Shown here: positions 1 to 64,000 of the stretch, piece by piece | How positions within the stretch are numbered: the first letter of the stretch is position 1 | How the letters are laid out: every line of letters begins with the position of its first letter | Source of the DNA: Corallochytrium limacisporum Hawaii | Taxonomy: Eukaryota; Protista; Pluriformea | Reading direction: 5' to 3' | Length of the DNA: 64,000 nucleotides | NCBI GenBank assembly: GCA_002811645.1 | Contig: PDIP01000010.1 | Span: 124,001 to 188,000, forward strand | The notes under the pieces: generated by a model | What the model saw: only the letters and a program-made list of their open reading frames with translations | Told to the model about the DNA's origin: nothing | The model's database searches: none | Program-made: the position numbers and the translations under genes

Positions 1-2038
1 GACCAGCCCGACCGGCTCTCTGTTTGGCTTGGGGCTGAGAAATGGGCACCACAACCAGCTGGTCCATATTGTTCTTGGCCTGGAACACCTTCTGCTTCAC
101 AAATCCCGGATCCACGACGTAGTAAATGCCGTCAATAGTAATGGACGTTTCGGCAATGTTGGTGGCGATGACAACCTTCCGACTCCCCTTTGGCGTTGGC
201 TCGAATATGCGGCTTTGCATTTCACTCGGCAAAGCGGAATAGACAGGCAAGATTATCAGCTCTGGGACCGTGGATCCCAGCTGCTTCATCCGTTCGAAAA
301 GAATCTCACATGCAGTGTCAATCTCTTCCTGACCAGTCAGAAAAACAAGGATATCTCCAGCAGGCTCATTGAGATGAATTTGCATCACCGTGATCAATGC
401 CGCTTCTAGGTAGTCCGATTCGGGCTCATTCACATACATGACCTGAACTGGGAACGTCCTTCCGGGTATTGTGAAAATGGGAGCGGCCAGGAAGTACTCT
501 GAAAACTTTTCGGCCTCCAGGGTCGCACTGGTCACTATCAGTTTGAGGTCGGGCCTCGCCTTCACAGCTTTCTTCATCAAGCCAAATAGAACATCAGTAA
601 AAAGACCACGTTCGTGAGCTTCATCGAGGATGATACAAGAGTACTCATTCAATTCAGAATCGATTAAACATTCCCTCAGCATCATACCATCTGTCATGTA
701 CTTGATGCGCGTGGCTTTGGAGGTCATGTCATCGAAACGGATACTATAACCTACCTCTTCCCCCAACCGACATCCGTATTCGTCAGCAACACGTTGGGCT
801 ACCGACATTGCGGCAACTCGACGGGGTTGAGTACACGCAATTCTGCCTCTTCCAAGCCCCATTTCATCAATATACTGCGTCAACTGGGTGGTCTTGCCGG
901 AGCCGGTCTCTCCTATTACGATCAGAATTTGATTTTCTCGCACCGCATCCAGTAGCTCGGATTTGAGAGAGTATACAGGAAGAGACTGACGTTGCTTCGC
1001 AATTGTATCATTGGTTCGTCTTCCATAAGTGACATCCTTGCCAAAAGCCTTAGCCTTCCAGCTGCTCTGTCCACGAGCCCCAGCAACATTCTCATCGATT
1101 TCCTCCTTGAGCTTTCTCTGTTGTGCATTGGCCATGGGGTCGAGCCAGTTGCGGTCCAGCGCAACATCGTCGGCATTTTCAGCAAGTTCCGCCTTCAGTG
1201 CTGCATGCTTCTTTGCCTTACGTTCCTTTGCCAACTCGCCCGCCCTCACTGCTGCCATTTGCAGCTGACCATCCGGAGCACGCAAGACCTGAACATGGTC
1301 TGTGCCAGACTGGTCCTTGGCGTTCGTATTCTTTCGAAGAAATTTTTGTCCCTTCAGATACCGTGTGTGATCTTCCACAAGGTCGATCTCATAGTCTTGT
1401 TCATCGTCGCTCTCTTCTTCCTCACTTTCACTACGAGCAATGTCATCGTTTTCTGCACGAGAACCACTCAGGACTGTCCGGTCACGTACTCCTGCGGCGA
1501 CCAGTTGTCTTGCTTCCCATTTCTCATAGTCAGTGGCCTGATGCTTTGAACCACCATAACTGTCTACATTGCGATTCTCATTAAGGCCAAGTCTTGGTCC
1601 GATCGGCTCTGCGTTTGCGCCTGTGCGAACTGGACTAGCACGCCGATGAGGCCTGTCTCCTAGAGTTGGTGATCGACTTCGGCTCCGTACACGGGGTGCC
1701 TGCGATACCCTTACCTTGTTTACTATGTGTTTCGAGTCTCGGACATCTCGTCCATTTCTGCCGCCAGGCAACCTACTCAGTCCAGACTTCTCAGGAGCCA
1801 CAGCAGACGAAGGTTGTCCTCTGTATCTTGCTACCGAAGTGTAAATTTCTGACGCATCCTCTTGCGACAATGCACTGTCGCTTACTACACTCAATGCTTC
1901 TTGGAATGCATGAAAACTGTTCGCAGTGTCTGCTTCATGAAACACATACTCTGCGACATCCTTGTCATCCAACTGCAGCGCCCGCTTAAGGATCCGCTGT
2001 ACTTTTCTGATTACTGCGAGGCGCTTTACTTCATCCAT
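1..2038 (-). CDS. DHX8: Pre-mRNA splicing DEAH-box helicase Prp22/DHX8 (3' end runs off the window)
   Basis: Manual minus-strand translation from ATG 2038 ([14 protein letters not shown]...): [71 protein letters not shown]. Absent from the ORF track because no stop lies in the window. Confidence 0.93.
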
Positions 2039-3449
2039 TCGTCCCGTTCATTGTCACCTTGCTTGTGCAGATGTATAATTCCTTAGATGTATATCACACT
2101 GCAACACTTTCGAGCGAGCACGTAGGGAACACCTACATTGCAGAGCTTGGAATCCCTTGCTCCCAAAGTACCAGCACCGCCATGGACCACCCGGCACCAC
2201 ACTGCCGCGAAAACTGCAGCGACAATTCATTTCTTGGCGGGTCTCTCCTCAATAGCTGAAAACCTTGTTATATGAATTCTCGTGGTCGACAGCAATCTGA
2301 AGGTTGATCTGATGTTGGAGGAATCATGGCCATGCTCAACAAGGTTTGGGTGCGTTGGGTTCATTCCCCGCAATGCCAAGTATCTGCATGGGCAATCTAC
2401 CATAGTTAGTGTGAGAGGCTAAGGACGATGACCTGTCTGTCACAAGGGTGCCCATCCGGATCCGTCAGATATCCTTCAGAGCACTCTACCAACATCCCCT
2501 TCGACACAGCGGAAGCCCCGCATACTCCACGACAAAGGATGTTCTGAGGATACAATTTCCTATACCGATTCTTTCATGGTACGGAAAGTTCTCGCCTCTT
2601 GGGGGCTCGCCACAATACATGGCCCATCTACAGAGAGGTGGTGACACAAAGCGCAAATCCTTACAGCCCTATGCGATCCTCCTCAGTACTTCAAAGCCAG
2701 TGGCAGCGGTACCCCCATCTACTACAGCGTTGTGGTACTGAATTCTTCACCAATGGCTCGCTGTCTGAGGCTATGAACACGCTAGTTCGACATTCCACGT
2801 CTCCTTACATGCAGATGCCCACACCTTCAAACCGATAAAGTGGACGGCACTGGTTGCTCAGCATTCCATGACTTGGTTCCGCCCGCTATCGAGGGAACGC
2901 CCAACAGCTATTGTTGTCCCCTGGCGTTATAGAGAATCGGCGAGGTCGGTTCTGTACGGTGAGGAGAATGCTTGTTATTCGACTCCCGCCCGCCCCGGTG
3001 TTCCTTCGTTTCCTTTTTTTTTGGTTGCCAATTCATTTTTTCTTTTTTTTTGGCTTCGTGTAACCCCTATCTCGTTGGTCCGCCGAAGGGTTTCGAACTG
3101 TGATCCAACAGACATAGTTGAACCTACTGCAAGTACCCGAAAATGCCCAAGGGAAGGTTGGAAAGCAAGCCCGGGCAGAAACGATGAAAAAGTGAAGGAA
3201 CACCCGGGAAAATCACAAAAATAGGGACATCAGCGCTAATAGAGCTGTACCGAACAAGTGCAGATCGAATACCTACGAAGGAGAATACGAGAAAAGTCAG
3301 CAAGAAATGTCTTCAGGCCACCGTGGTCAGTACCCAAGCGGCAACCCCCGGGGGAGGGGGGGGGGGAGAACAGGCTACAGAAATCCCTTTCCTTTGGTCG
3401 GCTGGCCTAATTCGGTTGACCTCACCACGGACGTACCCTTTGGTAATAG

Positions 3450-3700
3450 CACCTGCAGTCCCAGTATGCAGAGAACGACCTGGGACTGCCAGCCAGCAGC
3501 CCGCCGCCCCGGGGCCTTCCTCGGGAAAGTTAATTCAGAGAGCCGGTTGGTCACTATTCGTTCGGGGATGGCTGGGATCCCGTCGATGACGGGTTTGCCA
3601 TTTCGGGCACAAATGCCGGGGGCAAGCCAGGTGAGCAGTAAGCTGGTCAGTTCCTAACGCGATAAGGGCACATACATACCGAGACGAGCGGGATGCTGAA
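3450..3700 (+). ncRNA. Structured RNA candidate, SRP (7SL) S-domain-like
   Basis: Nested pairings 3494-3506/3684-3698 and 3548-3562/3656-3672 branch into two hairpins (3563-3607; 3618-3654). Motifs CACTA..GTTCGG and CAGGT...AAGC.GGTC resemble SRP helices 5 and 8. G-U pairs favour the + strand. No clean GNRA loop or T-run terminator. Confidence 0.35.
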
Positions 3701-4987
3701 TGAGATCAAGATGCTCTAACATACATGGAAATCCACTCCCTCAGTGGCTGAGAGTGATGGCGAATGGATCGCAGTGTTGATTCTGAAAGTTGTGGAGCAT
3801 GGACAAATGAGTAATGGATACATGTCTTCAATCACGTCCCCGGTTGTCGATCGTCAATGTATTACATAAGAAGTAATGTATTGGTGGTTTGCTGGGGATC
3901 AACGCGTAATGTCCTGCCTGGCCCCCGAGCAAGAAGAGATCACAACATACCAGACTCAACACCCAAGGTCGCAACTCAACGTCGAGGAAGGGGCATTGAG
4001 AGAAGCGTCAGATGCAGCTGCTTCCGCAACTCAGGTACTCCTCCTATGTATTCGGGCATGCTGGATCATCCAGCTACATATATATTGTCTACAATATTTT
4101 CATTCTGCGGAGCTTGCGTTGGGCAGCTTCACTGGAGGCCTCTGAACACTAAATGTCTTGGAGCCTCTGGACCTTTCCCATCTTCCCTTTTCCCCTGTTC
4201 CTCCCTGCCTGTGCAGAATACCTTCGTCCCCGCTCTCGCGCAATCTCTCTCTGTCCCCCCTTCCTTTTTTTTTGGTTACGGCGGAACCTTCTTTGAAAAG
4301 AGGACCACGGTAAGTCACACAGAGTAGGGAGGTGGGAGTACCAGCAGTTGGCTGTGTGTGTGCGTATGTGTGTGCACGTTCGGCACTGGCCGCCGAACCC
4401 CACACACCCAAAAAGACATTTAAACGAACCCCCCCCCTTGGAATCGTTTCGTGCCTGCGGGCTTGCCTGCGAGGATACTGATTCCCTTAATACGCTGATA
4501 AAAGACCATAGAGTTATTACTGCGCACTGGACTGGCAGCAGGATATGCACCTATCGCATAGGAACCCGATGGGAAACCGTTCCTGTTCACCCAGGTCTTA
4601 CGCACTACTGGGAGCCGATCTATGTGGAATGATTCCTTCAAAAAAAGAACAACCGTTTTCCCCCCTTCCCCCTCTCCCTCCTCCCGTTCCGGTCCTCCGT
4701 CGCAGTCCTTCCTTCCTCTGCCCGTACTGAACCTGGGGAGGGTAACCTCCAAGTCTTTTTTGCGATCTGCGGGTTGATACACAACCTGTACCCGGGTAAA
4801 GTCGGAACCAAAAATTTCGGAGAACCGGATAGAACGCGTGATTTTGTTTTGGCCTCGATGTGATCGCTCGCGATGCGCCGGTGCAGGTACTTAAAGAAGT
4901 ACTGCGATTCCTGAATCACAGCAAAGTGTTTGTGAGTTACAGACAAACTGTCCGAACATAGCAAGTCATTCTTTACAACCGTCAATC

Positions 4988-5161
4988 ATGGGTTTCAGTA
5001 AGATGCTCAAGCAAAAGCTGGGCAAGAAGGAGAACTCCACCCATCTCAAGAACGCCAGCAAGGATGCTGCAAATGCCGCCAAGGCCTACAAGGCTGGTGA
5101 CAAGGAAGGCGCTAAGCGCGCCTCCAACGAGGCGATGGCTGACGTGAAGCAGATCCGCTAA
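4988..5161 (+). CDS. 57-aa Lys/Ala-rich hydrophilic microprotein
   Basis: ATG..TAA ORF MGFSKMLKQKLGKKENSTHLKNASKDAANAAKAYKAGDKEGAKRASNEAMADVKQIR. All Lys codons are AAG and third positions are C/G-rich, as in DLD. AT-rich 3' region follows. Confidence 0.75.
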   Translation: MGFSKMLKQKLGKKENSTHLKNASKDAANAAKAYKAGDKEGAKRASNEAMADVKQIR

Positions 5162-5262
5162 ATGTTTCTTAATACATACTTAACACATTCGTATGAATAT
5201 AGTTGTATCACCTTTTTAAGTTCTTTGTCCTTGTCATTGGCAGGTACTCTTCACCCACTGAG

Positions 5263-7500
5263 TTAGCGGATGAAGAGTATTTCTTGGTATTTAGCGATCG
5301 GCCATTCACTATCTGTAACGTGCATTTCTAGCCAATCGCAGATCTGACGGACCTCGTGAATCTTAGGGTAGATCATTTCCTGTACGAATATAACTTTGTC
5401 GGCATCATCTTCCACTCCTTCAACATCACGTAGTGCTGCGTCCAATCCCTGAACTTCAGCAACAAGGGCAGATACCTTCTCCGAACACGCTTTGAGCAGG
5501 GCTAGTTGCGGCATTAAAATTTCCAGATTGTTGGTTGTGAGGGCTTCGCGGACTGCGTTTACATTTTTGGCCATTTCGCCGCAGTGTCTCTGTCCTGTTG
5601 GAATTACCATGGTTCGCGCAATATTGGCAATGCACTCGCCCTCAATGAGACCCTTCTTGATCCACATTTGCCGCATGACGTGAACTCGGGACCGAACCTC
5701 CGCGGGAGAGTGAACACCCATCTTTAGGAACATATCCAGGTTCTTTTCCGCAGTCGCCAATTCCAGACAATCAGAAGTCAATGGGTAGAACGGCAAACCC
5801 CTCCTAATGGCCTCTTCATGCCATTCTGCACTGTAGTTGTTTCCGTTAAAGATGATGCGGTGGTGTTTACGGAATGTGTCACGGACTACCAACATGGCCT
5901 TTTCTCTGGCTGAAAACCTCTTGGATCCCGGCTTGTTGAGCAGGGCCTCGATCTCAAAGCGCATGTACTGCAACGATTCTGCAATCATGGTGTTCAACAC
6001 AATGGTTGGTGTGGCGGCACTCTGGCTGGAACCGAGACACCTGAACTCAAACTTTGTACCAGTAAAGGCAAGTGGAGATGTGCGATTGCGATCGGTCGTA
6101 TCGCGGGGCAGAGCAGGAATGGTCTCACCGAGGTTGAGAAATTCTTTGTAAGTAACGTCTTCCTCATCTGTATCGGCCACAGCCGAAATAACCTGCATGA
6201 TCAGAGCCTCGAGATCATTGCCGACGTGAATAGACATAATCGTGGGTGGCGCTTCGTCACAGCCGAGACGAAGGTCATTACCACTAGTGGCAATTGACCA
6301 CCGAAGAAGATCTGCATGAATGTCAACTGCCCGCATGACGGCCGCCAGATACAGCAGGAATGTCAAATTCGACGCCGGTCTCGGGCCTGGGTCCAACAGA
6401 TTCCGATGCTGTGAGTTGAAGAGACCATAGTTCAAGTGCTTACCGCTTCCATTGATGCTGGCAAAAGGCTTTTCGTGCAGCAAACAGATCATCCCGTACC
6501 GGGCACCTGCATCGCGGAGAATTTCCATGGTTAACAAATTGTGATCGTTGGCAAGAACAGCAGACTCGTACACGGGTGCAATTTCATACTGTCCGGGTGC
6601 CACCTCGTTATGGCGAACAACAGCGGGGACGCCAAGCTTCCACAATTCCATCTCTGCTTCCTGAAGCACAGCAAGGACGCGTGGATGGATGGTGCCAAAA
6701 TAATGATCTTCTAATTCTTGTCCCTTAGGAGGCAGTGCACCCACCAAAGTGCGGCCACAAGCAAGAAGATCTGGTCTAGATAAGAAATAGCCACGATCGA
6801 TGAGGAAGAATTCTTGTTCAATGCCCAAGTGTGGAATCACGCGCTCGCTTTCCGCGTCTCCCGTTAGTTTCAATAAAGACAAACTTTCCCGATTCAATGC
6901 TTCGATGCTTCGGATCAGAGGCGTTTTTTTATCCAAGGCTTCGCCAGTCCAGGAACAAAAGGCTGTAGGGACATATAACGTCGTCGACCCTCCTGGTCCA
7001 GGTCTGATGAATGCAGGAGTAGATGGATCCCATGCAGTGTAACCCCGAGCTTCAAAAGTTGTGCGCAATCCTCCTGATGGGAGAGAGCTGGCATCATTTT
7101 TTCCCTTCACAAGCTGACTACCAGAAAAGTCCATGATGGGCCGACAATTCTGGGAACGGTCCAGCTGCAGGAAACTTTCATGCTTCTCGGCCGTGGTACC
7201 ATTCAAAGGTTGAAACCAATGTGTAAAATGTGTCGCACCCTTGGCGATTGCCCAGTTCTTGATAGCATTTGCCACTACCTCAGCCAAGTCCTCGTCAAGG
7301 TGCGCATTACTGTCCTCGAATAGCTCCTGAAGCCGATTGTACGTCGCAGTAGGCAATGCCACTCGGAGTTTATCCTCTGTGAACACCCATTCATTGAACA
7401 CGTCGATTATGTCAGTCTCACTCAATTCCTTTCGCAGCACACCCCTGCTGGCCTCACTTTCCAGCATAGATTTGATAATATCCCATCTGGCCTGCTTCAT
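5263..7500 (-). CDS. glnN: Glutamine synthetase type III
   Basis: 745 aa with GSIII motifs THFTHWFQPL, TAEKHESF, SGGLRTTFEARGYTAWD, GIEQEFF, HNEVAPGQYE, HEKPF, NGSGKH, DRNRTSP. Confidence 0.95.
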   Translation of the reverse strand: MKQARWDIIKSMLESEASRGVLRKELSETDIIDVFNEWVFTEDKLRVALPTATYNRLQELFEDSNAHLDEDLAEVVANAIKNWAIAKGATHFTHWFQPLNGTTAEKHESFLQLDRSQNCRPIMDFSGSQLVKGKNDASSLPSGGLRTTFEARGYTAWDPSTPAFIRPGPGGSTTLYVPTAFCSWTGEALDKKTPLIRSIEALNRESLSLLKLTGDAESERVIPHLGIEQEFFLIDRGYFLSRPDLLACGRTLVGALPPKGQELEDHYFGTIHPRVLAVLQEAEMELWKLGVPAVVRHNEVAPGQYEIAPVYESAVLANDHNLLTMEILRDAGARYGMICLLHEKPFASINGSGKHLNYGLFNSQHRNLLDPGPRPASNLTFLLYLAAVMRAVDIHADLLRWSIATSGNDLRLGCDEAPPTIMSIHVGNDLEALIMQVISAVADTDEEDVTYKEFLNLGETIPALPRDTTDRNRTSPLAFTGTKFEFRCLGSSQSAATPTIVLNTMIAESLQYMRFEIEALLNKPGSKRFSAREKAMLVVRDTFRKHHRIIFNGNNYSAEWHEEAIRRGLPFYPLTSDCLELATAEKNLDMFLKMGVHSPAEVRSRVHVMRQMWIKKGLIEGECIANIARTMVIPTGQRHCGEMAKNVNAVREALTTNNLEILMPQLALLKACSEKVSALVAEVQGLDAALRDVEGVEDDADKVIFVQEMIYPKIHEVRQICDWLEMHVTDSEWPIAKYQEILFIR

Positions 7501-8061
7501 CGTGACTGATGTGTGCGGTACCGTATTCTAAAAGACGGGACTGCCTCCTTGGGTCTTGCTTAATTTTCACGTTTTGGGCAGTTGTGTATACCCTCACACC
7601 ATACTAAACACTGCGTTAGTATGCATCCTCAGCTCGATGAGCCTAATACAATGATACACATACCAGGATCATCGCCCACGCCCCCAAAGTACCCAGCAAA
7701 TTCCGACCAGTACAACAGCGCTGGCTCACTTAGGACTCGCCGCAAATTTGTGCGGGGCTGATTTTTTCCCAGCCCCTTCAGCTCAGCGCGTTTCTCGCTG
7801 GCGCGCCGCTTGGTCCCCACCCCCTCCCATTCGTTCCCTACGCGCTTACGTCCTTTCGTATTGCCGTTTACGCCGACTTTCTCAGCACCCGTTTGTTTAG
7901 GCGTCTGGGAGGCGCTACGAGAGGGGGGATGGAGGGGCGGTGTGTCACATCACAAACTCCGTAGTAGTATGGATTGATGGTGATTCTTTATTTTTACAAG
8001 CTCTTTATCATGGGTGGAGTGAATCATGTCATGGAGACGGTGTTCATGGTCTAGGACTGTG

Positions 8062-9474
8062 CTACTGGATAGTACATTTCTGCTTGTTTGGTGATTGCTT
8101 TGTGCCATTCTCAGCGCCACGTTTCGAGTACGACAGTAGATGTTTTCGGGAGTCTTCACCCAGTCCGTGTGCCTGCCAGCCGTTAAGATCTCTGACAACT
8201 TCCTGTCTGTCCCACAAGGCGAAGAAGTAGTACAGTGTCGCAGTAAATTGGCTTTTCTCAAGGAATTCGGCCTCTCTCAAATTGAAGTCCTTGAGGAGCA
8301 TGTCGACAATGGATTCACTGTCAAAGCCAACGAGATTAAGCACTTGGATACCCCGAAGCACAGCCACCCGGGGCACGAACTGTGATCGATCAATTTTTGG
8401 CGGACGACCACCGTTGAATGGTGTTGCCATCATGGTCTTGCCTATTGCCTGAACAAGTTGTTTCTTGCGCTGAAGATGTTGTACATCCTCGTCGTCATCG
8501 AAAGTTGCCAGCCTAATGGCGAATTCCATATCCAAGGCTTCAATATCTTCTGGTTGATACTCGGCAAAGCGGTTGTTGCGACAGAGCACATTCTCCCAGA
8601 GAACTGGATCAGCGAGAGCATTAAACACATCGTCCTCGTAGAGGAAGAGGAACTTGCGAAGCTCTCTTTGATAATAGGCGACGTACAATTTGATGACCAG
8701 CAAAACGTCCTGGAAGGTTAAATATCCCTTTGCATCCTGATCTAGAATATCGAAGAACGTGTACGTCATAGGATACGCCACATTAGCAATTGATGTCAAG
8801 AATTCTGCAAACGTTTCCTCTCCCATGATCAGTGAGTCCGATCCGTGTGTCGTGCCGGCGTCAGGCATGCTAAGCATACCCTGAAAGTCTTTGATATGAG
8901 CGGCCACAGATTGATACCACCTTCGAATTCCAACAATGGCGTCGTCCTTTGCGAGTATCTCTGTCCAGCTACGTTCCTCCAGGGCACCTTGCTCCTCGCT
9001 GGCGGCTTGTAATTGCCCTCTGTTATCTGTCAGTGATTCATTCGCCCGCTGTAATGTTGCGAACGATGACTTGCTGGGACTGTGGCCGGTGATCATCATA
9101 TCCATTGAACCCAACCGCCGGTCTACCCCAGGACTCGCAGGTGGAAGACTTATGTCACGTTCTGCTTCGTATGCCAGCTGATTGGTTGAAGTGAATCGCA
9201 TTATGGAGTCCCTTCGTAGTGCAGCTGCACCAGGAGCAGGGTCACCTAGAGCTTGTGAAAATTCAAGCACGTTAAAAGAGAATCGCCGGTCCCCCCGATA
9301 GTTGTTTGAAAGCAATGGCATCGAAGGCACACGAGTAACCGGCACATCGTCCGCCGACACAGTCGTTCCTCTGGTCTGTGTGTACATCTCAGCGGAATCG
9401 TCGCTAATTATGGAAGACAAAACCTGAACATACTCACGTTCCTCTGGGAGGAACGGCTTCCAAAGCAGCGCCAT
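8062..9474 (-). CDS. EF-hand protein, EFCAB9-like C-terminal half
   Basis: 470 aa. EF-hand FFDILDQDAKGYLTFQD followed by LLVIKLYVAYYQRELRKFLFLYEDDVF and LLKDFNLREAEFLEKSQF, matching the EFCAB9 pattern as recalled. Long disordered N-terminus. Confidence 0.6.
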   Translation of the reverse strand: MALLWKPFLPEEREYVQVLSSIISDDSAEMYTQTRGTTVSADDVPVTRVPSMPLLSNNYRGDRRFSFNVLEFSQALGDPAPGAAALRRDSIMRFTSTNQLAYEAERDISLPPASPGVDRRLGSMDMMITGHSPSKSSFATLQRANESLTDNRGQLQAASEEQGALEERSWTEILAKDDAIVGIRRWYQSVAAHIKDFQGMLSMPDAGTTHGSDSLIMGEETFAEFLTSIANVAYPMTYTFFDILDQDAKGYLTFQDVLLVIKLYVAYYQRELRKFLFLYEDDVFNALADPVLWENVLCRNNRFAEYQPEDIEALDMEFAIRLATFDDDEDVQHLQRKKQLVQAIGKTMMATPFNGGRPPKIDRSQFVPRVAVLRGIQVLNLVGFDSESIVDMLLKDFNLREAEFLEKSQFTATLYYFFALWDRQEVVRDLNGWQAHGLGEDSRKHLLSYSKRGAENGTKQSPNKQKCTIQ

Positions 9475-10020
9475 AGCTTTGCCGTAGATTCTTTAATCCC
9501 TCAGTAATAATTCCCATACATTTCGTGTTTCCTTATCTCTGGTACAAATCTCGTTTGATTTCGATGCCCATAAAACGAAGACGTGGTATACACGCGAGCA
9601 GTGAACCAGAAAATAGCAGTTCACCCGAGCGCCGGCTGTCCATTTTCCAGTCAGTCTTGCGTTCCTCCCGAGGCTCCCTTCATTGCTTATTTCGGGAGAG
9701 GAAGGCGTTGCAGTACCCCTTCGATTGGCTGCAGCGTTGCGAGGGAGAAGAAGGAGAAGGGGGGCTTCGGTTTCCCAAGTATCCCTGCCCCCCTCTCTGT
9801 CTTTTTCTCTTCGGGAGCGGCGCGAAACGTTCGGACGAGCCACCTGACGGGGCGCAGCGTACGGAGGAGCCCACCCTAAGGAGACGGCTCGCATACCGAC
9901 GTATATGAGGCCCAATAATCCGCTAAGTGTTGACAGCGTATGTATTGGGAGCGCGACTAGAGCTTCACATATGGCACTTCATCAATGAAATGATCATATG
10001 CTCTGTAAAACCGCGATATC

Positions 10021-11967
10021 ATGCCTGGAGTGGCAGAGGAGGATGCATCCCTGTCTCAGGGACAGTCCCTGGGTCAAGAGATCATGGACCTCTATAGTAA
10101 GATATCGCATGTCTTTAGTGATCGGGGACTAGAGTACGGTGCCGGAATGGAGATAGTTAAGTCACGGCAGGTCCAAAGACTTGCTGTGCATAGCATGTTG
10201 TCGTCCAGGATGCTGTCCATGGAACTTGCATGTGCACTAACAGGAGAACCTCAGCTCACTATTGTCCTCTTTGATCGCGGGTCCGACAGATTACAGCAGA
10301 TGCTCCACAAGGCAGGTGAAGTTGACTTCGAAGTAAATGGTCGAATATGTAATGTAAAGAATTGTGTTGAAATCTTCACTGGTCCCCTTGATCCAGGCCT
10401 GGGTGGTCTTGACTGGTGCAAGATTTTGACCTGGGGCAAGCACCGTAAACTCCGGCCAATGGTTCTATTCGCACCTCTAGCATGCATGTCCAACAGTCAT
10501 TTTCTGAATGCTGTCATGTATCACAAACATCACATGAAACGATTCGTTCTCTTCTCGGACTGGCTCTACAGTAAGGGTTTTGGATCACTTGCACCGAGAT
10601 CGTTGCAAGGTAAGGTCACCATTTGCTGTGTAGGTGATCAGCACACTGTTAGCCATCTCTTTGGCTGGAAGATTGGAACCTTTTCAACACTCGATTTAGA
10701 TACTCTAAGTGGTAATGAAGCCAATGTTGACATCGGACCTATAACGTATCACTACCCTCACTTGGCAGTGTGGAAGCTGAAGTGCCTAGTGGAAGAGGTC
10801 AGGAAAGCCGCACTTTTGACACCAACACGAAAAGTAGCAGTCCTCTGTCCCAAAGTTGGAGACATCAAAACCCATTTGTTTGGCAAGTTAGATTCCAAAC
10901 TCCAAGACCTTGTCATGATTTCAAACTCCAAAGAGGAGGTGAAGCGATCGAGTGCAGGCACTTTGATCATTTACGAGGGTGGTACTTTGAACCATCCAAA
11001 GGAGCTCATCAATTGCATTTACCACATGCGTTTGTCTTCTTCGGAAAGTAGAAGAGAAATCAATGTTGTAGTCATCCATTGGAATGGTGATTGGCATATT
11101 GAATTCAAAAGGTTGTGTGCTAGATATGAATCCATCTGGAAAGGGTTCATGCAACTTGGGGACATGTTTGTGAGCGGTGTTGAAGCTGGTAAACTACTTG
11201 CGGGTGACGTACATGAGTCCCCTCTGAACTTGTGGTTCCAATACGCCATAGACAAGCACTTGATCGGACCAGCAATGCCTTTTTATGGGCTGTACTACGA
11301 GAAGATGAAGATAACCACGAAAACGGGGGCACACAGGTCTAAGAAGGCTAAGATCCAATCCAGCTCTCACAGTGTACGCACACAACTACTCACCCACGAT
11401 CTGCAGACGATGTGGAATGCATCGGAAATAGCCGGACAAGTTGATACGAGAGTAATCTTACCAGGTAAGATCGGTACAGCCATTACTCAAACAGGAAGGC
11501 CTCTGAAAGTTGGCTGGCATGTACAATTTGGTACTCATCATGAAATGTATCTCAACCCATCGCTCACGCACGAAGCTGCCTTATTAATCGGTTGCGCGAA
11601 ACAGCTTGGCATGGTTCATCTTGACTACGACGCCCACGCCTCCAAAGCGTATCATATCAAAATCATCAATCAAGAATCATGGAAGGCATTTAAGGAAGAC
11701 TGCGGTGAGCATTTGCGGAAATATATCACTGAGCACATTGACAGTCTGGAACAGAATATGAGACGAAAGTATTCGCTACTTTGTGACCCAGTGACCCTGC
11801 ACCAGCTGCTCGATGATGTCAACGACCGGTCTAAGTTCCGAGAGACTTCCATTTGCCGGATCTGTAGATCAAAGTTACACCAAAACTCAGATCGTCCGTT
11901 TTCTTTCGATGCACCAACACAGAGACCACGCGACTATCAATTTCAGTATGGTATCGGATCTTCCTGA
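10021..11967 (+). CDS. Uncharacterised 648-aa protein, possibly a degenerate RecQ-like helicase
   Basis: Long ORF. Segments LACALTGEPQLTIVLF, MVLFAPLACMSNSHFL, KRFVLFSDW and C-terminal CRIC follow RecQ motif order but lack GKS and DEAH. Confidence 0.5.
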   Translation: MPGVAEEDASLSQGQSLGQEIMDLYSKISHVFSDRGLEYGAGMEIVKSRQVQRLAVHSMLSSRMLSMELACALTGEPQLTIVLFDRGSDRLQQMLHKAGEVDFEVNGRICNVKNCVEIFTGPLDPGLGGLDWCKILTWGKHRKLRPMVLFAPLACMSNSHFLNAVMYHKHHMKRFVLFSDWLYSKGFGSLAPRSLQGKVTICCVGDQHTVSHLFGWKIGTFSTLDLDTLSGNEANVDIGPITYHYPHLAVWKLKCLVEEVRKAALLTPTRKVAVLCPKVGDIKTHLFGKLDSKLQDLVMISNSKEEVKRSSAGTLIIYEGGTLNHPKELINCIYHMRLSSSESRREINVVVIHWNGDWHIEFKRLCARYESIWKGFMQLGDMFVSGVEAGKLLAGDVHESPLNLWFQYAIDKHLIGPAMPFYGLYYEKMKITTKTGAHRSKKAKIQSSSHSVRTQLLTHDLQTMWNASEIAGQVDTRVILPGKIGTAITQTGRPLKVGWHVQFGTHHEMYLNPSLTHEAALLIGCAKQLGMVHLDYDAHASKAYHIKIINQESWKAFKEDCGEHLRKYITEHIDSLEQNMRRKYSLLCDPVTLHQLLDDVNDRSKFRETSICRICRSKLHQNSDRPFSFDAPTQRPRDYQFQYGIGSS

Positions 11968-12020
11968 TGTATTCACACGGCTTCTTTATTGTACGATCCT
12001 TTCAGCGCTGCGGGCACCGA

Positions 12021-12806
12021 TCAGTCTTCTTCCGAGCTCGATAAATAGTCACCAACAGCACTTAGTGGATGCCCTGGTTTTTCTTCTCGGACTTCAGTCC
12101 TACGCTTCATGTCAGTCTTGACTACAGCATGAAGCCGTGACTTCTTGCGGACCACGGAAGGGCCTTTCTCCTGACCTTCCGCATTTGACGCTGTCTCCAT
12201 ACGTTGTTTCCGTAGTCGATGAAAGGCTTCTTTAAGCTCAGAGTCTTCTATACTGCTCTTAGCTTCCTCTGCTGCTAACGAATCGGTTACACGACTGGCT
12301 ATGTCTTGTTGTCGCGTGCTCATGTCTCGGAGCACTACCAGGTCCTCGGCCTCTTCAAACGCTTTCTTGGAATCAGTAAGTTTCTGTTCTATTCCTTGAA
12401 GAGGATCCAATTTCTGTTGCTCTGCCTTCTCTTTCTCGATTTTCTCTGCAGCAATTCTATTCTCGTGCTGTGCGTCAAATAAACGTTTTACGTTGTGTTC
12501 AGGTTGGAAGTCAGAGTTCTTTGGATCGGTGACGAAGCTCAGCTCTGCAGCACAAGAAGGACACCGAAGGGTAAATCGATATGTCTTGATGCCCAGATAT
12601 TCTTGTCCTTTGAGAACTTCCTTGTGTGCGTTAAACTTTCTTCCCTTGGTTATGAAATCGTTGCAAACCGTACATTGCATGGTAAACGGGACACCCAACC
12701 TGATCCTGATCCTTCCTGCATCCTTCTTTGGCTTTCGCCTCTGTTTTTCTGTGGCCAGGTCATACTCAGGCGGGAAATAAAAATTGGTCCCTTTCCTTTC
12801 TGACAT
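12021..12806 (-). CDS. YJU2: Splicing factor Yju2/CCDC94
   Basis: MSERKGTNFYFPPEYD, PFTMQCTVC, GRKFNA, YLGIKTYRF, RCPSC, TDPKNSD. First ATG at 12806. Confidence 0.93.
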   Translation of the reverse strand: MSERKGTNFYFPPEYDLATEKQRRKPKKDAGRIRIRLGVPFTMQCTVCNDFITKGRKFNAHKEVLKGQEYLGIKTYRFTLRCPSCAAELSFVTDPKNSDFQPEHNVKRLFDAQHENRIAAEKIEKEKAEQQKLDPLQGIEQKLTDSKKAFEEAEDLVVLRDMSTRQQDIASRVTDSLAAEEAKSSIEDSELKEAFHRLRKQRMETASNAEGQEKGPSVVRKKSRLHAVVKTDMKRRTEVREEKPGHPLSAVGDYLSSSEED

Positions 12807-14068
12807 GCTCACTAAACCATGGCGTGAGCTTTTGCTTACCTTGGAAATTAAAATTCTTGTTCACTTTCTGTGACATCCCAAATACGTCGTGCGCAAGTGA
12901 ATGCGCACACGCAATGCCGGTCACCCGCGCTTCGCGCGGGGACCCAACTCGTCCCCTCCAGAGGGTTCGTATTTTGCACCTTTGAATCGTCGAATTAATG
13001 CCTTCTCTCGATTCCCGCCGCTATGTCTCCCAAACGATTTTCTAAGGCCAGATTGGACTGCGGTGATTTGGAGGGAAAACTTTATTTACACTACTCCCCC
13101 ATTTGTCCTTTGATTGCCCCAATTTTATACTGAATATACTTGAAATTATTCTCTCCAGTTGGTACCACTGCTCGACCGTCTCCCGAATGTTCCAGCCAGT
13201 ACACGTCGCTATTCCAACCAGTGAACACGCCATGTACATGCTCTATAGCGAACACGCTGCTGCTACCAGCAGTGCTCGTCGAACCTCTGGAGGGAGGTCG
13301 GACCGCCTCTGGTACCGTATATTAGCGCCTTGGGAGCGGGCAGAGGATACCGAGCCAGCAGCACAATCGGACCGACCGCAGGGCGATATTGTCATATCCT
13401 TATACCCCGGTATGCACACGTTATTTTGATAGAGTTTTGCCTCCTCCAGGATGTGTACGCCCACTCCCCTACATCTCTGCGCTACTCTACGAGCATACGT
13501 AATCCTCTTTCGTTTGTTTTGGAACCCTGTTCGCCCTACATTCAGTACCGCCAACGGACCTCTACTGCGTAGGGACTGAGGTTTGCTGCAGTGGGAATAT
13601 TCCCACACAGCCGTTCTCAGTTCACTGCGCGGTAGCGGTCGAATTCTCGAGACCGCATAGTGAACATTCTATATCATTTCGAACAATGGCGCCCTCGTAC
13701 CGCACACCGGACGAGTCTGTAGTGGGTGTTCTGAAAGTCAGCAGACGAAGGGGAGAAGGCAGAACTCACAATGCGGGTGCGTGTGTGTTTTTGGTAATGG
13801 GTGTGGGGTGTGTGTATGTGTGCGTGTGTGTAGATGGACCCACTGAACCGCGCGTGAAGAATGGCCTGCTCCTGACGCGGGCGATCTCTTGATGAAAACA
13901 ACTGGTAACGGCTCTCGCAAGCACCGTCTAGCACAGAACAGTTATTTGCCCACTTGGGTATGAATGAAGCTCTCAGCTATATATTGGTGATCAGCTAGGC
14001 TGCCTTCACCAGCTCTCTACAGTCATTAAGAATCCTTGATAATTTTGTTTGCATCATAACAAGACACA

Positions 14069-15589
14069 ATGCTGAGCATCAGGGGTAGCACTGCTGTCAC
14101 TGGTGCTGTGCGCCGCTCTGTTGCGGGACGGGCGTTCGGTGCCAGCCTGGCTGTGGTAAGCCGTCGCACTATGGCCACCACCGAAGAGCAGGATCTCGTC
14201 ATTATTGGTGGCGGTCCTGGTGGTTACGTTGCTGCCATCAAGGCCGGTCAGCTCGGTCTGAAGACTACCTGCATTGAGAAGCGGGGCAAGCTCGGTGGTA
14301 CCTGCCTTAACGTTGGGTGCATTCCGTCCAAGTCTCTGCTGAACAACAGCCATTACTATGAGGAGGCCAAGAGCCACTTCGAGGACCGTGGTATTACCGT
14401 CGAAGGCATCAAGCTTGATCTGGACAAGATGATGTCTCAGAAGGTCAAGACTGTTGACACTCTGACCGGTGGTATTGAGTTGCTGTTCAAGAAGAACAAG
14501 ATCAACTATGTCAAGGGTATGGGTAAGCTTTCGGGCAAGAATGAGGTCGTCGTCGAGCTCACTGACGGTGGCACGGAGACCATCAAGACCAAGAACATTA
14601 TGCTCGCTACTGGATCTGAGGTCACTCCCTTCCCCGGTATTGAAATCGACGAGGAGAGTATCGTCTCCTCTACTGGTGCCCTGTCCCTGAAGAAGGTCCC
14701 TGAGAAGATGGTCCTCATCGGTGGCGGAGTCATTGGTTTGGAGCTGGGATGTGTGTGGAGTCGCCTCGGTGCCGAGGTGACTGTTGTTGAGTTCCTGGAT
14801 TCCATCGGTGGTGTGGGCATTGATGGTGATATTGCCAAGCAATTCAAGCGCACTCTCGAGAAGCAAGGTTTGAAGTTCAAGATGCAGCATAAGGTCACTG
14901 GTGCCAAGAAGGAAGGTGACAAGGTGTCCGTTGAAGTCGAGGATATGAAGAAGGGCAAGACCAGCAGCCTTGATTGCGATACCCTTTTGGTTGCTATCGG
15001 TCGCCGTCCCTACCTTGAGGGCCTGGGTCTGGAGGACCTCGGTGTGGAGAAGGATGAGAAGGGCCGTGTGAAGGTCAACGAGCGTTTCCAGACCACCGTT
15101 CCCAACATCTACGCAATCGGCGACATTATCCACGGACCTATGTTGGCCCACAAGGCCGAAGACGAGGGTGTTATTGCCGTTGAGGGTATGTGCGGTGGTG
15201 CTGTCCATATTGACTATAACTGTGTACCCAGTGTTATCTACACCCATCCCGAGGTCGCATGGGTTGGCAAGACCGAGGAGGACCTGAAGAACGAAGGTGT
15301 CGAGTACAACGTCGGCAAGTTCCCTTTCATGGCCAACAGCCGTGCCAAGTGCAATCAGGATGGTGATGGTTTCGTTAAGGTCTTGGCTGACAAGAAGACC
15401 GACCGCATTCTGGGTATCCACATGATGGGTTCCGCTGCTGGTGAGATGATCAACGAAGGTGTCCTTGCTATGGAGTATGGCGCCTCCGCAGAGGACCTGG
15501 CCCGTGTTTGCCACGCCCATCCTACGCTGTCCGAGGCTCTCCGGGAAGCCGCCATGATGGCATGGAATGGCAAGGCTATCAACTTCTAA
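14069..15589 (+). CDS. DLD: Mitochondrial dihydrolipoamide dehydrogenase (E3)
   Basis: Transit peptide; [35 protein letters not shown]. Confidence 0.98.
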
Positions 15590-15735
15590 ACTATTCCATT
15601 GCGAAAGAAAGGGGTCACATAAAGGGAGAAGGAAGCAAGCGAAACTTAGATCAAATCAAAATGCTAACCACAGAATAGAAAGTGAACACGAAAAAATGTA
15701 TAGAATCTATAGTGAAGTGCTGGGAACAGCCCTTC

Positions 15736-16455
15736 TTATTGCTTTGCCTGCTGCGCAGCGTGAATCTGTTCCTTGAATTGCGAAAGAAACTCCGCCTCGG
15801 CCTGTTCAAGTATTTTCTCGGGTTCTGCCAGAGTGACGACAGGGATTTCATATTTCGGTGCCTTCGGAGCGGCCATCCAGGTCGACCAAAGTGCCGCACT
15901 TCGCCACATCGTTAACCCATGTACCGTAGTAGCATTGACCCTTAGATACATAGTAGTAGCGCCCTGCTCCGTTTTTCTTGCTCTGGTTCCAATGCCCTTC
16001 AAAAATATTTCCGTTGGGAGTTCGCACCAACCCGGTTCCCTGACTAGTGTCATCCTCCCATTCGCCCTCGTACACACTGCCGTCCTTATACGTCATGCCA
16101 CCCCATCCACAGCGCCTTCGGACCACTCTCCGTCGTATCGACTCGTGTTGGAGAAGGAAAAGCAACCTTTCCCATGTTTGAGGTCGCCGGCCCACTCGCC
16201 GATGTACTTGCGAGAGTGGGATCCATCCTTTTTGCTATACGTACCGAAACCATGGCGCAGTCCATGCTCCCACTCACCAACATCCACATCTCCGTTCCTG
16301 TAGACACATTTGCCATGACCATGACGCATGTCATCTTTCCATTCACCAGTATATTGAGTTCCGTTACTTTCGTATACAGTAGTCCTAGGCCCGTTACGTT
16401 TAGATTGCTCAATAGCCTTGGCCCAGGTGCCGGTTTCTTTCGTTATGACACTCAT
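15736..16455 (-). pseudogene. MORN3: MORN repeat-containing protein 3-like gene with two frameshifts
   Basis: MORN repeats (YTGEWKDDMRHGHG, YIGEWAGDLKHGKG, YEGEWEDD, FEGHWNQSKKNGAG) and the MORN3 tail (AKCGTLVD...APKAPKYEIPVVTLAEPEKIL) lie in three consecutive ORF pieces, with frame breaks near 16115 and 15874. Confidence 0.8.
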
Positions 16456-18110
16456 GTACGTCCCACAATCAAACATACCATCCATATATGAGACTTCAAA
16501 CAAATAGCAAATCCGTGAACCTTTCACTCATGCCAGAGACTGCCATCGTCAAAATACCACAGCTTCATGATGTGCCTAGTCCGTGAGCTCCCAACCTGAT
16601 TGTTACCTGCGGTTCAGTTTCCAAGCCTGGCTCCGCCCAACACAGGTGAGCGCCCCTTTCCCCGCGATCCCCACCTTGGACGTGGGTTGCCCTCGGCTCC
16701 GTGCGTAGTACACACTCACCGCAGCCAGTCTGCCCGTGCTCAGGAAAAATGGGCATCGGCTGCGGAAGGGGAGAGGGGTTTCGCGGGGACGAGAAGCCGA
16801 CCGGCCCCTCCAGATAGGTCGACTGTGCTGCGTTGCCAAGGAGGTCCGAACTTGTGTGGGGGAACAGGAGGGTAAATTTGAAAATACGACACGAAGCTGT
16901 GCGGTGGCTGCGCCTTCCCAATGGCTAATTGCATGGCCACTTCATGCCTTCTACACGGGCAGGGACTGGATGAGACATTGGTGCTACATGGGAAGTCTCA
17001 GGCTTCATTGACGACTATTGCAGAAGCGCACGAGTGGCTCGTGAGAGCCTTGCTTTTCGCTGAACATTCCGAAGTGTACGAGGAGGCATCGTTGAACGCA
17101 TCAAACTGCAATATCAGTGGTGATAATGTTCAGAAGAGTAGTACCATGCTCTTGCAGAACAGGAAGAAGCGACTGCGGCCATCACTCATCATTCCGGGCC
17201 GTACCACAATGGGAAAACAGACGTGCAAACGCAGCGTGCATCCGAAGGCCGTGAATGCATTTCTCCGTTCTCGAATTGGAGCGTCCACAGATGACAGTAG
17301 GACAGAGAACCTGTCAAGTACGACAGAGATGGATCTAAAGCCTTGATGAGTTCCGGAGTCTTGCAATCTTTAAAGCTCTCGATACCGTTTCGGCAGACCC
17401 GGAGCCCATATTTGCCGAAATTGTTAGCCCAATCCACTTGGTGAAGATGAAGGATATTCAAACGCGAGAGAACATAGGGGAGTCTTGATGAGAAGCTTTA
17501 GCGATAGGAACGCCCTGGAGCAGCATCCCAGAGCAATGCGAAAAACAAAATTCAAGGTCACTGTCAATGCACACGTTGATCAAGAAGATTACGGAAGTTG
17601 CGCTGTGGAACAACCGTAGACGAGACTGGAGAGTACACACTTCCATAGATATCTACCGTACACAGCCGATCGTCAATACATCGCCATGGTGAATCATCTT
17701 GGGAATCGTCGTCACCAGTTGGTGTGATCCTCTCATCGTCTACACCGTAAACTCCGCACCGCCGCGAACAGATGTTTGACCTGTGTACTGGCCCTCAGGG
17801 TCTGAAGCCAGCCGTATTATATTTCACTTATGGGAGCCAGTGAGGGAAGCGCCAAGCCCTCCCTTCCTGTGGGGTCCTCCCAGAACGGCTGGAAGACAAG
17901 AAAAGCAAAGCCGCAAAAATTGTCTGCGCAACTCGGAACGCCCTCTCCAATTACCTCTCTCATGCCTCGCTGCCCACCCTCGTATGCTGTGCCGTCCCGG
18001 GTGTGTTTTTCTTGGGGCAGCTCGGTAGCGCTGCGCTTCGTCGTTCTTGTCTCACCATCGGCTCCTCCCCCCCCCCCCGGGGGGCGGTTAAAGAGGGGGT
18101 TTTGGTCGGG

Positions 18111-18200
18111 NNNNNNNNNNNNNNNNNNNNNNNNNNNNNNNNNNNNNNNNNNNNNNNNNNNNNNNNNNNNNNNNNNNNNNNNNNNNNNNNNNNNNNNNNN
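18111..18200. other. Assembly gap (90 N) with near-duplicated flanks
   Basis: N run; C(n)GGGGGGC.GTTAAAGAGGG occurs on both sides. Confidence 0.95.
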
Positions 18201-18662
18201 CCCCCCCCCCCCGGGGGGCTGTTAAAGAGGGAGTTTGGGTCGGGATGGACGGGTTCTGGACGATTTTACTGCAGCCGTCCAGACGAGTGTGCAACAAGCC
18301 AAGAGAACGCAAGCGAACTTTCAAATTCCGGAATCGATTGTTTGCTATAGCACAAGTCCATTAATGAGAAAGCGTATGGCATAGTATTAAGCTAGATCAA
18401 AGTGGAAGAGGACTATTCGAAAAAAGTATGAGTTGCTGCTAAGGCTGATCACAGTGACCTACCGGGACTCCTCCGATACTATACTACAAAGACATAAGAG
18501 AAGGTGAGTGAGTACGATTCCTTTCTAACTGCATGCAAGAAACATAGCTCCAGTACATACTGCACCATGACTGTTTTATAAATCGGCGGAAAGATCATGG
18601 CTCTGCAGGAGGACTTAGTCATCGACACATATTTTTAACGGTGCCGTCAGGTTTTTGGCACC

Positions 18663-19682
18663 ATGAGTAGCAGTCCATCACAAGGGCCACCGCCGTCGGA
18701 CTGTGCCACAGTCGACGAAACATACACTGGTGCTCTCATCGGATTTGCATTAGTGTTAGCTATTTTATTATCGTATACTCCTCAGCACCTAAAGATTATC
18801 CTACATCGTTCAGCTGATGGAATATCACCCTGGTTCTTACTATGCGGGTCATTTAGTTCGCTGGCAATCTTATGCAATGGATTGGCACTGCAAATTCATG
18901 TCATTGGCTGCTGCATATCAACATGGACACCTCTCGGCTGTACGGTGGAATTGCTTAAGATTTTGCAACTCGGCGCGCAATGGCTTAGTTTGAACATAGT
19001 GTTCATTTTAGTAGTTTGCTATGCGAAGCCAGGGGAACGGCTCCTCACGGCTGGGGTGGCTGTGCTGTACGTATGTCTTTGTGCAATATCTCTGGGAACA
19101 GGTTACATTTTGGTTTACATGTATGGCGGTGGGTCGTTTCTCTTGCTGGAATATGGCGACTTCATGGGGGCAGTTGGCCTCGGCTTAGTTTTGGTCCAAT
19201 ATATCCCGCAGTTGTACACGGTGATCGCAAACCGAGATGTCGGGTCATACTCCATTGCGACGCTCATGTTACAGTGCCCAGGCACCTTTGTATGGACCAC
19301 ATTCTTAGCCACGGGCCATGACTCCAATATTTCGACCTGGTTACCTAACTTCATCACTGCATGTATGCAGTTGATTCTGATCTGTGTTGGCATGTACTTT
19401 TCAGCCACCAACAAAGAAAGCGGAAGCGAGAATTCGGACAGTGAAGGATCTCAAGATGATTACTGGGACGAGGAAGCAGAGGAATTTCTTGAAGACAGCG
19501 CACAGACAGTCACGGAGAGCACAATTGTTGCGGTTTCCGAAGGCATGGAAGCTGGCCGTGTAAGCCCGAACACTGGTAGCCGTGCCCGAGATAAAGATAA
19601 GGGCAAAGGCTCTGCGACTCAAGGTGCAACAGATGAAGAGGCTACAGAACGCAGTGCTCTCCTCCGTTGGGGCCGTCGTTAA
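18663..19682 (+). CDS. PQ-loop repeat membrane protein (lysosomal/vacuolar transporter family)
   Basis: About 7 hydrophobic segments, two PQ motifs (YTPQ, YIPQ), acidic tail with dileucine signal ERSALL. Confidence 0.88.
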   Translation: MSSSPSQGPPPSDCATVDETYTGALIGFALVLAILLSYTPQHLKIILHRSADGISPWFLLCGSFSSLAILCNGLALQIHVIGCCISTWTPLGCTVELLKILQLGAQWLSLNIVFILVVCYAKPGERLLTAGVAVLYVCLCAISLGTGYILVYMYGGGSFLLLEYGDFMGAVGLGLVLVQYIPQLYTVIANRDVGSYSIATLMLQCPGTFVWTTFLATGHDSNISTWLPNFITACMQLILICVGMYFSATNKESGSENSDSEGSQDDYWDEEAEEFLEDSAQTVTESTIVAVSEGMEAGRVSPNTGSRARDKDKGKGSATQGATDEEATERSALLRWGRR

Positions 19683-20036
19683 TGGCACACGGCACTCATC
19701 CTCTGCGGACGGGTTAGCGCTTGCTCGCAGGAACCTATTTGGCGGCCTCGCTTTACCGTCGGTGTAATAGTAAATATACATCAAAGTCTTGTTTTGCTGC
19801 GTGCCTTTTATGAACTGGGCTCTTGCCCCTCCCTCCCTCTCCTTTTTCTTAAGGGGCGGGTCTCCCTCCGTACCACCGGGGGCAATGGGGGGGCCAGGGC
19901 CTGGCTCCAATTAGTACCTCGACGTGGACCGAGTGGCTAGGATGCCGTAGGCCTACTTCAGTGAAGGTTTTGGAGAGAACATCGCCAACAGCGGCTCCGT
20001 GGTAAAGTCATCGAGACACTGATGATAGACAATGTC

Positions 20037-20113
20037 CAGAGAGAGAGAGAGAACGAGCGGGTGGGCGAGCGAGAGAGAGAGACAGAGACAGAGAGAGACA
20101 GAGACAGAGAGAG
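20037..20113. repeat. (GA)n/(GACA) microsatellite immediately upstream of the REP gene
   Basis: Directly visible. Confidence 0.85.
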
Positions 20114-20133
20114 TGTGTGAGTAGGACGCTGAT

Positions 20134-21975
20134 ATGGCTGAGGATTTGCAGCTTGAGACGAACGTCTACGACGTGGTCATTCTCGGATCTGGAATTACTG
20201 AGTGCATTACTGCAGCGGCTATTGCACGCACCGGGCGAAAGGTTCTGCAGCTCGATTCGAGATCAGAATATGGTGGTCAAGCAATGTGCAACATTTCTCG
20301 GCTGTCGCAGATAAAGAATGTTTGTACACATAGCCTCGACTTACACCAGGCCGCTCCTGTGAGCGCTGAGCAAGGAGTAGACACGTTTCCCACCGATCAC
20401 AAGCCATTCTTCATGGGATTCGAAGAAGTTCAGCCAGGAGATGCAGAAGTGGATGGATTCGCACCCGATGCAAGAGAACGGCTGGAGAAGCTCTCCAGGG
20501 GAAGGCCAGGTTTCAACTTTACGACCATTCCTATGGCCCTCCTAAGCAGTGATCAGATGGTCGAGCTTTTGATTAGAAGTAATGTTGGTTCGTACGTGGA
20601 GTTCCGTGCTGCAGATCAGGTACAATTCTTGGAACAGCATGATGCAGAGAGCATGGCAGAACCCGTACCTTCGAGCAAAGGACAGATTTTTTCCAGCAAA
20701 ACGCTCTCGATGGTGGAGAAAAGACTGCTCATGCGCTTCCTAGGAACTATTGCGCCGGCGATGGAAGCATTGCAGTCTGGGGATGCGGGTGATGTGGTGG
20801 ACATGCAAGATGGAAAACCTATGATTGCGCATCTTTTGGAAGCAAAGCTGCCTGCCCGCCTGAATGGATGCATCTTGTATGCCATGTCCGGGGCCACTAC
20901 GGATCAAGCTCGTGCTGATCTTCCAACAGAGGAAATCTTAGAGGTCAAATATGGCATGCAGAATCTTGCCACATACCTTTCCAGTATTGGACGATTTGCT
21001 GAGTCGCCGTTCCTCTTTCCCTTCTATGGACCAAGCGAGTTGCCACAAGGGTTTGCCAGATTCGCAGCTGTGCTCGGTGCCGTGCAAATCCTTGGCTTTT
21101 TCCCAGACGAGCTCTCTACTGATGTTTCAGAAGTTGCCGGTGCAATCGCCGAAGATTCAGAAGAGACGCAAAGTGGACCTCAGTTTAAGCTGCACATTCG
21201 CAACACGCAACAGAATGTCTACGCTCATGACGTGGTGATGGCGGCCGAATTGGCACCACAAGGGTACACTTCCTACATGAACCATCCGCGGGTGGCCAGG
21301 GCTGTGGTGCTGGTCACGGGACCACTGCCATGCTTCCTTGGGAAGGGACTTGCCGTTTTGACCGTTCCTCCCAATACCTGTGCTAGCAATCCCAACCCAG
21401 TTTCTTTGGTGCAGCTGGACAGTACCGTCAATGCCTGCCCTAGCAATACCTGGCTGCTGCAGTTTGAAACTACTCTGACGCCGGAACCGGAGACAGGCCG
21501 AGTCCCGTCGGCCAAGGAAGCGCTACATTCCATCGTTAAAGAATCTTTTCACTGGCAAGGCCGTCGTCAGCAAGCGGCGACCACATTGGGAGCCGTTGCC
21601 AGCGTTCATGGGGCTGATGGGAGCAGCAGCAACTCATTGGGTACCGTTGGAGAGGCATCTGAGAATGTAGAAGAAGCAGCGCGGGTTTTGGAAGCTCCGG
21701 ATTGTGCGCCACTCTACATAGCTTACTATAGCCAGCGCGCCCTAAAGGCATCCGCTCCTTCAGACCAAAGGGGTGTATGTGCACATTCGCCAAATGTGCA
21801 CATCATTGACACTCCATCCGAACCAGATTTGGTCTGTCGGAAGGCCGTGCGCCGGGCGAGACGTATTTTTGAGAGGATCTGCCCAGGCGAAGAGTTCCTT
21901 GAAGCCGTCCTACCCCCCGAGGAGCAGGCAGAGATCGCTTTGCAGAACATACCGTCGGATGATGCAGGTGCCTAG
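20134..21975 (+). CDS. CHM: Rab escort protein (REP/CHM; GDI superfamily)
   Basis: YDVVILGSGITECITAAA..GRKVLQLD..YGG, LLIRSNVGSYVEF, VPSSKGQIF, EKRLLMRFL, PFLFPFYGPSELPQGFARFAAVLG. Confidence 0.88.
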   Translation: MAEDLQLETNVYDVVILGSGITECITAAAIARTGRKVLQLDSRSEYGGQAMCNISRLSQIKNVCTHSLDLHQAAPVSAEQGVDTFPTDHKPFFMGFEEVQPGDAEVDGFAPDARERLEKLSRGRPGFNFTTIPMALLSSDQMVELLIRSNVGSYVEFRAADQVQFLEQHDAESMAEPVPSSKGQIFSSKTLSMVEKRLLMRFLGTIAPAMEALQSGDAGDVVDMQDGKPMIAHLLEAKLPARLNGCILYAMSGATTDQARADLPTEEILEVKYGMQNLATYLSSIGRFAESPFLFPFYGPSELPQGFARFAAVLGAVQILGFFPDELSTDVSEVAGAIAEDSEETQSGPQFKLHIRNTQQNVYAHDVVMAAELAPQGYTSYMNHPRVARAVVLVTGPLPCFLGKGLAVLTVPPNTCASNPNPVSLVQLDSTVNACPSNTWLLQFETTLTPEPETGRVPSAKEALHSIVKESFHWQGRRQQAATTLGAVASVHGADGSSSNSLGTVGEASENVEEAARVLEAPDCAPLYIAYYSQRALKASAPSDQRGVCAHSPNVHIIDTPSEPDLVCRKAVRRARRIFERICPGEEFLEAVLPPEEQAEIALQNIPSDDAGA

Positions 21976-22078
21976 AATCTTTGTATATTATCGTTACATG
22001 ACAAGAAGTAAAACAGTTTAATGTTGAGATATGTTACGATGGTGATGGCTTGAATACATGAATGGTTTGACTAGTAAT

Positions 22079-23074
22079 TTACTCCTCGATAGGTACAGGA
22101 GTGTTGATCGGCAATGCATCAACAGTCTCTCTAAGCTTGGTCGAAAGCACACTGACTGCTCCGCTGGCAGCTGATTCCGCAAATTGCTCCTTGATCGACA
22201 ACCCCTGATCACCGCACATACCGAAGCGGGGATCCAAAGGGATCGATCCGAGGAAAGGAACGTTCAACTTCTCACACATTGCTTTAGCGCCTCCAGTGCT
22301 CGGAGCAAAGACCTCGGTAGGTTTTGTGCACTTCGGGCAAACAAACCCGCTCATGTTCTCGATTACTCCCAGTATTTTCACATTCACCTTGTGGCAAAAA
22401 TCAATTTCCTTGCGGACATCACTGAGGGAGACCTCTTGGGGTGTTGTTACAATAATTGCACCATCAAGTCCTGCGGATCCTTCCAGCAGTTGCACAACAC
22501 TTAGGTGTTCATCTGATGTACCGGGTGGTGTATCAATCAACATATAGTCGACCTTGTCCCATACCACATCCCGTAAAAATTGCTTGATCATACCATTCTT
22601 TTTCGGACCTCGCCAGATTACAGGTGCGTCAGGGTCAGGCAGCAAGAAGCCGACACTGACCACACCAATGTTCTCATCAGCGAAAATTGGCTGCCAGCCA
22701 TCTGCGGTGTGGTGGACTTCTTCCTCTTGGACACCAAACATAATGGGAATTGACGGTCCTGTAATATCTGCGTCGAGGACACCAATATCAGTATCCTTGT
22801 TCTCTGCTAGTGCATAAGCCAATTGTGATGTGACAGTCGACTTACCAACCCCGCCCTTACCTGAGAGCACAGCAATTTTGCGTCTAACATCCTTCATATT
22901 TTCCGCAATCAACGGCAGATCCGGATCAGGACCTTTCGGTTGCGCTGAGGCACAAATATCTTTATTCGGGCAGCCTTCACATGCTGAAGCCTTGCCTGCA
23001 CCCTCGGAGCCGACACCGGGGCAGTGCTCATTGGCATTGTCCGGTACCTCCTTGGCGTCCTCCAGTTGTGTCAT
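22079..23074 (-). CDS. NUBP1: Cytosolic Fe-S cluster assembly factor Nbp35/NUBP1
   Basis: N-terminal HCPG..SACEGCPNKDIC, SGKGGVGKST, WRGPKKNG, DTPPGTSDEH, ENMSGFVCPKC. Probable start MTQLE at 23074. Confidence 0.95.
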   Translation of the reverse strand: MTQLEDAKEVPDNANEHCPGVGSEGAGKASACEGCPNKDICASAQPKGPDPDLPLIAENMKDVRRKIAVLSGKGGVGKSTVTSQLAYALAENKDTDIGVLDADITGPSIPIMFGVQEEEVHHTADGWQPIFADENIGVVSVGFLLPDPDAPVIWRGPKKNGMIKQFLRDVVWDKVDYMLIDTPPGTSDEHLSVVQLLEGSAGLDGAIIVTTPQEVSLSDVRKEIDFCHKVNVKILGVIENMSGFVCPKCTKPTEVFAPSTGGAKAMCEKLNVPFLGSIPLDPRFGMCGDQGLSIKEQFAESAASGAVSVLSTKLRETVDALPINTPVPIEE

Positions 23075-23479
23075 TTCTTTGCTACTTGCTGAAACCCAAT
23101 TTGATTTCCGTCTGTATTCATTCTTACAGTGGAGCCAGTAAATTTTGACCGATTTTAAGTAGCAAGCACATGCAACGGGTGTGGTGGTATGCAAGTCAAA
23201 TTGTGAGCATTCCATGCGACGCCGTATCGCCAATCATCCTTCTCGACGTTTTCGTGGCCGCGCAAATATCCGGGTTCCCCTCTCTCCCGTGGGCCTTTGC
23301 CCGCAAGGATGGGCTGATCAGCTGCTAACCCGCCTGGAGAACCCGCCCTCCCTCCTCCTTCCAACGAGAGCCAAAATCCTATTGATTCACTATTGAGTGT
23401 ATAGCAAAAGTACTACGGATGGGCAGAAAACGCTATGTAGCAAGTCTATTGGAGGAATCGGTGCTGGTAGACTGAAAAA

Positions 23480-26476
23480 TCAGCCACCCTTAAGAATGTC
23501 GTCCAGGTTGGTGGGCATGATGGCACTTACTGGATTGATACCGGTGCTAGCCATGGGTCCGGAGGATCGACGGTGGTTGTCTTGTGGTACAGTGGTGACT
23601 TCCGGCGCTGCTGTAGGAGGAGCAGTTGACGCTGCACCGTTTGTAGTCGGAGTGGAAGAATGGACTGAAGGAGGCTGAGAAATGGCAGGTGCAGTGTCCG
23701 CGTCATCCTGCTCCGCCCGTGTAGATTCGGAGAGCAGAAAATCAAGGAAGGCGAACCCAATGCCTGGGCCGCCTTGATTTCCTCCGCCAGTTCCCTTCCT
23801 TTCTGGGGCACCCACGATCTTGCGCTCATTATCATCCAGGTCAAGCACTGCAGCCAAAATGTCGAGAATGTCATCTTCAACACCATCTTTGGCAAAGTAC
23901 TGCATGACCGCGTTCTTGACGATGCGACGATCGATCATATTTGTGTCCTCTTTATCGATACCCGACTTCTTCTTTAGGTCTTCAGCAAGTTTCTCGCGCT
24001 CTTGCATAGCCGCATCCAACTGATCGCGGAGGTATCGTACATCTGATTCCGCCTGTGTCAGACTATCACACTGCTCTTTGAGATCGGCAACATCCTCCTG
24101 CAGCCGTCCATTGGCCAGCTTTGCTTCCTCCAGCTCAGCTTCAGCTTTCTTCAGAATTTTGGCCTTTGCCTCGAGGTCTGCCTCGAGACGTTCTACCGAC
24201 GCACCCTGCAGTGCGTTTGATTCCTCGTTCAGCTGGTCTACGACAATCTGCAAGTTGTCAAGGGACGTCTGGAGCTCCGCATTTTCAGCTTCGAGCTCAG
24301 AAATCCGTTGCTGAGACATGGCAAGTTGCTCTTGGACACCTTCCTTCTCGCGCTCTAAGTCTTCAACTCGCGAGCTGCCTTCTGCGTGAGCAGTCTCCTG
24401 CGATGTCAACTGACTTTTCAATTGCTCAATGGTATCGTCGCGTTTTAGCATCTCCATGGTGGTATTCTCCTCCATCTCCAGCAGATGGTCACGCAGTCGT
24501 TGGAGTTCGCGCTGAGTCTTGTCCATCAATTGTTGATGCTCCAAAATGGGCATCATTTCACCCGCTTCCGTCTCTGATTGCAGAAGCCTATTTTCCGCAG
24601 ACTCGGCGCGCTGCTGTATTGCCTTCAATTGCGATGCCAACGCTTCCCGATGCTCAAGTTCTGTCTGCCACTTGTCCATGAGCCCTTGAAAGTCTTCTCT
24701 GGTTCGCTGACCATCTACTTGGGCATGCTGTAAACGGTTTTGCATTTCACTTATCTGGTGCTCCTTTTCCTGCTCTCTAGCTTGCGCATGTGCAAGAGTC
24801 TGATTCAACTGTTCTACCTGCTGCACAAACTCAGATTCCTTTGTCTCATAGTACGCTATGCGCTCCTGTAGCGGTGCAATATCCCTAGACAACTTACTAT
24901 GTTGGTTGGAAATTTCGTTGAGGTGTGTGTTCGCCCGATCCAGCTCAGTACGAAGGGTGTCTCTCTCAGCTCGCATGTTTTCGACGATGACACTTTGCGC
25001 CTCATCACCTTCCAAATTTGCGGTGGTCCTAAGAGACTCTCGTTCGGCCTCCAGTTGTTTGATTTGCTGTGCTAGCTGACTCAGTTCTTGGTCCTTTTCG
25101 AGCAGCGTTTTCTCAAAGTCTTGTTGCATGCGGTTCTTTCGGTCATCCACCTCTTTGACCTTTTCATCCAGGGCCATTTCAAGACGCTGTCTTGCGTCCG
25201 TTGCTTGTTGAATATTCTTTTGAGCTTCTCTTTGCATCGTATCGTTGCGGATTTGCTCAATGTAGTCATCAAAATCCTTGAGAGTCGCAACATTCCGAGT
25301 TTTCAATAAGTTGGCCAATTCTTCATTCACTGCAGATTCTGGAGTCGGCTGTGGCGATTTCACTTTCGTCTTCATGGCCTGCATAGCCTGAGCCATCTCG
25401 GTCAATTCTGCCTGGTGTTGCTGTTCGAGCTCATTGATTACAGACTCAAGCCGACTATTGTCTTCCTTGAGCTTCTTTACTTCTTCGTCACCTTCCGGAC
25501 TTAGCTTTGCCGTCGCACTTCCCATCGTACTTTTTGCTACTTCTGCGGACTCTGCTGCACTCCGCACTTCTGCAAGTTCGGCGGACAATTGTCCAACTCT
25601 TTCCCGTAAACTGCTCAATTGCTTGGTGGTCTGAGAGATCTGTTCTGCTTTGGCGTTCAATTGTTCCTCATACTCTGTTTTGAGTGCAGCGACATCTTCG
25701 GTGTTGCTCTGAACAGTACCTTGCTGTTCCCTCAGCTGCTGCACTTCTTTTGCTAGGCTTTGATTGTTGCTTTCAAGACCTCGAATGAGACCTTGCAATG
25801 AGTGCATTTGCTCTGTAACGCTCTTGATCTCGTCATCCCGCTCCATAATTTGTACACGGTAATTCTCGTGGATGCTCTGAATCTGCGCCTCGTATTCATG
25901 CCCACTGTCTTCAGCCATAGCCATCTCTGTGGACTCGTACCCGTGCGCATGTGCCGGTGCTGCAAGCGGTCCACCTGCTCCTGTTGGAACCTCAGCTGGC
26001 TCGGAAGCATAAGTCGTGGAGGGTACGCTTTGCTGAGACTCGTTCTGCCATGGAAATTGTGCCTGTGCAGGAGGAGCGCCAGCGGTCACTGGAACATGCG
26101 ATTCTGATGTTGATGACACGCCCTGGGTTGGCTTCGGCGCGGTGTATGCTGTTGTGGACCTTTCGTGTCGCTCCAAACCGACCAGGTTGTTTGTCGTAGT
26201 AGGTAGCGGAACAGGAGCAGTTGCCTGTCCGTTCGGTTGAATTGCTGGGCTGGACGGCCCGTCCAAAGCGCTTGGTCCCGGACTGCTTATCAGGGCTTGT
26301 TGCGCCCTGCTGTAACCTGGTTCCTGCGGTGGTTTCTGCTCGCGGCCTTCGTCTTCCTCATCGCTTTCCAGGATGAAGTCTTGAGCCGCCTTTGCAGCCT
26401 GATTTGCATACTTCTGAATTTCTTGCACATTGACATACTTATCCAAGTTGGACGTGAGACCAGTGAAGAATGACAT
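23480..26476 (-). CDS. TRIP11: Golgin of the GMAP-210/TRIP11/Rud3 type
   Basis: Long coiled coil; C-terminal GRAB-like IDRRIVKNAVMQYF..ILDILAAVLDLDDNER and GA1-like FLDFLLSES; amphipathic N-terminus MSFFTGLTSNL (first ATG in this ORF, 26476). Confidence 0.75.
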   Translation of the reverse strand: MSFFTGLTSNLDKYVNVQEIQKYANQAAKAAQDFILESDEEDEGREQKPPQEPGYSRAQQALISSPGPSALDGPSSPAIQPNGQATAPVPLPTTTNNLVGLERHERSTTAYTAPKPTQGVSSTSESHVPVTAGAPPAQAQFPWQNESQQSVPSTTYASEPAEVPTGAGGPLAAPAHAHGYESTEMAMAEDSGHEYEAQIQSIHENYRVQIMERDDEIKSVTEQMHSLQGLIRGLESNNQSLAKEVQQLREQQGTVQSNTEDVAALKTEYEEQLNAKAEQISQTTKQLSSLRERVGQLSAELAEVRSAAESAEVAKSTMGSATAKLSPEGDEEVKKLKEDNSRLESVINELEQQHQAELTEMAQAMQAMKTKVKSPQPTPESAVNEELANLLKTRNVATLKDFDDYIEQIRNDTMQREAQKNIQQATDARQRLEMALDEKVKEVDDRKNRMQQDFEKTLLEKDQELSQLAQQIKQLEAERESLRTTANLEGDEAQSVIVENMRAERDTLRTELDRANTHLNEISNQHSKLSRDIAPLQERIAYYETKESEFVQQVEQLNQTLAHAQAREQEKEHQISEMQNRLQHAQVDGQRTREDFQGLMDKWQTELEHREALASQLKAIQQRAESAENRLLQSETEAGEMMPILEHQQLMDKTQRELQRLRDHLLEMEENTTMEMLKRDDTIEQLKSQLTSQETAHAEGSSRVEDLEREKEGVQEQLAMSQQRISELEAENAELQTSLDNLQIVVDQLNEESNALQGASVERLEADLEAKAKILKKAEAELEEAKLANGRLQEDVADLKEQCDSLTQAESDVRYLRDQLDAAMQEREKLAEDLKKKSGIDKEDTNMIDRRIVKNAVMQYFAKDGVEDDILDILAAVLDLDDNERKIVGAPERKGTGGGNQGGPGIGFAFLDFLLSESTRAEQDDADTAPAISQPPSVHSSTPTTNGAASTAPPTAAPEVTTVPQDNHRRSSGPMASTGINPVSAIMPTNLDDILKGG

Positions 26477-27255
26477 CGTGTATAAGCCTTGGGATCTACA
26501 CGGATCAAGATCCCTGTCCCATTTGCCTTCTTCAATCAAGCATAGTTACTCCTGATTTCCGTGAGAACAGAGTTCCGTGTTAGTGTGCCTCAATCAATCC
26601 CGAAAAGACGGAGTCATTGCGCCACAAAATACCAGCGGTGAATGCTCCGTCCTTGTTGAACGAAGTGCACCAACCGAGGATGACTTCCACAAGACAGACA
26701 AACAGCCACTCAGCCCTGCCCTGGCACACTCTTTCTATCATCTCTATCGCAGGACCCCATACGTGGCGGTAGTGAAAGTGCGGGCCCGGGCAGCCTCCGG
26801 TGAAATCAATAAAGCTCTTCGGCAAGAGCCAATCCCGGGCAACAGTTAGTTTCCATAGTCGGAGTACTGTGCACTGGCCGATGGGCGGGAAACGGGCGCA
26901 AGGGAGAAAGTGTTGAGATGGGAGGAGGCCTCTGCTTAGGCCCCCCCTCCGCCGGGTCCTGCGCGCGGTTTCTTCGCCCTCTGCCTCGAAGCAGTGCGGC
27001 ACACGCTTCGTGGTGGCTCTTTGGAGGCTGTACTGTTTTGACTTTTAGAGACTATCGCCGGTGTGTGACCTGCTATAACAAAATTGCGCTTCTGAATACC
27101 TTGTCACTCTTACTATAAAGCTCTGTAATCTTTGTAGGGGACACAGCTCGAAGGGAACGAAATCGCGTCCACATCATTAATTTGTGAGACACCGGTATGT
27201 GAGTGCAAACTGAGAATGTGTCTTAAGACAATATCAGTAGTACATAACGGGCAAA

Positions 27256-29220
27256 ATGGCTGATGATGAACTTTTGCCCATTGGATCGTCAGGAGGGCCC
27301 GTACATCCTGACGATCTTCGATCCGGCGGATCGCTTGCAATACGCAAGCAAAGAAGTGCCTCTCCCTACAGTGACCGGAGTTTAAGTCACGATGCTGCAT
27401 CCTCCATTCATGAGGGATACGAGGTCGATGATAGGCCAGTATTGAATGGAGATATTTTTGACACACCCGTTCGTCGCCCTGGTAGCCCTAGTCCCGCGCG
27501 TGGCAAGCTCAGGGAGTCATTGCACAGCATTGTAAGCAAAGCAACTCGCGACGATAGTCTGGAGGAATTGGCTACGGATTACATAGATGACTTTCCGAAC
27601 AATTACGATGATGAGGAGCAAGAAATTGATGTACAGGAGCCACAAAAACGTGACCTCACTGCCGCGGAATTGGTGGAAATGCGGCGCGCAAAACACCCGA
27701 AACTGGACACCAGTGAGAATGCCGTGCATGACGTGGTAACGCATGCAACACAGACAGAGGGCTCAATGGCAATTCCTGGACTTAGGGGCTTGAAGGATAG
27801 TGCTGCGCAAGGTACATCAAGCGATCTGCCCCAGTTCATGCTTGATGGACCAACTCCCCGGTCGGCAGGCGTGTCAAGCCCCGAAAAAGTACTATCTCCC
27901 GTGGCACAGACAAGTAGTAGGAAAAAGTCAAAGACTGCGTTGCGGTATTTGCCTCGGGGAGCACCAATGAACCACATGCGTAGTCGAATGAAGGCCCATT
28001 TGGTGAAGAGGAGCAAGAAAGTGTTTACCTCCGCAAGAAATGTGATATCACCCCTGCAAAGGGTATACATGCGGTTTGCACCTGAACGAATAAGACATCA
28101 TAAGCAGCGAATGGCACAAGACAAGGCGAACCTGGAGCAATCAGCTGACCCGCGTCAGCAGGCATACGCGCAGAGAATGGGCAGTGCAATGAAATATCGG
28201 TCAGAGCGAGAGAAAGACTCTCATACGGAGGAAACAGCAGCAGGCGCAAATAGCCAAATGCCGCATGTCTATTCCCCGTATGATTCCAAGTCGCGGTCAA
28301 GGGTAGTCCCCGGGGCCACTTTGCATTCACCAGGACGACTCTACGATTCTCCATTCGCTAGGATGGAACGGGGTCTTGCGAAGATGAAGGGTATTGAGGC
28401 TCGCCATGAGAGTCCCATCCGAGCGTACAGAAATCAGATTGCAGAATTCCGCAAGGAGCTAATGGAACAGGCGGAAACACTAGTGACCCCTGATGATGAC
28501 CCTAGAGCTTTGCTACGCTTCATTGATGAGGACGCCGGTGCGTTAGAATTTGTGGAAGACCTGTTGGATCCAACAGTCGGAAATGAAAGTGATGAATTAC
28601 GGCGAAACGTCCAGAGACGGGACGTCAGGAAACTCAATGATGGTATCTGGTTGAATGATACAATAATCAATGAATTCTGCGCCCTGATTAGCAAACGTGA
28701 AACAGCTGTGAAGACATACGCGTGGAATTCTTTCTTCTACACATCGGCATCATCGGATCTTTCCAAGGTCAGAAGGTGGGCCAAGAAGCGTCAATTGAAT
28801 GTCTTCGATCTTGACTCCATGCTTGTCCCGATAAACGTTGGCAACAATCACTGGGCCATCGCCGTCTGCAACTTTAAGAACCAGCGCTTCGAATACTATG
28901 ACTCTCTGTACAATCCCAGCCAGGCTGAAACTGCTACAGAGTACTTTGACATCATCAGGGGATACCTAGCACAAGAATGGAAATTTCGGAACCCTGACGA
29001 GGAGATGCCCTTTGATCCTGACGATTTTGAAGAGTATATTCCTTCGGAGGTACCTCAGCAACACAATGGGTGCGACTGTGGCGTCTTCATGTTGTGCTTT
29101 GCCGATTTTGTGGCTCAGGGGATCCAAAGCTTTACTTTCGATCAATCACATATGCCCAGCGTGAGGAAGCGTCTAGTTTGGGAAGTCGCAAAAGGTGAGC
29201 TGTACCAGCCAAAAGACTAA
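27256..29220 (+). CDS. ULP1: SUMO/sentrin-specific protease (Ulp1/SENP, peptidase C48)
   Basis: WLNDTIIN, NSFFY, PINVGNNHW, YYDSL, PQQHNGCDCGVF. Confidence 0.93.
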   Translation: MADDELLPIGSSGGPVHPDDLRSGGSLAIRKQRSASPYSDRSLSHDAASSIHEGYEVDDRPVLNGDIFDTPVRRPGSPSPARGKLRESLHSIVSKATRDDSLEELATDYIDDFPNNYDDEEQEIDVQEPQKRDLTAAELVEMRRAKHPKLDTSENAVHDVVTHATQTEGSMAIPGLRGLKDSAAQGTSSDLPQFMLDGPTPRSAGVSSPEKVLSPVAQTSSRKKSKTALRYLPRGAPMNHMRSRMKAHLVKRSKKVFTSARNVISPLQRVYMRFAPERIRHHKQRMAQDKANLEQSADPRQQAYAQRMGSAMKYRSEREKDSHTEETAAGANSQMPHVYSPYDSKSRSRVVPGATLHSPGRLYDSPFARMERGLAKMKGIEARHESPIRAYRNQIAEFRKELMEQAETLVTPDDDPRALLRFIDEDAGALEFVEDLLDPTVGNESDELRRNVQRRDVRKLNDGIWLNDTIINEFCALISKRETAVKTYAWNSFFYTSASSDLSKVRRWAKKRQLNVFDLDSMLVPINVGNNHWAIAVCNFKNQRFEYYDSLYNPSQAETATEYFDIIRGYLAQEWKFRNPDEEMPFDPDDFEEYIPSEVPQQHNGCDCGVFMLCFADFVAQGIQSFTFDQSHMPSVRKRLVWEVAKGELYQPKD

Positions 29221-29390
29221 ATGTACATTCCAGCAGGCAATAACGAATTGCGAACCAGCAAAAGTAGCAGAAATGGTGTTATAAGCAGGGAAGTGGCGGC
29301 AGCTTTCAGTCCTCAATCAATTCATGCGCTATTCTTTAATGTAGATGTCTATTGCTTTGACTAGTGCTTCTTTTTGTGTTTCCTTTACGA

Positions 29391-30824
29391 TTACTTGCCA
29401 CCGACGGCCTCCGCCTTGGACCCAGCAACGGCCTTGACACTAGCACTGCCTTTTGCTCCAACCTCGCGCTCGTACAGAGCCTCAAAGTTCGTCTTGTAGG
29501 TGTTCATCACGTCCTGGGGATCAATGCCAAGAGAATCGTCAACGTTCATGCCGCAGACCGCAGTACCGTTGTAGGTGTAGATGGAGACACCCATTGCCAG
29601 GGAATTGATCAGAGGAGGGAAAAACATGAGCTGCTTCAACTCGCGGCCATCAATATGGGCGGTCTTCTGAGGACCAGGCACATTGGTGAAGTTTGAGGTG
29701 GTCTTGCGCACAATGTCAGCCTGAACCCAGTCGCGGACAGCGTGCGGGAGCATTCGAGCGAGACCGAGGGCCATGGCGTATGAGAGGGGGATTTCGGCTG
29801 TGCTCTTCATCTCGTCGAAGACAGCCTTGCAAGCCTTAAGGGTGTCGTCAGTGCTGCCACAATTCAAGGGCATTTCGACAATGATGGTTGCGAACTGATT
29901 ATTCAGAGCGGGGTCCTTCTTCATGTCGCGCATGGACACGGGCACCAACAGTTTCATGGACGTCTGATCGTCATCGACGTATTGACTAATAGACTGGGAC
30001 AGAATGGCAAAGAGCACATCGTTAACAGAGTATCCCAGACTCTTACCAACAGCCTTGATCTCAGCGAGATCAATCGTTGGGCTGACACCGACACGCTTGC
30101 GGCCAGTGATTGGCCGCTGACCATGCAGATTACTATGGTCGGCAGAACACCCAAGCTTGCGGACGTACTCGGAAAGACCTCGAGCGAGGGGGTATGCGAT
30201 CATCTTCACAGCCTCGAATACGCCGGAAGGCTGAGCCCGGTGCTTAAACTTACCCAGGTCAATCATTGGAACATCCTCGTCCAGCATATCGTGGGTCATC
30301 TTCACCAGACCGAGACCATCAGAGATGACGTGATGAATGCGGAAGAAGCAAGCAGAGTGAGTCTCATTGAAGTTATTGATAACGTGCAGCTGCCACAGGG
30401 GTTTGTCCATTGGCAGAGGCTTTGCAATCTGCTCTTCCATGTAGTCTTTGAACTCCTCCATAGATGTGATGCCATCGACGTTAAAAAAGTGGTCCCATAG
30501 ATCAAAATCTTCCGCTTGCTTCCAATAAGGAGTGGCCCCCCGATAGACAATCTTCTTCTGCAGGCGCTCGTTGCCGGGACGAGTCAGGAGGCGTTCCTTG
30601 AGGAAATGTTCCAATATCTTCACATCCTTAATCTTGGGTTCTACCAGGTAATATGAGTTGATAATGAAATAGTTCTTGCAGTCAAGGTCCTCAGCCAGCA
30701 TAGCCACGTCCATGGGGTTTAGCGGCTCCAGATCCGGCTCGATGTATTGCATGAGGTACTCATTCTTAATGTGGCGGGCCACCGTGGCACCAGCATTATA
30801 AACTCCTTCCAGAGCGTATGACAT
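29391..30824 (-). CDS. Wax ester synthase/diacylglycerol acyltransferase (WS/DGAT)
   Basis: KPLWQLHV, catalytic RIHHVISDG (HHxxxDG), SVNDV, PVSMR, TNVPGP, SIYTYNG. Confidence 0.92.
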   Translation of the reverse strand: MSYALEGVYNAGATVARHIKNEYLMQYIEPDLEPLNPMDVAMLAEDLDCKNYFIINSYYLVEPKIKDVKILEHFLKERLLTRPGNERLQKKIVYRGATPYWKQAEDFDLWDHFFNVDGITSMEEFKDYMEEQIAKPLPMDKPLWQLHVINNFNETHSACFFRIHHVISDGLGLVKMTHDMLDEDVPMIDLGKFKHRAQPSGVFEAVKMIAYPLARGLSEYVRKLGCSADHSNLHGQRPITGRKRVGVSPTIDLAEIKAVGKSLGYSVNDVLFAILSQSISQYVDDDQTSMKLLVPVSMRDMKKDPALNNQFATIIVEMPLNCGSTDDTLKACKAVFDEMKSTAEIPLSYAMALGLARMLPHAVRDWVQADIVRKTTSNFTNVPGPQKTAHIDGRELKQLMFFPPLINSLAMGVSIYTYNGTAVCGMNVDDSLGIDPQDVMNTYKTNFEALYEREVGAKGSASVKAVAGSKAEAVGGK

Positions 30825-32520
30825 TTTGCCTGTTTAATTTGTGTATCTCCGAACTAAGTTGTTTTGCCTAAATTTTGAACCGTTTTACACCTGCCTTACC
30901 AACGAGCACGATGCCCTGGATCTCGCTCCCTGAAATACCGGATCGCTGTTTGCTGCAAGTTTACTCACGTCCTTCAATTTTAAACTGTAGAAAAACAGCA
31001 CCAAGACATTCATTGCAGGCATAGGTCAGTCATCAACACCAACACCAACAATTCGTGATGTATGAAAGGATTGAAGTGTGTGGAAGAGATCTCTTCGACG
31101 AATATCTCTTTCCCCCCTTCCATCCCCCCCAATTCCATCCGTCAACTCTTCCGTCGATTGACCATTTCCTCTATTTCTCCCTCACGAAGCCCTGTATTCA
31201 CTACGCAACTTGCACACTTAGGTTTTTCGCAACCCTATCCGCGGTGCTGTTCCTACCTCCCGGTAAGGTTCGCCATATCGTGCAAGGACCCCTGCCACAG
31301 GTCGTGGGGTTGGCGGCCATGAGCCAGCCACTTTAATCGTAACTTGCACCACTCGCGCTCCTTCTACGTCGCTGATTTGCCGGTGTGCCTGTCATGCTCA
31401 GCCTCCTCCCATCCACACCCGTCCACACCTTCTCTTTCTTTGGTCATATATTTTGAACCCATTCATTTCGCGTCCATCCACCTCGAGGCTACAATTTTGT
31501 ATAATCACTGAACCATTTTCAGAGTCCTCTTGCGGTGGCGTCACTTTCACCCGAACCCGCAGGATAGAGGAAGGTCGAGCGGAAGGAGGGGGTCCAGTAG
31601 CCTTGGGGTTTCAGTACTGAATTGACCGTCCTTTCTTTCCGTCGGAGAGCACGGAGCAGGAGATAGAGGAAAAAGCCCCCTCCCGTCCCCGCGGCCCTCC
31701 TCCCCTAGCCCGGCATCACGCCCCTCCCTGCTCAGTAGCTACTCCTTTACTCTCTTGGAAGGGGGCGAGAACGAGGAAGGCGAGAAACTTTTTTTTCTTG
31801 AAGATATTTTTTTTGGGGGGGTTGGGGAAGGGTCTTGGGGCCGCCCGGGGACTGGGTGAGCAACGTGAGAGGAAAATAATTGAAGGCAGAGGGGAGGTGG
31901 AAGGAAAGAATGGGCCGCAGCCCCACTATGGAATCTGCGCTCGACGCAAAAGTGACATGCGCAAGCCCAGTCCCTCTAGCCTACGAAGTATATGGTCCTG
32001 CAAAACCTTCTATATATATACACCGCACCACGCACACGCACACACACGTATACACCCACCCACACACGTATACACACAATAGAAGAAACCCCAAAGGCAG
32101 GCACACCTCGGCAAAAGGTTTCTCTAAACTGCGCACGGTTTGTGTTGCGTTCTTGGGCCCCTACCGATCCAGGTTTTCTGGGCTCTTTCGTGATTTTCCT
32201 AGCCCTGTTTTGTCATTGTGTCAGTATTGAATCACTCCTATCTCAGCCAAAAACTGCACGTCTGGACACCCATAAGGTTTGAATCGGGAAGTATGTGTTG
32301 AGATACTGGTGAAAGACGGGAACGGGGACAGATTTTGCAAGGGGATAAATAGGAAGATTTACACGGAGCAGCCACTCAAGCTCTGGAAGGGAAAAAACCA
32401 ATTGCGTACGAGATATCCTGCGCATGACCTTGGGATAAGAGCACGGCTTCAATCCCCATAGAGAGTCAATGTAACCGTCAACACAACTAGCCCGTTCGGG
32501 GATGCGAACGTGGGCGAGAT

Positions 32521-32522
<2 letters not shown>

Positions 32523-32576
<54 letters not shown>
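32523..32576. repeat. (AG)27 microsatellite
   Basis: Directly visible. Confidence 0.95.
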
Positions 32577-32580
<4 letters not shown>

Positions 32581-32698
32581 TGCTCCAAGTGAGTTCTCCA
32601 GATACTGACCCCGTAATTATTTTGAATTGCACAGGGCAGCCATTCCGGTCGGGGGCTACTACTATTCCTATTACTAAGTGTATTGGACTTGATTCAGC

Positions 32699-33427
32699 TC
32701 AGGTCATGAGGAGGTACTGGGTAAAGGAATCCGCCTGCTTCACCTTTGCCCATGAACCGAGCAAGACAATCTCACCGACAACTAGATCCGCTGCTAGGAA
32801 ATAGCGGCCAGTGGGCTGCGTAAGCGGCAGATATGGTCCCTTTTCGACTGCGTACGTGTTGCCAGCCAGTTCCTTGTGTGCCTGCACGGCCTCCTCCAAC
32901 GACAGTAGGCGTCCAGCTCCACCAAAGAGATCCGGAACGCCAGGTTGCAGAATCTGGCCATCACAGATACCGTAAAATGTAACCAGTTCCAAGGGAAGCG
33001 CATGTCCAAGCTCGCTCTCCAGACGACGGATGGTCTTCAAGGGTATGCCGAATGCCAGCGACAGATTCGTCGCCGTGGCCCCGGAGTGAAATTTTAGGAA
33101 GTCCGCCCAAGCCTGCTTGAACTCGAAACTCTTTCTCTTGGAGTCAAGGTATAGCTTCCGAGCTATAACTATTTCATGACCCGCAGCAGGGTACCACAAA
33201 TGCTTCTTTGCTAGAGATGACCACAAATGGTTGTCATTCGCCAATGCCCGCAATCTCCTGCATGTATGAGACATCGCTATGAGCTCTGGTTCTTCCAAGT
33301 AGCGAAAAATGATTTTGACGACATCATCATTGAGGTCTAACAGAAGTTTACGGCCCAAGTGAAGCAAAGGTGCCTGCACCTCTGTGCTGATCAGATGGCC
33401 GTCTTTATCTGTAACGAAAATCCGCAT
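32699..33427 (-). CDS. F-box plus SMI1/KNR4-domain protein (FBXO3-like N-terminal architecture)
   Basis: F-box LLDLNDDVVKIIFRYL..MSHTCRRLRALANDNHLW; SMI1-like IRRLESELGHALPLELVTFYGICDGQ..RLLSLEE. Start at ATG 33427 or 33460. Confidence 0.85.
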   Translation of the reverse strand: MRIFVTDKDGHLISTEVQAPLLHLGRKLLLDLNDDVVKIIFRYLEEPELIAMSHTCRRLRALANDNHLWSSLAKKHLWYPAAGHEIVIARKLYLDSKRKSFEFKQAWADFLKFHSGATATNLSLAFGIPLKTIRRLESELGHALPLELVTFYGICDGQILQPGVPDLFGGAGRLLSLEEAVQAHKELAGNTYAVEKGPYLPLTQPTGRYFLAADLVVGEIVLLGSWAKVKQADSFTQYLLMT

Positions 33428-33434
33428 GACTTCC

Positions 33435-34043
33435 TCACTTGCGCCCAGCGTCAGAACCATCCGCGGAGTCCGCTGACTGTGTTTCTTGAGTATTGATACT
33501 AAAGAGACCCAGTCTAGACAAAAGAGACTTGTCTGTCGAAGGTTGAGTCTCCAGCTGTTCTTTGATTGCTGGAATCTCTTCCGGTTTTTGGTTCAAGATT
33601 CGTTCTGTAATGCTTCTGGACTTGGCTTCTGCTGCCCTGTTGGCCGGATCTGCCTTGATCTCACGCACAGTGGCACTTTCAGTTTCTGCTTTGTTCTCGT
33701 TTTCCTTTGTTCCCTTCAATTCTGTACGAAGTACCGCTACCTGACTTTTGAGGTCCTGAACCTGTTCAGCCAATGACTGTTCGTTGGCTTTGTGCCCGGA
33801 CTGCTCTGCCTGCAGTGCTCCATGCAATGACTCGTTGGTGATTCTTAGTCTTCTGTACTCGCGATACTCTTTAGCCAACTCAACCACCTCGGCTTCCCGC
33901 GCAACACTGTCTTTCCGGTTGGCTAACCAGATGGCCAACAAGACGACCGGAGTAAATGCAATGGCACCGTGGTAAATGAGGAAACCACGCTTGAGTTTTG
34001 TCCCCTCCGGTCTTGTTTTGAAGAGATGACTGAGTTCTTCCAT
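33435..34043 (-). CDS. Uncharacterised single-TM coiled-coil protein (202 aa)
   Basis: Hydrophobic segment FLIYHGAIAFTPVVLLAIWL followed by a charged coiled coil. Confidence 0.7.
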   Translation of the reverse strand: MEELSHLFKTRPEGTKLKRGFLIYHGAIAFTPVVLLAIWLANRKDSVAREAEVVELAKEYREYRRLRITNESLHGALQAEQSGHKANEQSLAEQVQDLKSQVAVLRTELKGTKENENKAETESATVREIKADPANRAAEAKSRSITERILNQKPEEIPAIKEQLETQPSTDKSLLSRLGLFSINTQETQSADSADGSDAGRK

Positions 34044-34571
34044 GGCTCAGTCCATGATTACAAGTGTAATACTAAAGCGGTCTCCTTCGGGCAGTTTGTC
34101 TGTTGGTATCGAAGGTCACATATTCACAAATAGCTTGGATGCTGTCTTTTTCCGGGTACCGCATACTCCCTCCCTACCGCGCGGGACGGGTTGAATGCGG
34201 CGGGTGGGGCGGTACCGGTACCGATCTTCTGTCAGTTTTCAGGTTTCTAGAATGCATAAGCCACTGTATTCGGTCGTCTTGTGATGTGATAGTTACGATG
34301 ATGATGATTATGATGATGATATTGTGATCCTATTGTAGTACGGCTGCCTGTGTGAAATATTGATGATCTTTCGTGATGATCATGGTATCAATAGAACCAT
34401 TGTCTGTTAGTGGACCATTCTCTTGGATGTGTAGAAAAGCCATAGCCATCACGGTCATTATACCTGGTGTTTTTTACTCTCTGATTCATAGCAAAGCATA
34501 TTCAAAGAGCCTTTGGCCCAGGATGGTTCGATATGAACAAGTTTTACAATACCTACCTTTGATGCGAAAAG

Positions 34572-35609
34572 TCAATGTACCTGACGAACGTTAATGTTTA
34601 GCCGTGTGTTCCGAAAGATATCCCGAACGGATTCAGGCTCGAGCATACCAAACACTGGATCCTCCTCGTCTCTGTGGTCCAATATCACAGGGACTCCATG
34701 GTAAGCCAGACGTCTGTCTTTTTGCATGACGACGACATCCCCGCTTTGGAGCAGCAGTTGTGCAGGCTCATCGTCTAATGACGAGGTGCCGATCAAAAAG
34801 ACAGCTGACAATCCCAAGCTGATACTGAATAGTGGAGCCTCCTTGTTCACCTCGGCCACATCTTGGTGGGCAGAGAGAGTGTCACCAATCTTGTAGTAGT
34901 TGATGATACCTGCCTCTGGCTTATATTTATCGCCACAGCCCAGAACCCTGGCCATGTGACGACACACATCCACCAGTGTTGATGGGATAGCAGGTGCTGG
35001 AGTGCCCTTTGCTGGATAAACGTACTCCTTGCTGGTCCAATCATATTGATAGCCAATGGTGAACCATCGCAGCCGTTTCATGATGGGAGACGATACCAAA
35101 GTCTTTGTTCCTTGTTTAGATATTAAGTTTTGCCTGCAAGACAGTAAATCAGCGATGGCTACAGTTTTGTCGCGCACATATTCAGCATCCAGGTTGCAGT
35201 TCAGCTCCGGCCCACGGATGTACTCATCCAGGGACCGGCTAAAGAGCTCAGCTTGACCTTCAGCAGTGAATACATTCCGCAACACAAAACAATTACCAGC
35301 GTCAACTACCCGCACGTTCCAAGATTCGACTGGATGAAACCATGTCACTACGGTTTGCGGAGCATCCTCTGCAATGAGATCTGCGGCGTGGCCTTTGGTA
35401 TCGCTGTCAAATATAATGGCGTGTGCTTCTTCTCGGTCCATTTGAGCCTCCTCGTCACCAATTTTTGGTTTTTTCTTTAAACCTCGTAAAACTGAACCAG
35501 CGGCCCTGATTCTCTTGAACTTCAGCATGAATGCTGTCTTAGACCTCAGCGTTTGTTCACGAGAGTCTGCCTGCGACTGCACATAGGCAGCACAGGCCGT
35601 TTCGGTCAT
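34572..35609 (-). CDS. ALKBH1: AlkB homolog 1 (Fe/2OG dioxygenase)
   Basis: LRWFTIGYQYDWTSKEY, PEAGIINYY, LSAHQD, SISLG, SGDVVVM, YHGVP, RLNINVRQV. Start at ATG 35609 or 35528. Confidence 0.93.
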   Translation of the reverse strand: MTETACAAYVQSQADSREQTLRSKTAFMLKFKRIRAAGSVLRGLKKKPKIGDEEAQMDREEAHAIIFDSDTKGHAADLIAEDAPQTVVTWFHPVESWNVRVVDAGNCFVLRNVFTAEGQAELFSRSLDEYIRGPELNCNLDAEYVRDKTVAIADLLSCRQNLISKQGTKTLVSSPIMKRLRWFTIGYQYDWTSKEYVYPAKGTPAPAIPSTLVDVCRHMARVLGCGDKYKPEAGIINYYKIGDTLSAHQDVAEVNKEAPLFSISLGLSAVFLIGTSSLDDEPAQLLLQSGDVVVMQKDRRLAYHGVPVILDHRDEEDPVFGMLEPESVRDIFRNTRLNINVRQVH

Positions 35610-36341
35610 GATCCAATAGACATTCTGCTCCAATATTAGCTGGGGCAACTTATATTGCTTCGCTCCCTCTGTGCCAGGGACTCCTGCACCTGAACTACCC
35701 TATCTGTCCGGTCCGTGCTGATTTGAGACCCACCACGGAGTCCGTCCAATCTCCTGCTGGGCTATACCTTCTGAACTGGCCCCTCCCTCTTAAGCGGCGT
35801 ACACAGACATTGATGGCTACTGGGTTCGGCGTCTCCCAAACACACACAGACACCTCTTGGCCCATGTGAGTTTGAAGGGAGCGGGGGGCTGCGGTTGTGG
35901 AGTTCTGACCGTACCGACCTTAAAGGAGACCAGGTACGTGGTATCATGAAGCCATCACCAGGAGGGGGGGGTCCTTTCCTTCGAGAATTTACCGAACTGT
36001 TCAGACGGTCAGGTCCATGTCCTGGAACCTCAGAACTGATAGGGCATCGACTTCTCGACGCTTTTGACCCAGTAGCTGTGGCTGAGACCCACTGGTGACC
36101 GCTAACGAAGGTTTCTATAGATCTGGCTACTTGAGAATACAACACTGGCTCACTGTTGCAGTAGAAGTGTAAATTTAAACCAGTGAATTAAACATATAGG
36201 GGGTTTGCTTGCAGGGTATGAAGCAAATACTCAAAACAGACATGACACCTTACGGGTTAAAAAAGGGAAGGAAATAAAGGAGTGAAATAGATCAAGCTCT
36301 CCTAAGCAACACTACACAAACTTAGTCTAAAGAACCACAAA

Positions 36342-38540
36342 ATGCTATCAAAGGCAGTAAAGAAAAGTAGTCTTGCAATAGTTCGGCCCGCAGTGGCAAC
36401 TTACTTTGTGCGCGGCATTGCACGAGACTCAAGACCTCCGCGACAGCAGGCAGTATCGCACGGCCTGCGGAGACACTTGCTAGATAGCAGATATAATGAA
36501 CGTCGAACACTGAAGCAAATATTTGACACGGGACCGTCCAAGAACATCGATTTTAACCTGCCCAAAACTGGTCTCTTTGGAATCGAACACTTGACGCATC
36601 CTAGCGGGTATGCAGCATATCAGCGAGAAGCACTGGCAACTGCGGCAAGATTGATTCGAGAAATCAAGACACATGGGCCTAGTCGGGCTACTATTGACAG
36701 GTTCGATGAGTTGTCAGACACTATTTGCCTCGTTGTGGATTCTTGCGAATTCCTGCGGAGTCGGCATCCCGATCCAAACCACGTTCGCGCTGCGCAAGAC
36801 ACTTGGCAGTCTCTGCACACTTACGTCACGCAATTGAATGTGAACCAGGACCTGTACAATGCAATGCGGGCTGTTCAGGAATTGCCGGAGTTTGAGACTT
36901 GGGATTTCGAGACCCGGCGAACCGCAAACCTGTTTGTGTCCGATTTTGAACAGAGCGGAATACATCTGCACGGGGAGGATCGCAACAAGGTAATTAATTT
37001 AACCGACGACATCAACGAAAACTCACTTTTATTCGGTGAACAGATGGATCGTCCTGGCCCAACTCTGCAAATTCCCGTCAACAAACTTAAGGGTATTCCC
37101 AATGGTATTGTAAACTCATTTCCCCGCAACGGAGCGAATGTCATGCTGCCGTCCGATGCGGCCACTTCTGACTTCATCCTGAAGTGGGCTGCGGATCCAG
37201 AGGTCCGTGCTGCAATGTATCGTGCACACTTTTCTAGCTCAGACGAGGATCTGGCCATCATGGACCGTCTCCTGGGCGCTCGGAAGGACCTGGCCACAAT
37301 CTGCGGCTTCAACTCCTATGCGGAGAAGGTCTTGACAGATACAATGGCAGGAGAACCGAGCACAGTGGACGATTTCCTGAGCACCCTTGCTTCTTGTATT
37401 GATGACCGTGTTCAGGATGAGATGACCATGTTACAGCAACTGAAGTACGCGCACGAACGGTCCACCGAGGCTATCCAGCCATGGGACCGGCAGTACTACT
37501 CAGGCATTCGCAAGGCGCAGACCGCCAACCAGGGAGGTATGGCAGCCATGGAATACTTCTCTTTGGGTACTTGCATGCAGGGCATTAATACCATTCTCCA
37601 GAAAGTCTTTGGATTGACGTTCCGTCCGGAACTGGCGGCTCCTGGTGAGCTTTGGGATGACAATGTTGTCAAGATTGCTGTAGAGCATGACGAGGAAGGC
37701 CTGATGGGATACATCTATTGTGATCTGTACAGCAGGCCCAATGTTAATATCCAACCTTCCCACTACACCGTGCGCTGCTCACGGCTGCTGCCCGACGGCA
37801 GTTATCAGATCCCCATTGTGTGTCTAGTGTGTAATTTCCGCAAGCCCACATACAATCGCCCTCCACTTCTGCAGATCTCGGAGGTTGAGACCCTTTTCCA
37901 TGAAATGGGACATGCTCTGCATTCCATGTTGGCGCGGACTAAGTATCACAACGTTGCAGGAACTCGATGCAAGCTGGACTTCGTCGAGATTCCCTCTGTG
38001 ATGAATGAGAACTTTGCCTGGGATCCTCGTGTTCTGAAGCAGTATGCTCTACACTACGAGACAGGTCGGCCGATTCCGGACCACCTAATAACCAACCTGC
38101 TGGACCTTCGCCGCATCTTTGCGTTCAGTGAGCTGGAAATCCAAATGATCTACGGCATGATGGATCAGGCCTTCCACAACACCAACCCGCCTCTGGGACG
38201 CACTTCAGCAGTGGTTGCAAACATCCAGAACACCTATGGTCATGTACCTTACGAGCCGGGAACACACACACACATGAAGTTTAGCCATCTCTACGGCTAC
38301 GGCGCTTCCTATTATACGTACTTGTGGAGCAAGGCTTACGCAGCCAAGATATGGAACGAGCTTTTCCGCGATGATCCACTGTCCCGAAAGGCTGGCGACA
38401 CGTACCGGAAAGAGGTCTTGGCCTATGGCGGTGGAAAAGAACCCAACGAGATCGCTAAAGCCGTCCTTGGCTCTCTTCCCAGCAACGCATCCCTCGTGGA
38501 TGCCATTGTGACGGACGCGCAGAGCGGACCAATGAATTGA
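36342..38540 (+). CDS. MIPEP: Mitochondrial intermediate peptidase (M3)
   Basis: Transit peptide, DELSDTICLVVD, FHEMGHALHSML, GTRC..DFVEIPS, HLYGYGASYYTYLW. Confidence 0.95.
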   Translation: MLSKAVKKSSLAIVRPAVATYFVRGIARDSRPPRQQAVSHGLRRHLLDSRYNERRTLKQIFDTGPSKNIDFNLPKTGLFGIEHLTHPSGYAAYQREALATAARLIREIKTHGPSRATIDRFDELSDTICLVVDSCEFLRSRHPDPNHVRAAQDTWQSLHTYVTQLNVNQDLYNAMRAVQELPEFETWDFETRRTANLFVSDFEQSGIHLHGEDRNKVINLTDDINENSLLFGEQMDRPGPTLQIPVNKLKGIPNGIVNSFPRNGANVMLPSDAATSDFILKWAADPEVRAAMYRAHFSSSDEDLAIMDRLLGARKDLATICGFNSYAEKVLTDTMAGEPSTVDDFLSTLASCIDDRVQDEMTMLQQLKYAHERSTEAIQPWDRQYYSGIRKAQTANQGGMAAMEYFSLGTCMQGINTILQKVFGLTFRPELAAPGELWDDNVVKIAVEHDEEGLMGYIYCDLYSRPNVNIQPSHYTVRCSRLLPDGSYQIPIVCLVCNFRKPTYNRPPLLQISEVETLFHEMGHALHSMLARTKYHNVAGTRCKLDFVEIPSVMNENFAWDPRVLKQYALHYETGRPIPDHLITNLLDLRRIFAFSELEIQMIYGMMDQAFHNTNPPLGRTSAVVANIQNTYGHVPYEPGTHTHMKFSHLYGYGASYYTYLWSKAYAAKIWNELFRDDPLSRKAGDTYRKEVLAYGGGKEPNEIAKAVLGSLPSNASLVDAIVTDAQSGPMN

Positions 38541-39705
38541 GACAGTGCTTTGTAATACACAACCACATGTACCAATTTCTCCATGCGTTACAACACCTAA
38601 GACACGTGCAATTGTCTACAAACAATCACGAACCGATCTTAGGGGCAACCCAGAGGCATGCCGATGACAATAGCAGGTAAGGGCCTGGACATCCGCAGAT
38701 CAATCGTAAGCCCCAATGCACCGGAAACCCCTAACGCAACCCAACCGGACTGAAACCAATGAAGGGGGAGCTCACAGGTACGATTGTGTGCGGTCCATCT
38801 GAGCAGCAGCACAATAACTGTTGGCTGCCAGCTTTCCTGAAGGCCTCAATGCACCAGCAACCCCTGCAAACTGCCAATGTCAGGAACGGAGCCCTCCACC
38901 CCGCCGCTGCTAGACTAGGCCGATAGCCTCCGATCACTGAGCAAGGCCGACCCTCTCTTCCCCCCCCCCCCCCCCCCCCTTATCCAAGGGTGGCGGCGGG
39001 GTGCGTCGGTCCCTCTCCTCGCCCTCTGCCTGAAGCCCCTGTCTCGGTCACCGCGAGAGAGCGCAGGGAAAAGGAGAGAAAGGACCAACCAGCCACAGTC
39101 CCACGTGTCTCCCCCCAACGCCCTTTTCTTCTCTTCTCTCTCTCTTCGAGTCCCTCGTTTTGTCGACCATCGGTGGAATACCCTTTGTTTCCTCTCCCGT
39201 CCCCGTTCTTTCGCAGGGGGAGGGCCCTGCACGGAGCGCTACTCTGCTCAGTCAAACGCAGAGGAAGACTTGAGGAGCGGGCCCCTGAGCGCCTTCGCTG
39301 CGGTGGAGACCTGTGCCTCCGGTGCGTGTGTGCTCCGCGCACTTAGGAAACTGGGAAGAAATTCATAAACAGAAGACTGTCGGATCAGCAAGCAGTGCGC
39401 TGATGGAAGATGGGAAGTGGGTAAATTTGGACTGTTTGATTTGATGTCCAACTCGGAGCTGCTGCCTATTTCACAAGTTCTGTCCTGCCCAATGAACGAC
39501 ACTTTCTCTGTCTGCGCGGTTGGAGGCTAGGAGAGCAGAAAACGGGAACAACATAAGATCCCTCTTGCAGAATGAGAACTCTGTAAGACAAGGAGACACA
39601 AAGAAATCCAGGAATAAACAGAGAGACCTCTATGACGTTACAGGTCTCTGATTAGTAGCAAAGAACCTAGACACTGATTAACTAGTAACAAAATACTTCC
39701 AAACA

Positions 39706-42483
39706 ATGGCACCAAATCGTAAGGGAGGCGGTAAGAAGGCCAAGGCCATGGCGGCAGCAGCTGCTGCTGCTGCTGCTGGTGCGAAACCTGCGCCACCTGC
39801 CAAGGTGCAGCAGAATGGTGGCCCTGCGGCGGAGAACAAAGGACCTCGGGGCGATGAGCCTCTTCCAGCTAAGGAACAAAATTTGTTCCGGCAGATTGTG
39901 AATTTGTACGAGCGCAAGCAGTACAAAAAGGGAATAAAGACCTGCGAACAGGTGCTGAAGAAGTTCCCGAATCACGGTGAGACACTGGCCATGAAAGGGT
40001 TATTGTGCATGTATCTGAACCGGAAGACTGAAGCCTACGAGCTGGTACGCCTGGGTCTACGGAATAACCTCAAGTCGCACATTTGCTGGCACGTTTACGG
40101 ATTACTCTGGCGCATGGACAAGAACTATGATGAAGCTGTAAAGTCTTACAACAATGCGCTCAAGTGGGACAAGGAAAATATCAACATTCTTCGTGACTTA
40201 GCATACCTGCAGATCCAGATTCGGGACGAGGTCGGAGTCAAGGACACTGCTCATCGTCTGCTTGAACTCAGGCCACAGCAGCGGGCGAACTGGTTGCGAC
40301 TCGCGATCTCCTACCACTTGCTGGGACGCCACTCCATGGCCATCAAAATTCTGGAACAGTACGAAAAGATCCAGGCAAGTGAGAACCAAAGTAACAATAA
40401 GGCAGACTATGAAGAGTCTGAACTGCAAATGTACATGGCCATGATTGTGGAAGAGAGCGGGGATGTCGATGCTGCCATTGAACAGTACAAGCAGAGCAGT
40501 CCAAGGGTCATTGATCGGCGCGCTTTTAAGGAGAACATGCTCCGTCTGTTCCGTCAGAAGGGAGACACGGAAAAAGCACTAACCATTGCCAAGCAGCTCT
40601 TCAAAGAGAATAGTGATTGCATGGACTACCTAGAGCAGTATGCGGCGGTCAAAGGCTTTGATAACCAAGGGCATGATGTCAAGGAGGAGGTCCGCTTCTA
40701 CAATAACCTGTCCAACATATATCCCCGGTCATTACCCCTGCAGGTCTTGCCGCTGATCAAGCTTCCTGCCGATGAAGAAACGTTTGTTCAGGGCTTGGAC
40801 GAATTCATTCGCAAGGGACTCAACAAGGGAGTACCGTCCCTTTTCAACACGCTCAAGCCACTATACAATGATCCCAAGAAGGCTGCAGTCATTGAGAAGA
40901 CCGTTCTGAAGATCAAGGACGATACCAAGCCGGAAGCAAACGCTGGCGCCGTGAGCTCACCGATCAGTGCCTATGTATGGTGCTTGAATTTCTTGGCCCT
41001 GCACTACTCTCAGTCCGAGTCGCCCCTTAAGGCTGTCGCTGAGATCGATGAGGCCCTAAGGCACACTCCAACACTTCTGGACCTCTACACCACCAAGGCT
41101 GAGATTCTGAGAAAACATGGGGCTATGCTGGCGGCGGCACACAACATGAACATTGCTCGCGGGTTCGACACCGCCGATCGCTACCTCAATAGTGCCTGCG
41201 GTGAGGCCATGCTCAATGCCGGCTTGGTTGACGATGCTGAGAAGGTGCTGTCTCTCTTCACTCGCACTGAAGACAAGAAGGAGGATCCAAAGCTCACTTA
41301 CCTGTACGATATGCAGTGTATGTGGTACGAGCGGGATGCTGGCCGGGCGCATCGTCGTGCTGGCCGAATTGGACCGGCCCTGAAGAAGTTCCACGCGATG
41401 CTCACTCATTTCAATGATTTCCAGGAGGATCAGTTCGATTTCCATTCCTACTGCATGCGGAAAATGACCTTGCGCGCCTACGTCAAGATGCTGCGCTTCG
41501 AGGACAACCTGCGAAGCCATGAGTACTTTGGCGCTGCGGCTGCGGAGGCCATTGCCATCTACATTGATCTCGCTGATCACCCGGAGAAGTACATTTCGCG
41601 ATCGGATGACCTGGATGAAGAAATGAAGAACCTGAGTCTGGAGGAGCAGAAGAAGTTAAAGCGCAAGCGCGCAAAGGAGGCGGCCCGAAAGGCCGAAGAA
41701 GAAGCGGCCAAAAAAGAAAAGGAAGCCAAGGAGTCTAAAGCCAACAAGAAGGACGGCGAAGAAGACGAGAAGAAGGACGACGATCCGGACGGTGCCAAGC
41801 TCATGGGCACCAAGACGCCATTGGAGGATGCGATGAAGTTCCTCACACCTCTAACGCTCCTCAAGAAGGACTCTATCAACACTCATGTCCTCGCCGTCGA
41901 GGTCTATGTCCGACGCGAAAAGTTGTTGTTGGCCCTCAAGCACCTGCTTGCCGCCCATAGGATTGACGCCAACAATGCTAAGTTGCACCCGGTCCTTGTC
42001 TTCTTTGGCCAGGCGCTAGAGGCCAAGCGGTCCAAGATCAACACAACTGTTCTTGCCGTCCTCGACGATGGCTTCGCTGAATTGCTGAAACCCTATGGCG
42101 CTGACTCTGTCAAGGATGTGGTAGCTAAGTTCGGTGCTGAACAGGCACGTAACTCTCTGAGCCACACTGTAGCCGCGGCCAAGGCGGCCCTAATTCTCGA
42201 ACAGAGCTCTGATGCGAGCAAGAAACAGGCCGACGCTCTGATCGCTGGGTATCCCGTCGCCGCCGGAAAGGGCACGCCCTCCGTGACCCTTGCTGAGGCG
42301 CTTGAGGCCCTTAGCACTCTGAGCTCCGAGGCTAGCCGTGAGCAGTTCAAGGAGGCCTGCAGGGCTGTCTTCCCTCTCTGTGAGGACTTTGGTTACGAAC
42401 CGAAGGACGAAGCCGCCTTCCCGGGGACCGACGAGCTGCTCGATGCCCTGGAATCGACTATGGGAGAGATCGTGGAAGCCTGA
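39706..42483 (+). CDS. NAA15: NatA auxiliary subunit Naa15/Nat1
   Basis: TPRs; HGETLAMKGL, SHICWHVYGL, KGVPSLF, HTPTL, DTADRYLNS, DQFDFHSYCMRKMTLRAY, DDDPDG. Confidence 0.96.
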   Translation: MAPNRKGGGKKAKAMAAAAAAAAAGAKPAPPAKVQQNGGPAAENKGPRGDEPLPAKEQNLFRQIVNLYERKQYKKGIKTCEQVLKKFPNHGETLAMKGLLCMYLNRKTEAYELVRLGLRNNLKSHICWHVYGLLWRMDKNYDEAVKSYNNALKWDKENINILRDLAYLQIQIRDEVGVKDTAHRLLELRPQQRANWLRLAISYHLLGRHSMAIKILEQYEKIQASENQSNNKADYEESELQMYMAMIVEESGDVDAAIEQYKQSSPRVIDRRAFKENMLRLFRQKGDTEKALTIAKQLFKENSDCMDYLEQYAAVKGFDNQGHDVKEEVRFYNNLSNIYPRSLPLQVLPLIKLPADEETFVQGLDEFIRKGLNKGVPSLFNTLKPLYNDPKKAAVIEKTVLKIKDDTKPEANAGAVSSPISAYVWCLNFLALHYSQSESPLKAVAEIDEALRHTPTLLDLYTTKAEILRKHGAMLAAAHNMNIARGFDTADRYLNSACGEAMLNAGLVDDAEKVLSLFTRTEDKKEDPKLTYLYDMQCMWYERDAGRAHRRAGRIGPALKKFHAMLTHFNDFQEDQFDFHSYCMRKMTLRAYVKMLRFEDNLRSHEYFGAAAAEAIAIYIDLADHPEKYISRSDDLDEEMKNLSLEEQKKLKRKRAKEAARKAEEEAAKKEKEAKESKANKKDGEEDEKKDDDPDGAKLMGTKTPLEDAMKFLTPLTLLKKDSINTHVLAVEVYVRREKLLLALKHLLAAHRIDANNAKLHPVLVFFGQALEAKRSKINTTVLAVLDDGFAELLKPYGADSVKDVVAKFGAEQARNSLSHTVAAAKAALILEQSSDASKKQADALIAGYPVAAGKGTPSVTLAEALEALSTLSSEASREQFKEACRAVFPLCEDFGYEPKDEAAFPGTDELLDALESTMGEIVEA

Positions 42484-42639
42484 CGGCCCTAGAAGACTCC
42501 TCATTTGCATTTTCAAGTTTTGCACCAATCAATTCTGCTCATCCGTTCCATCTGTAACAACACCAATCACAATGTAGTACTAGTCATTTAACACCACATC
42601 TTACAATCTAATGTCTATTCATGTGATCATCGATCTTCC

Positions 42640-43878
42640 TTATGCACCCCCTCGTTTGGCAAGCATTTGTTGCTTGAATTTGGATACACGCTGAGGCGGT
42701 TCGAATCGCTGCGGCTCAGATTCCGTTCCGCTGACGGCTGCAGTTGGTGATCGCTCCACGACCCGTTCAGTAAAAGCCCCACTTCCAGAAGAGATCGTTG
42801 CCTGCCGCTTTTGCGGACTCTGGATTGTCGTCGCCCCTGCAATGCCAACGGACTGCGATGACCCAGCACCTGATCTATCTCCGTAGGCACTGCTTTTCTT
42901 TAGAATCGATCGCTGGGTGGAGTCTTGTTGCTCCCTTGCCTTGACATCTTCGGTCCGCGGCGAGGAGTGTGGTGAGATCGCCACGCGACCAATGTGGCCG
43001 GGGCCAATTGTACTCATATCGTCCGCTGCCGACAGAGCAGTGATTTGCGACGGCTGCTGGTTCTTTGCTTTCCATAGTGATCCCGTCGTATTGTCTTTGC
43101 CCGTACTCTGCATAGACGTAATAAAGTCGTCGTAGTCCACAGGCCTGCCAAACTGGACCATTTCTGCATCGGTCAGCCCACGCCGGGGAGCGGTTGCCTC
43201 CGCCAATTCGGCTGTTGACAGTTCTTCGGTAATATCGTAGAAGTCACCAGCAACCATCTGCTCATCCTCTGCGGGCTGACCGCTCATGTCCTCAACGCCG
43301 TCGGCAATGGTTTCTGTGGGCAATCGGCGGGCGTAACCGCGTTTTTGACCTGGCTGAGGTACGGCGCCGCTGCTGGACTGTCCCTCAGAGTCCCATTGCT
43401 CGGTACTATATGTCTTTAGATTGTTTGCCTTCGTCTGCTGCTTCGTCTGCTTGGGCATTGGCTGTGGCACAGTTGCCGGATCAAGACCTCTTTTAATATA
43501 GTCCAGACGCTGCTGCAGAAGGGTAATTTCCCTGTCAATGTCAACAAGTAACGAATCCATCCATTCCTTACGCCGATCAGCAAGGTCTCTGGCTTGCTTA
43601 GCTGTCTTCATAGCGAATTGGTTTTCACCAAGCAGAACCATAATTTCCCCCGTGTGCTCAATATATCCGGGCATATACGCAAGGTCTCCGAGCGGCACCA
43701 TGGCCTTTTTTCGGTATGACTGCTGTAGGGAGCGGATCTGTTTGGAGACGTTCACATACTGCTCCCGTTGTTTCTCCACATCGGTTCTGCGCCGATCCTG
43801 CGCTGCTATGCCTCGTTCATACTCCGCAATGCTCGTCGCCTGGTCTCGCGCATTAAGACCGTCACGGTCAGCGCTCAT
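42640..43878 (-). CDS. URI1: Unconventional prefoldin RPB5 interactor URI1/Bud27
   Basis: Prefoldin-alpha MVPLGDLAYMPGYIEHTGEIMVLLGEN..TAKQA; C-terminal RVSKFK motif. Confidence 0.9.
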   Translation of the reverse strand: MSADRDGLNARDQATSIAEYERGIAAQDRRRTDVEKQREQYVNVSKQIRSLQQSYRKKAMVPLGDLAYMPGYIEHTGEIMVLLGENQFAMKTAKQARDLADRRKEWMDSLLVDIDREITLLQQRLDYIKRGLDPATVPQPMPKQTKQQTKANNLKTYSTEQWDSEGQSSSGAVPQPGQKRGYARRLPTETIADGVEDMSGQPAEDEQMVAGDFYDITEELSTAELAEATAPRRGLTDAEMVQFGRPVDYDDFITSMQSTGKDNTTGSLWKAKNQQPSQITALSAADDMSTIGPGHIGRVAISPHSSPRTEDVKAREQQDSTQRSILKKSSAYGDRSGAGSSQSVGIAGATTIQSPQKRQATISSGSGAFTERVVERSPTAAVSGTESEPQRFEPPQRVSKFKQQMLAKRGGA

Positions 43879-44640
43879 CGTTTATGTCTTTAATATTGGT
43901 CCGGGGTCTTCTTCAACAAGTCTTGATGATGGATCAAACCATGCCTTACGAACCCTGTGCCAATAGGTAACTCATTGCCCACAGATCTCACGATAAAACA
44001 CTCTTCGGAAATAATCTAGCAGTTTCAACTGCCTCAGGGTAGCTGTCTTCGGCCTTCCTTTCAAATACCTTCCGCAATCGACTGTCAGGCAAGAATCACA
44101 CACTGTGGATGGTGACCTGAAGAGGAGAGCACGCTCTGAAAACTCGGGTTGGTGCCGCCCCATTATATGGCGAATAATTCATATAATGATCTATACTTGA
44201 ATGTTAGGGTTTTCAGCTATTTATCAACCGGTACAGTCAGCACCTGTGGAATGGGGGAGCTCTGGGGCGAAATTTTTTCTCAGTCATCCGCTGTCCCTAA
44301 GGTTGCAGGAACGTCAGGTCATTCAGTACCGGTCCCACGCAGCCAGCCAGCCAGAGGACGTGCGGTGACATTTTTGCTATGGGTGTCTATGAGCCGCACG
44401 GTTGTGGCACCGCCGGGGAACACCGGCCTGATTCGTTCCTATCTCTTGGCTTTGGACTGCGGCGATTGTTGATTTGGGGACGACAGATGGGCACACGATG
44501 AACTGAGCTTCATACGTGAAACGCACCATATTTACCGATCAATGCAACAGGTATTCCGGGTAAAGAGGATGGTGCGGTACAATTTTTCCAGACAGGAGTT
44601 GTATAAACTGACGCGGGCTGAATAGTGAGATTTGACAAAG

Positions 44641-45480
44641 ATGATAACGTCACTAGGACGCTTGTCGAGAGCGGTGAGACCGCGCCTGATGAGCTCAGTG
44701 CTCAGAGCAGCGAGTCATAGCAGTGTATCAGGACAACAGATGGTCTTAACACAGTCAGACTCGGCACGATCCACGAGTGCTTCCTTGCCGACCGTAAATC
44801 GTAGATTCCATACGACAGACTCAGAACAGACACCAGCGCAAGCAACGGATGCGGTGAAGGACGATGGAACTGTCTGTGGGACCTGTTGGTCCTGCAAAGA
44901 AGAACTGGGTCATCACGAGGACATGTTCTGTGACACATGTGAGGTAGTACAGCCGCCTAGAAAGGACGCAACCTATTTCGACCTTATGAAAGTAGAACCG
45001 GGCATGCAAATAGATGAGAAAGAGCTTACCAAGCGCTTTCGGGAACTACAGTGGTTGTTGCATCCGGATAAGTATCACCAACGGACAAAGGAAGAGCAAA
45101 GGATTGCCCCTGTCTTTTCAAGTGTGATCAACAAAGCTTACAGTACGCTTAAGGATCCTATGAGTCGGGCGCTATACCTACTCAAACTGCATAAGAAAGA
45201 ACTGGAAGAGCACGAGGGTGCCACTGATCAGGCATTGCTCATGCAGATCATGGAAGCCAATGAAACCTTGGCGGAGGCGGAAAGCTACGACGAGGTCCAT
45301 GAGCTGCGGGATGAGAACCGGGTGTTCCTTAATCAAGCGACCACAGAGGCCAGCAAGGCATTCTCGGAAGGAGACATCGATGCGGCCCGAGCAGCGGTCA
45401 TTCGTATGCAGTACTACAACAACATTGATAAGGCATGCAAGGAGTGGGAGCCAGGCAAGCCTGTGGTGATTACCCACTAA
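44641..45480 (+). CDS. HSCB: Mitochondrial Fe-S co-chaperone HscB/HSC20
   Basis: CWSC..FCDTCEVVQPP tetracysteine, J-domain LHPDKY, INKAYSTLKDPMSRALYLL, LMQIMEANE. Confidence 0.95.
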   Translation: MITSLGRLSRAVRPRLMSSVLRAASHSSVSGQQMVLTQSDSARSTSASLPTVNRRFHTTDSEQTPAQATDAVKDDGTVCGTCWSCKEELGHHEDMFCDTCEVVQPPRKDATYFDLMKVEPGMQIDEKELTKRFRELQWLLHPDKYHQRTKEEQRIAPVFSSVINKAYSTLKDPMSRALYLLKLHKKELEEHEGATDQALLMQIMEANETLAEAESYDEVHELRDENRVFLNQATTEASKAFSEGDIDAARAAVIRMQYYNNIDKACKEWEPGKPVVITH

Positions 45481-45592
45481 GTTTAAAAAATTCAAAGCAA
45501 AAATTGTCCTAGAGCACATCTAGTGCCCCAAAGTTCGATATTAAAGAAATTTTCCATATTCAATCCAAGCGGAAGCTTGAAGTTTGATAAGT

Positions 45593-46210
45593 CTATTCTT
45601 GTGCCTTTTCAAGGAGTTCCTGCATGAGGTGGATTGGCATGCCACGAATGCTGTCCTCTGTGCCCTCGCGATTGGATAGGAATACTGCCAGTGCCGGATC
45701 CTCTACAATGAACCCTCCACAGCTATACATGAAATCGTCGTTCGCCAGAACAATCGGCCGCAGCTTTTCCCGGTCCATGCCCTTAAAGTGTTGCTTCGCA
45801 ATGTCAACGCCATCCACGCGTTTGCCCGTCACAGTATTGGTAACTACCACACCGGAAACTGTGCAGGCAGGCTCCTCGTTATAGGACATAAGGTAATCTA
45901 AACACAGTTCAAGGTCATCAGGCTTCTCGCGGATCGTACCCTTGTAACTAACGACCTGGTCGCTGGTGATCAGCAGTGCTGGATAGTCCACAAGGTTCTG
46001 CAGTGCATCGGCCTTTGCGTGCGCAATGGCAACAGTCAGTTTCTCTGGTGGTGCTTTCGAGCGACTGTTCTCATAGCCAGGTATGGTAACAGCCTTTTCA
46101 TCAATGTCAGGCTTCATTGCCTTGAAGGGTATGCCTTCACGTTCCATGATGTCTCTGCGGAACTTGGAGCTGCTCCCCAGTACTACTGTATATTTTGGAT
46201 CGAGCTTCAT
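45593..46210 (-). CDS. Maf-like nucleoside triphosphate pyrophosphatase
   Basis: VVLGSSSKFRR, PDIDEKA, AHAKADA, LITSDQVV, IREKP, GGF, IRGMP. First ATG at 46210. Confidence 0.9.
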   Translation of the reverse strand: MKLDPKYTVVLGSSSKFRRDIMEREGIPFKAMKPDIDEKAVTIPGYENSRSKAPPEKLTVAIAHAKADALQNLVDYPALLITSDQVVSYKGTIREKPDDLELCLDYLMSYNEEPACTVSGVVVTNTVTGKRVDGVDIAKQHFKGMDREKLRPIVLANDDFMYSCGGFIVEDPALAVFLSNREGTEDSIRGMPIHLMQELLEKAQE

Positions 46211-46743
46211 TGCAACCTGTTCGATTCCCAATATCTAAGTTCTATTCCCTTTTGTTTGGGATCATGCCCTTGGTACGTATCCCATTAGCGCCAATGTCTC
46301 CCTCAAGTAACCTTTACCCAGGAACACGAGAGCGACCTGAGCCGAGTCCGCTCGATTTCAGATGTGACACTGTTGCGAACAGGCACCGCCCCACCCGGGC
46401 AGTGAGGGGGATCAGACGGAGGGGCAGGGTGACCAGCAAATGTCGGCATGGAGCCGAGGTGGTTGTTTCAGTACTGTACCAGGAGCGAGGGAGGGGGGAA
46501 ACCTGGGGAGGAATGCCTCACTCCCACTGCTGTGTGACGAATGGAGACCGACAGCAACCGCTGCCGTTCAAAGGTACTTTTGGGCACATACGTTCTTCAA
46601 CGGTCAGTAAAGGTACCCTTTGGGTGTACAAGAGGTCTAGATGTGATTTGAACTCAACTAGAAGAAATAACTATTGATAGGATCAGGATGAAATAACCGC
46701 CTGATCAGGCAAGAAACAGACAAGCTAGGATACTGGAGTCACC

Positions 46744-49700
46744 ATGTTGCGCTTCGGAGTAGCGCGCACGGTAGGGTCACTGAGCAAAGCACCGGTCTGT
46801 CTGCCATGTGCAGCACTGATGCTGGTGCGTTCTCATACTCAGACAACGCCCGGGTCCACTGAATCTCGAGATAGCCGGCCGTGGAGTCACGTACCTATGA
46901 CTCGTGAGGATGTTATTTTATTAGCATATGAAGAGGCGGAGGCGTTGGATGCTGGGAAGCATGCCTACAGCACTTCTTTACGGAAACGTATTCTGACCCC
47001 TGATGAAATTGACAAGGCGCTCCCCCGGAGATTGGCAGAGAGTGACAGAGCAGTGCCTCCGGAAGCAGCAAAGGATGGTGAGTTTCCCTTCTACGTGGCT
47101 CCGCAAACAATTGAGGAGTTGCGATACTACTGTCTGAGCAGTGTGGTCGAGCCGGAGTTTAGCCTCACTGCCCTTAGCAAGTACAAACCAGGCGCTCGGA
47201 AGGAGGACTCACTGCCGTCCTGGCCTTTCCAGGGTGTGATGGTTGATACCAATGTTGAGAACCTAGCCAAGGACGAGTCTGCAGAGCATGCGCCCGTGAG
47301 TGGGACGGCCATGCTCACCGTCGTGCACCACAATGGAACGCCCTACATATATGTGGAAAACGTAGCGAAGGCATTCGCAAAGTCATTGGATGCAAATTTT
47401 TTGGCCGTGGACGCGTACGATCTTCCGGTCACAGGTGGGTCAGTCGGCGGCGGCGAGCACCACGGGGGGGTGGTGATCGACGAGAGCCCATCACACATGG
47501 GACAGCGGGGTTGGGGCAAGGATCCGAACATGAAGCTTGTCTTCGATCCCAGCAAAGGCATCCCGGGCATCAACGCCTTCGCTGGTGCAATCGGAGCCAT
47601 CCCGCCTGGTGGACGTAGTAACAAGAGCTCTCGAGGACGGAAAGCATTGACCCAGCATGAGCAACAACGCAGTGGAAAGCAGCATTCTAAGAAGCGGCCC
47701 TCGCATGGTCAGAGCAGTACGCTCGACGAAAGCCGCACGAAGATTAGCATTGGCGGGATTGAGTTTCCGTACCCATTCTCTAGCCGAAACAAATCATCCG
47801 CCGCAGCCGCGGGTGCTCAGGGAGCTGAACAGGACGAATCTGACTCTGAAGAAGATCGCCGCAATGCGGCAGCTGCGCAGCGCAGAGATGTACTGGATTT
47901 GCCTCTGTGGGAGCAGGATGGGTACGTGGAGGGACAGGAGAGTCAACAACTGGACTCTGGTGAGCTGTTTAGGCACCATGCTAACACGATATTTATGTCT
48001 CTCGTGGACACTCGGGACGAGGAGGATCGTGTACGACCTTCTGTACTCTTTGTGCGGAATCTGCAAGCCATCATGAACTCGGAGGAGCACGCGAATGAGT
48101 TCGCAGAAGAACTGGAGCGCGCACGTGAGACAGGTCCGATCTTTGTCATTGGCTGCCGGTTCACTTCACAATTACCGGGTGCGCAGGAAGAACAACAGGA
48201 GAGTGAGGAAGTGCCGGGCCAGAACTTTGTCATGAGCTGGGTGGGGCGCTTGGCCAAGATGGACAAGGTCTTAAATTCGGGTGTCAGTCAGAGTGACGAT
48301 GATTCGCACGCACCAGTTCTTGGTGAGCACCGGTTGCAGGCCGTTCAATTTTATCTTCCACCGCCTGACAACACTGCGCTTGGTGTCCTGACCCCGCCAT
48401 ACGTGTCCCGAAGGCCGGCCTTTGATGCCTTGGACACCAACACGGTCGATGGTAACAGCAGCCCGGACTGGCGTCAAGAGTCCGATCAACACAACAGTGC
48501 CATGGCCTCGGAAGCCCCAGGCAGGGACAATGAAACTTGGCTCAAAGATCTGTTGATCTGTGAGAGCCGTGGATACCTGCTGAAGAACCATAAACTGTTG
48601 ACTCGCATGCTACGTGATGCACACCTGGTGTACACACCTTTTATTGCAGTCGATGGATTCGATGACCGCGAATATGGTACCGCAGAACTAGCACGCATTA
48701 TTTCCATGGCTGTCGGTATCTGCCTGGAACGCACTGGTGCCACTACTGGCGATCATTTGCAGATTAGCAACCAGGACATGTCTCGAGCACTCACGCTATA
48801 CTTGAGCCAGCCGGACGTAGTGGGAGCCCACCAGGGCAAGCACTTGCTGATTAACCAGACTACAGGAGAAGTCACCATGCCTCGCGCCAAGGCTGTGGAC
48901 TCGGAGGCCTTGAAGAGCAGTCTGACATCGCATGAGAAGAACCTGTTGAAGACAGTCACGAGCAAAGAGGAGATCAATGTTGGATTCAACGATGTGGGGT
49001 CTCTGGATGATGTGAAGGAGAAACTCCAGGACCTGATTCGCATGCCATTAGTCCGTCCAGATCTGTTTGCCACCGGCATTTTGAAGGAAGCAATTTCTGG
49101 CATTTTGCTATTCGGGCCCCCGGGCACTGGCAAGACGATGCTGGCCAAGGCAGTTGCCTCAGAATCTGGCGCAAATTTCATGCACGTCTCCTTCTCAGAC
49201 ATTATGAACAAGTATGTTGGTGAGGGTGAGAAGAACGCTAAGGCCGTGTTCACGTTGGCCCGCAAGCTCGCTCCCACTGTTATTTTTCTAGATGAAATCG
49301 ACTCATTGCTCAGCTCTCGAGACGGTGGACGTGGCTACACATCGAAACGTGAGGTTCTGAATGAATTCATGAGCGAATGGGACGGGATGGCCGGCCACAG
49401 TGACCGTGTAATTGTTATGGGTGCCACGAACCGGCCATTCGACTTAGACGATGCTGTTCTTCGACGTCTGCCCCGTCGCGTTATGGTGAATCTTCCGGAT
49501 GCCAAGGCACGCAAGGACATCCTGCGTATCGTAGCTCGCAAGGAGACCTTTGGCGCTGATGTCGACCTGGATGCGATCGCTGATCGTTGCGAGGGTTATT
49601 CGGGCTCCGACCTGAAAAATTTGGTTATGGCTGCGGCGCTTCAATCAGCCAAGTCCGCGCTAGACCACGAAAAGACCACAGGCCAACGTGTCACATCCCG

Positions 49701-49863
49701 AGAGATCAATATGGCCCACGTCGAGGCCGCAATGAAAAATCTGAAACGTTCTGTGGACCCATCCAAATCTCTGTCTATGCGGGAGCTGCGCGAATGGGAC
49801 CAGCTCTATGGCGAGGGCACCGGAAAGCACATTGGACACGTGAAGCTTGGCTTCAGTGCCTGA
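46744..49863 (+). CDS. Large AAA+ ATPase, ATAD1/Msp1-related, with degenerate N-terminal AAA region
   Basis: GILLFGPPGTGKTMLAKA, IFLDEIDS, NEFMSEWDG, ATNRPFDLDDAVLRRLPRR; mitochondrial-type N-terminus. Confidence 0.88.
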   Translation: MLRFGVARTVGSLSKAPVCLPCAALMLVRSHTQTTPGSTESRDSRPWSHVPMTREDVILLAYEEAEALDAGKHAYSTSLRKRILTPDEIDKALPRRLAESDRAVPPEAAKDGEFPFYVAPQTIEELRYYCLSSVVEPEFSLTALSKYKPGARKEDSLPSWPFQGVMVDTNVENLAKDESAEHAPVSGTAMLTVVHHNGTPYIYVENVAKAFAKSLDANFLAVDAYDLPVTGGSVGGGEHHGGVVIDESPSHMGQRGWGKDPNMKLVFDPSKGIPGINAFAGAIGAIPPGGRSNKSSRGRKALTQHEQQRSGKQHSKKRPSHGQSSTLDESRTKISIGGIEFPYPFSSRNKSSAAAAGAQGAEQDESDSEEDRRNAAAAQRRDVLDLPLWEQDGYVEGQESQQLDSGELFRHHANTIFMSLVDTRDEEDRVRPSVLFVRNLQAIMNSEEHANEFAEELERARETGPIFVIGCRFTSQLPGAQEEQQESEEVPGQNFVMSWVGRLAKMDKVLNSGVSQSDDDSHAPVLGEHRLQAVQFYLPPPDNTALGVLTPPYVSRRPAFDALDTNTVDGNSSPDWRQESDQHNSAMASEAPGRDNETWLKDLLICESRGYLLKNHKLLTRMLRDAHLVYTPFIAVDGFDDREYGTAELARIISMAVGICLERTGATTGDHLQISNQDMSRALTLYLSQPDVVGAHQGKHLLINQTTGEVTMPRAKAVDSEALKSSLTSHEKNLLKTVTSKEEINVGFNDVGSLDDVKEKLQDLIRMPLVRPDLFATGILKEAISGILLFGPPGTGKTMLAKAVASESGANFMHVSFSDIMNKYVGEGEKNAKAVFTLARKLAPTVIFLDEIDSLLSSRDGGRGYTSKREVLNEFMSEWDGMAGHSDRVIVMGATNRPFDLDDAVLRRLPRRVMVNLPDAKARKDILRIVARKETFGADVDLDAIADRCEGYSGSDLKNLVMAAALQSAKSALDHEKTTGQRVTSREINMAHVEAAMKNLKRSVDPSKSLSMRELREWDQLYGEGTGKHIGHVKLGFSA

Positions 49864-50054
49864 CGCTGTTGCCGGATCTAGTGCCAAGGGAACAAATACA
49901 TTAATACATGTCATTGACACCATACTCATCATCATAGTTGTTCGGTAAGGGTTGCGCACGGCATAAGCGAATTATGGCCGTTGTACCTCTCTCTCTCTCT
50001 ATGGAGACCTGTCGGAAGCGCCCCCCCCCCCTAAAAAAGGGCAAAGACAGGGGC

Positions 50055-50076
50055 AAAAAAAAAAGAAAAAAAAAAA
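50055..50076 (-). terminator. Pol III oligo(T) terminator of tRNA-Gly
   Basis: Two long A runs on + (T runs on -) starting 5 nt after the discriminator base. Confidence 0.8.
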
Positions 50077-50081
50077 GGGTG

Positions 50082-50198
50082 TGCGCCGACCGGGATTCCC
50101 GTTCAATGTCAGTACCAAATTTTGGCTTTCACGGTTGAGTTTCGAACCCGGGTCACCTGCTTGGAAGGCAGGGATGTTAACCACTACACTATCGGCGC
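50082..50198 (-). tRNA. tRNA-Gly: tRNA-Gly(TCC) with a 45-nt T-loop intron (50096-50140) at position 59/60
   Basis: Acceptor GCGCCGA/TCGGCGC+A; D stem GTGT/ACAT with AGTGGTTA loop; anticodon stem CCTGC/GCAGG, loop CT-TCC-AA; variable TGAC; T stem CCGGG/CCCGG with loop TTCGAA^T after removing 45 nt (72-nt mature body). Confidence 0.95.
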
Positions 50199-50226
50199 GG
50201 CGCTAATGGAAATGGCCGAAAAAGTG

Positions 50227-50235
50227 ATATATATA
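50227..50235 (-). promoter_or_regulatory. TATA-like element about 30 nt upstream of tRNA-Gly
   Basis: ATATATATA at about -29 to -37 from the tRNA 5' end, a position typical of TBP/TFIIIB binding. Confidence 0.5.
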
Positions 50236-50523
50236 CTCCCCGTGATATGGACATCTTGCGTGAGCCAAGGCAGCAGGCTGGTGAAGAGGGACCGGGGCCG
50301 GGGCACTCACCCTGGTCGTCGCAAGCAATGCTTCCACTTGTGCTTCAAGGGTGCTTGTGGGTGGCGGTCAATATGGCAAACGTGACGATTCTGGTGACGT
50401 TTGGTATCCTGCCAAAACTATTTATCGAATGGATTACATATTAGCTCCGGTGGTATTGATCGGAGTTGTGGAAGGCTAGAGTTATTCAACGGCCTTTTTC
50501 GGGAGGATGAAAGTCTCGAGCAC

Positions 50524-51801
50524 ATGATCATGGCCTTGAGGCCACTCTCAATCTATCTGCACTATCCATTTTGCGTGCAGAAATGTACATACTGTAACTT
50601 CAACAAATATGTGTACCCGGGAAAGCAGGCAAAGAATGCAAACCAACCAGAAGAGATTGTATCCCTGCTGAAAACCGAGGCCGCCGATTTGTTGGGCAAG
50701 CGCCTCAGTCTCGGCGATGACGTCGCTCTGCGCAGTGTCTACTTTGGCGGAGGTACACCGTCTTTGATGCGGGGCGATCAGCTCAGTGAATTGGTACAGC
50801 TTATCTTTGATGAGACTCGGAAGGGAGGCGCAGTCGTAGACGCGCCGACGGTCGAGGTCACACTGGAGGCGAACCCGTCGGATGTCGACCCCACAGAACG
50901 GTCGGACCTTTCTGCGCTGCTTGGAGCCGTGAATCGCGTCAGTTTGGGCATACAAGCGCTTGATAATGCCGAGCTATCGGCACTGGGCCGTACCCACACC
51001 TCTGCGCAAGCACAGCGTAGCTTTGAATTCATTTACGACAACTGCGGCCTCACCAACGTCAGCGTCGACTTCATTTATGGACGACCAGGTCAGCGGTCGG
51101 TGTCTGCTGTCGAGGCAGAGCTCCATGATGCTGCGGTGACCCGTGGCCTGTTTAGAGGGGGCCATGCGAGCATCTATGAACTGACATACGAAAAAGGTAC
51201 TCCGTTGTACAATCAGGGGCGACACAGCCGACATGAGGACGAGACCGTGCTGGCCATGGGCAACGCGGTCCGTCGGTTCATGACCGAAGACTTGGGCTGG
51301 GAGAACTACGAAATCTCTTCATATGTTGACATCAAAGGCAATGGCCAGCGATCGCAGCACAATCAGAGCTACTGGACAGGTGTTGAATATCTGGGCATCG
51401 GGCCTGGAGCCCACGGACGCGTTCGTGGGGATCACAACACGATATTGGCCACGGTGCAGGCGCCGGGCTTGAATGTATGGTCCTCTCTGGTGACACAGAA
51501 CGGCCATGCCACTGTGCGATCGGACGTAATAAGCACGCAACGCAGAGCAGAGGAACTTATCATGGGTTGCATGCGCCGCAAGGAAGGACTGAACATTGGC
51601 ATTTTGGACGCTACTGCATCTGGATCCATCCGTGACATCTTTCCTGCCCAGCTCATGGACGATCTATTATCTGCTGGGTATATCCAATTGGCGGACGAGG
51701 GCACGACGATACGCGTGCCTCCGAGCAAGTGGGCTCTCACCGACGGCATCAGCCGCATCCTCGCCGAAAACGTCCTGCTCTCCTCAATCCAGGGTCACTG
51801 A
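50524..51801 (+). CDS. RSAD1: Radical SAM heme chaperone HemW/RSAD1
   Basis: IYLHYPFCVQKCTYCNF (CxxxCxxC), YFGGGTPS, TLEANP, NRVSLGIQ, YEISSY, HNQSYW (HemW HNxxYW), YLGIGPGAHG. First ATG at 50524 or 50530. Confidence 0.92.
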   Translation: MIMALRPLSIYLHYPFCVQKCTYCNFNKYVYPGKQAKNANQPEEIVSLLKTEAADLLGKRLSLGDDVALRSVYFGGGTPSLMRGDQLSELVQLIFDETRKGGAVVDAPTVEVTLEANPSDVDPTERSDLSALLGAVNRVSLGIQALDNAELSALGRTHTSAQAQRSFEFIYDNCGLTNVSVDFIYGRPGQRSVSAVEAELHDAAVTRGLFRGGHASIYELTYEKGTPLYNQGRHSRHEDETVLAMGNAVRRFMTEDLGWENYEISSYVDIKGNGQRSQHNQSYWTGVEYLGIGPGAHGRVRGDHNTILATVQAPGLNVWSSLVTQNGHATVRSDVISTQRRAEELIMGCMRRKEGLNIGILDATASGSIRDIFPAQLMDDLLSAGYIQLADEGTTIRVPPSKWALTDGISRILAENVLLSSIQGH

Positions 51802-52728
51802 GCTGAATTGCTCCCCACAAGCATTCACATCACCATCATCATCGTCATTATAAACCATCTTAATTGGTCCAGCGATCAATTTTTAGATTCAGAATACGCG
51901 CCTCACCGCGTCTCGTCGTTTGTTCAATGTTGCTAGATCGCTGCCCGAAAGGGGAGTCCATATTCTCAACTTCCTGCCCTGCACACGGCCCATCTATGCC
52001 TTTGGCGCGAAACCGGCCACCTCGGTACTTTCAGTACCCCACCGATAAGTCCTCCATCAGCCACTTTTTTCGGTTTTTGTTTTTTTTTCTTTTGGTCCCC
52101 GTCCCAGTCAGCGCCAGGCGGCCTGCCCTCCTCCCCACCCCCTGCTGGCAAATCGGGGGGTGTGAGGAGGGCCCCCCTCTCTCCCGTTTTGATGGCCTCG
52201 ACACACACCGGTTGGAAAAAAAGAGGGGGGGGGGGAGTGTGGGCTCCGCATGGAACCGGAGAGGGGAAGGGAGGTTGAAGTAGCAGGAGGGAGTGGGGCC
52301 CCTTGGGAAGGGGGGGGGGTGGTGGTGTTAGTGGCGGTTTCGAGACATAACACTTGAGAAATATGGCTGGGCAAAGGGAAAGGGGTAAAGGGGGTCTCAG
52401 GCCTGTTGTAAAGGCTGCTGCGAGCATTCGGACGGCGAGCACGGGGGATGTTGTCGATAAGTCGCTTCACCAACCATGTTGTTCATTCCACTTAAGTTCC
52501 TGTATGCGAGAAAAGGTAGTAGAAAACACAGGGTCTGGATTTCTGAAAACCGATGAAGATACTCTGCATGACATATGTACCGTAGTAGGTTTTATTGGCG
52601 ACTGCGATATCTGGCTCTGTGGAGGGGCAAACATGGGAACCTGACCTTTATAAAGAGGAATTTGGTGCCCATCTAAGGGGAAATTATAGAATAGCGTAGA
52701 CATAATACGGTGATACGTTAGTTACAGT

Positions 52729-55700
52729 ATGCCCGTGCCGATTGTCGCCCAGGTCGACACCGATGTCGAAGAAATCACTCGGGCGGCCGAGTCGATTGAC
52801 CATGGTCTTAAGGTGGACGATCACCACCCGGATCTGTACGATAATCTCCTGAGTTCACGGGCCACTGCCAGCGGTGGCGTGGACAACTATGACTCACTGC
52901 AGCAGCGTCACTTCCGCCAAGTGTTCCGGGTACGGTCATTTTCCGAAGTTCCGTCGGCTATTCGGGAGCAATACGGCGATCTCAAGTGCAAGAGTTATGC
53001 CGGTATTTTTCCAGATGTGGGACGTGCCTGGCTAACCATTGATAATGTAATCTACCTCTGGCGCTACGGCAACGTGAGTGACAGCAGCAGCAGCGGTGCA
53101 GAGGACCAGGGTTATCTCCAGGGAGGCGGTGGCTTTGGCGGCGGAGTGTCTCTGAATGCCAGTGTGCGTAGCCGCAGCAGCAGCAGCTTCCAGGCCTACA
53201 CACAGCTCAACCAGATCATCGTGAGTGCCGGACTTGTGAAGCCCAAGGCCAATATTTTCAACGAGGACCTGGTCAGTCATTTGCTTGTGCTCTGCACACC
53301 GACCGAAGTAGTTTTGGTCTGCGTGGGTGTGCCAGATCTAACCAAGGCCTACGCCAACAGTGGCGAAGACATGAGCGCCATTGCTCAGAGTGCCAACCGG
53401 GATACACCAGGTGACGGCGCAATCAATGGCTTTGGTGGTGCAAACCAGAACTCAATTAGTGAGGATCTGACCTTCTACCCGGGTACCCTGGCCGTGCAGA
53501 CGGACAATGTGAGCATGTACTGCGTGGCCGCGACGCCGCGTGGCTGCATCTTTCTCGGCGGTGCCGATGGCTACCTCTACGAAGTGACGTACTCGGCGGA
53601 GCGGTCGTGGTTTGGCAATCGATGCAAACTTGTGCGCCATTACAATGGTCTGCTGAGTCGGCTCACGCCGCTGTTGGTTAACCTTAGTTCACGCGACCCG
53701 ATTGTGCAGATTGAAGTGGACAAGGGCCGCAACCTGCTCTATACTTTGAGTGAGAACAGTGTTATTAGTCTCTTTGACCTTGGCGAAAAGGGCGAGGAAT
53801 TGACCTTCATTACCAGCCGGTCTAATTTGAAGAAGGACATTCAGAAGGACGTGAGTTTCAGCGATTCCTACCAGGTTAGCCACTTCCAGATTGTTGCCAT
53901 CCACGCCGTAGAGTGGGACGAGAGCGTGAACCTGAACCTGGTGGCAGTTACATCGACGGGTATTCGTCTGTACTTCTCGGTCGCACCATACTTCTACCCG
54001 TCAGACCAACTTCAGGGCTACCTTCGGTTGACGCCGAAGTACCTTGAACTGCAGCACGTCCGCCTGCCCCCGCAGGCGCTGGCCGTTCATGGTACATCGT
54101 CCGCCACCGTACAGAACGCCCAACAGCAGGAAGTCATGCAGTTGCAACAGCAGGCCTTTGCGCCCTCACCCCTCGGTGCCGCGAGTCCATTCTTTCCCCG
54201 TGGTAACACCGGTGGACAGGGATCGGATGAGTTCGGGGGTGGATTCAATACTCCTGCGAATCCGAACAACCAGGCTGGACGGCAGATGTTCCAAAACACT
54301 CTGATGGCGCAGACGGATCAGAACAATCTCCGAGATATTACCAACGTCCTCAGCACTTTCTACAGCCGGGGTGTCTTGCTATTGAGCGATGTAGTGGCGA
54401 CTGCCGGTCTAGAAAAGGATCGCATTGTCTGTATCGGTACCGATAACACGAAAGTCAGTCAAAACCTGGACGTCGCGACACGGAAGAATCCGTTCTACCC
54501 CCTTCACGAGACCACTGATGTGCTGGGCGTGGAAGGAAAGACCTACTGCATGGCCGAGGCTATCTTGCCCACCACCATGCCGTCACGTGTGATTGCGCAG
54601 AGCTATCCTTCGGTCTATAACGAACAGGCGACGCAGCATATCCTCCCCCGCCGCCGGTTCCTGCGCGTGAACAACCAGGGTGTGCAAATCATTGAGAAAC
54701 TTCGACCCATCGATGAGCTCCAGGAGTTGCTGGAGGCCAGCGGTGGACGAGTGGAAGGTATCGCAGAGCGCTTTTCGCAGATCTACGGCGCTGAAATGAC
54801 CGGTGCCACAGTCCTAGCCATGCTCTGCATGAACCGCTCCAGCAATGCTGCTACAAACATGCCGCTGATCTCTCAGCAGGTTAAGCAATGGGCTCTACAA
54901 CTGTTCAGTGCACTGGGCAAGGGTCCGCAGATGATCCCCGTTCACCAGCAGCCTGGTTTTGACCCAAACCAGGCCCATCAGCAGCAGCAGCAACAGCAGT
55001 CGTCCGTACCACAAGGTCAAAGCAATCAACAATTTCCACCGCAGCCCGTACAGACCGCATCGCTGGACACCTTCCACGACCGTGATGTGCACTTCAGCTC
55101 GCAGTACGTGGCCATGTGCATCTACGTGTCCCGGCTGTTGAGACCTTTGTGGCGCCACCCGATCGTCATCAAAGTTGCCAACGCTGAAGTTGAAGGAGGT
55201 ATCGAGTACGTGAGCCGTCTTAGCCGGAACGACTTACAGTGGATGATGGCGCAGATGACAACGTTTTTGAGTTTCCTAGACAGTTACAATGTGCAGGATC
55301 ACCGCCCCACGGTAGCGTACACCAATGCCAAGGCCGAGTACAACTTTGAGGCCTACGACCGCGAACGCATCCGCACGCAGATGCTGCGGACACTGACCGA
55401 GCGCATTGTGCAGGCGCTGAGCCTGCTGGATCAAATCTGCGACCGCATGCCGCAGATTGTGCAAAACATCCACCCGCAGTGGCGCGATGGCCTAACAGAC
55501 AATACCTTTGCTCTGCTGGTGGTTCATACTGAAGCGCAACAGATGTGGACAATGCTCGTCAAAGCCGCACTGCGGATCAATGTCGCCGACCCAGAAGAGG
55601 TAAAGCAATTGATTACCATTTTCCGCCGTCGCTGTCCACAGTTTTACTCGACCGACTCTGACGAGCTCTTCGAGGCAGACCAGAAGATTAGTTTGGCGCA

Positions 55701-57336
55701 GGAAGAAGCTGACGTCGGTCGGCGCCGTCGTCTGCTGTCCGAAGTCGCGGGCCATTACATGCGCATCAGTCCGAATGAGGAAGACTTGCGCGCCGTGTCC
55801 GAAGTGTTCAAAGCCCTGGACTACCCTGAGGGCGTTGTGGACATTGCACTCAAGTACGCGCACGAAGTCGATCCCAATGGTGCGGGCATGCACTACCTGC
55901 GCTCCGGACAGCCCAGTAATGATATTGTGGGTATCACAGCGTATCAGAATCGGTGTCGTTTCTATGAACACATTTTCCAACTCCTGCAGAGCAACCAGCT
56001 CCAAGTCGCTCCGGCCAACGGAAGCGCCGATGCTGGTGCCACTGGTGATCTGACGGTCGACAACGCTCACAGCGGCAGCAAGAATGCCCGTCAACGCGTT
56101 ATGGACGCAATCGTGGCGCACCAAGACGAACTGTTCCATCTCATGCTTTATCGTTTCCTCAAAGACGAAGGCTACACCGAGGACTTGGAGACCATCCAGA
56201 GTCCATTCTTTGAGCAACTACTGCGCGAGGAGGCGGAGAGCGCAGGGGTTGAGGATGTAGACCGCGAACGGGCCCTGGATGGCCTGCAGCGTTACTACAT
56301 TCGCCAGAAACGATTCTTTGACGCCGCACAGATTCTGCGGCGTCTTGCGGAGATGCCCAACCGCGCTATTGATCTACCGAAACGCATCAATTACCTCTCA
56401 AGTGCGGTTGTCTGCGCCCGCAGTGCCCACCACCAGGTCAGCAGCAGCACAGACGGTGGCGCGTCAGTGGGACACCAGGCCACCGCGGCCTCAGAGCTCA
56501 TGTTTGAGCTCGAGGAAAAGCTGGAGGTCGCGGAGGGGGTGCAGATGATGATTCTGCAGTCTCTGAGCGACATGTTGCGCTCCGACGCACAGAACAACCA
56601 CGATCTTTTCCCTGCAGCCAGTCGGGAACGAATTGAGAACGCATGTGAGGAATTGAACAGTCGACTAATTAACATTAGCGACCTGTATGCCAGCTTTGCG
56701 TGGGAGAACAAACTCTATGATGCCCAATTGCGCATCATTGCCATCTGCGGAACCTTCGAGTACCGCGACGAAGTCCAGAACCTTTGGCGCAATATTATTG
56801 ACGACGCCCTGGTCGTCCTAGGCACCGACGGCGAGGCTCTTGACGCACAGGCCGCGGAGGAACTACAGCGTGTGCTTGTCGAAAAGGGTCGAACCTACGC
56901 GCGCTACGAGAACGCATTCCCTGTGCCTTGGCTGGTGGAGTACCTGGAAAACCTAGCCTCGCGGCACGGTCTGGGTGAAGATTGGACCTACCGCACCCTG
57001 GAGCACTCCGGCGTGGCCCTGGGCATCCTGTACCAAGCGTACTTTGACCTGTTCCAGCGCACTGCCGCCGACAGTGACAACGAACGCAAGTGGCACCTCG
57101 TCGACACTTTATGTGAAATCCTTTCACCAACCACCGGCCTGCTCTCCGAGTTGAGTCAGGGATTGGCCCGCGGCCTGTACGACGAATCGATTGCGTATCT
57201 GCCACAGATGGAGCAGAACATTCTGTTCATGCAGCAGACGCTCTACACTCTGGACCCGCAGGGCGCACAGCCGACCAGTCGCAAGTTACGTGACATCATG
57301 GAAGCGCTGAAGAGCCTGCAAGCGCGGTCCACTTAG
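52729..57336 (+). CDS. NUP155: Nucleoporin Nup155/Nup170
   Basis: GIFPDVGRAWLTIDNVIYLW, GLVKPKANIF, GCIFLGG.DGYLYE, LVAVTSTGIRLYF, DELFHLMLY, IDLPKRINYLSSA; 1535 aa. Confidence 0.95.
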   Translation: MPVPIVAQVDTDVEEITRAAESIDHGLKVDDHHPDLYDNLLSSRATASGGVDNYDSLQQRHFRQVFRVRSFSEVPSAIREQYGDLKCKSYAGIFPDVGRAWLTIDNVIYLWRYGNVSDSSSSGAEDQGYLQGGGGFGGGVSLNASVRSRSSSSFQAYTQLNQIIVSAGLVKPKANIFNEDLVSHLLVLCTPTEVVLVCVGVPDLTKAYANSGEDMSAIAQSANRDTPGDGAINGFGGANQNSISEDLTFYPGTLAVQTDNVSMYCVAATPRGCIFLGGADGYLYEVTYSAERSWFGNRCKLVRHYNGLLSRLTPLLVNLSSRDPIVQIEVDKGRNLLYTLSENSVISLFDLGEKGEELTFITSRSNLKKDIQKDVSFSDSYQVSHFQIVAIHAVEWDESVNLNLVAVTSTGIRLYFSVAPYFYPSDQLQGYLRLTPKYLELQHVRLPPQALAVHGTSSATVQNAQQQEVMQLQQQAFAPSPLGAASPFFPRGNTGGQGSDEFGGGFNTPANPNNQAGRQMFQNTLMAQTDQNNLRDITNVLSTFYSRGVLLLSDVVATAGLEKDRIVCIGTDNTKVSQNLDVATRKNPFYPLHETTDVLGVEGKTYCMAEAILPTTMPSRVIAQSYPSVYNEQATQHILPRRRFLRVNNQGVQIIEKLRPIDELQELLEASGGRVEGIAERFSQIYGAEMTGATVLAMLCMNRSSNAATNMPLISQQVKQWALQLFSALGKGPQMIPVHQQPGFDPNQAHQQQQQQQSSVPQGQSNQQFPPQPVQTASLDTFHDRDVHFSSQYVAMCIYVSRLLRPLWRHPIVIKVANAEVEGGIEYVSRLSRNDLQWMMAQMTTFLSFLDSYNVQDHRPTVAYTNAKAEYNFEAYDRERIRTQMLRTLTERIVQALSLLDQICDRMPQIVQNIHPQWRDGLTDNTFALLVVHTEAQQMWTMLVKAALRINVADPEEVKQLITIFRRRCPQFYSTDSDELFEADQKISLAQEEADVGRRRRLLSEVAGHYMRISPNEEDLRAVSEVFKALDYPEGVVDIALKYAHEVDPNGAGMHYLRSGQPSNDIVGITAYQNRCRFYEHIFQLLQSNQLQVAPANGSADAGATGDLTVDNAHSGSKNARQRVMDAIVAHQDELFHLMLYRFLKDEGYTEDLETIQSPFFEQLLREEAESAGVEDVDRERALDGLQRYYIRQKRFFDAAQILRRLAEMPNRAIDLPKRINYLSSAVVCARSAHHQVSSSTDGGASVGHQATAASELMFELEEKLEVAEGVQMMILQSLSDMLRSDAQNNHDLFPAASRERIENACEELNSRLINISDLYASFAWENKLYDAQLRIIAICGTFEYRDEVQNLWRNIIDDALVVLGTDGEALDAQAAEELQRVLVEKGRTYARYENAFPVPWLVEYLENLASRHGLGEDWTYRTLEHSGVALGILYQAYFDLFQRTAADSDNERKWHLVDTLCEILSPTTGLLSELSQGLARGLYDESIAYLPQMEQNILFMQQTLYTLDPQGAQPTSRKLRDIMEALKSLQARST

Positions 57337-59680
57337 GTTTCCAAATGTTCATCTACACCATACCCGTAGGTTCATCGCCATGCTGAGATATAGCGCACAA
57401 CCAAACCAAGCACACCCACCAACAAAGTAAAAAAATGAAACTTTAATACGAAATCCACCTTCTACAAGCCTTGCGAAGCGTCTAGTTTTGGTGGACAACA
57501 AAGTGTCCGCATGAACATTAATAACTCACACCAATGAGTTGTCCCTCAAAAACAACGGTCTGCGAGTCCCGATCGTCATGGCATCACACACCGCCACACA
57601 CTCACACGTCCGACGAAAGGATACACACGTACCCGAAAACGTTGCTGACACTAAAGCAAGCACTTCTGATAAACTCGGAATTTCGTCCAATCCTCTTGCA
57701 CACTTACACGTACAGCCATAGATAAATTCGTACGATGGTATATAGCGATGACATGCAAAAACGCATGTCGCACTCGCACGTGGTATCACCTGTACCACAC
57801 ACCAAGTCCCATAGTACACGGTCTTGCAAAGGATCACCTCAGAGCCCATGGGTTTTCGCCAAGCGTCCCTTGGACCCAGTCTAAACCCGGTCGGTCCCCA
57901 TCCGTGTCACACCGCAGCTTTTGCGCGCCAAATCTTGAGCCGCCGCTCGTTCCTTTCCTTTTCCCCCTCCAACCCCCCCCCCGGGGGGCTTTCCGCACTT
58001 GTGCGATCTAAGCCACACATACACACACACAGAGCCCCTGTCGCGCGACAGGCGCGCCCCTGGTGCAGAAAGCCCATGGCCCAGTACACCATGGAACAAT
58101 GAGGCTTACACTGGGGGCCCGCCGTCGGGCATAGCAGGAGGGGGGTCCCCTTTTTTTTTTCCCTTCGGTCCATGTGTCCCTCCGGTACTTTCTCCGCCCA
58201 AGCGCTCCCGCCCCGAACAGGGAGGAGCGCCCCCCCCCGCGAGAGAGGGGGGGAGGGCCAAGAAAAAGCCGGCACCCAAATTTAGCTACCACCGCAAACC
58301 AGCGCAAGAAAAAGAAATGGAAAAAAAAAGCCAAAGGTTTCAAAACCCAAACCCCCTCCCTCCCCCCCGGGGGCCTCCCGGCAGGGCCAGTCGAGAAGTA
58401 GACCGTACGTGCCCGGAGAGCAGGGCACTCTACAGGGAAGGCGGGCATCGTGCGTCCGGACGGAGACACGGCCCCATTGGAAGCAAAATCGAAAAACACA
58501 GACAAGGGCCGCGAGTGAGAGAGACAGAGAACCCCGAGTAAGGGGCACCCGGCTGCCTCTCTGCCCAGCAGCGCCCTTTGTTGTTTTGGCCTATGTCCAA
58601 CGCCCGCCATAAATGCGCCCACCCAAAAACTGACTCCTCACACACGCGCGGCCCGACTTCCCCAATTTTTTTTTTCTTCTTTTCAGCGAAAGGAGCGATT
58701 CCTTAGAGAAGCACCGGGCCACGTTTCTTTACCTTTGGGGCCCTGACTTTTATTTTCGCCTCTTTTTGTTTTCTGCCTCGGTTCATGGGCGCCCGACCGT
58801 GGGGCCGCCACCGCGCTCTGTTCGTTGCGCTTTGGAAAGACTTTGCCACCGTTCCACTTTTTTTTTGCTCCTTCTTGCGCCACACCGCAGCAGCGCGCTG
58901 CAAAACCGGGGATCACCGGAACACGAGAATACCTCCCACCATGCCCATGCCCATGCCCATGCACACGCACACACACCCTTACGTACCCGTGCCCTCTCTC
59001 GGCATGCATGAATTACTCGTTACGTATACCGTTGTTTCCATGCGAATTATGTACCACACCGGTCGCCTCAGTTTCACCCTTTCCCGCTCCCCCCCCCCGG
59101 GGTGCTGCTGCTGCTGTTGCCGCCACCCCCCCCCTGGCTGGCTGGTGCCTTGTGACTGCCCCGGGCCCGGGTCTATATTCTCCCGGTGTTTTTTCACCTT
59201 AAGAGAGTGGGGGGGGGGGTAAAGATGGAAAAAAAAATGGGAAGGAAAACAAAGAAGGCGGTGGGGTGTCCAAACGGTTTCTTTCTCCTCGGTTGCGAGA
59301 GAGAGAGAGGGGGGGGGAGAGGGGGAGAGAGAAGGCAAAGAGCGTCCCCCCGGGGGGGGGTGAGGGAGTCTTAGGAGCGGGTGGTGAGGCGAATTGTCTT
59401 TTGCGGCGTGATGTGCACGGACCGGGTGATCAGGTGGTATTTAAGTGAATGGTAAGGTAAGATAATGTTTCAAGCGCGATCATTATCCATGTGTACATGA
59501 TTAGAAATAGTTAATGAATCGTGATTGGGTAAGAATGTTTTTCTCCAGCCTCATAGAAGTGTTCTTCACCGGCTTTGCCCTGGTCGTGCTCGCCATTGCC
59601 AGGTAAAGTTTGATGCAGACAAGTGCATGTTAGCAGAAAATACGTAAACAAAGTAGCCTTATCCCTGCTTTGCAGCAACC

Positions 59681-60886
59681 ATGAGCATGCAGGAGTTCCA
59701 GGAAGACGGTCAGCTCCCCGCTGAGGAAGAGGCTGAAGAATTCTATGAGAAGTATCAGCTCAAGGAAGTCCTGGGACGCGGACTCAGCTCGACCGTGCGG
59801 CGGTGCCGCAATAAAATGACAGGGGAAGAGTTTGCTGTAAAGATCCTGGACAAGGCAGAGCACCAAGATATGCTCGACTTGGTGGAGGCAGAGACGGAAA
59901 TTTTAAGTCTGCTGAACCATCCGAACATTATTCATTTGGAGGAGGCCTTTGAGCTCAGCACCCACTTCTTTCTGGTGTTTGAACTGGCAGAGGGCGGTGA
60001 ATTGTTCGATCTCCTGACGGAAGTGGTTTACTTTCCGGAAGCCAAGGCCCGGAGCATTATGTATCAGATCCTTCACGCAGTAGATTACTTCCACAAGCGA
60101 CAGATCATTCACAGGGACTTGAAGCCAGAGAATATTTTGCTAATGACTGACGGTACAATCAAGATTAGTGACTTTGGCTTTGCCAAAGTGATCGAGGACG
60201 GTGAGACGCTACGGGAACTGTGCGGTACGCCAGGTTATATGTCACCGGAGGCTATTGAGTGCTACCTCTATGGCAATGATGTTGGCTACAGTATGCCCAG
60301 TGATATGTGGGCCTGTGGTGTCATCATGTATACAATTATGGTAGGTTTCCCTCCCTTTTGGAATCAGAGCCGTATGGTCCTGCTCAGGACCATCATGAAG
60401 GGCAAATATGAGTTCGTGGCACCCTTCTGGGACCATGTAAGTGAATCGGCAAAGGATCTGGTCCGGCGCCTGCTGACTACAGACCCCAACAAACGCATCA
60501 CCGCCGCGCAGGCTCTTGAACATGAGTGGATTGCGGAGCTCACGACCATGCGTAAGGAGAACCAGGAACGCACAGTCAGCGCCCGTCAGCGCTTCCGTGC
60601 AGCTGTCTTTGCCATTATGGCCACGCACCACGTCTCCTTCTCCAAGCGCATGTCTGTGGCTTCCACAGTGGAAGCCGACTCCGAGATGTCGACCACAACT
60701 GCGGACAAAAAAGCGGCCAAGATCCGCGACTTGTACCGAACCAAGAAGTTGCGCAAGACCATCGACGAGTGCGCCTTCAAAATCTACGGACACTGGGTCA
60801 AGAAGAACAACGAACAGAATCGTGCTGCGTTGTTCGAGAATTTGCCAAGGCCCGTGCCCCCAGGCATTGAGATTCGCGTCCAATAG
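59681..60886 (+). CDS. PHKG: Phosphorylase b kinase gamma catalytic subunit
   Basis: Kinase (LGRGLSSTVRRC, HRDLKPEN, SDFGF, LRELCGTPGY) plus the PHKG calmodulin-binding tail LRKTIDECAFKIYGHWVKKNNEQNRAALFEN. Confidence 0.93.
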   Translation: MSMQEFQEDGQLPAEEEAEEFYEKYQLKEVLGRGLSSTVRRCRNKMTGEEFAVKILDKAEHQDMLDLVEAETEILSLLNHPNIIHLEEAFELSTHFFLVFELAEGGELFDLLTEVVYFPEAKARSIMYQILHAVDYFHKRQIIHRDLKPENILLMTDGTIKISDFGFAKVIEDGETLRELCGTPGYMSPEAIECYLYGNDVGYSMPSDMWACGVIMYTIMVGFPPFWNQSRMVLLRTIMKGKYEFVAPFWDHVSESAKDLVRRLLTTDPNKRITAAQALEHEWIAELTTMRKENQERTVSARQRFRAAVFAIMATHHVSFSKRMSVASTVEADSEMSTTTADKKAAKIRDLYRTKKLRKTIDECAFKIYGHWVKKNNEQNRAALFENLPRPVPPGIEIRVQ

Positions 60887-61075
60887 GAAGGTCCAGTGCA
60901 GTACAGAGTATCAATAAATTCGAAACAAAATAACACCGCATCACCATCAGAACGGAACCCCCATTGGAATGGACGAATGTTACAATTCAGTGCTATCACG
61001 GATGTATATTATTCTTACATGGTGTATTACATGGTCATTGAGATGAAAATTATGTGTGTTGATGGTCCTCATCCT

Positions 61076-61780
61076 CTAGTGTCCGTGCATGAAGTAGCCA
61101 ATTGCAGCGCTAAAGGCAGCGAAACCGGCACAGCCCAGTGCGCCGGCCTGTGCACCACCGCGGAAGCCCATGGCACCACCCAACGCACAGCCTGTGAGCA
61201 TTTCATTTCCCAACCCACTCGTGCCACGGTAGCTCTCAAAGATACACTCTGTCCCAGCAAAAGCAAATCCCAGGAAGGCGAAGGATTTCGCGTAGGACCG
61301 GGACTTTGTGTACATTTCCTTCGCGACATCCTTGGCAGTCTGCGGAGGCTTTGTGTGGTCCGGAGGTTCCATACCAACACTAAAAATACCCAACGCTACA
61401 CCGAGGCCACCTCCGACCACACCACTCAAGCCCGCTTTGAATGCACAGCTTTCGTAGAAGCCTGTGATCATCTCGACGTTGCGGTCGCGGTTGCGGTGTG
61501 CGGTAGCGTACATTTCGGAGAAGAGAGATTTCTTCAGGAAGTTGCCGGTGGCGTATGGATCTTCCCAATTCAGAGCTTTCCCCAGTTTGGTATTTTCAGG
61601 GTCCCAGCCACCAACTGGCGACAGAGTCTGGCCAAACAGGGCCTGACTCGTACTCATTTCAGGCTGCCCCATTTCAAATTGTTGGTCTTGTTCCTTCTGC
61701 ATTTCTGCCATTGCCTTGGCCACAATCTCTTCATATTCCTGCTCTGTCAGGTCCTGCTTGGGGACCTCTGCAGACGCCAT
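61076..61780 (-). CDS. TIM22: Mitochondrial import translocase Tim22
   Basis: ESCAFKAGLSGVVGGGLG, SYAKSFA, FAGTECIFESYRG, GCAGFAAFSAAI. First ATG at 61780. Confidence 0.93.
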   Translation of the reverse strand: MASAEVPKQDLTEQEYEEIVAKAMAEMQKEQDQQFEMGQPEMSTSQALFGQTLSPVGGWDPENTKLGKALNWEDPYATGNFLKKSLFSEMYATAHRNRDRNVEMITGFYESCAFKAGLSGVVGGGLGVALGIFSVGMEPPDHTKPPQTAKDVAKEMYTKSRSYAKSFAFLGFAFAGTECIFESYRGTSGLGNEMLTGCALGGAMGFRGGAQAGALGCAGFAAFSAAIGYFMHGH

Positions 61781-62401
61781 GATAAAGGTCGGCACTGACT
61801 AGTTTTGTATCAAATGCACGTTTACGCACACAGTCTTATTCTTTGCTCACTATGTTTCATTACATGCTTTCCATGGTTGGTCGCGAAAATTTAAAGAAGC
61901 AATATTTCCGAACGGTCACAGACTATCTGTTCTATGTCCAGGTATTTCACATGTTCGCCAAGATTTGAATGTGACGACATAAATAGCGGGACAGGAACTC
62001 CGAAACGTCTTCCCATTTCCATAATTTGCTAAGTCCACTCTTGGCTCATGCACCCGACCCGACCACGCGCGGGTTTCCACACACTCCCCTCCCCCCTTTC
62101 CTTCGGGGTGCCGGGGGCCCGTGAGGATTGGCTTTGACACGGAAAGGGGAGGAGCGGGGAGATCCAGATCCCGAGATACACGCCTGGGACTCGCCTTGTC
62201 CGCCGTACGGTTGTTTGTTTGTTTTCCTCGGCGATTTGATAGTTTGGATATTTAAAACATCTGAATGAACTTGCAACCTGTGTAAATCATTCAGAACATC
62301 ATTCAATCACAAAAAGTAGAGAATAGTAAGATATAGTTATCAATCACATACACCTAGCGTAGCAATGACGTAGAGAAGATACAGAACAGGAAGAGAAAAC
62401 C

Positions 62402-63562
62402 ATGAAACTAGTGTCTCAAAACATCGAAAAGGACCAGACTGGGTCCGTGGCATTGATTGCAGAGGATATAGAGGATGTATGGCACGTCTTCAACTTGATC
62501 CACAAGGGTGACAAGGTCAAGACATCAACTGTCCGTAAGGTCCACAGTGAGTCGGCGACCGGCTCTATCACAACAGATAAGGTCAAGATGACCCTTGTTC
62601 TGCAAGTTTCGGATACGAGCTTCGACGGAGAGATAGGTGAGCTTCGTGTCAGCGGAAGGAACGTAGAAGAGTCCAAATTCGTCAAGGTCGGACAATACCA
62701 CACATTCGTGATCGAACTGCATAAGAAGTTTACATTGTACAAGCAGGTTTGGGACTCAGTCACGTTGGACCGCGTTAAGTATGCCTGTGATGCTAAAAAC
62801 CGGGCAGAAATTGCGGCCCTGGTAATGCAGGAAGGTCTTGCTCATCTCTGTTTAGTGACAGACAGTATGACCATCCTCAAGGCCCGCATCGAACAGACCA
62901 TTCCGAAGAAGCGGAACTATAATGCGGGCCAGAGTGACAAAGCCATGCAAAAATTCTTTGCCGACATTCTGACCTCTTTTCAGAAGCATGTTGGCCTCAA
63001 CATTGTCAAGGCTGTGGTAATCGCATCCCCGGGCTTCCTCAAAGAGTCTTTCCGTGACTATCTGATCAATGACGCTGTGCGGCGCGATGACAAGCAGTTG
63101 CTGGCGGCGAAATCGAAAATCGTCCTCGCCCAAGCCTCTTCGGGACATATGCAGGCGCTCAGAGAGCTCATGCACGATCCTTCTGTGCAGTCACAGCTGA
63201 AGGATACAAAAGCAGCCGAGCATGTGCAAATGCTGGATCGATTCCAGCGCCTTCTCAACCACGATCCGGATCGAGCGTACTATGGTTATGATCACTGCAA
63301 GGCTGCCGTCGAAAAGAATGCGGTAGAAATCCTAATGGTTAGTGACGAGCTGTTTCGGTCCATGTCGATCACCACGCGGCAAAAGTACATCGACCTTGTT
63401 GACGAAGCAAAGGACAACGGTGCGGAAATCGCCATCTTTTCCTCCCTGCATCAGACCGGCAAGGAACTTTCACTCCTCTCTGGTGTCGCTGCCATCCTGC
63501 GGTTCCCGCTCCCAGAGATTGAAGAGATGGATGTGGAGGACAGTGATGATTCTGAGTCGTAA
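62402..63562 (+). CDS. PELO: Pelota/Dom34 ribosome rescue factor
   Basis: MKLV, EDVWHVFNLI, STVRKV, GQYHT, MQEGLAHLC, ASPGF, RAYYG, SDELFRS, LSGVAAILRFP. Confidence 0.97.
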   Translation: MKLVSQNIEKDQTGSVALIAEDIEDVWHVFNLIHKGDKVKTSTVRKVHSESATGSITTDKVKMTLVLQVSDTSFDGEIGELRVSGRNVEESKFVKVGQYHTFVIELHKKFTLYKQVWDSVTLDRVKYACDAKNRAEIAALVMQEGLAHLCLVTDSMTILKARIEQTIPKKRNYNAGQSDKAMQKFFADILTSFQKHVGLNIVKAVVIASPGFLKESFRDYLINDAVRRDDKQLLAAKSKIVLAQASSGHMQALRELMHDPSVQSQLKDTKAAEHVQMLDRFQRLLNHDPDRAYYGYDHCKAAVEKNAVEILMVSDELFRSMSITTRQKYIDLVDEAKDNGAEIAIFSSLHQTGKELSLLSGVAAILRFPLPEIEEMDVEDSDDSES

Positions 63563-64000
63563 GCAATCGCTTTGACCAATCACCAACGCTCGTCATAATC
63601 GTAGTATATCCTAGTAAGAAAACAATATCAGTTACCCTTATAGACATGATACACCCATGGTCTTATCATCGTCATCGTCACCATAAAAGAATCGCCGTGA
63701 GATTCTATTGTCTATCCCCCTGCCATGATCTTTTCCGATGCCAAGAGAACTGCCAAGCAGAATGGTCCATTTCATGCATCCCCGGTATGGCCCCGTCTCT
63801 CCATATCTCTCTCTCTCGCGCTCTCGCTGTCTCTCTCTCTCTCCTGTGCTCCCTCGCCCGCTCTCTGCTTAGTTAGGCTCCTTTGCCTTGCCTTCGCTTT
63901 GCTCCCCCACTGTTCCCAAGTGCGTACGGACGAAAGCGCGGTGTGTGACAGCGCCGCGTACAGAGGCCGAGGCGGGACGGCTCCCTCGTCGTACTCGCCC

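What the first reader, a model, noticed from the sequence alone, without database searches (positions are those of the whole stretch)
50082..50198. Nuclear tRNA-Gly(TCC) with an archaeal-style BHB intron in the T-loop (59/60)
Seen in sequence: the minus strand reads ...CCGGG TTCG AA^A CTCAA...TTGAA CGGG AA^T CCCGG TCGGCGC A. This folds as T-stem (CCGGG/CCCGG), 3-nt bulge AAT, 4-bp helix TTCG/CGGG (two G-U), 3-nt bulge AAA, then intron stem TCAA/TTGA after one C-A mismatch. Established: BHB motifs are cut after the second nucleotide of each bulge. Applying that rule removes exactly 50096-50140 (45 nt) and restores a 7-nt T-loop (TTCGAAT) in a fully paired 72-nt tRNA-Gly. Eukaryotic nuclear tRNA introns are normally at 37/38 and are located by TSEN from the mature domain; ectopic BHB introns are known from archaea and a few algae such as Cyanidioschyzon. 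Inference: this apparently holozoan genome uses BHB-guided, position-independent tRNA splicing and may hide further ectopic-intron, permuted or split tRNAs that standard scans miss.
Basis: partly seen in the sequence, partly recalled or inferred. Interest (0 to 1): 0.95.

Follow-up and report, generated by a model that had tools for sequence, protein, structure and literature searches.

The report
Archaeal-style tRNA introns in animal relative
A single-celled close relative of animals (Corallochytrium limacisporum) carries its only nuclear glycine, cysteine and several other tRNA genes split by archaeal-style introns in the T-loop, plus a gene with its halves in swapped order, although the animal/fungal type of tRNA-splicing enzyme it encodes is described as unable to cut at such positions.

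Summary
Confirmed and extended. Removing window 50096-50140 gives a perfect 72-nt tRNA-Gly(TCC). The genome is Corallochytrium limacisporum (Holozoa; TSEN34 identical to EukProt Clim_evm39s119). This is the only nuclear Gly-TCC gene found; no Gly-CCC was found.

Nine loci (Gly-TCC, Gly-GCC x2, Cys, Ser-CGA, Arg-ACG, Leu-CAA, Leu-TAA, Sec) have a 23-57-nt intron at 59/60. All show a 4-bp helix and two 3-nt bulges (36/36 cells paired, one compensatory change; chance about 6e-13), in otherwise unrelated introns. Initiator Met has a strict BHB intron at 43/44. Ala-CGC is circularly permuted. The genome encodes TSEN2, TSEN34, TSEN54, a weak TSEN15 candidate and RtcB.

Most likely TSEN cuts the BHB directly and RtcB ligates. 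This is inferred: no RNA read shows splicing, and this locus has the weakest BHB of the nine. The architecture is known from archaea and red algae; I found no report from Opisthokonta, and a 2023 review says their enzyme type cuts only at 37/38. First-stage notes of this scan had flagged several sister loci in this genome.

The parts
50217..50237 (-). Upstream TATA + T-tract element (TATATA-N4-TTTTTC), probable external Pol III promoter / start region
   Evidence: Occurs once in the 64-kb window, here. Precedes most nuclear tRNA genes held (a loose form in 31 of 32 scored) and the 5S genes, at variable distance. Function inferred.
50141..50198 (-). 5' exon of tRNA-Gly(TCC), positions 1-59 (A box 50191-50181, anticodon TCC 50165-50163)
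   Evidence: Rfam RF00005 positions 8-63 match 50191-50135
50143..50146 (-). BHB central helix, exon strand (T54-G57, TTCG)
50140..50142 (-). 5' bulge AA^A (5' splice site after 50141)
   Evidence: BHB rule (established knowledge; PMC3978253, PMC4090602)
50096..50140 (-). 45-nt intron at 59/60, with an internal hairpin; its first bases keep a B-box-like GGTTCGAAAC in the gene
50098..50101 (-). BHB central helix, intron strand (CGGG; two G-U pairs)
   Evidence: sister genes have CGAA, CGGA or TGAA here
50095..50097 (-). 3' bulge AA^T (3' splice site before 50095)
50082..50095 (-). 3' exon, positions 60-73 (T-stem 3' strand, acceptor 3' strand, A73); CCA not encoded
50055..50076 (-). Pol III terminator: T11, C, T10, starting 6 nt after A73
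   Evidence: direct sequence

Best explanation
This is a functional, single-copy nuclear tRNA-Gly(UCC) gene of Corallochytrium limacisporum with a protein-spliced intron at 59/60. Shown in sequence: promoter element, exons, BHB geometry, terminator, and no other nuclear decoder found for GGA/GGG. Inferred steps: (1) Pol III transcribes it from the upstream TATA element to the T-run. (2) The T-arm of the precursor folds as T-stem / 4-bp helix (T54-R57 paired with the intron's 3' end) / two 3-nt bulges. (3) The TSEN2 and TSEN34 active sites cut after the second base of each bulge, reading the local BHB as archaeal EndA does, without the TSEN54 ruler measurement, which a T-arm interrupted by an intron cannot supply. 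(4) RtcB joins the halves and restores a 7-nt T-loop. The same BHB-reading mode serves eight isoacceptors at 59/60, initiator Met at 43/44 (this intron first, since its outer helix uses the last four bases of the 37/38 intron), and the circularisation step of the permuted Ala-CGC precursor. The 37/38 introns have relaxed junctions and probably use the ordinary mature-domain mode.
For: Perfect mature tRNA after excision. Nine loci with the same register: central helix 36/36 paired (32 WC) against 5-28/36 when slid; intron stem 24/27 against 6-14/27. Joint chance about 6e-13 over eight independent genes, with introns unrelated except the two Gly-GCC paralogues. Compensatory change G57-C to A57-U in Arg-ACG. 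Eight of nine spliced products are called by ARAGORN. All three nuclear Gly genes and the only Cys, Sec, Arg-ACG, Leu-CAA, Ser-CGA and iMet genes found are interrupted. GGA+GGG make up 258 of 749 Gly codons in the window's genes. iMet 43/44: helix 4/4 WC, intron stem 5/5. TSEN34 (E 3e-26), TSEN2 (2e-22) and TSEN54 (4e-13) match the human subunits, with the Tyr-His-Lys triads visible in the alignments; RtcB E 3e-163. Eukaryotic endonuclease can splice BHB-type substrates in vitro (PMC4090602).
Against: There is no RNA evidence: the two RNA-type runs cover only the flanking mRNAs. This locus has the weakest helix of the nine (two G-U pairs, C-A mismatch next to the bulge). ViennaRNA gives its register about 1%, and 1-3% also for Gly-GCC(C4), Arg-ACG and Sec, while it is the MFE in the other five. 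The assembly is incomplete (83% BUSCO, PMC5560861; some N stretches), so an intact copy could be missing. A 2023 review states the four-subunit TSEN cannot cut outside 37/38 (PMC10485636).
Confidence: 0.82

Rival explanations
1. The intron is spliced, but not by the whole four-subunit TSEN: a TSEN2/TSEN34 sub-complex or another BHB-reading nuclease does it, or the cuts lie 1-3 nt away from 59/60.
For: A catalytic-dimer model was proposed for C. merolae ectopic introns (PMC3728597). The TSEN15 candidate is weak. The junction can slide 3 nt here.
Against: Only two EndA-family catalytic genes were found in the genome. The junction cannot slide in five of the nine loci, and the BHB register is the same in all nine.
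Confidence: 0.09
2. Insertion-killed pseudogene; the working Gly-TCC gene lies in an assembly gap.
For: Short D- or T-arm insertions in eukaryotic tRNA genes usually mark pseudogenes (PMC4090602). The assembly is a draft.
Against: The exons show no decay (7/7 acceptor, 5/5 T-stem); promoter and terminator are intact. The same gap would have to hide intact Gly-GCC, Cys, Sec, Arg-ACG, Leu-CAA, Ser-CGA and iMet genes, and random insertions would not give the same BHB at nine loci.
Confidence: 0.05
3. The insert is never removed; the tRNA works with an extended T-arm.
For: MFE folds keep the acceptor stem with the insert as a long hairpin.
Against: The D/T-loop elbow (G18-Psi55, G19-C56) would be lost, because T54-G57 pair with the insert (established tRNA structure). 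The inserts vary from 23 to 57 nt, yet keep exactly the cleavage geometry.
Confidence: 0.03
4. Assembly artefact, or an archaeal / red-algal contaminant contig.
For: The same T-arm pattern is common in tRNAs that look archaeal in metagenomes.
Against: The locus lies between eukaryotic genes covered by RNA-type contigs of the same species. It has the same upstream element as the intact tRNA genes and a poly-T terminator. The nine loci lie on eight different contigs, and read-derived contigs hold the insert.
Confidence: 0.01

Closest known systems
Archaeal non-canonical BHB tRNA introns (59/60 in Thermoproteales and others; T-arm intron of Lokiarchaeota tRNA-Sec)
   Same: Position 59/60, 4-bp helix from T54-R57, two 3-nt bulges, sequence-unrelated introns (PMC4090602; PMC5330540). 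The same pattern retrieves many archaeal-looking Gly, Asp and Arg genes from metagenomes.
   Different: Nuclear Pol III gene with poly-T terminator; host enzyme is eukaryotic TSEN2/34/54, not a symmetric EndA.
Cyanidioschyzon merolae (and Chondrus, cryptophyte/chlorarachniophyte nucleomorph) disrupted nuclear tRNA genes
   Same: Small genome with mostly single-copy tRNA genes, ectopic BHB introns, multi-intron genes with ordered splicing, permuted genes, upstream TATA, and Sen2/Sen34/Sen54 (PMC3728597, PMC3978253, PMC13578239).
   Different: The host is a holozoan (Amorphea), not an alga. Ectopic sites concentrate at 59/60 as true introns (nine loci). A TSEN15-like gene may be present, whereas none was found in C. 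merolae.
Circularly permuted tRNA genes (types I-V; algae and Thermofilum)
   Same: Ala-CGC at contig C242: 3' part, then a 26-nt spacer, then the 5' part and a T-run. Leader and trailer form an HBh' motif at the D-loop junction (15/16, like O. tauri type V, or 16/17).
   Different: None is listed from any opisthokont in the reviews read (PMC3978253 Table 1).
Human/yeast four-subunit TSEN with canonical 37/38 introns
   Same: Orthologous TSEN2, TSEN34 and TSEN54, an RtcB ligase, and eight isoacceptors with relaxed 37/38 introns.
   Different: Described as limited to 37/38 (PMC10485636); here 10 of 45 isoacceptors found need cuts elsewhere.

Membership tests
BHB-type tRNA intron at a non-canonical position | Excision restores a complete cloverleaf tRNA | tested here: met
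   72-nt tRNA-Gly(TCC), ARAGORN
BHB-type tRNA intron at a non-canonical position | 4-bp central helix flanked by two 3-nt bulges on opposite strands, splice sites after the second bulge base | tested here: met
   4/4 paired (2 G-U) here; 36/36 across nine loci, slid controls far lower
BHB-type tRNA intron at a non-canonical position | Flanking helices h and h' (strict hBHBh') | tested here: inconclusive
   T-stem 5/5. The intron-side helix starts after a C-A mismatch at this locus (relaxed form). It is strict in Gly-GCC, Cys, Ser-CGA, Leu-CAA, Leu-TAA and Sec, and weak in Arg-ACG.
BHB-type tRNA intron at a non-canonical position | BHB is the favoured fold of the precursor | tested here: inconclusive
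   3.2 kcal/mol above MFE here; equal to MFE in 5 of 9 loci
BHB-type tRNA intron at a non-canonical position | Removal by tRNA splicing endonuclease and ligase in vivo | not testable with these tools
   Enzymes present; no small-RNA reads available
Canonical eukaryotic tRNA intron | Position 37/38 | tested here: not met
   Anticodon loop is uninterrupted; the insert is in the T-loop
Four-subunit (alpha-beta-gamma-delta) TSEN | Distinct TSEN2, TSEN34 and TSEN54 orthologues with catalytic triads | tested here: met
Four-subunit (alpha-beta-gamma-delta) TSEN | TSEN15 subunit | tested here: inconclusive
   C154 ORF: Pfam Sen15 E 0.009, below cut-off; human TSEN15 E 1.7; ESM Atlas best hits all Sen15 at 0.81, a lead only; no homologues at 50% clustering; single-sequence fold uninformative
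Circularly permuted tRNA gene (sister locus Ala-CGC) | 3' half upstream of 5' half in one unit, BHB-like junction between leader and trailer, no intact copy | tested here: met
   joined product scores 123.5 in ARAGORN; no other Ala-CGC seen (for part of the genome, 28)
Circularly permuted tRNA gene (sister locus Ala-CGC) | Circular RNA intermediate | not testable with these tools
   needs inverse RT-PCR
Self-splicing group I/II or spliceosomal intron | Ribozyme core, or GT-AG ends | tested here: not met
   45 nt, ends A...AA, no Rfam intron match

The most novel reading that the evidence does not exclude
A complete animal-type four-subunit TSEN (2/34/54/15) in a holozoan works in two modes: ruler mode for relaxed 37/38 introns, and mature-domain-independent BHB mode for essential T-loop and variable-region introns and for circularising permuted pre-tRNAs. 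Ectopic introns and permuted genes would then be open to Opisthokonta in general and missed by eukaryotic tRNA scans. An unidentified eukaryote in metagenomes with the same 59/60 Gly intron hints at wider spread.
Probability: 0.5. Interest if true: 0.88.

Novelty: new member of a known kind. Interest (0 to 1): 0.8.

Why it matters
Current reviews tie the restriction of tRNA introns to 37/38 to the four-subunit TSEN of animals, fungi and amoebozoans, and treat ectopic and permuted genes as a matter of archaea and algae. They name the link between TSEN architecture and intron position as an open question (PMC10485636). A holozoan in which all glycine, cysteine, selenocysteine and initiator decoding appears to depend on cuts outside 37/38 breaks that link and gives natural substrates and an orthologue of the human enzyme (a disease gene set) to test it. 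Corallochytrium grows in culture and has been transfected (from memory, not checked here). The finding also shows that standard eukaryotic tRNA annotation misses about a fifth of this organism's isoacceptors.

Tried and rejected
ARAGORN and Rfam on the raw window miss the gene. BLAST-type search of the own genome finds only the locus itself and is too insensitive to count paralogues. The Rfam genome list is incomplete (it missed intact Val-CAC), so absence was re-tested with patterns. Ile-TAT and Gly-CCC were not found. Intron-to-intron similarity is absent beyond the two Gly-GCC paralogues, so recent transposition of one intron is not supported. B-box rebuilding by the intron's first bases holds in only 5 of 9 loci, so it is not a requirement. 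The AlphaFold model of the TSEN15 candidate was unusable (pLDDT 35). The metagenome scan found no Corallochytrium relative with the gene; two marine metagenomes hold short reads beside the intron only. Joined (spliced) sequences were built only inside scripts from stored files and scored with ARAGORN.

Full report
Observation. Removing 50096-50140 gives a 72-nt tRNA-Gly(TCC) with fully paired acceptor, D, anticodon and T stems that ARAGORN accepts. The unspliced gene is missed by ARAGORN and scores below the Rfam cut-off. A TATA plus T-tract element lies at 50237-50217, the only one of its kind in the window, and a T11-C-T10 run starts 6 nt after A73. The gene sits between an AAA-ATPase gene and a radical-SAM gene, both covered by RNA-type contigs of the species. 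Read-derived contigs of the source sample hold 98% and 93% of the sampled words of the stretch, so the insert is not an assembly error (same sample).

Organism. The genome has 24,109,830 bases in 286 contigs and is almost intronless. Its TSEN34 is 100% identical to EukProt Clim_evm39s119, and Corallochytrium limacisporum is reported at 24.1 Mb with 0.0 introns per kb (PMC5560861). The host is therefore a holozoan.

Is there an intact copy? An Rfam search of the genome and two pattern searches (D-loop to T-loop with a YMY anticodon; Gly-type D-arm to anticodon) return only this locus and the mitochondrial Gly-TCC. No Gly-CCC was found. GGA and GGG are 258 of 749 Gly codons in the window's genes. 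The draft assembly leaves a small chance of a hidden copy.

The pattern is genome-wide. Using truncated Rfam hits and the upstream element, which precedes most nuclear tRNA genes, I found the same T-loop interruption in Gly-GCC (contigs C4, C88), Cys-GCA (C44), Ser-CGA (C33), Arg-ACG (C273), Leu-CAA (C15), Sec (C110) and Leu-TAA (C238). The introns are 23-57 nt and unrelated, except the two Gly-GCC paralogues. In all nine loci T54-R57 pair with four intron bases that end two nucleotides before the 3' splice site: 36 of 36 cells pair (32 Watson-Crick), against 5-28 when the partner is slid. The first three intron-stem pairs are 24 of 27, against 6-14. The joint chance from intron composition is about 6e-13. 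Arg-ACG, which has A57, has U opposite it, where the G57 genes have C. Eight of nine spliced products are called as tRNAs. Leu-TAA fails because of acceptor mismatches. A wider pattern found no further 59/60 genes.

Other disrupted genes. Initiator Met (C22:166404-166564, minus) has a 31-nt 37/38 intron and a 57-nt intron at 43/44 with a strict BHB (helix 4/4, intron stem 5/5). Its outer helix is formed by the last four bases of the first intron, which implies ordered removal. Ala-CGC (C242, about 178108-178011, minus) is circularly permuted: upstream element, 3' part from the D-loop to A73, a 26-nt spacer, the 5' part, then a T-run. Leader and trailer pair as helix-bulge-helix at 15/16 (4 bp + 5 bp, giving a standard 72-nt tRNA) or at 16/17. 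It is the only genome-wide hit for that T-arm-then-A-box order. By contrast, the seven other isoacceptors with 37/38 introns have imperfect central helices in six cases and weak intron stems. Strict BHBs thus mark the ectopic sites, and relaxed junctions the canonical ones. Of 45 nuclear isoacceptors found, 10 need a cut outside 37/38.

Machinery. There are two EndA-family catalytic genes, matching human TSEN34 (E 3e-26) and TSEN2 (E 2e-22), with the Tyr-His-Lys triads present in the alignments. TSEN54 matches the human subunit at E 4e-13, and RtcB is intact. A TSEN15 candidate on C154 has only weak support: Pfam E 0.009, human TSEN15 E 1.7, ESM Atlas look-alikes all Sen15 at 0.81, no other homologue.

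Mechanism. Shown: the anatomy, the conserved geometry, the absence of intact copies in this assembly, and the presence of the enzymes. Inferred: Pol III transcription from the upstream element (needed for the permuted gene, and for the four of nine loci where the intron spoils the B box); BHB recognition and double cut by TSEN2/TSEN34 without the mature-domain ruler; ligation by RtcB. Eukaryotic endonuclease is known to cut BHB substrates in vitro (PMC4090602), so the capacity may be latent. Against: no RNA data show the junction. This locus also has the weakest motif: its BHB fold lies 3.2 kcal/mol above the MFE and has about 1% pair probability, whereas it is the MFE in five sister loci. The junction here can slide by 3 nt.

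Comparison with what is known. Introns at 59/60 with a BHB are standard in some archaea. Ectopic or permuted nuclear genes are known from C. merolae, Chondrus, prasinophytes and nucleomorphs (PMC4090602, PMC3978253, PMC3728597, PMC13578239). My metagenome scan returned dozens of archaeal-looking genes with the same T-arm pattern. The element is therefore a new member of a known kind. What is new is the host: searches of the held literature found no report for Corallochytrium or any opisthokont (subscription papers are not covered). A 2023 review states that the four-subunit TSEN of Amorphea can remove only 37/38 introns, and that tRNAscan is reliable for animals, fungi and amoebozoans for that reason (PMC10485636). 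One metagenomic eukaryote with spliceosomal introns, which I could not place (RPL18 about 80% to early fungi and green algae alike), has a Gly-GCC gene with the same 59/60 BHB; its helix strand differs between strains (CGAA against CGAG) while keeping the pair.

Earlier notes of this scan. First-stage readers had flagged Ser-CGA, Leu-CAA, iMet and a permuted gene in other windows of this genome. I had found Ser-CGA, Leu-CAA and both permuted loci before looking; the iMet note gave a lead that I then tested. These notes are not independent evidence. Joined sequences were used only in local scripts; no search with a spliced model was run.

Verdict. The feature is real and very probably a functional BHB intron (about 0.9 that it is spliced). 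It is one part of a genome-wide set of disrupted tRNA genes in a close relative of animals. Interest 0.8: known architecture, unexpected lineage and enzyme type, directly testable.

Noticed in passing
L082 (G000:C242:178011-178108, minus): Circularly permuted tRNA-Ala(CGC) with D-loop junction and 26-nt spacer; the only Ala-CGC found; I found no report of a permuted tRNA in an opisthokont.
   Followed up: yes
L093 (G000:C22:166404-166564, minus): Initiator tRNA-Met with introns at 37/38 and 43/44; the second has a strict BHB whose outer helix uses the end of the first intron.
   Followed up: yes
L046 (Thr-CGT, C257), L054 (Ser-TGA, C11), L042 (Ser-AGA, C21), L073/L098 (Leu-TAA, C238); L102, L103: Four single-copy nuclear tRNA genes have mismatches at acceptor positions 1-2 (also 4 in Leu-TAA). 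The genome encodes a true Thg1 (C223) and a separate Thg1-like protein (C3) closest to bacterial/archaeal repair enzymes, with a basic N-terminus. Candidate 5' editing of cytosolic tRNAs.
   Followed up: partly
L074 (G000:C173:7690-8190, plus): Second permuted tRNA-like gene: long hairpin leader, 3' half with a 6-bp T-stem and G73, 82-nt spacer, 5' half with a 64-nt D-loop insert. Anticodon unresolved; the best BHB register gives TTC. Its D-stem-to-anticodon stretch resembles the mitochondrial UGA-reading tRNA.
   Followed up: partly
L116:5310-5430, L130, L224, L225 (JGI/ENA metagenome contigs): Unidentified eukaryote (spliceosomal introns, RPL18-RPB7 neighbourhood) with tRNA-Gly(GCC) carrying a 59/60 BHB intron.
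   Followed up: partly
L099 (G000:C110:371719-371862, plus): tRNA-Sec with a 56-nt 59/60 intron; a T-arm intron in tRNA-Sec was reported for Lokiarchaeota (PMC5330540).
   Followed up: yes
window 50217-50237 and genome-wide: Conserved upstream TATATA-N4-TTTTTC element before most tRNA and 5S genes, at variable distance (up to about 100 nt), implying long 5' leaders; second genes of tandem pairs lack it (dicistronic transcripts likely).
   Followed up: partly
L098 (Leu-TAA intron): The intron contains a T6 run, which would stop Pol III in many eukaryotes; terminators here are mostly longer.
   Followed up: no
genome-wide: No Ile-TAT or Gly-CCC gene was found although ATA and GGG codons are used.
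   Followed up: partly
L232 (G000:C143:118880-118950, minus): Partial tandem repeat of the 3' two thirds of tRNA-Asp with its terminator, right after the intact gene (duplication or assembly artefact).
   Followed up: no
L061 (C177:176800-177140), L063 (C182:200430-200780), L053 (C11:248530-248900): Further loci with the same upstream element followed by structured GC-rich RNA-like sequence; probably other Pol III RNAs, not identified.
   Followed up: no
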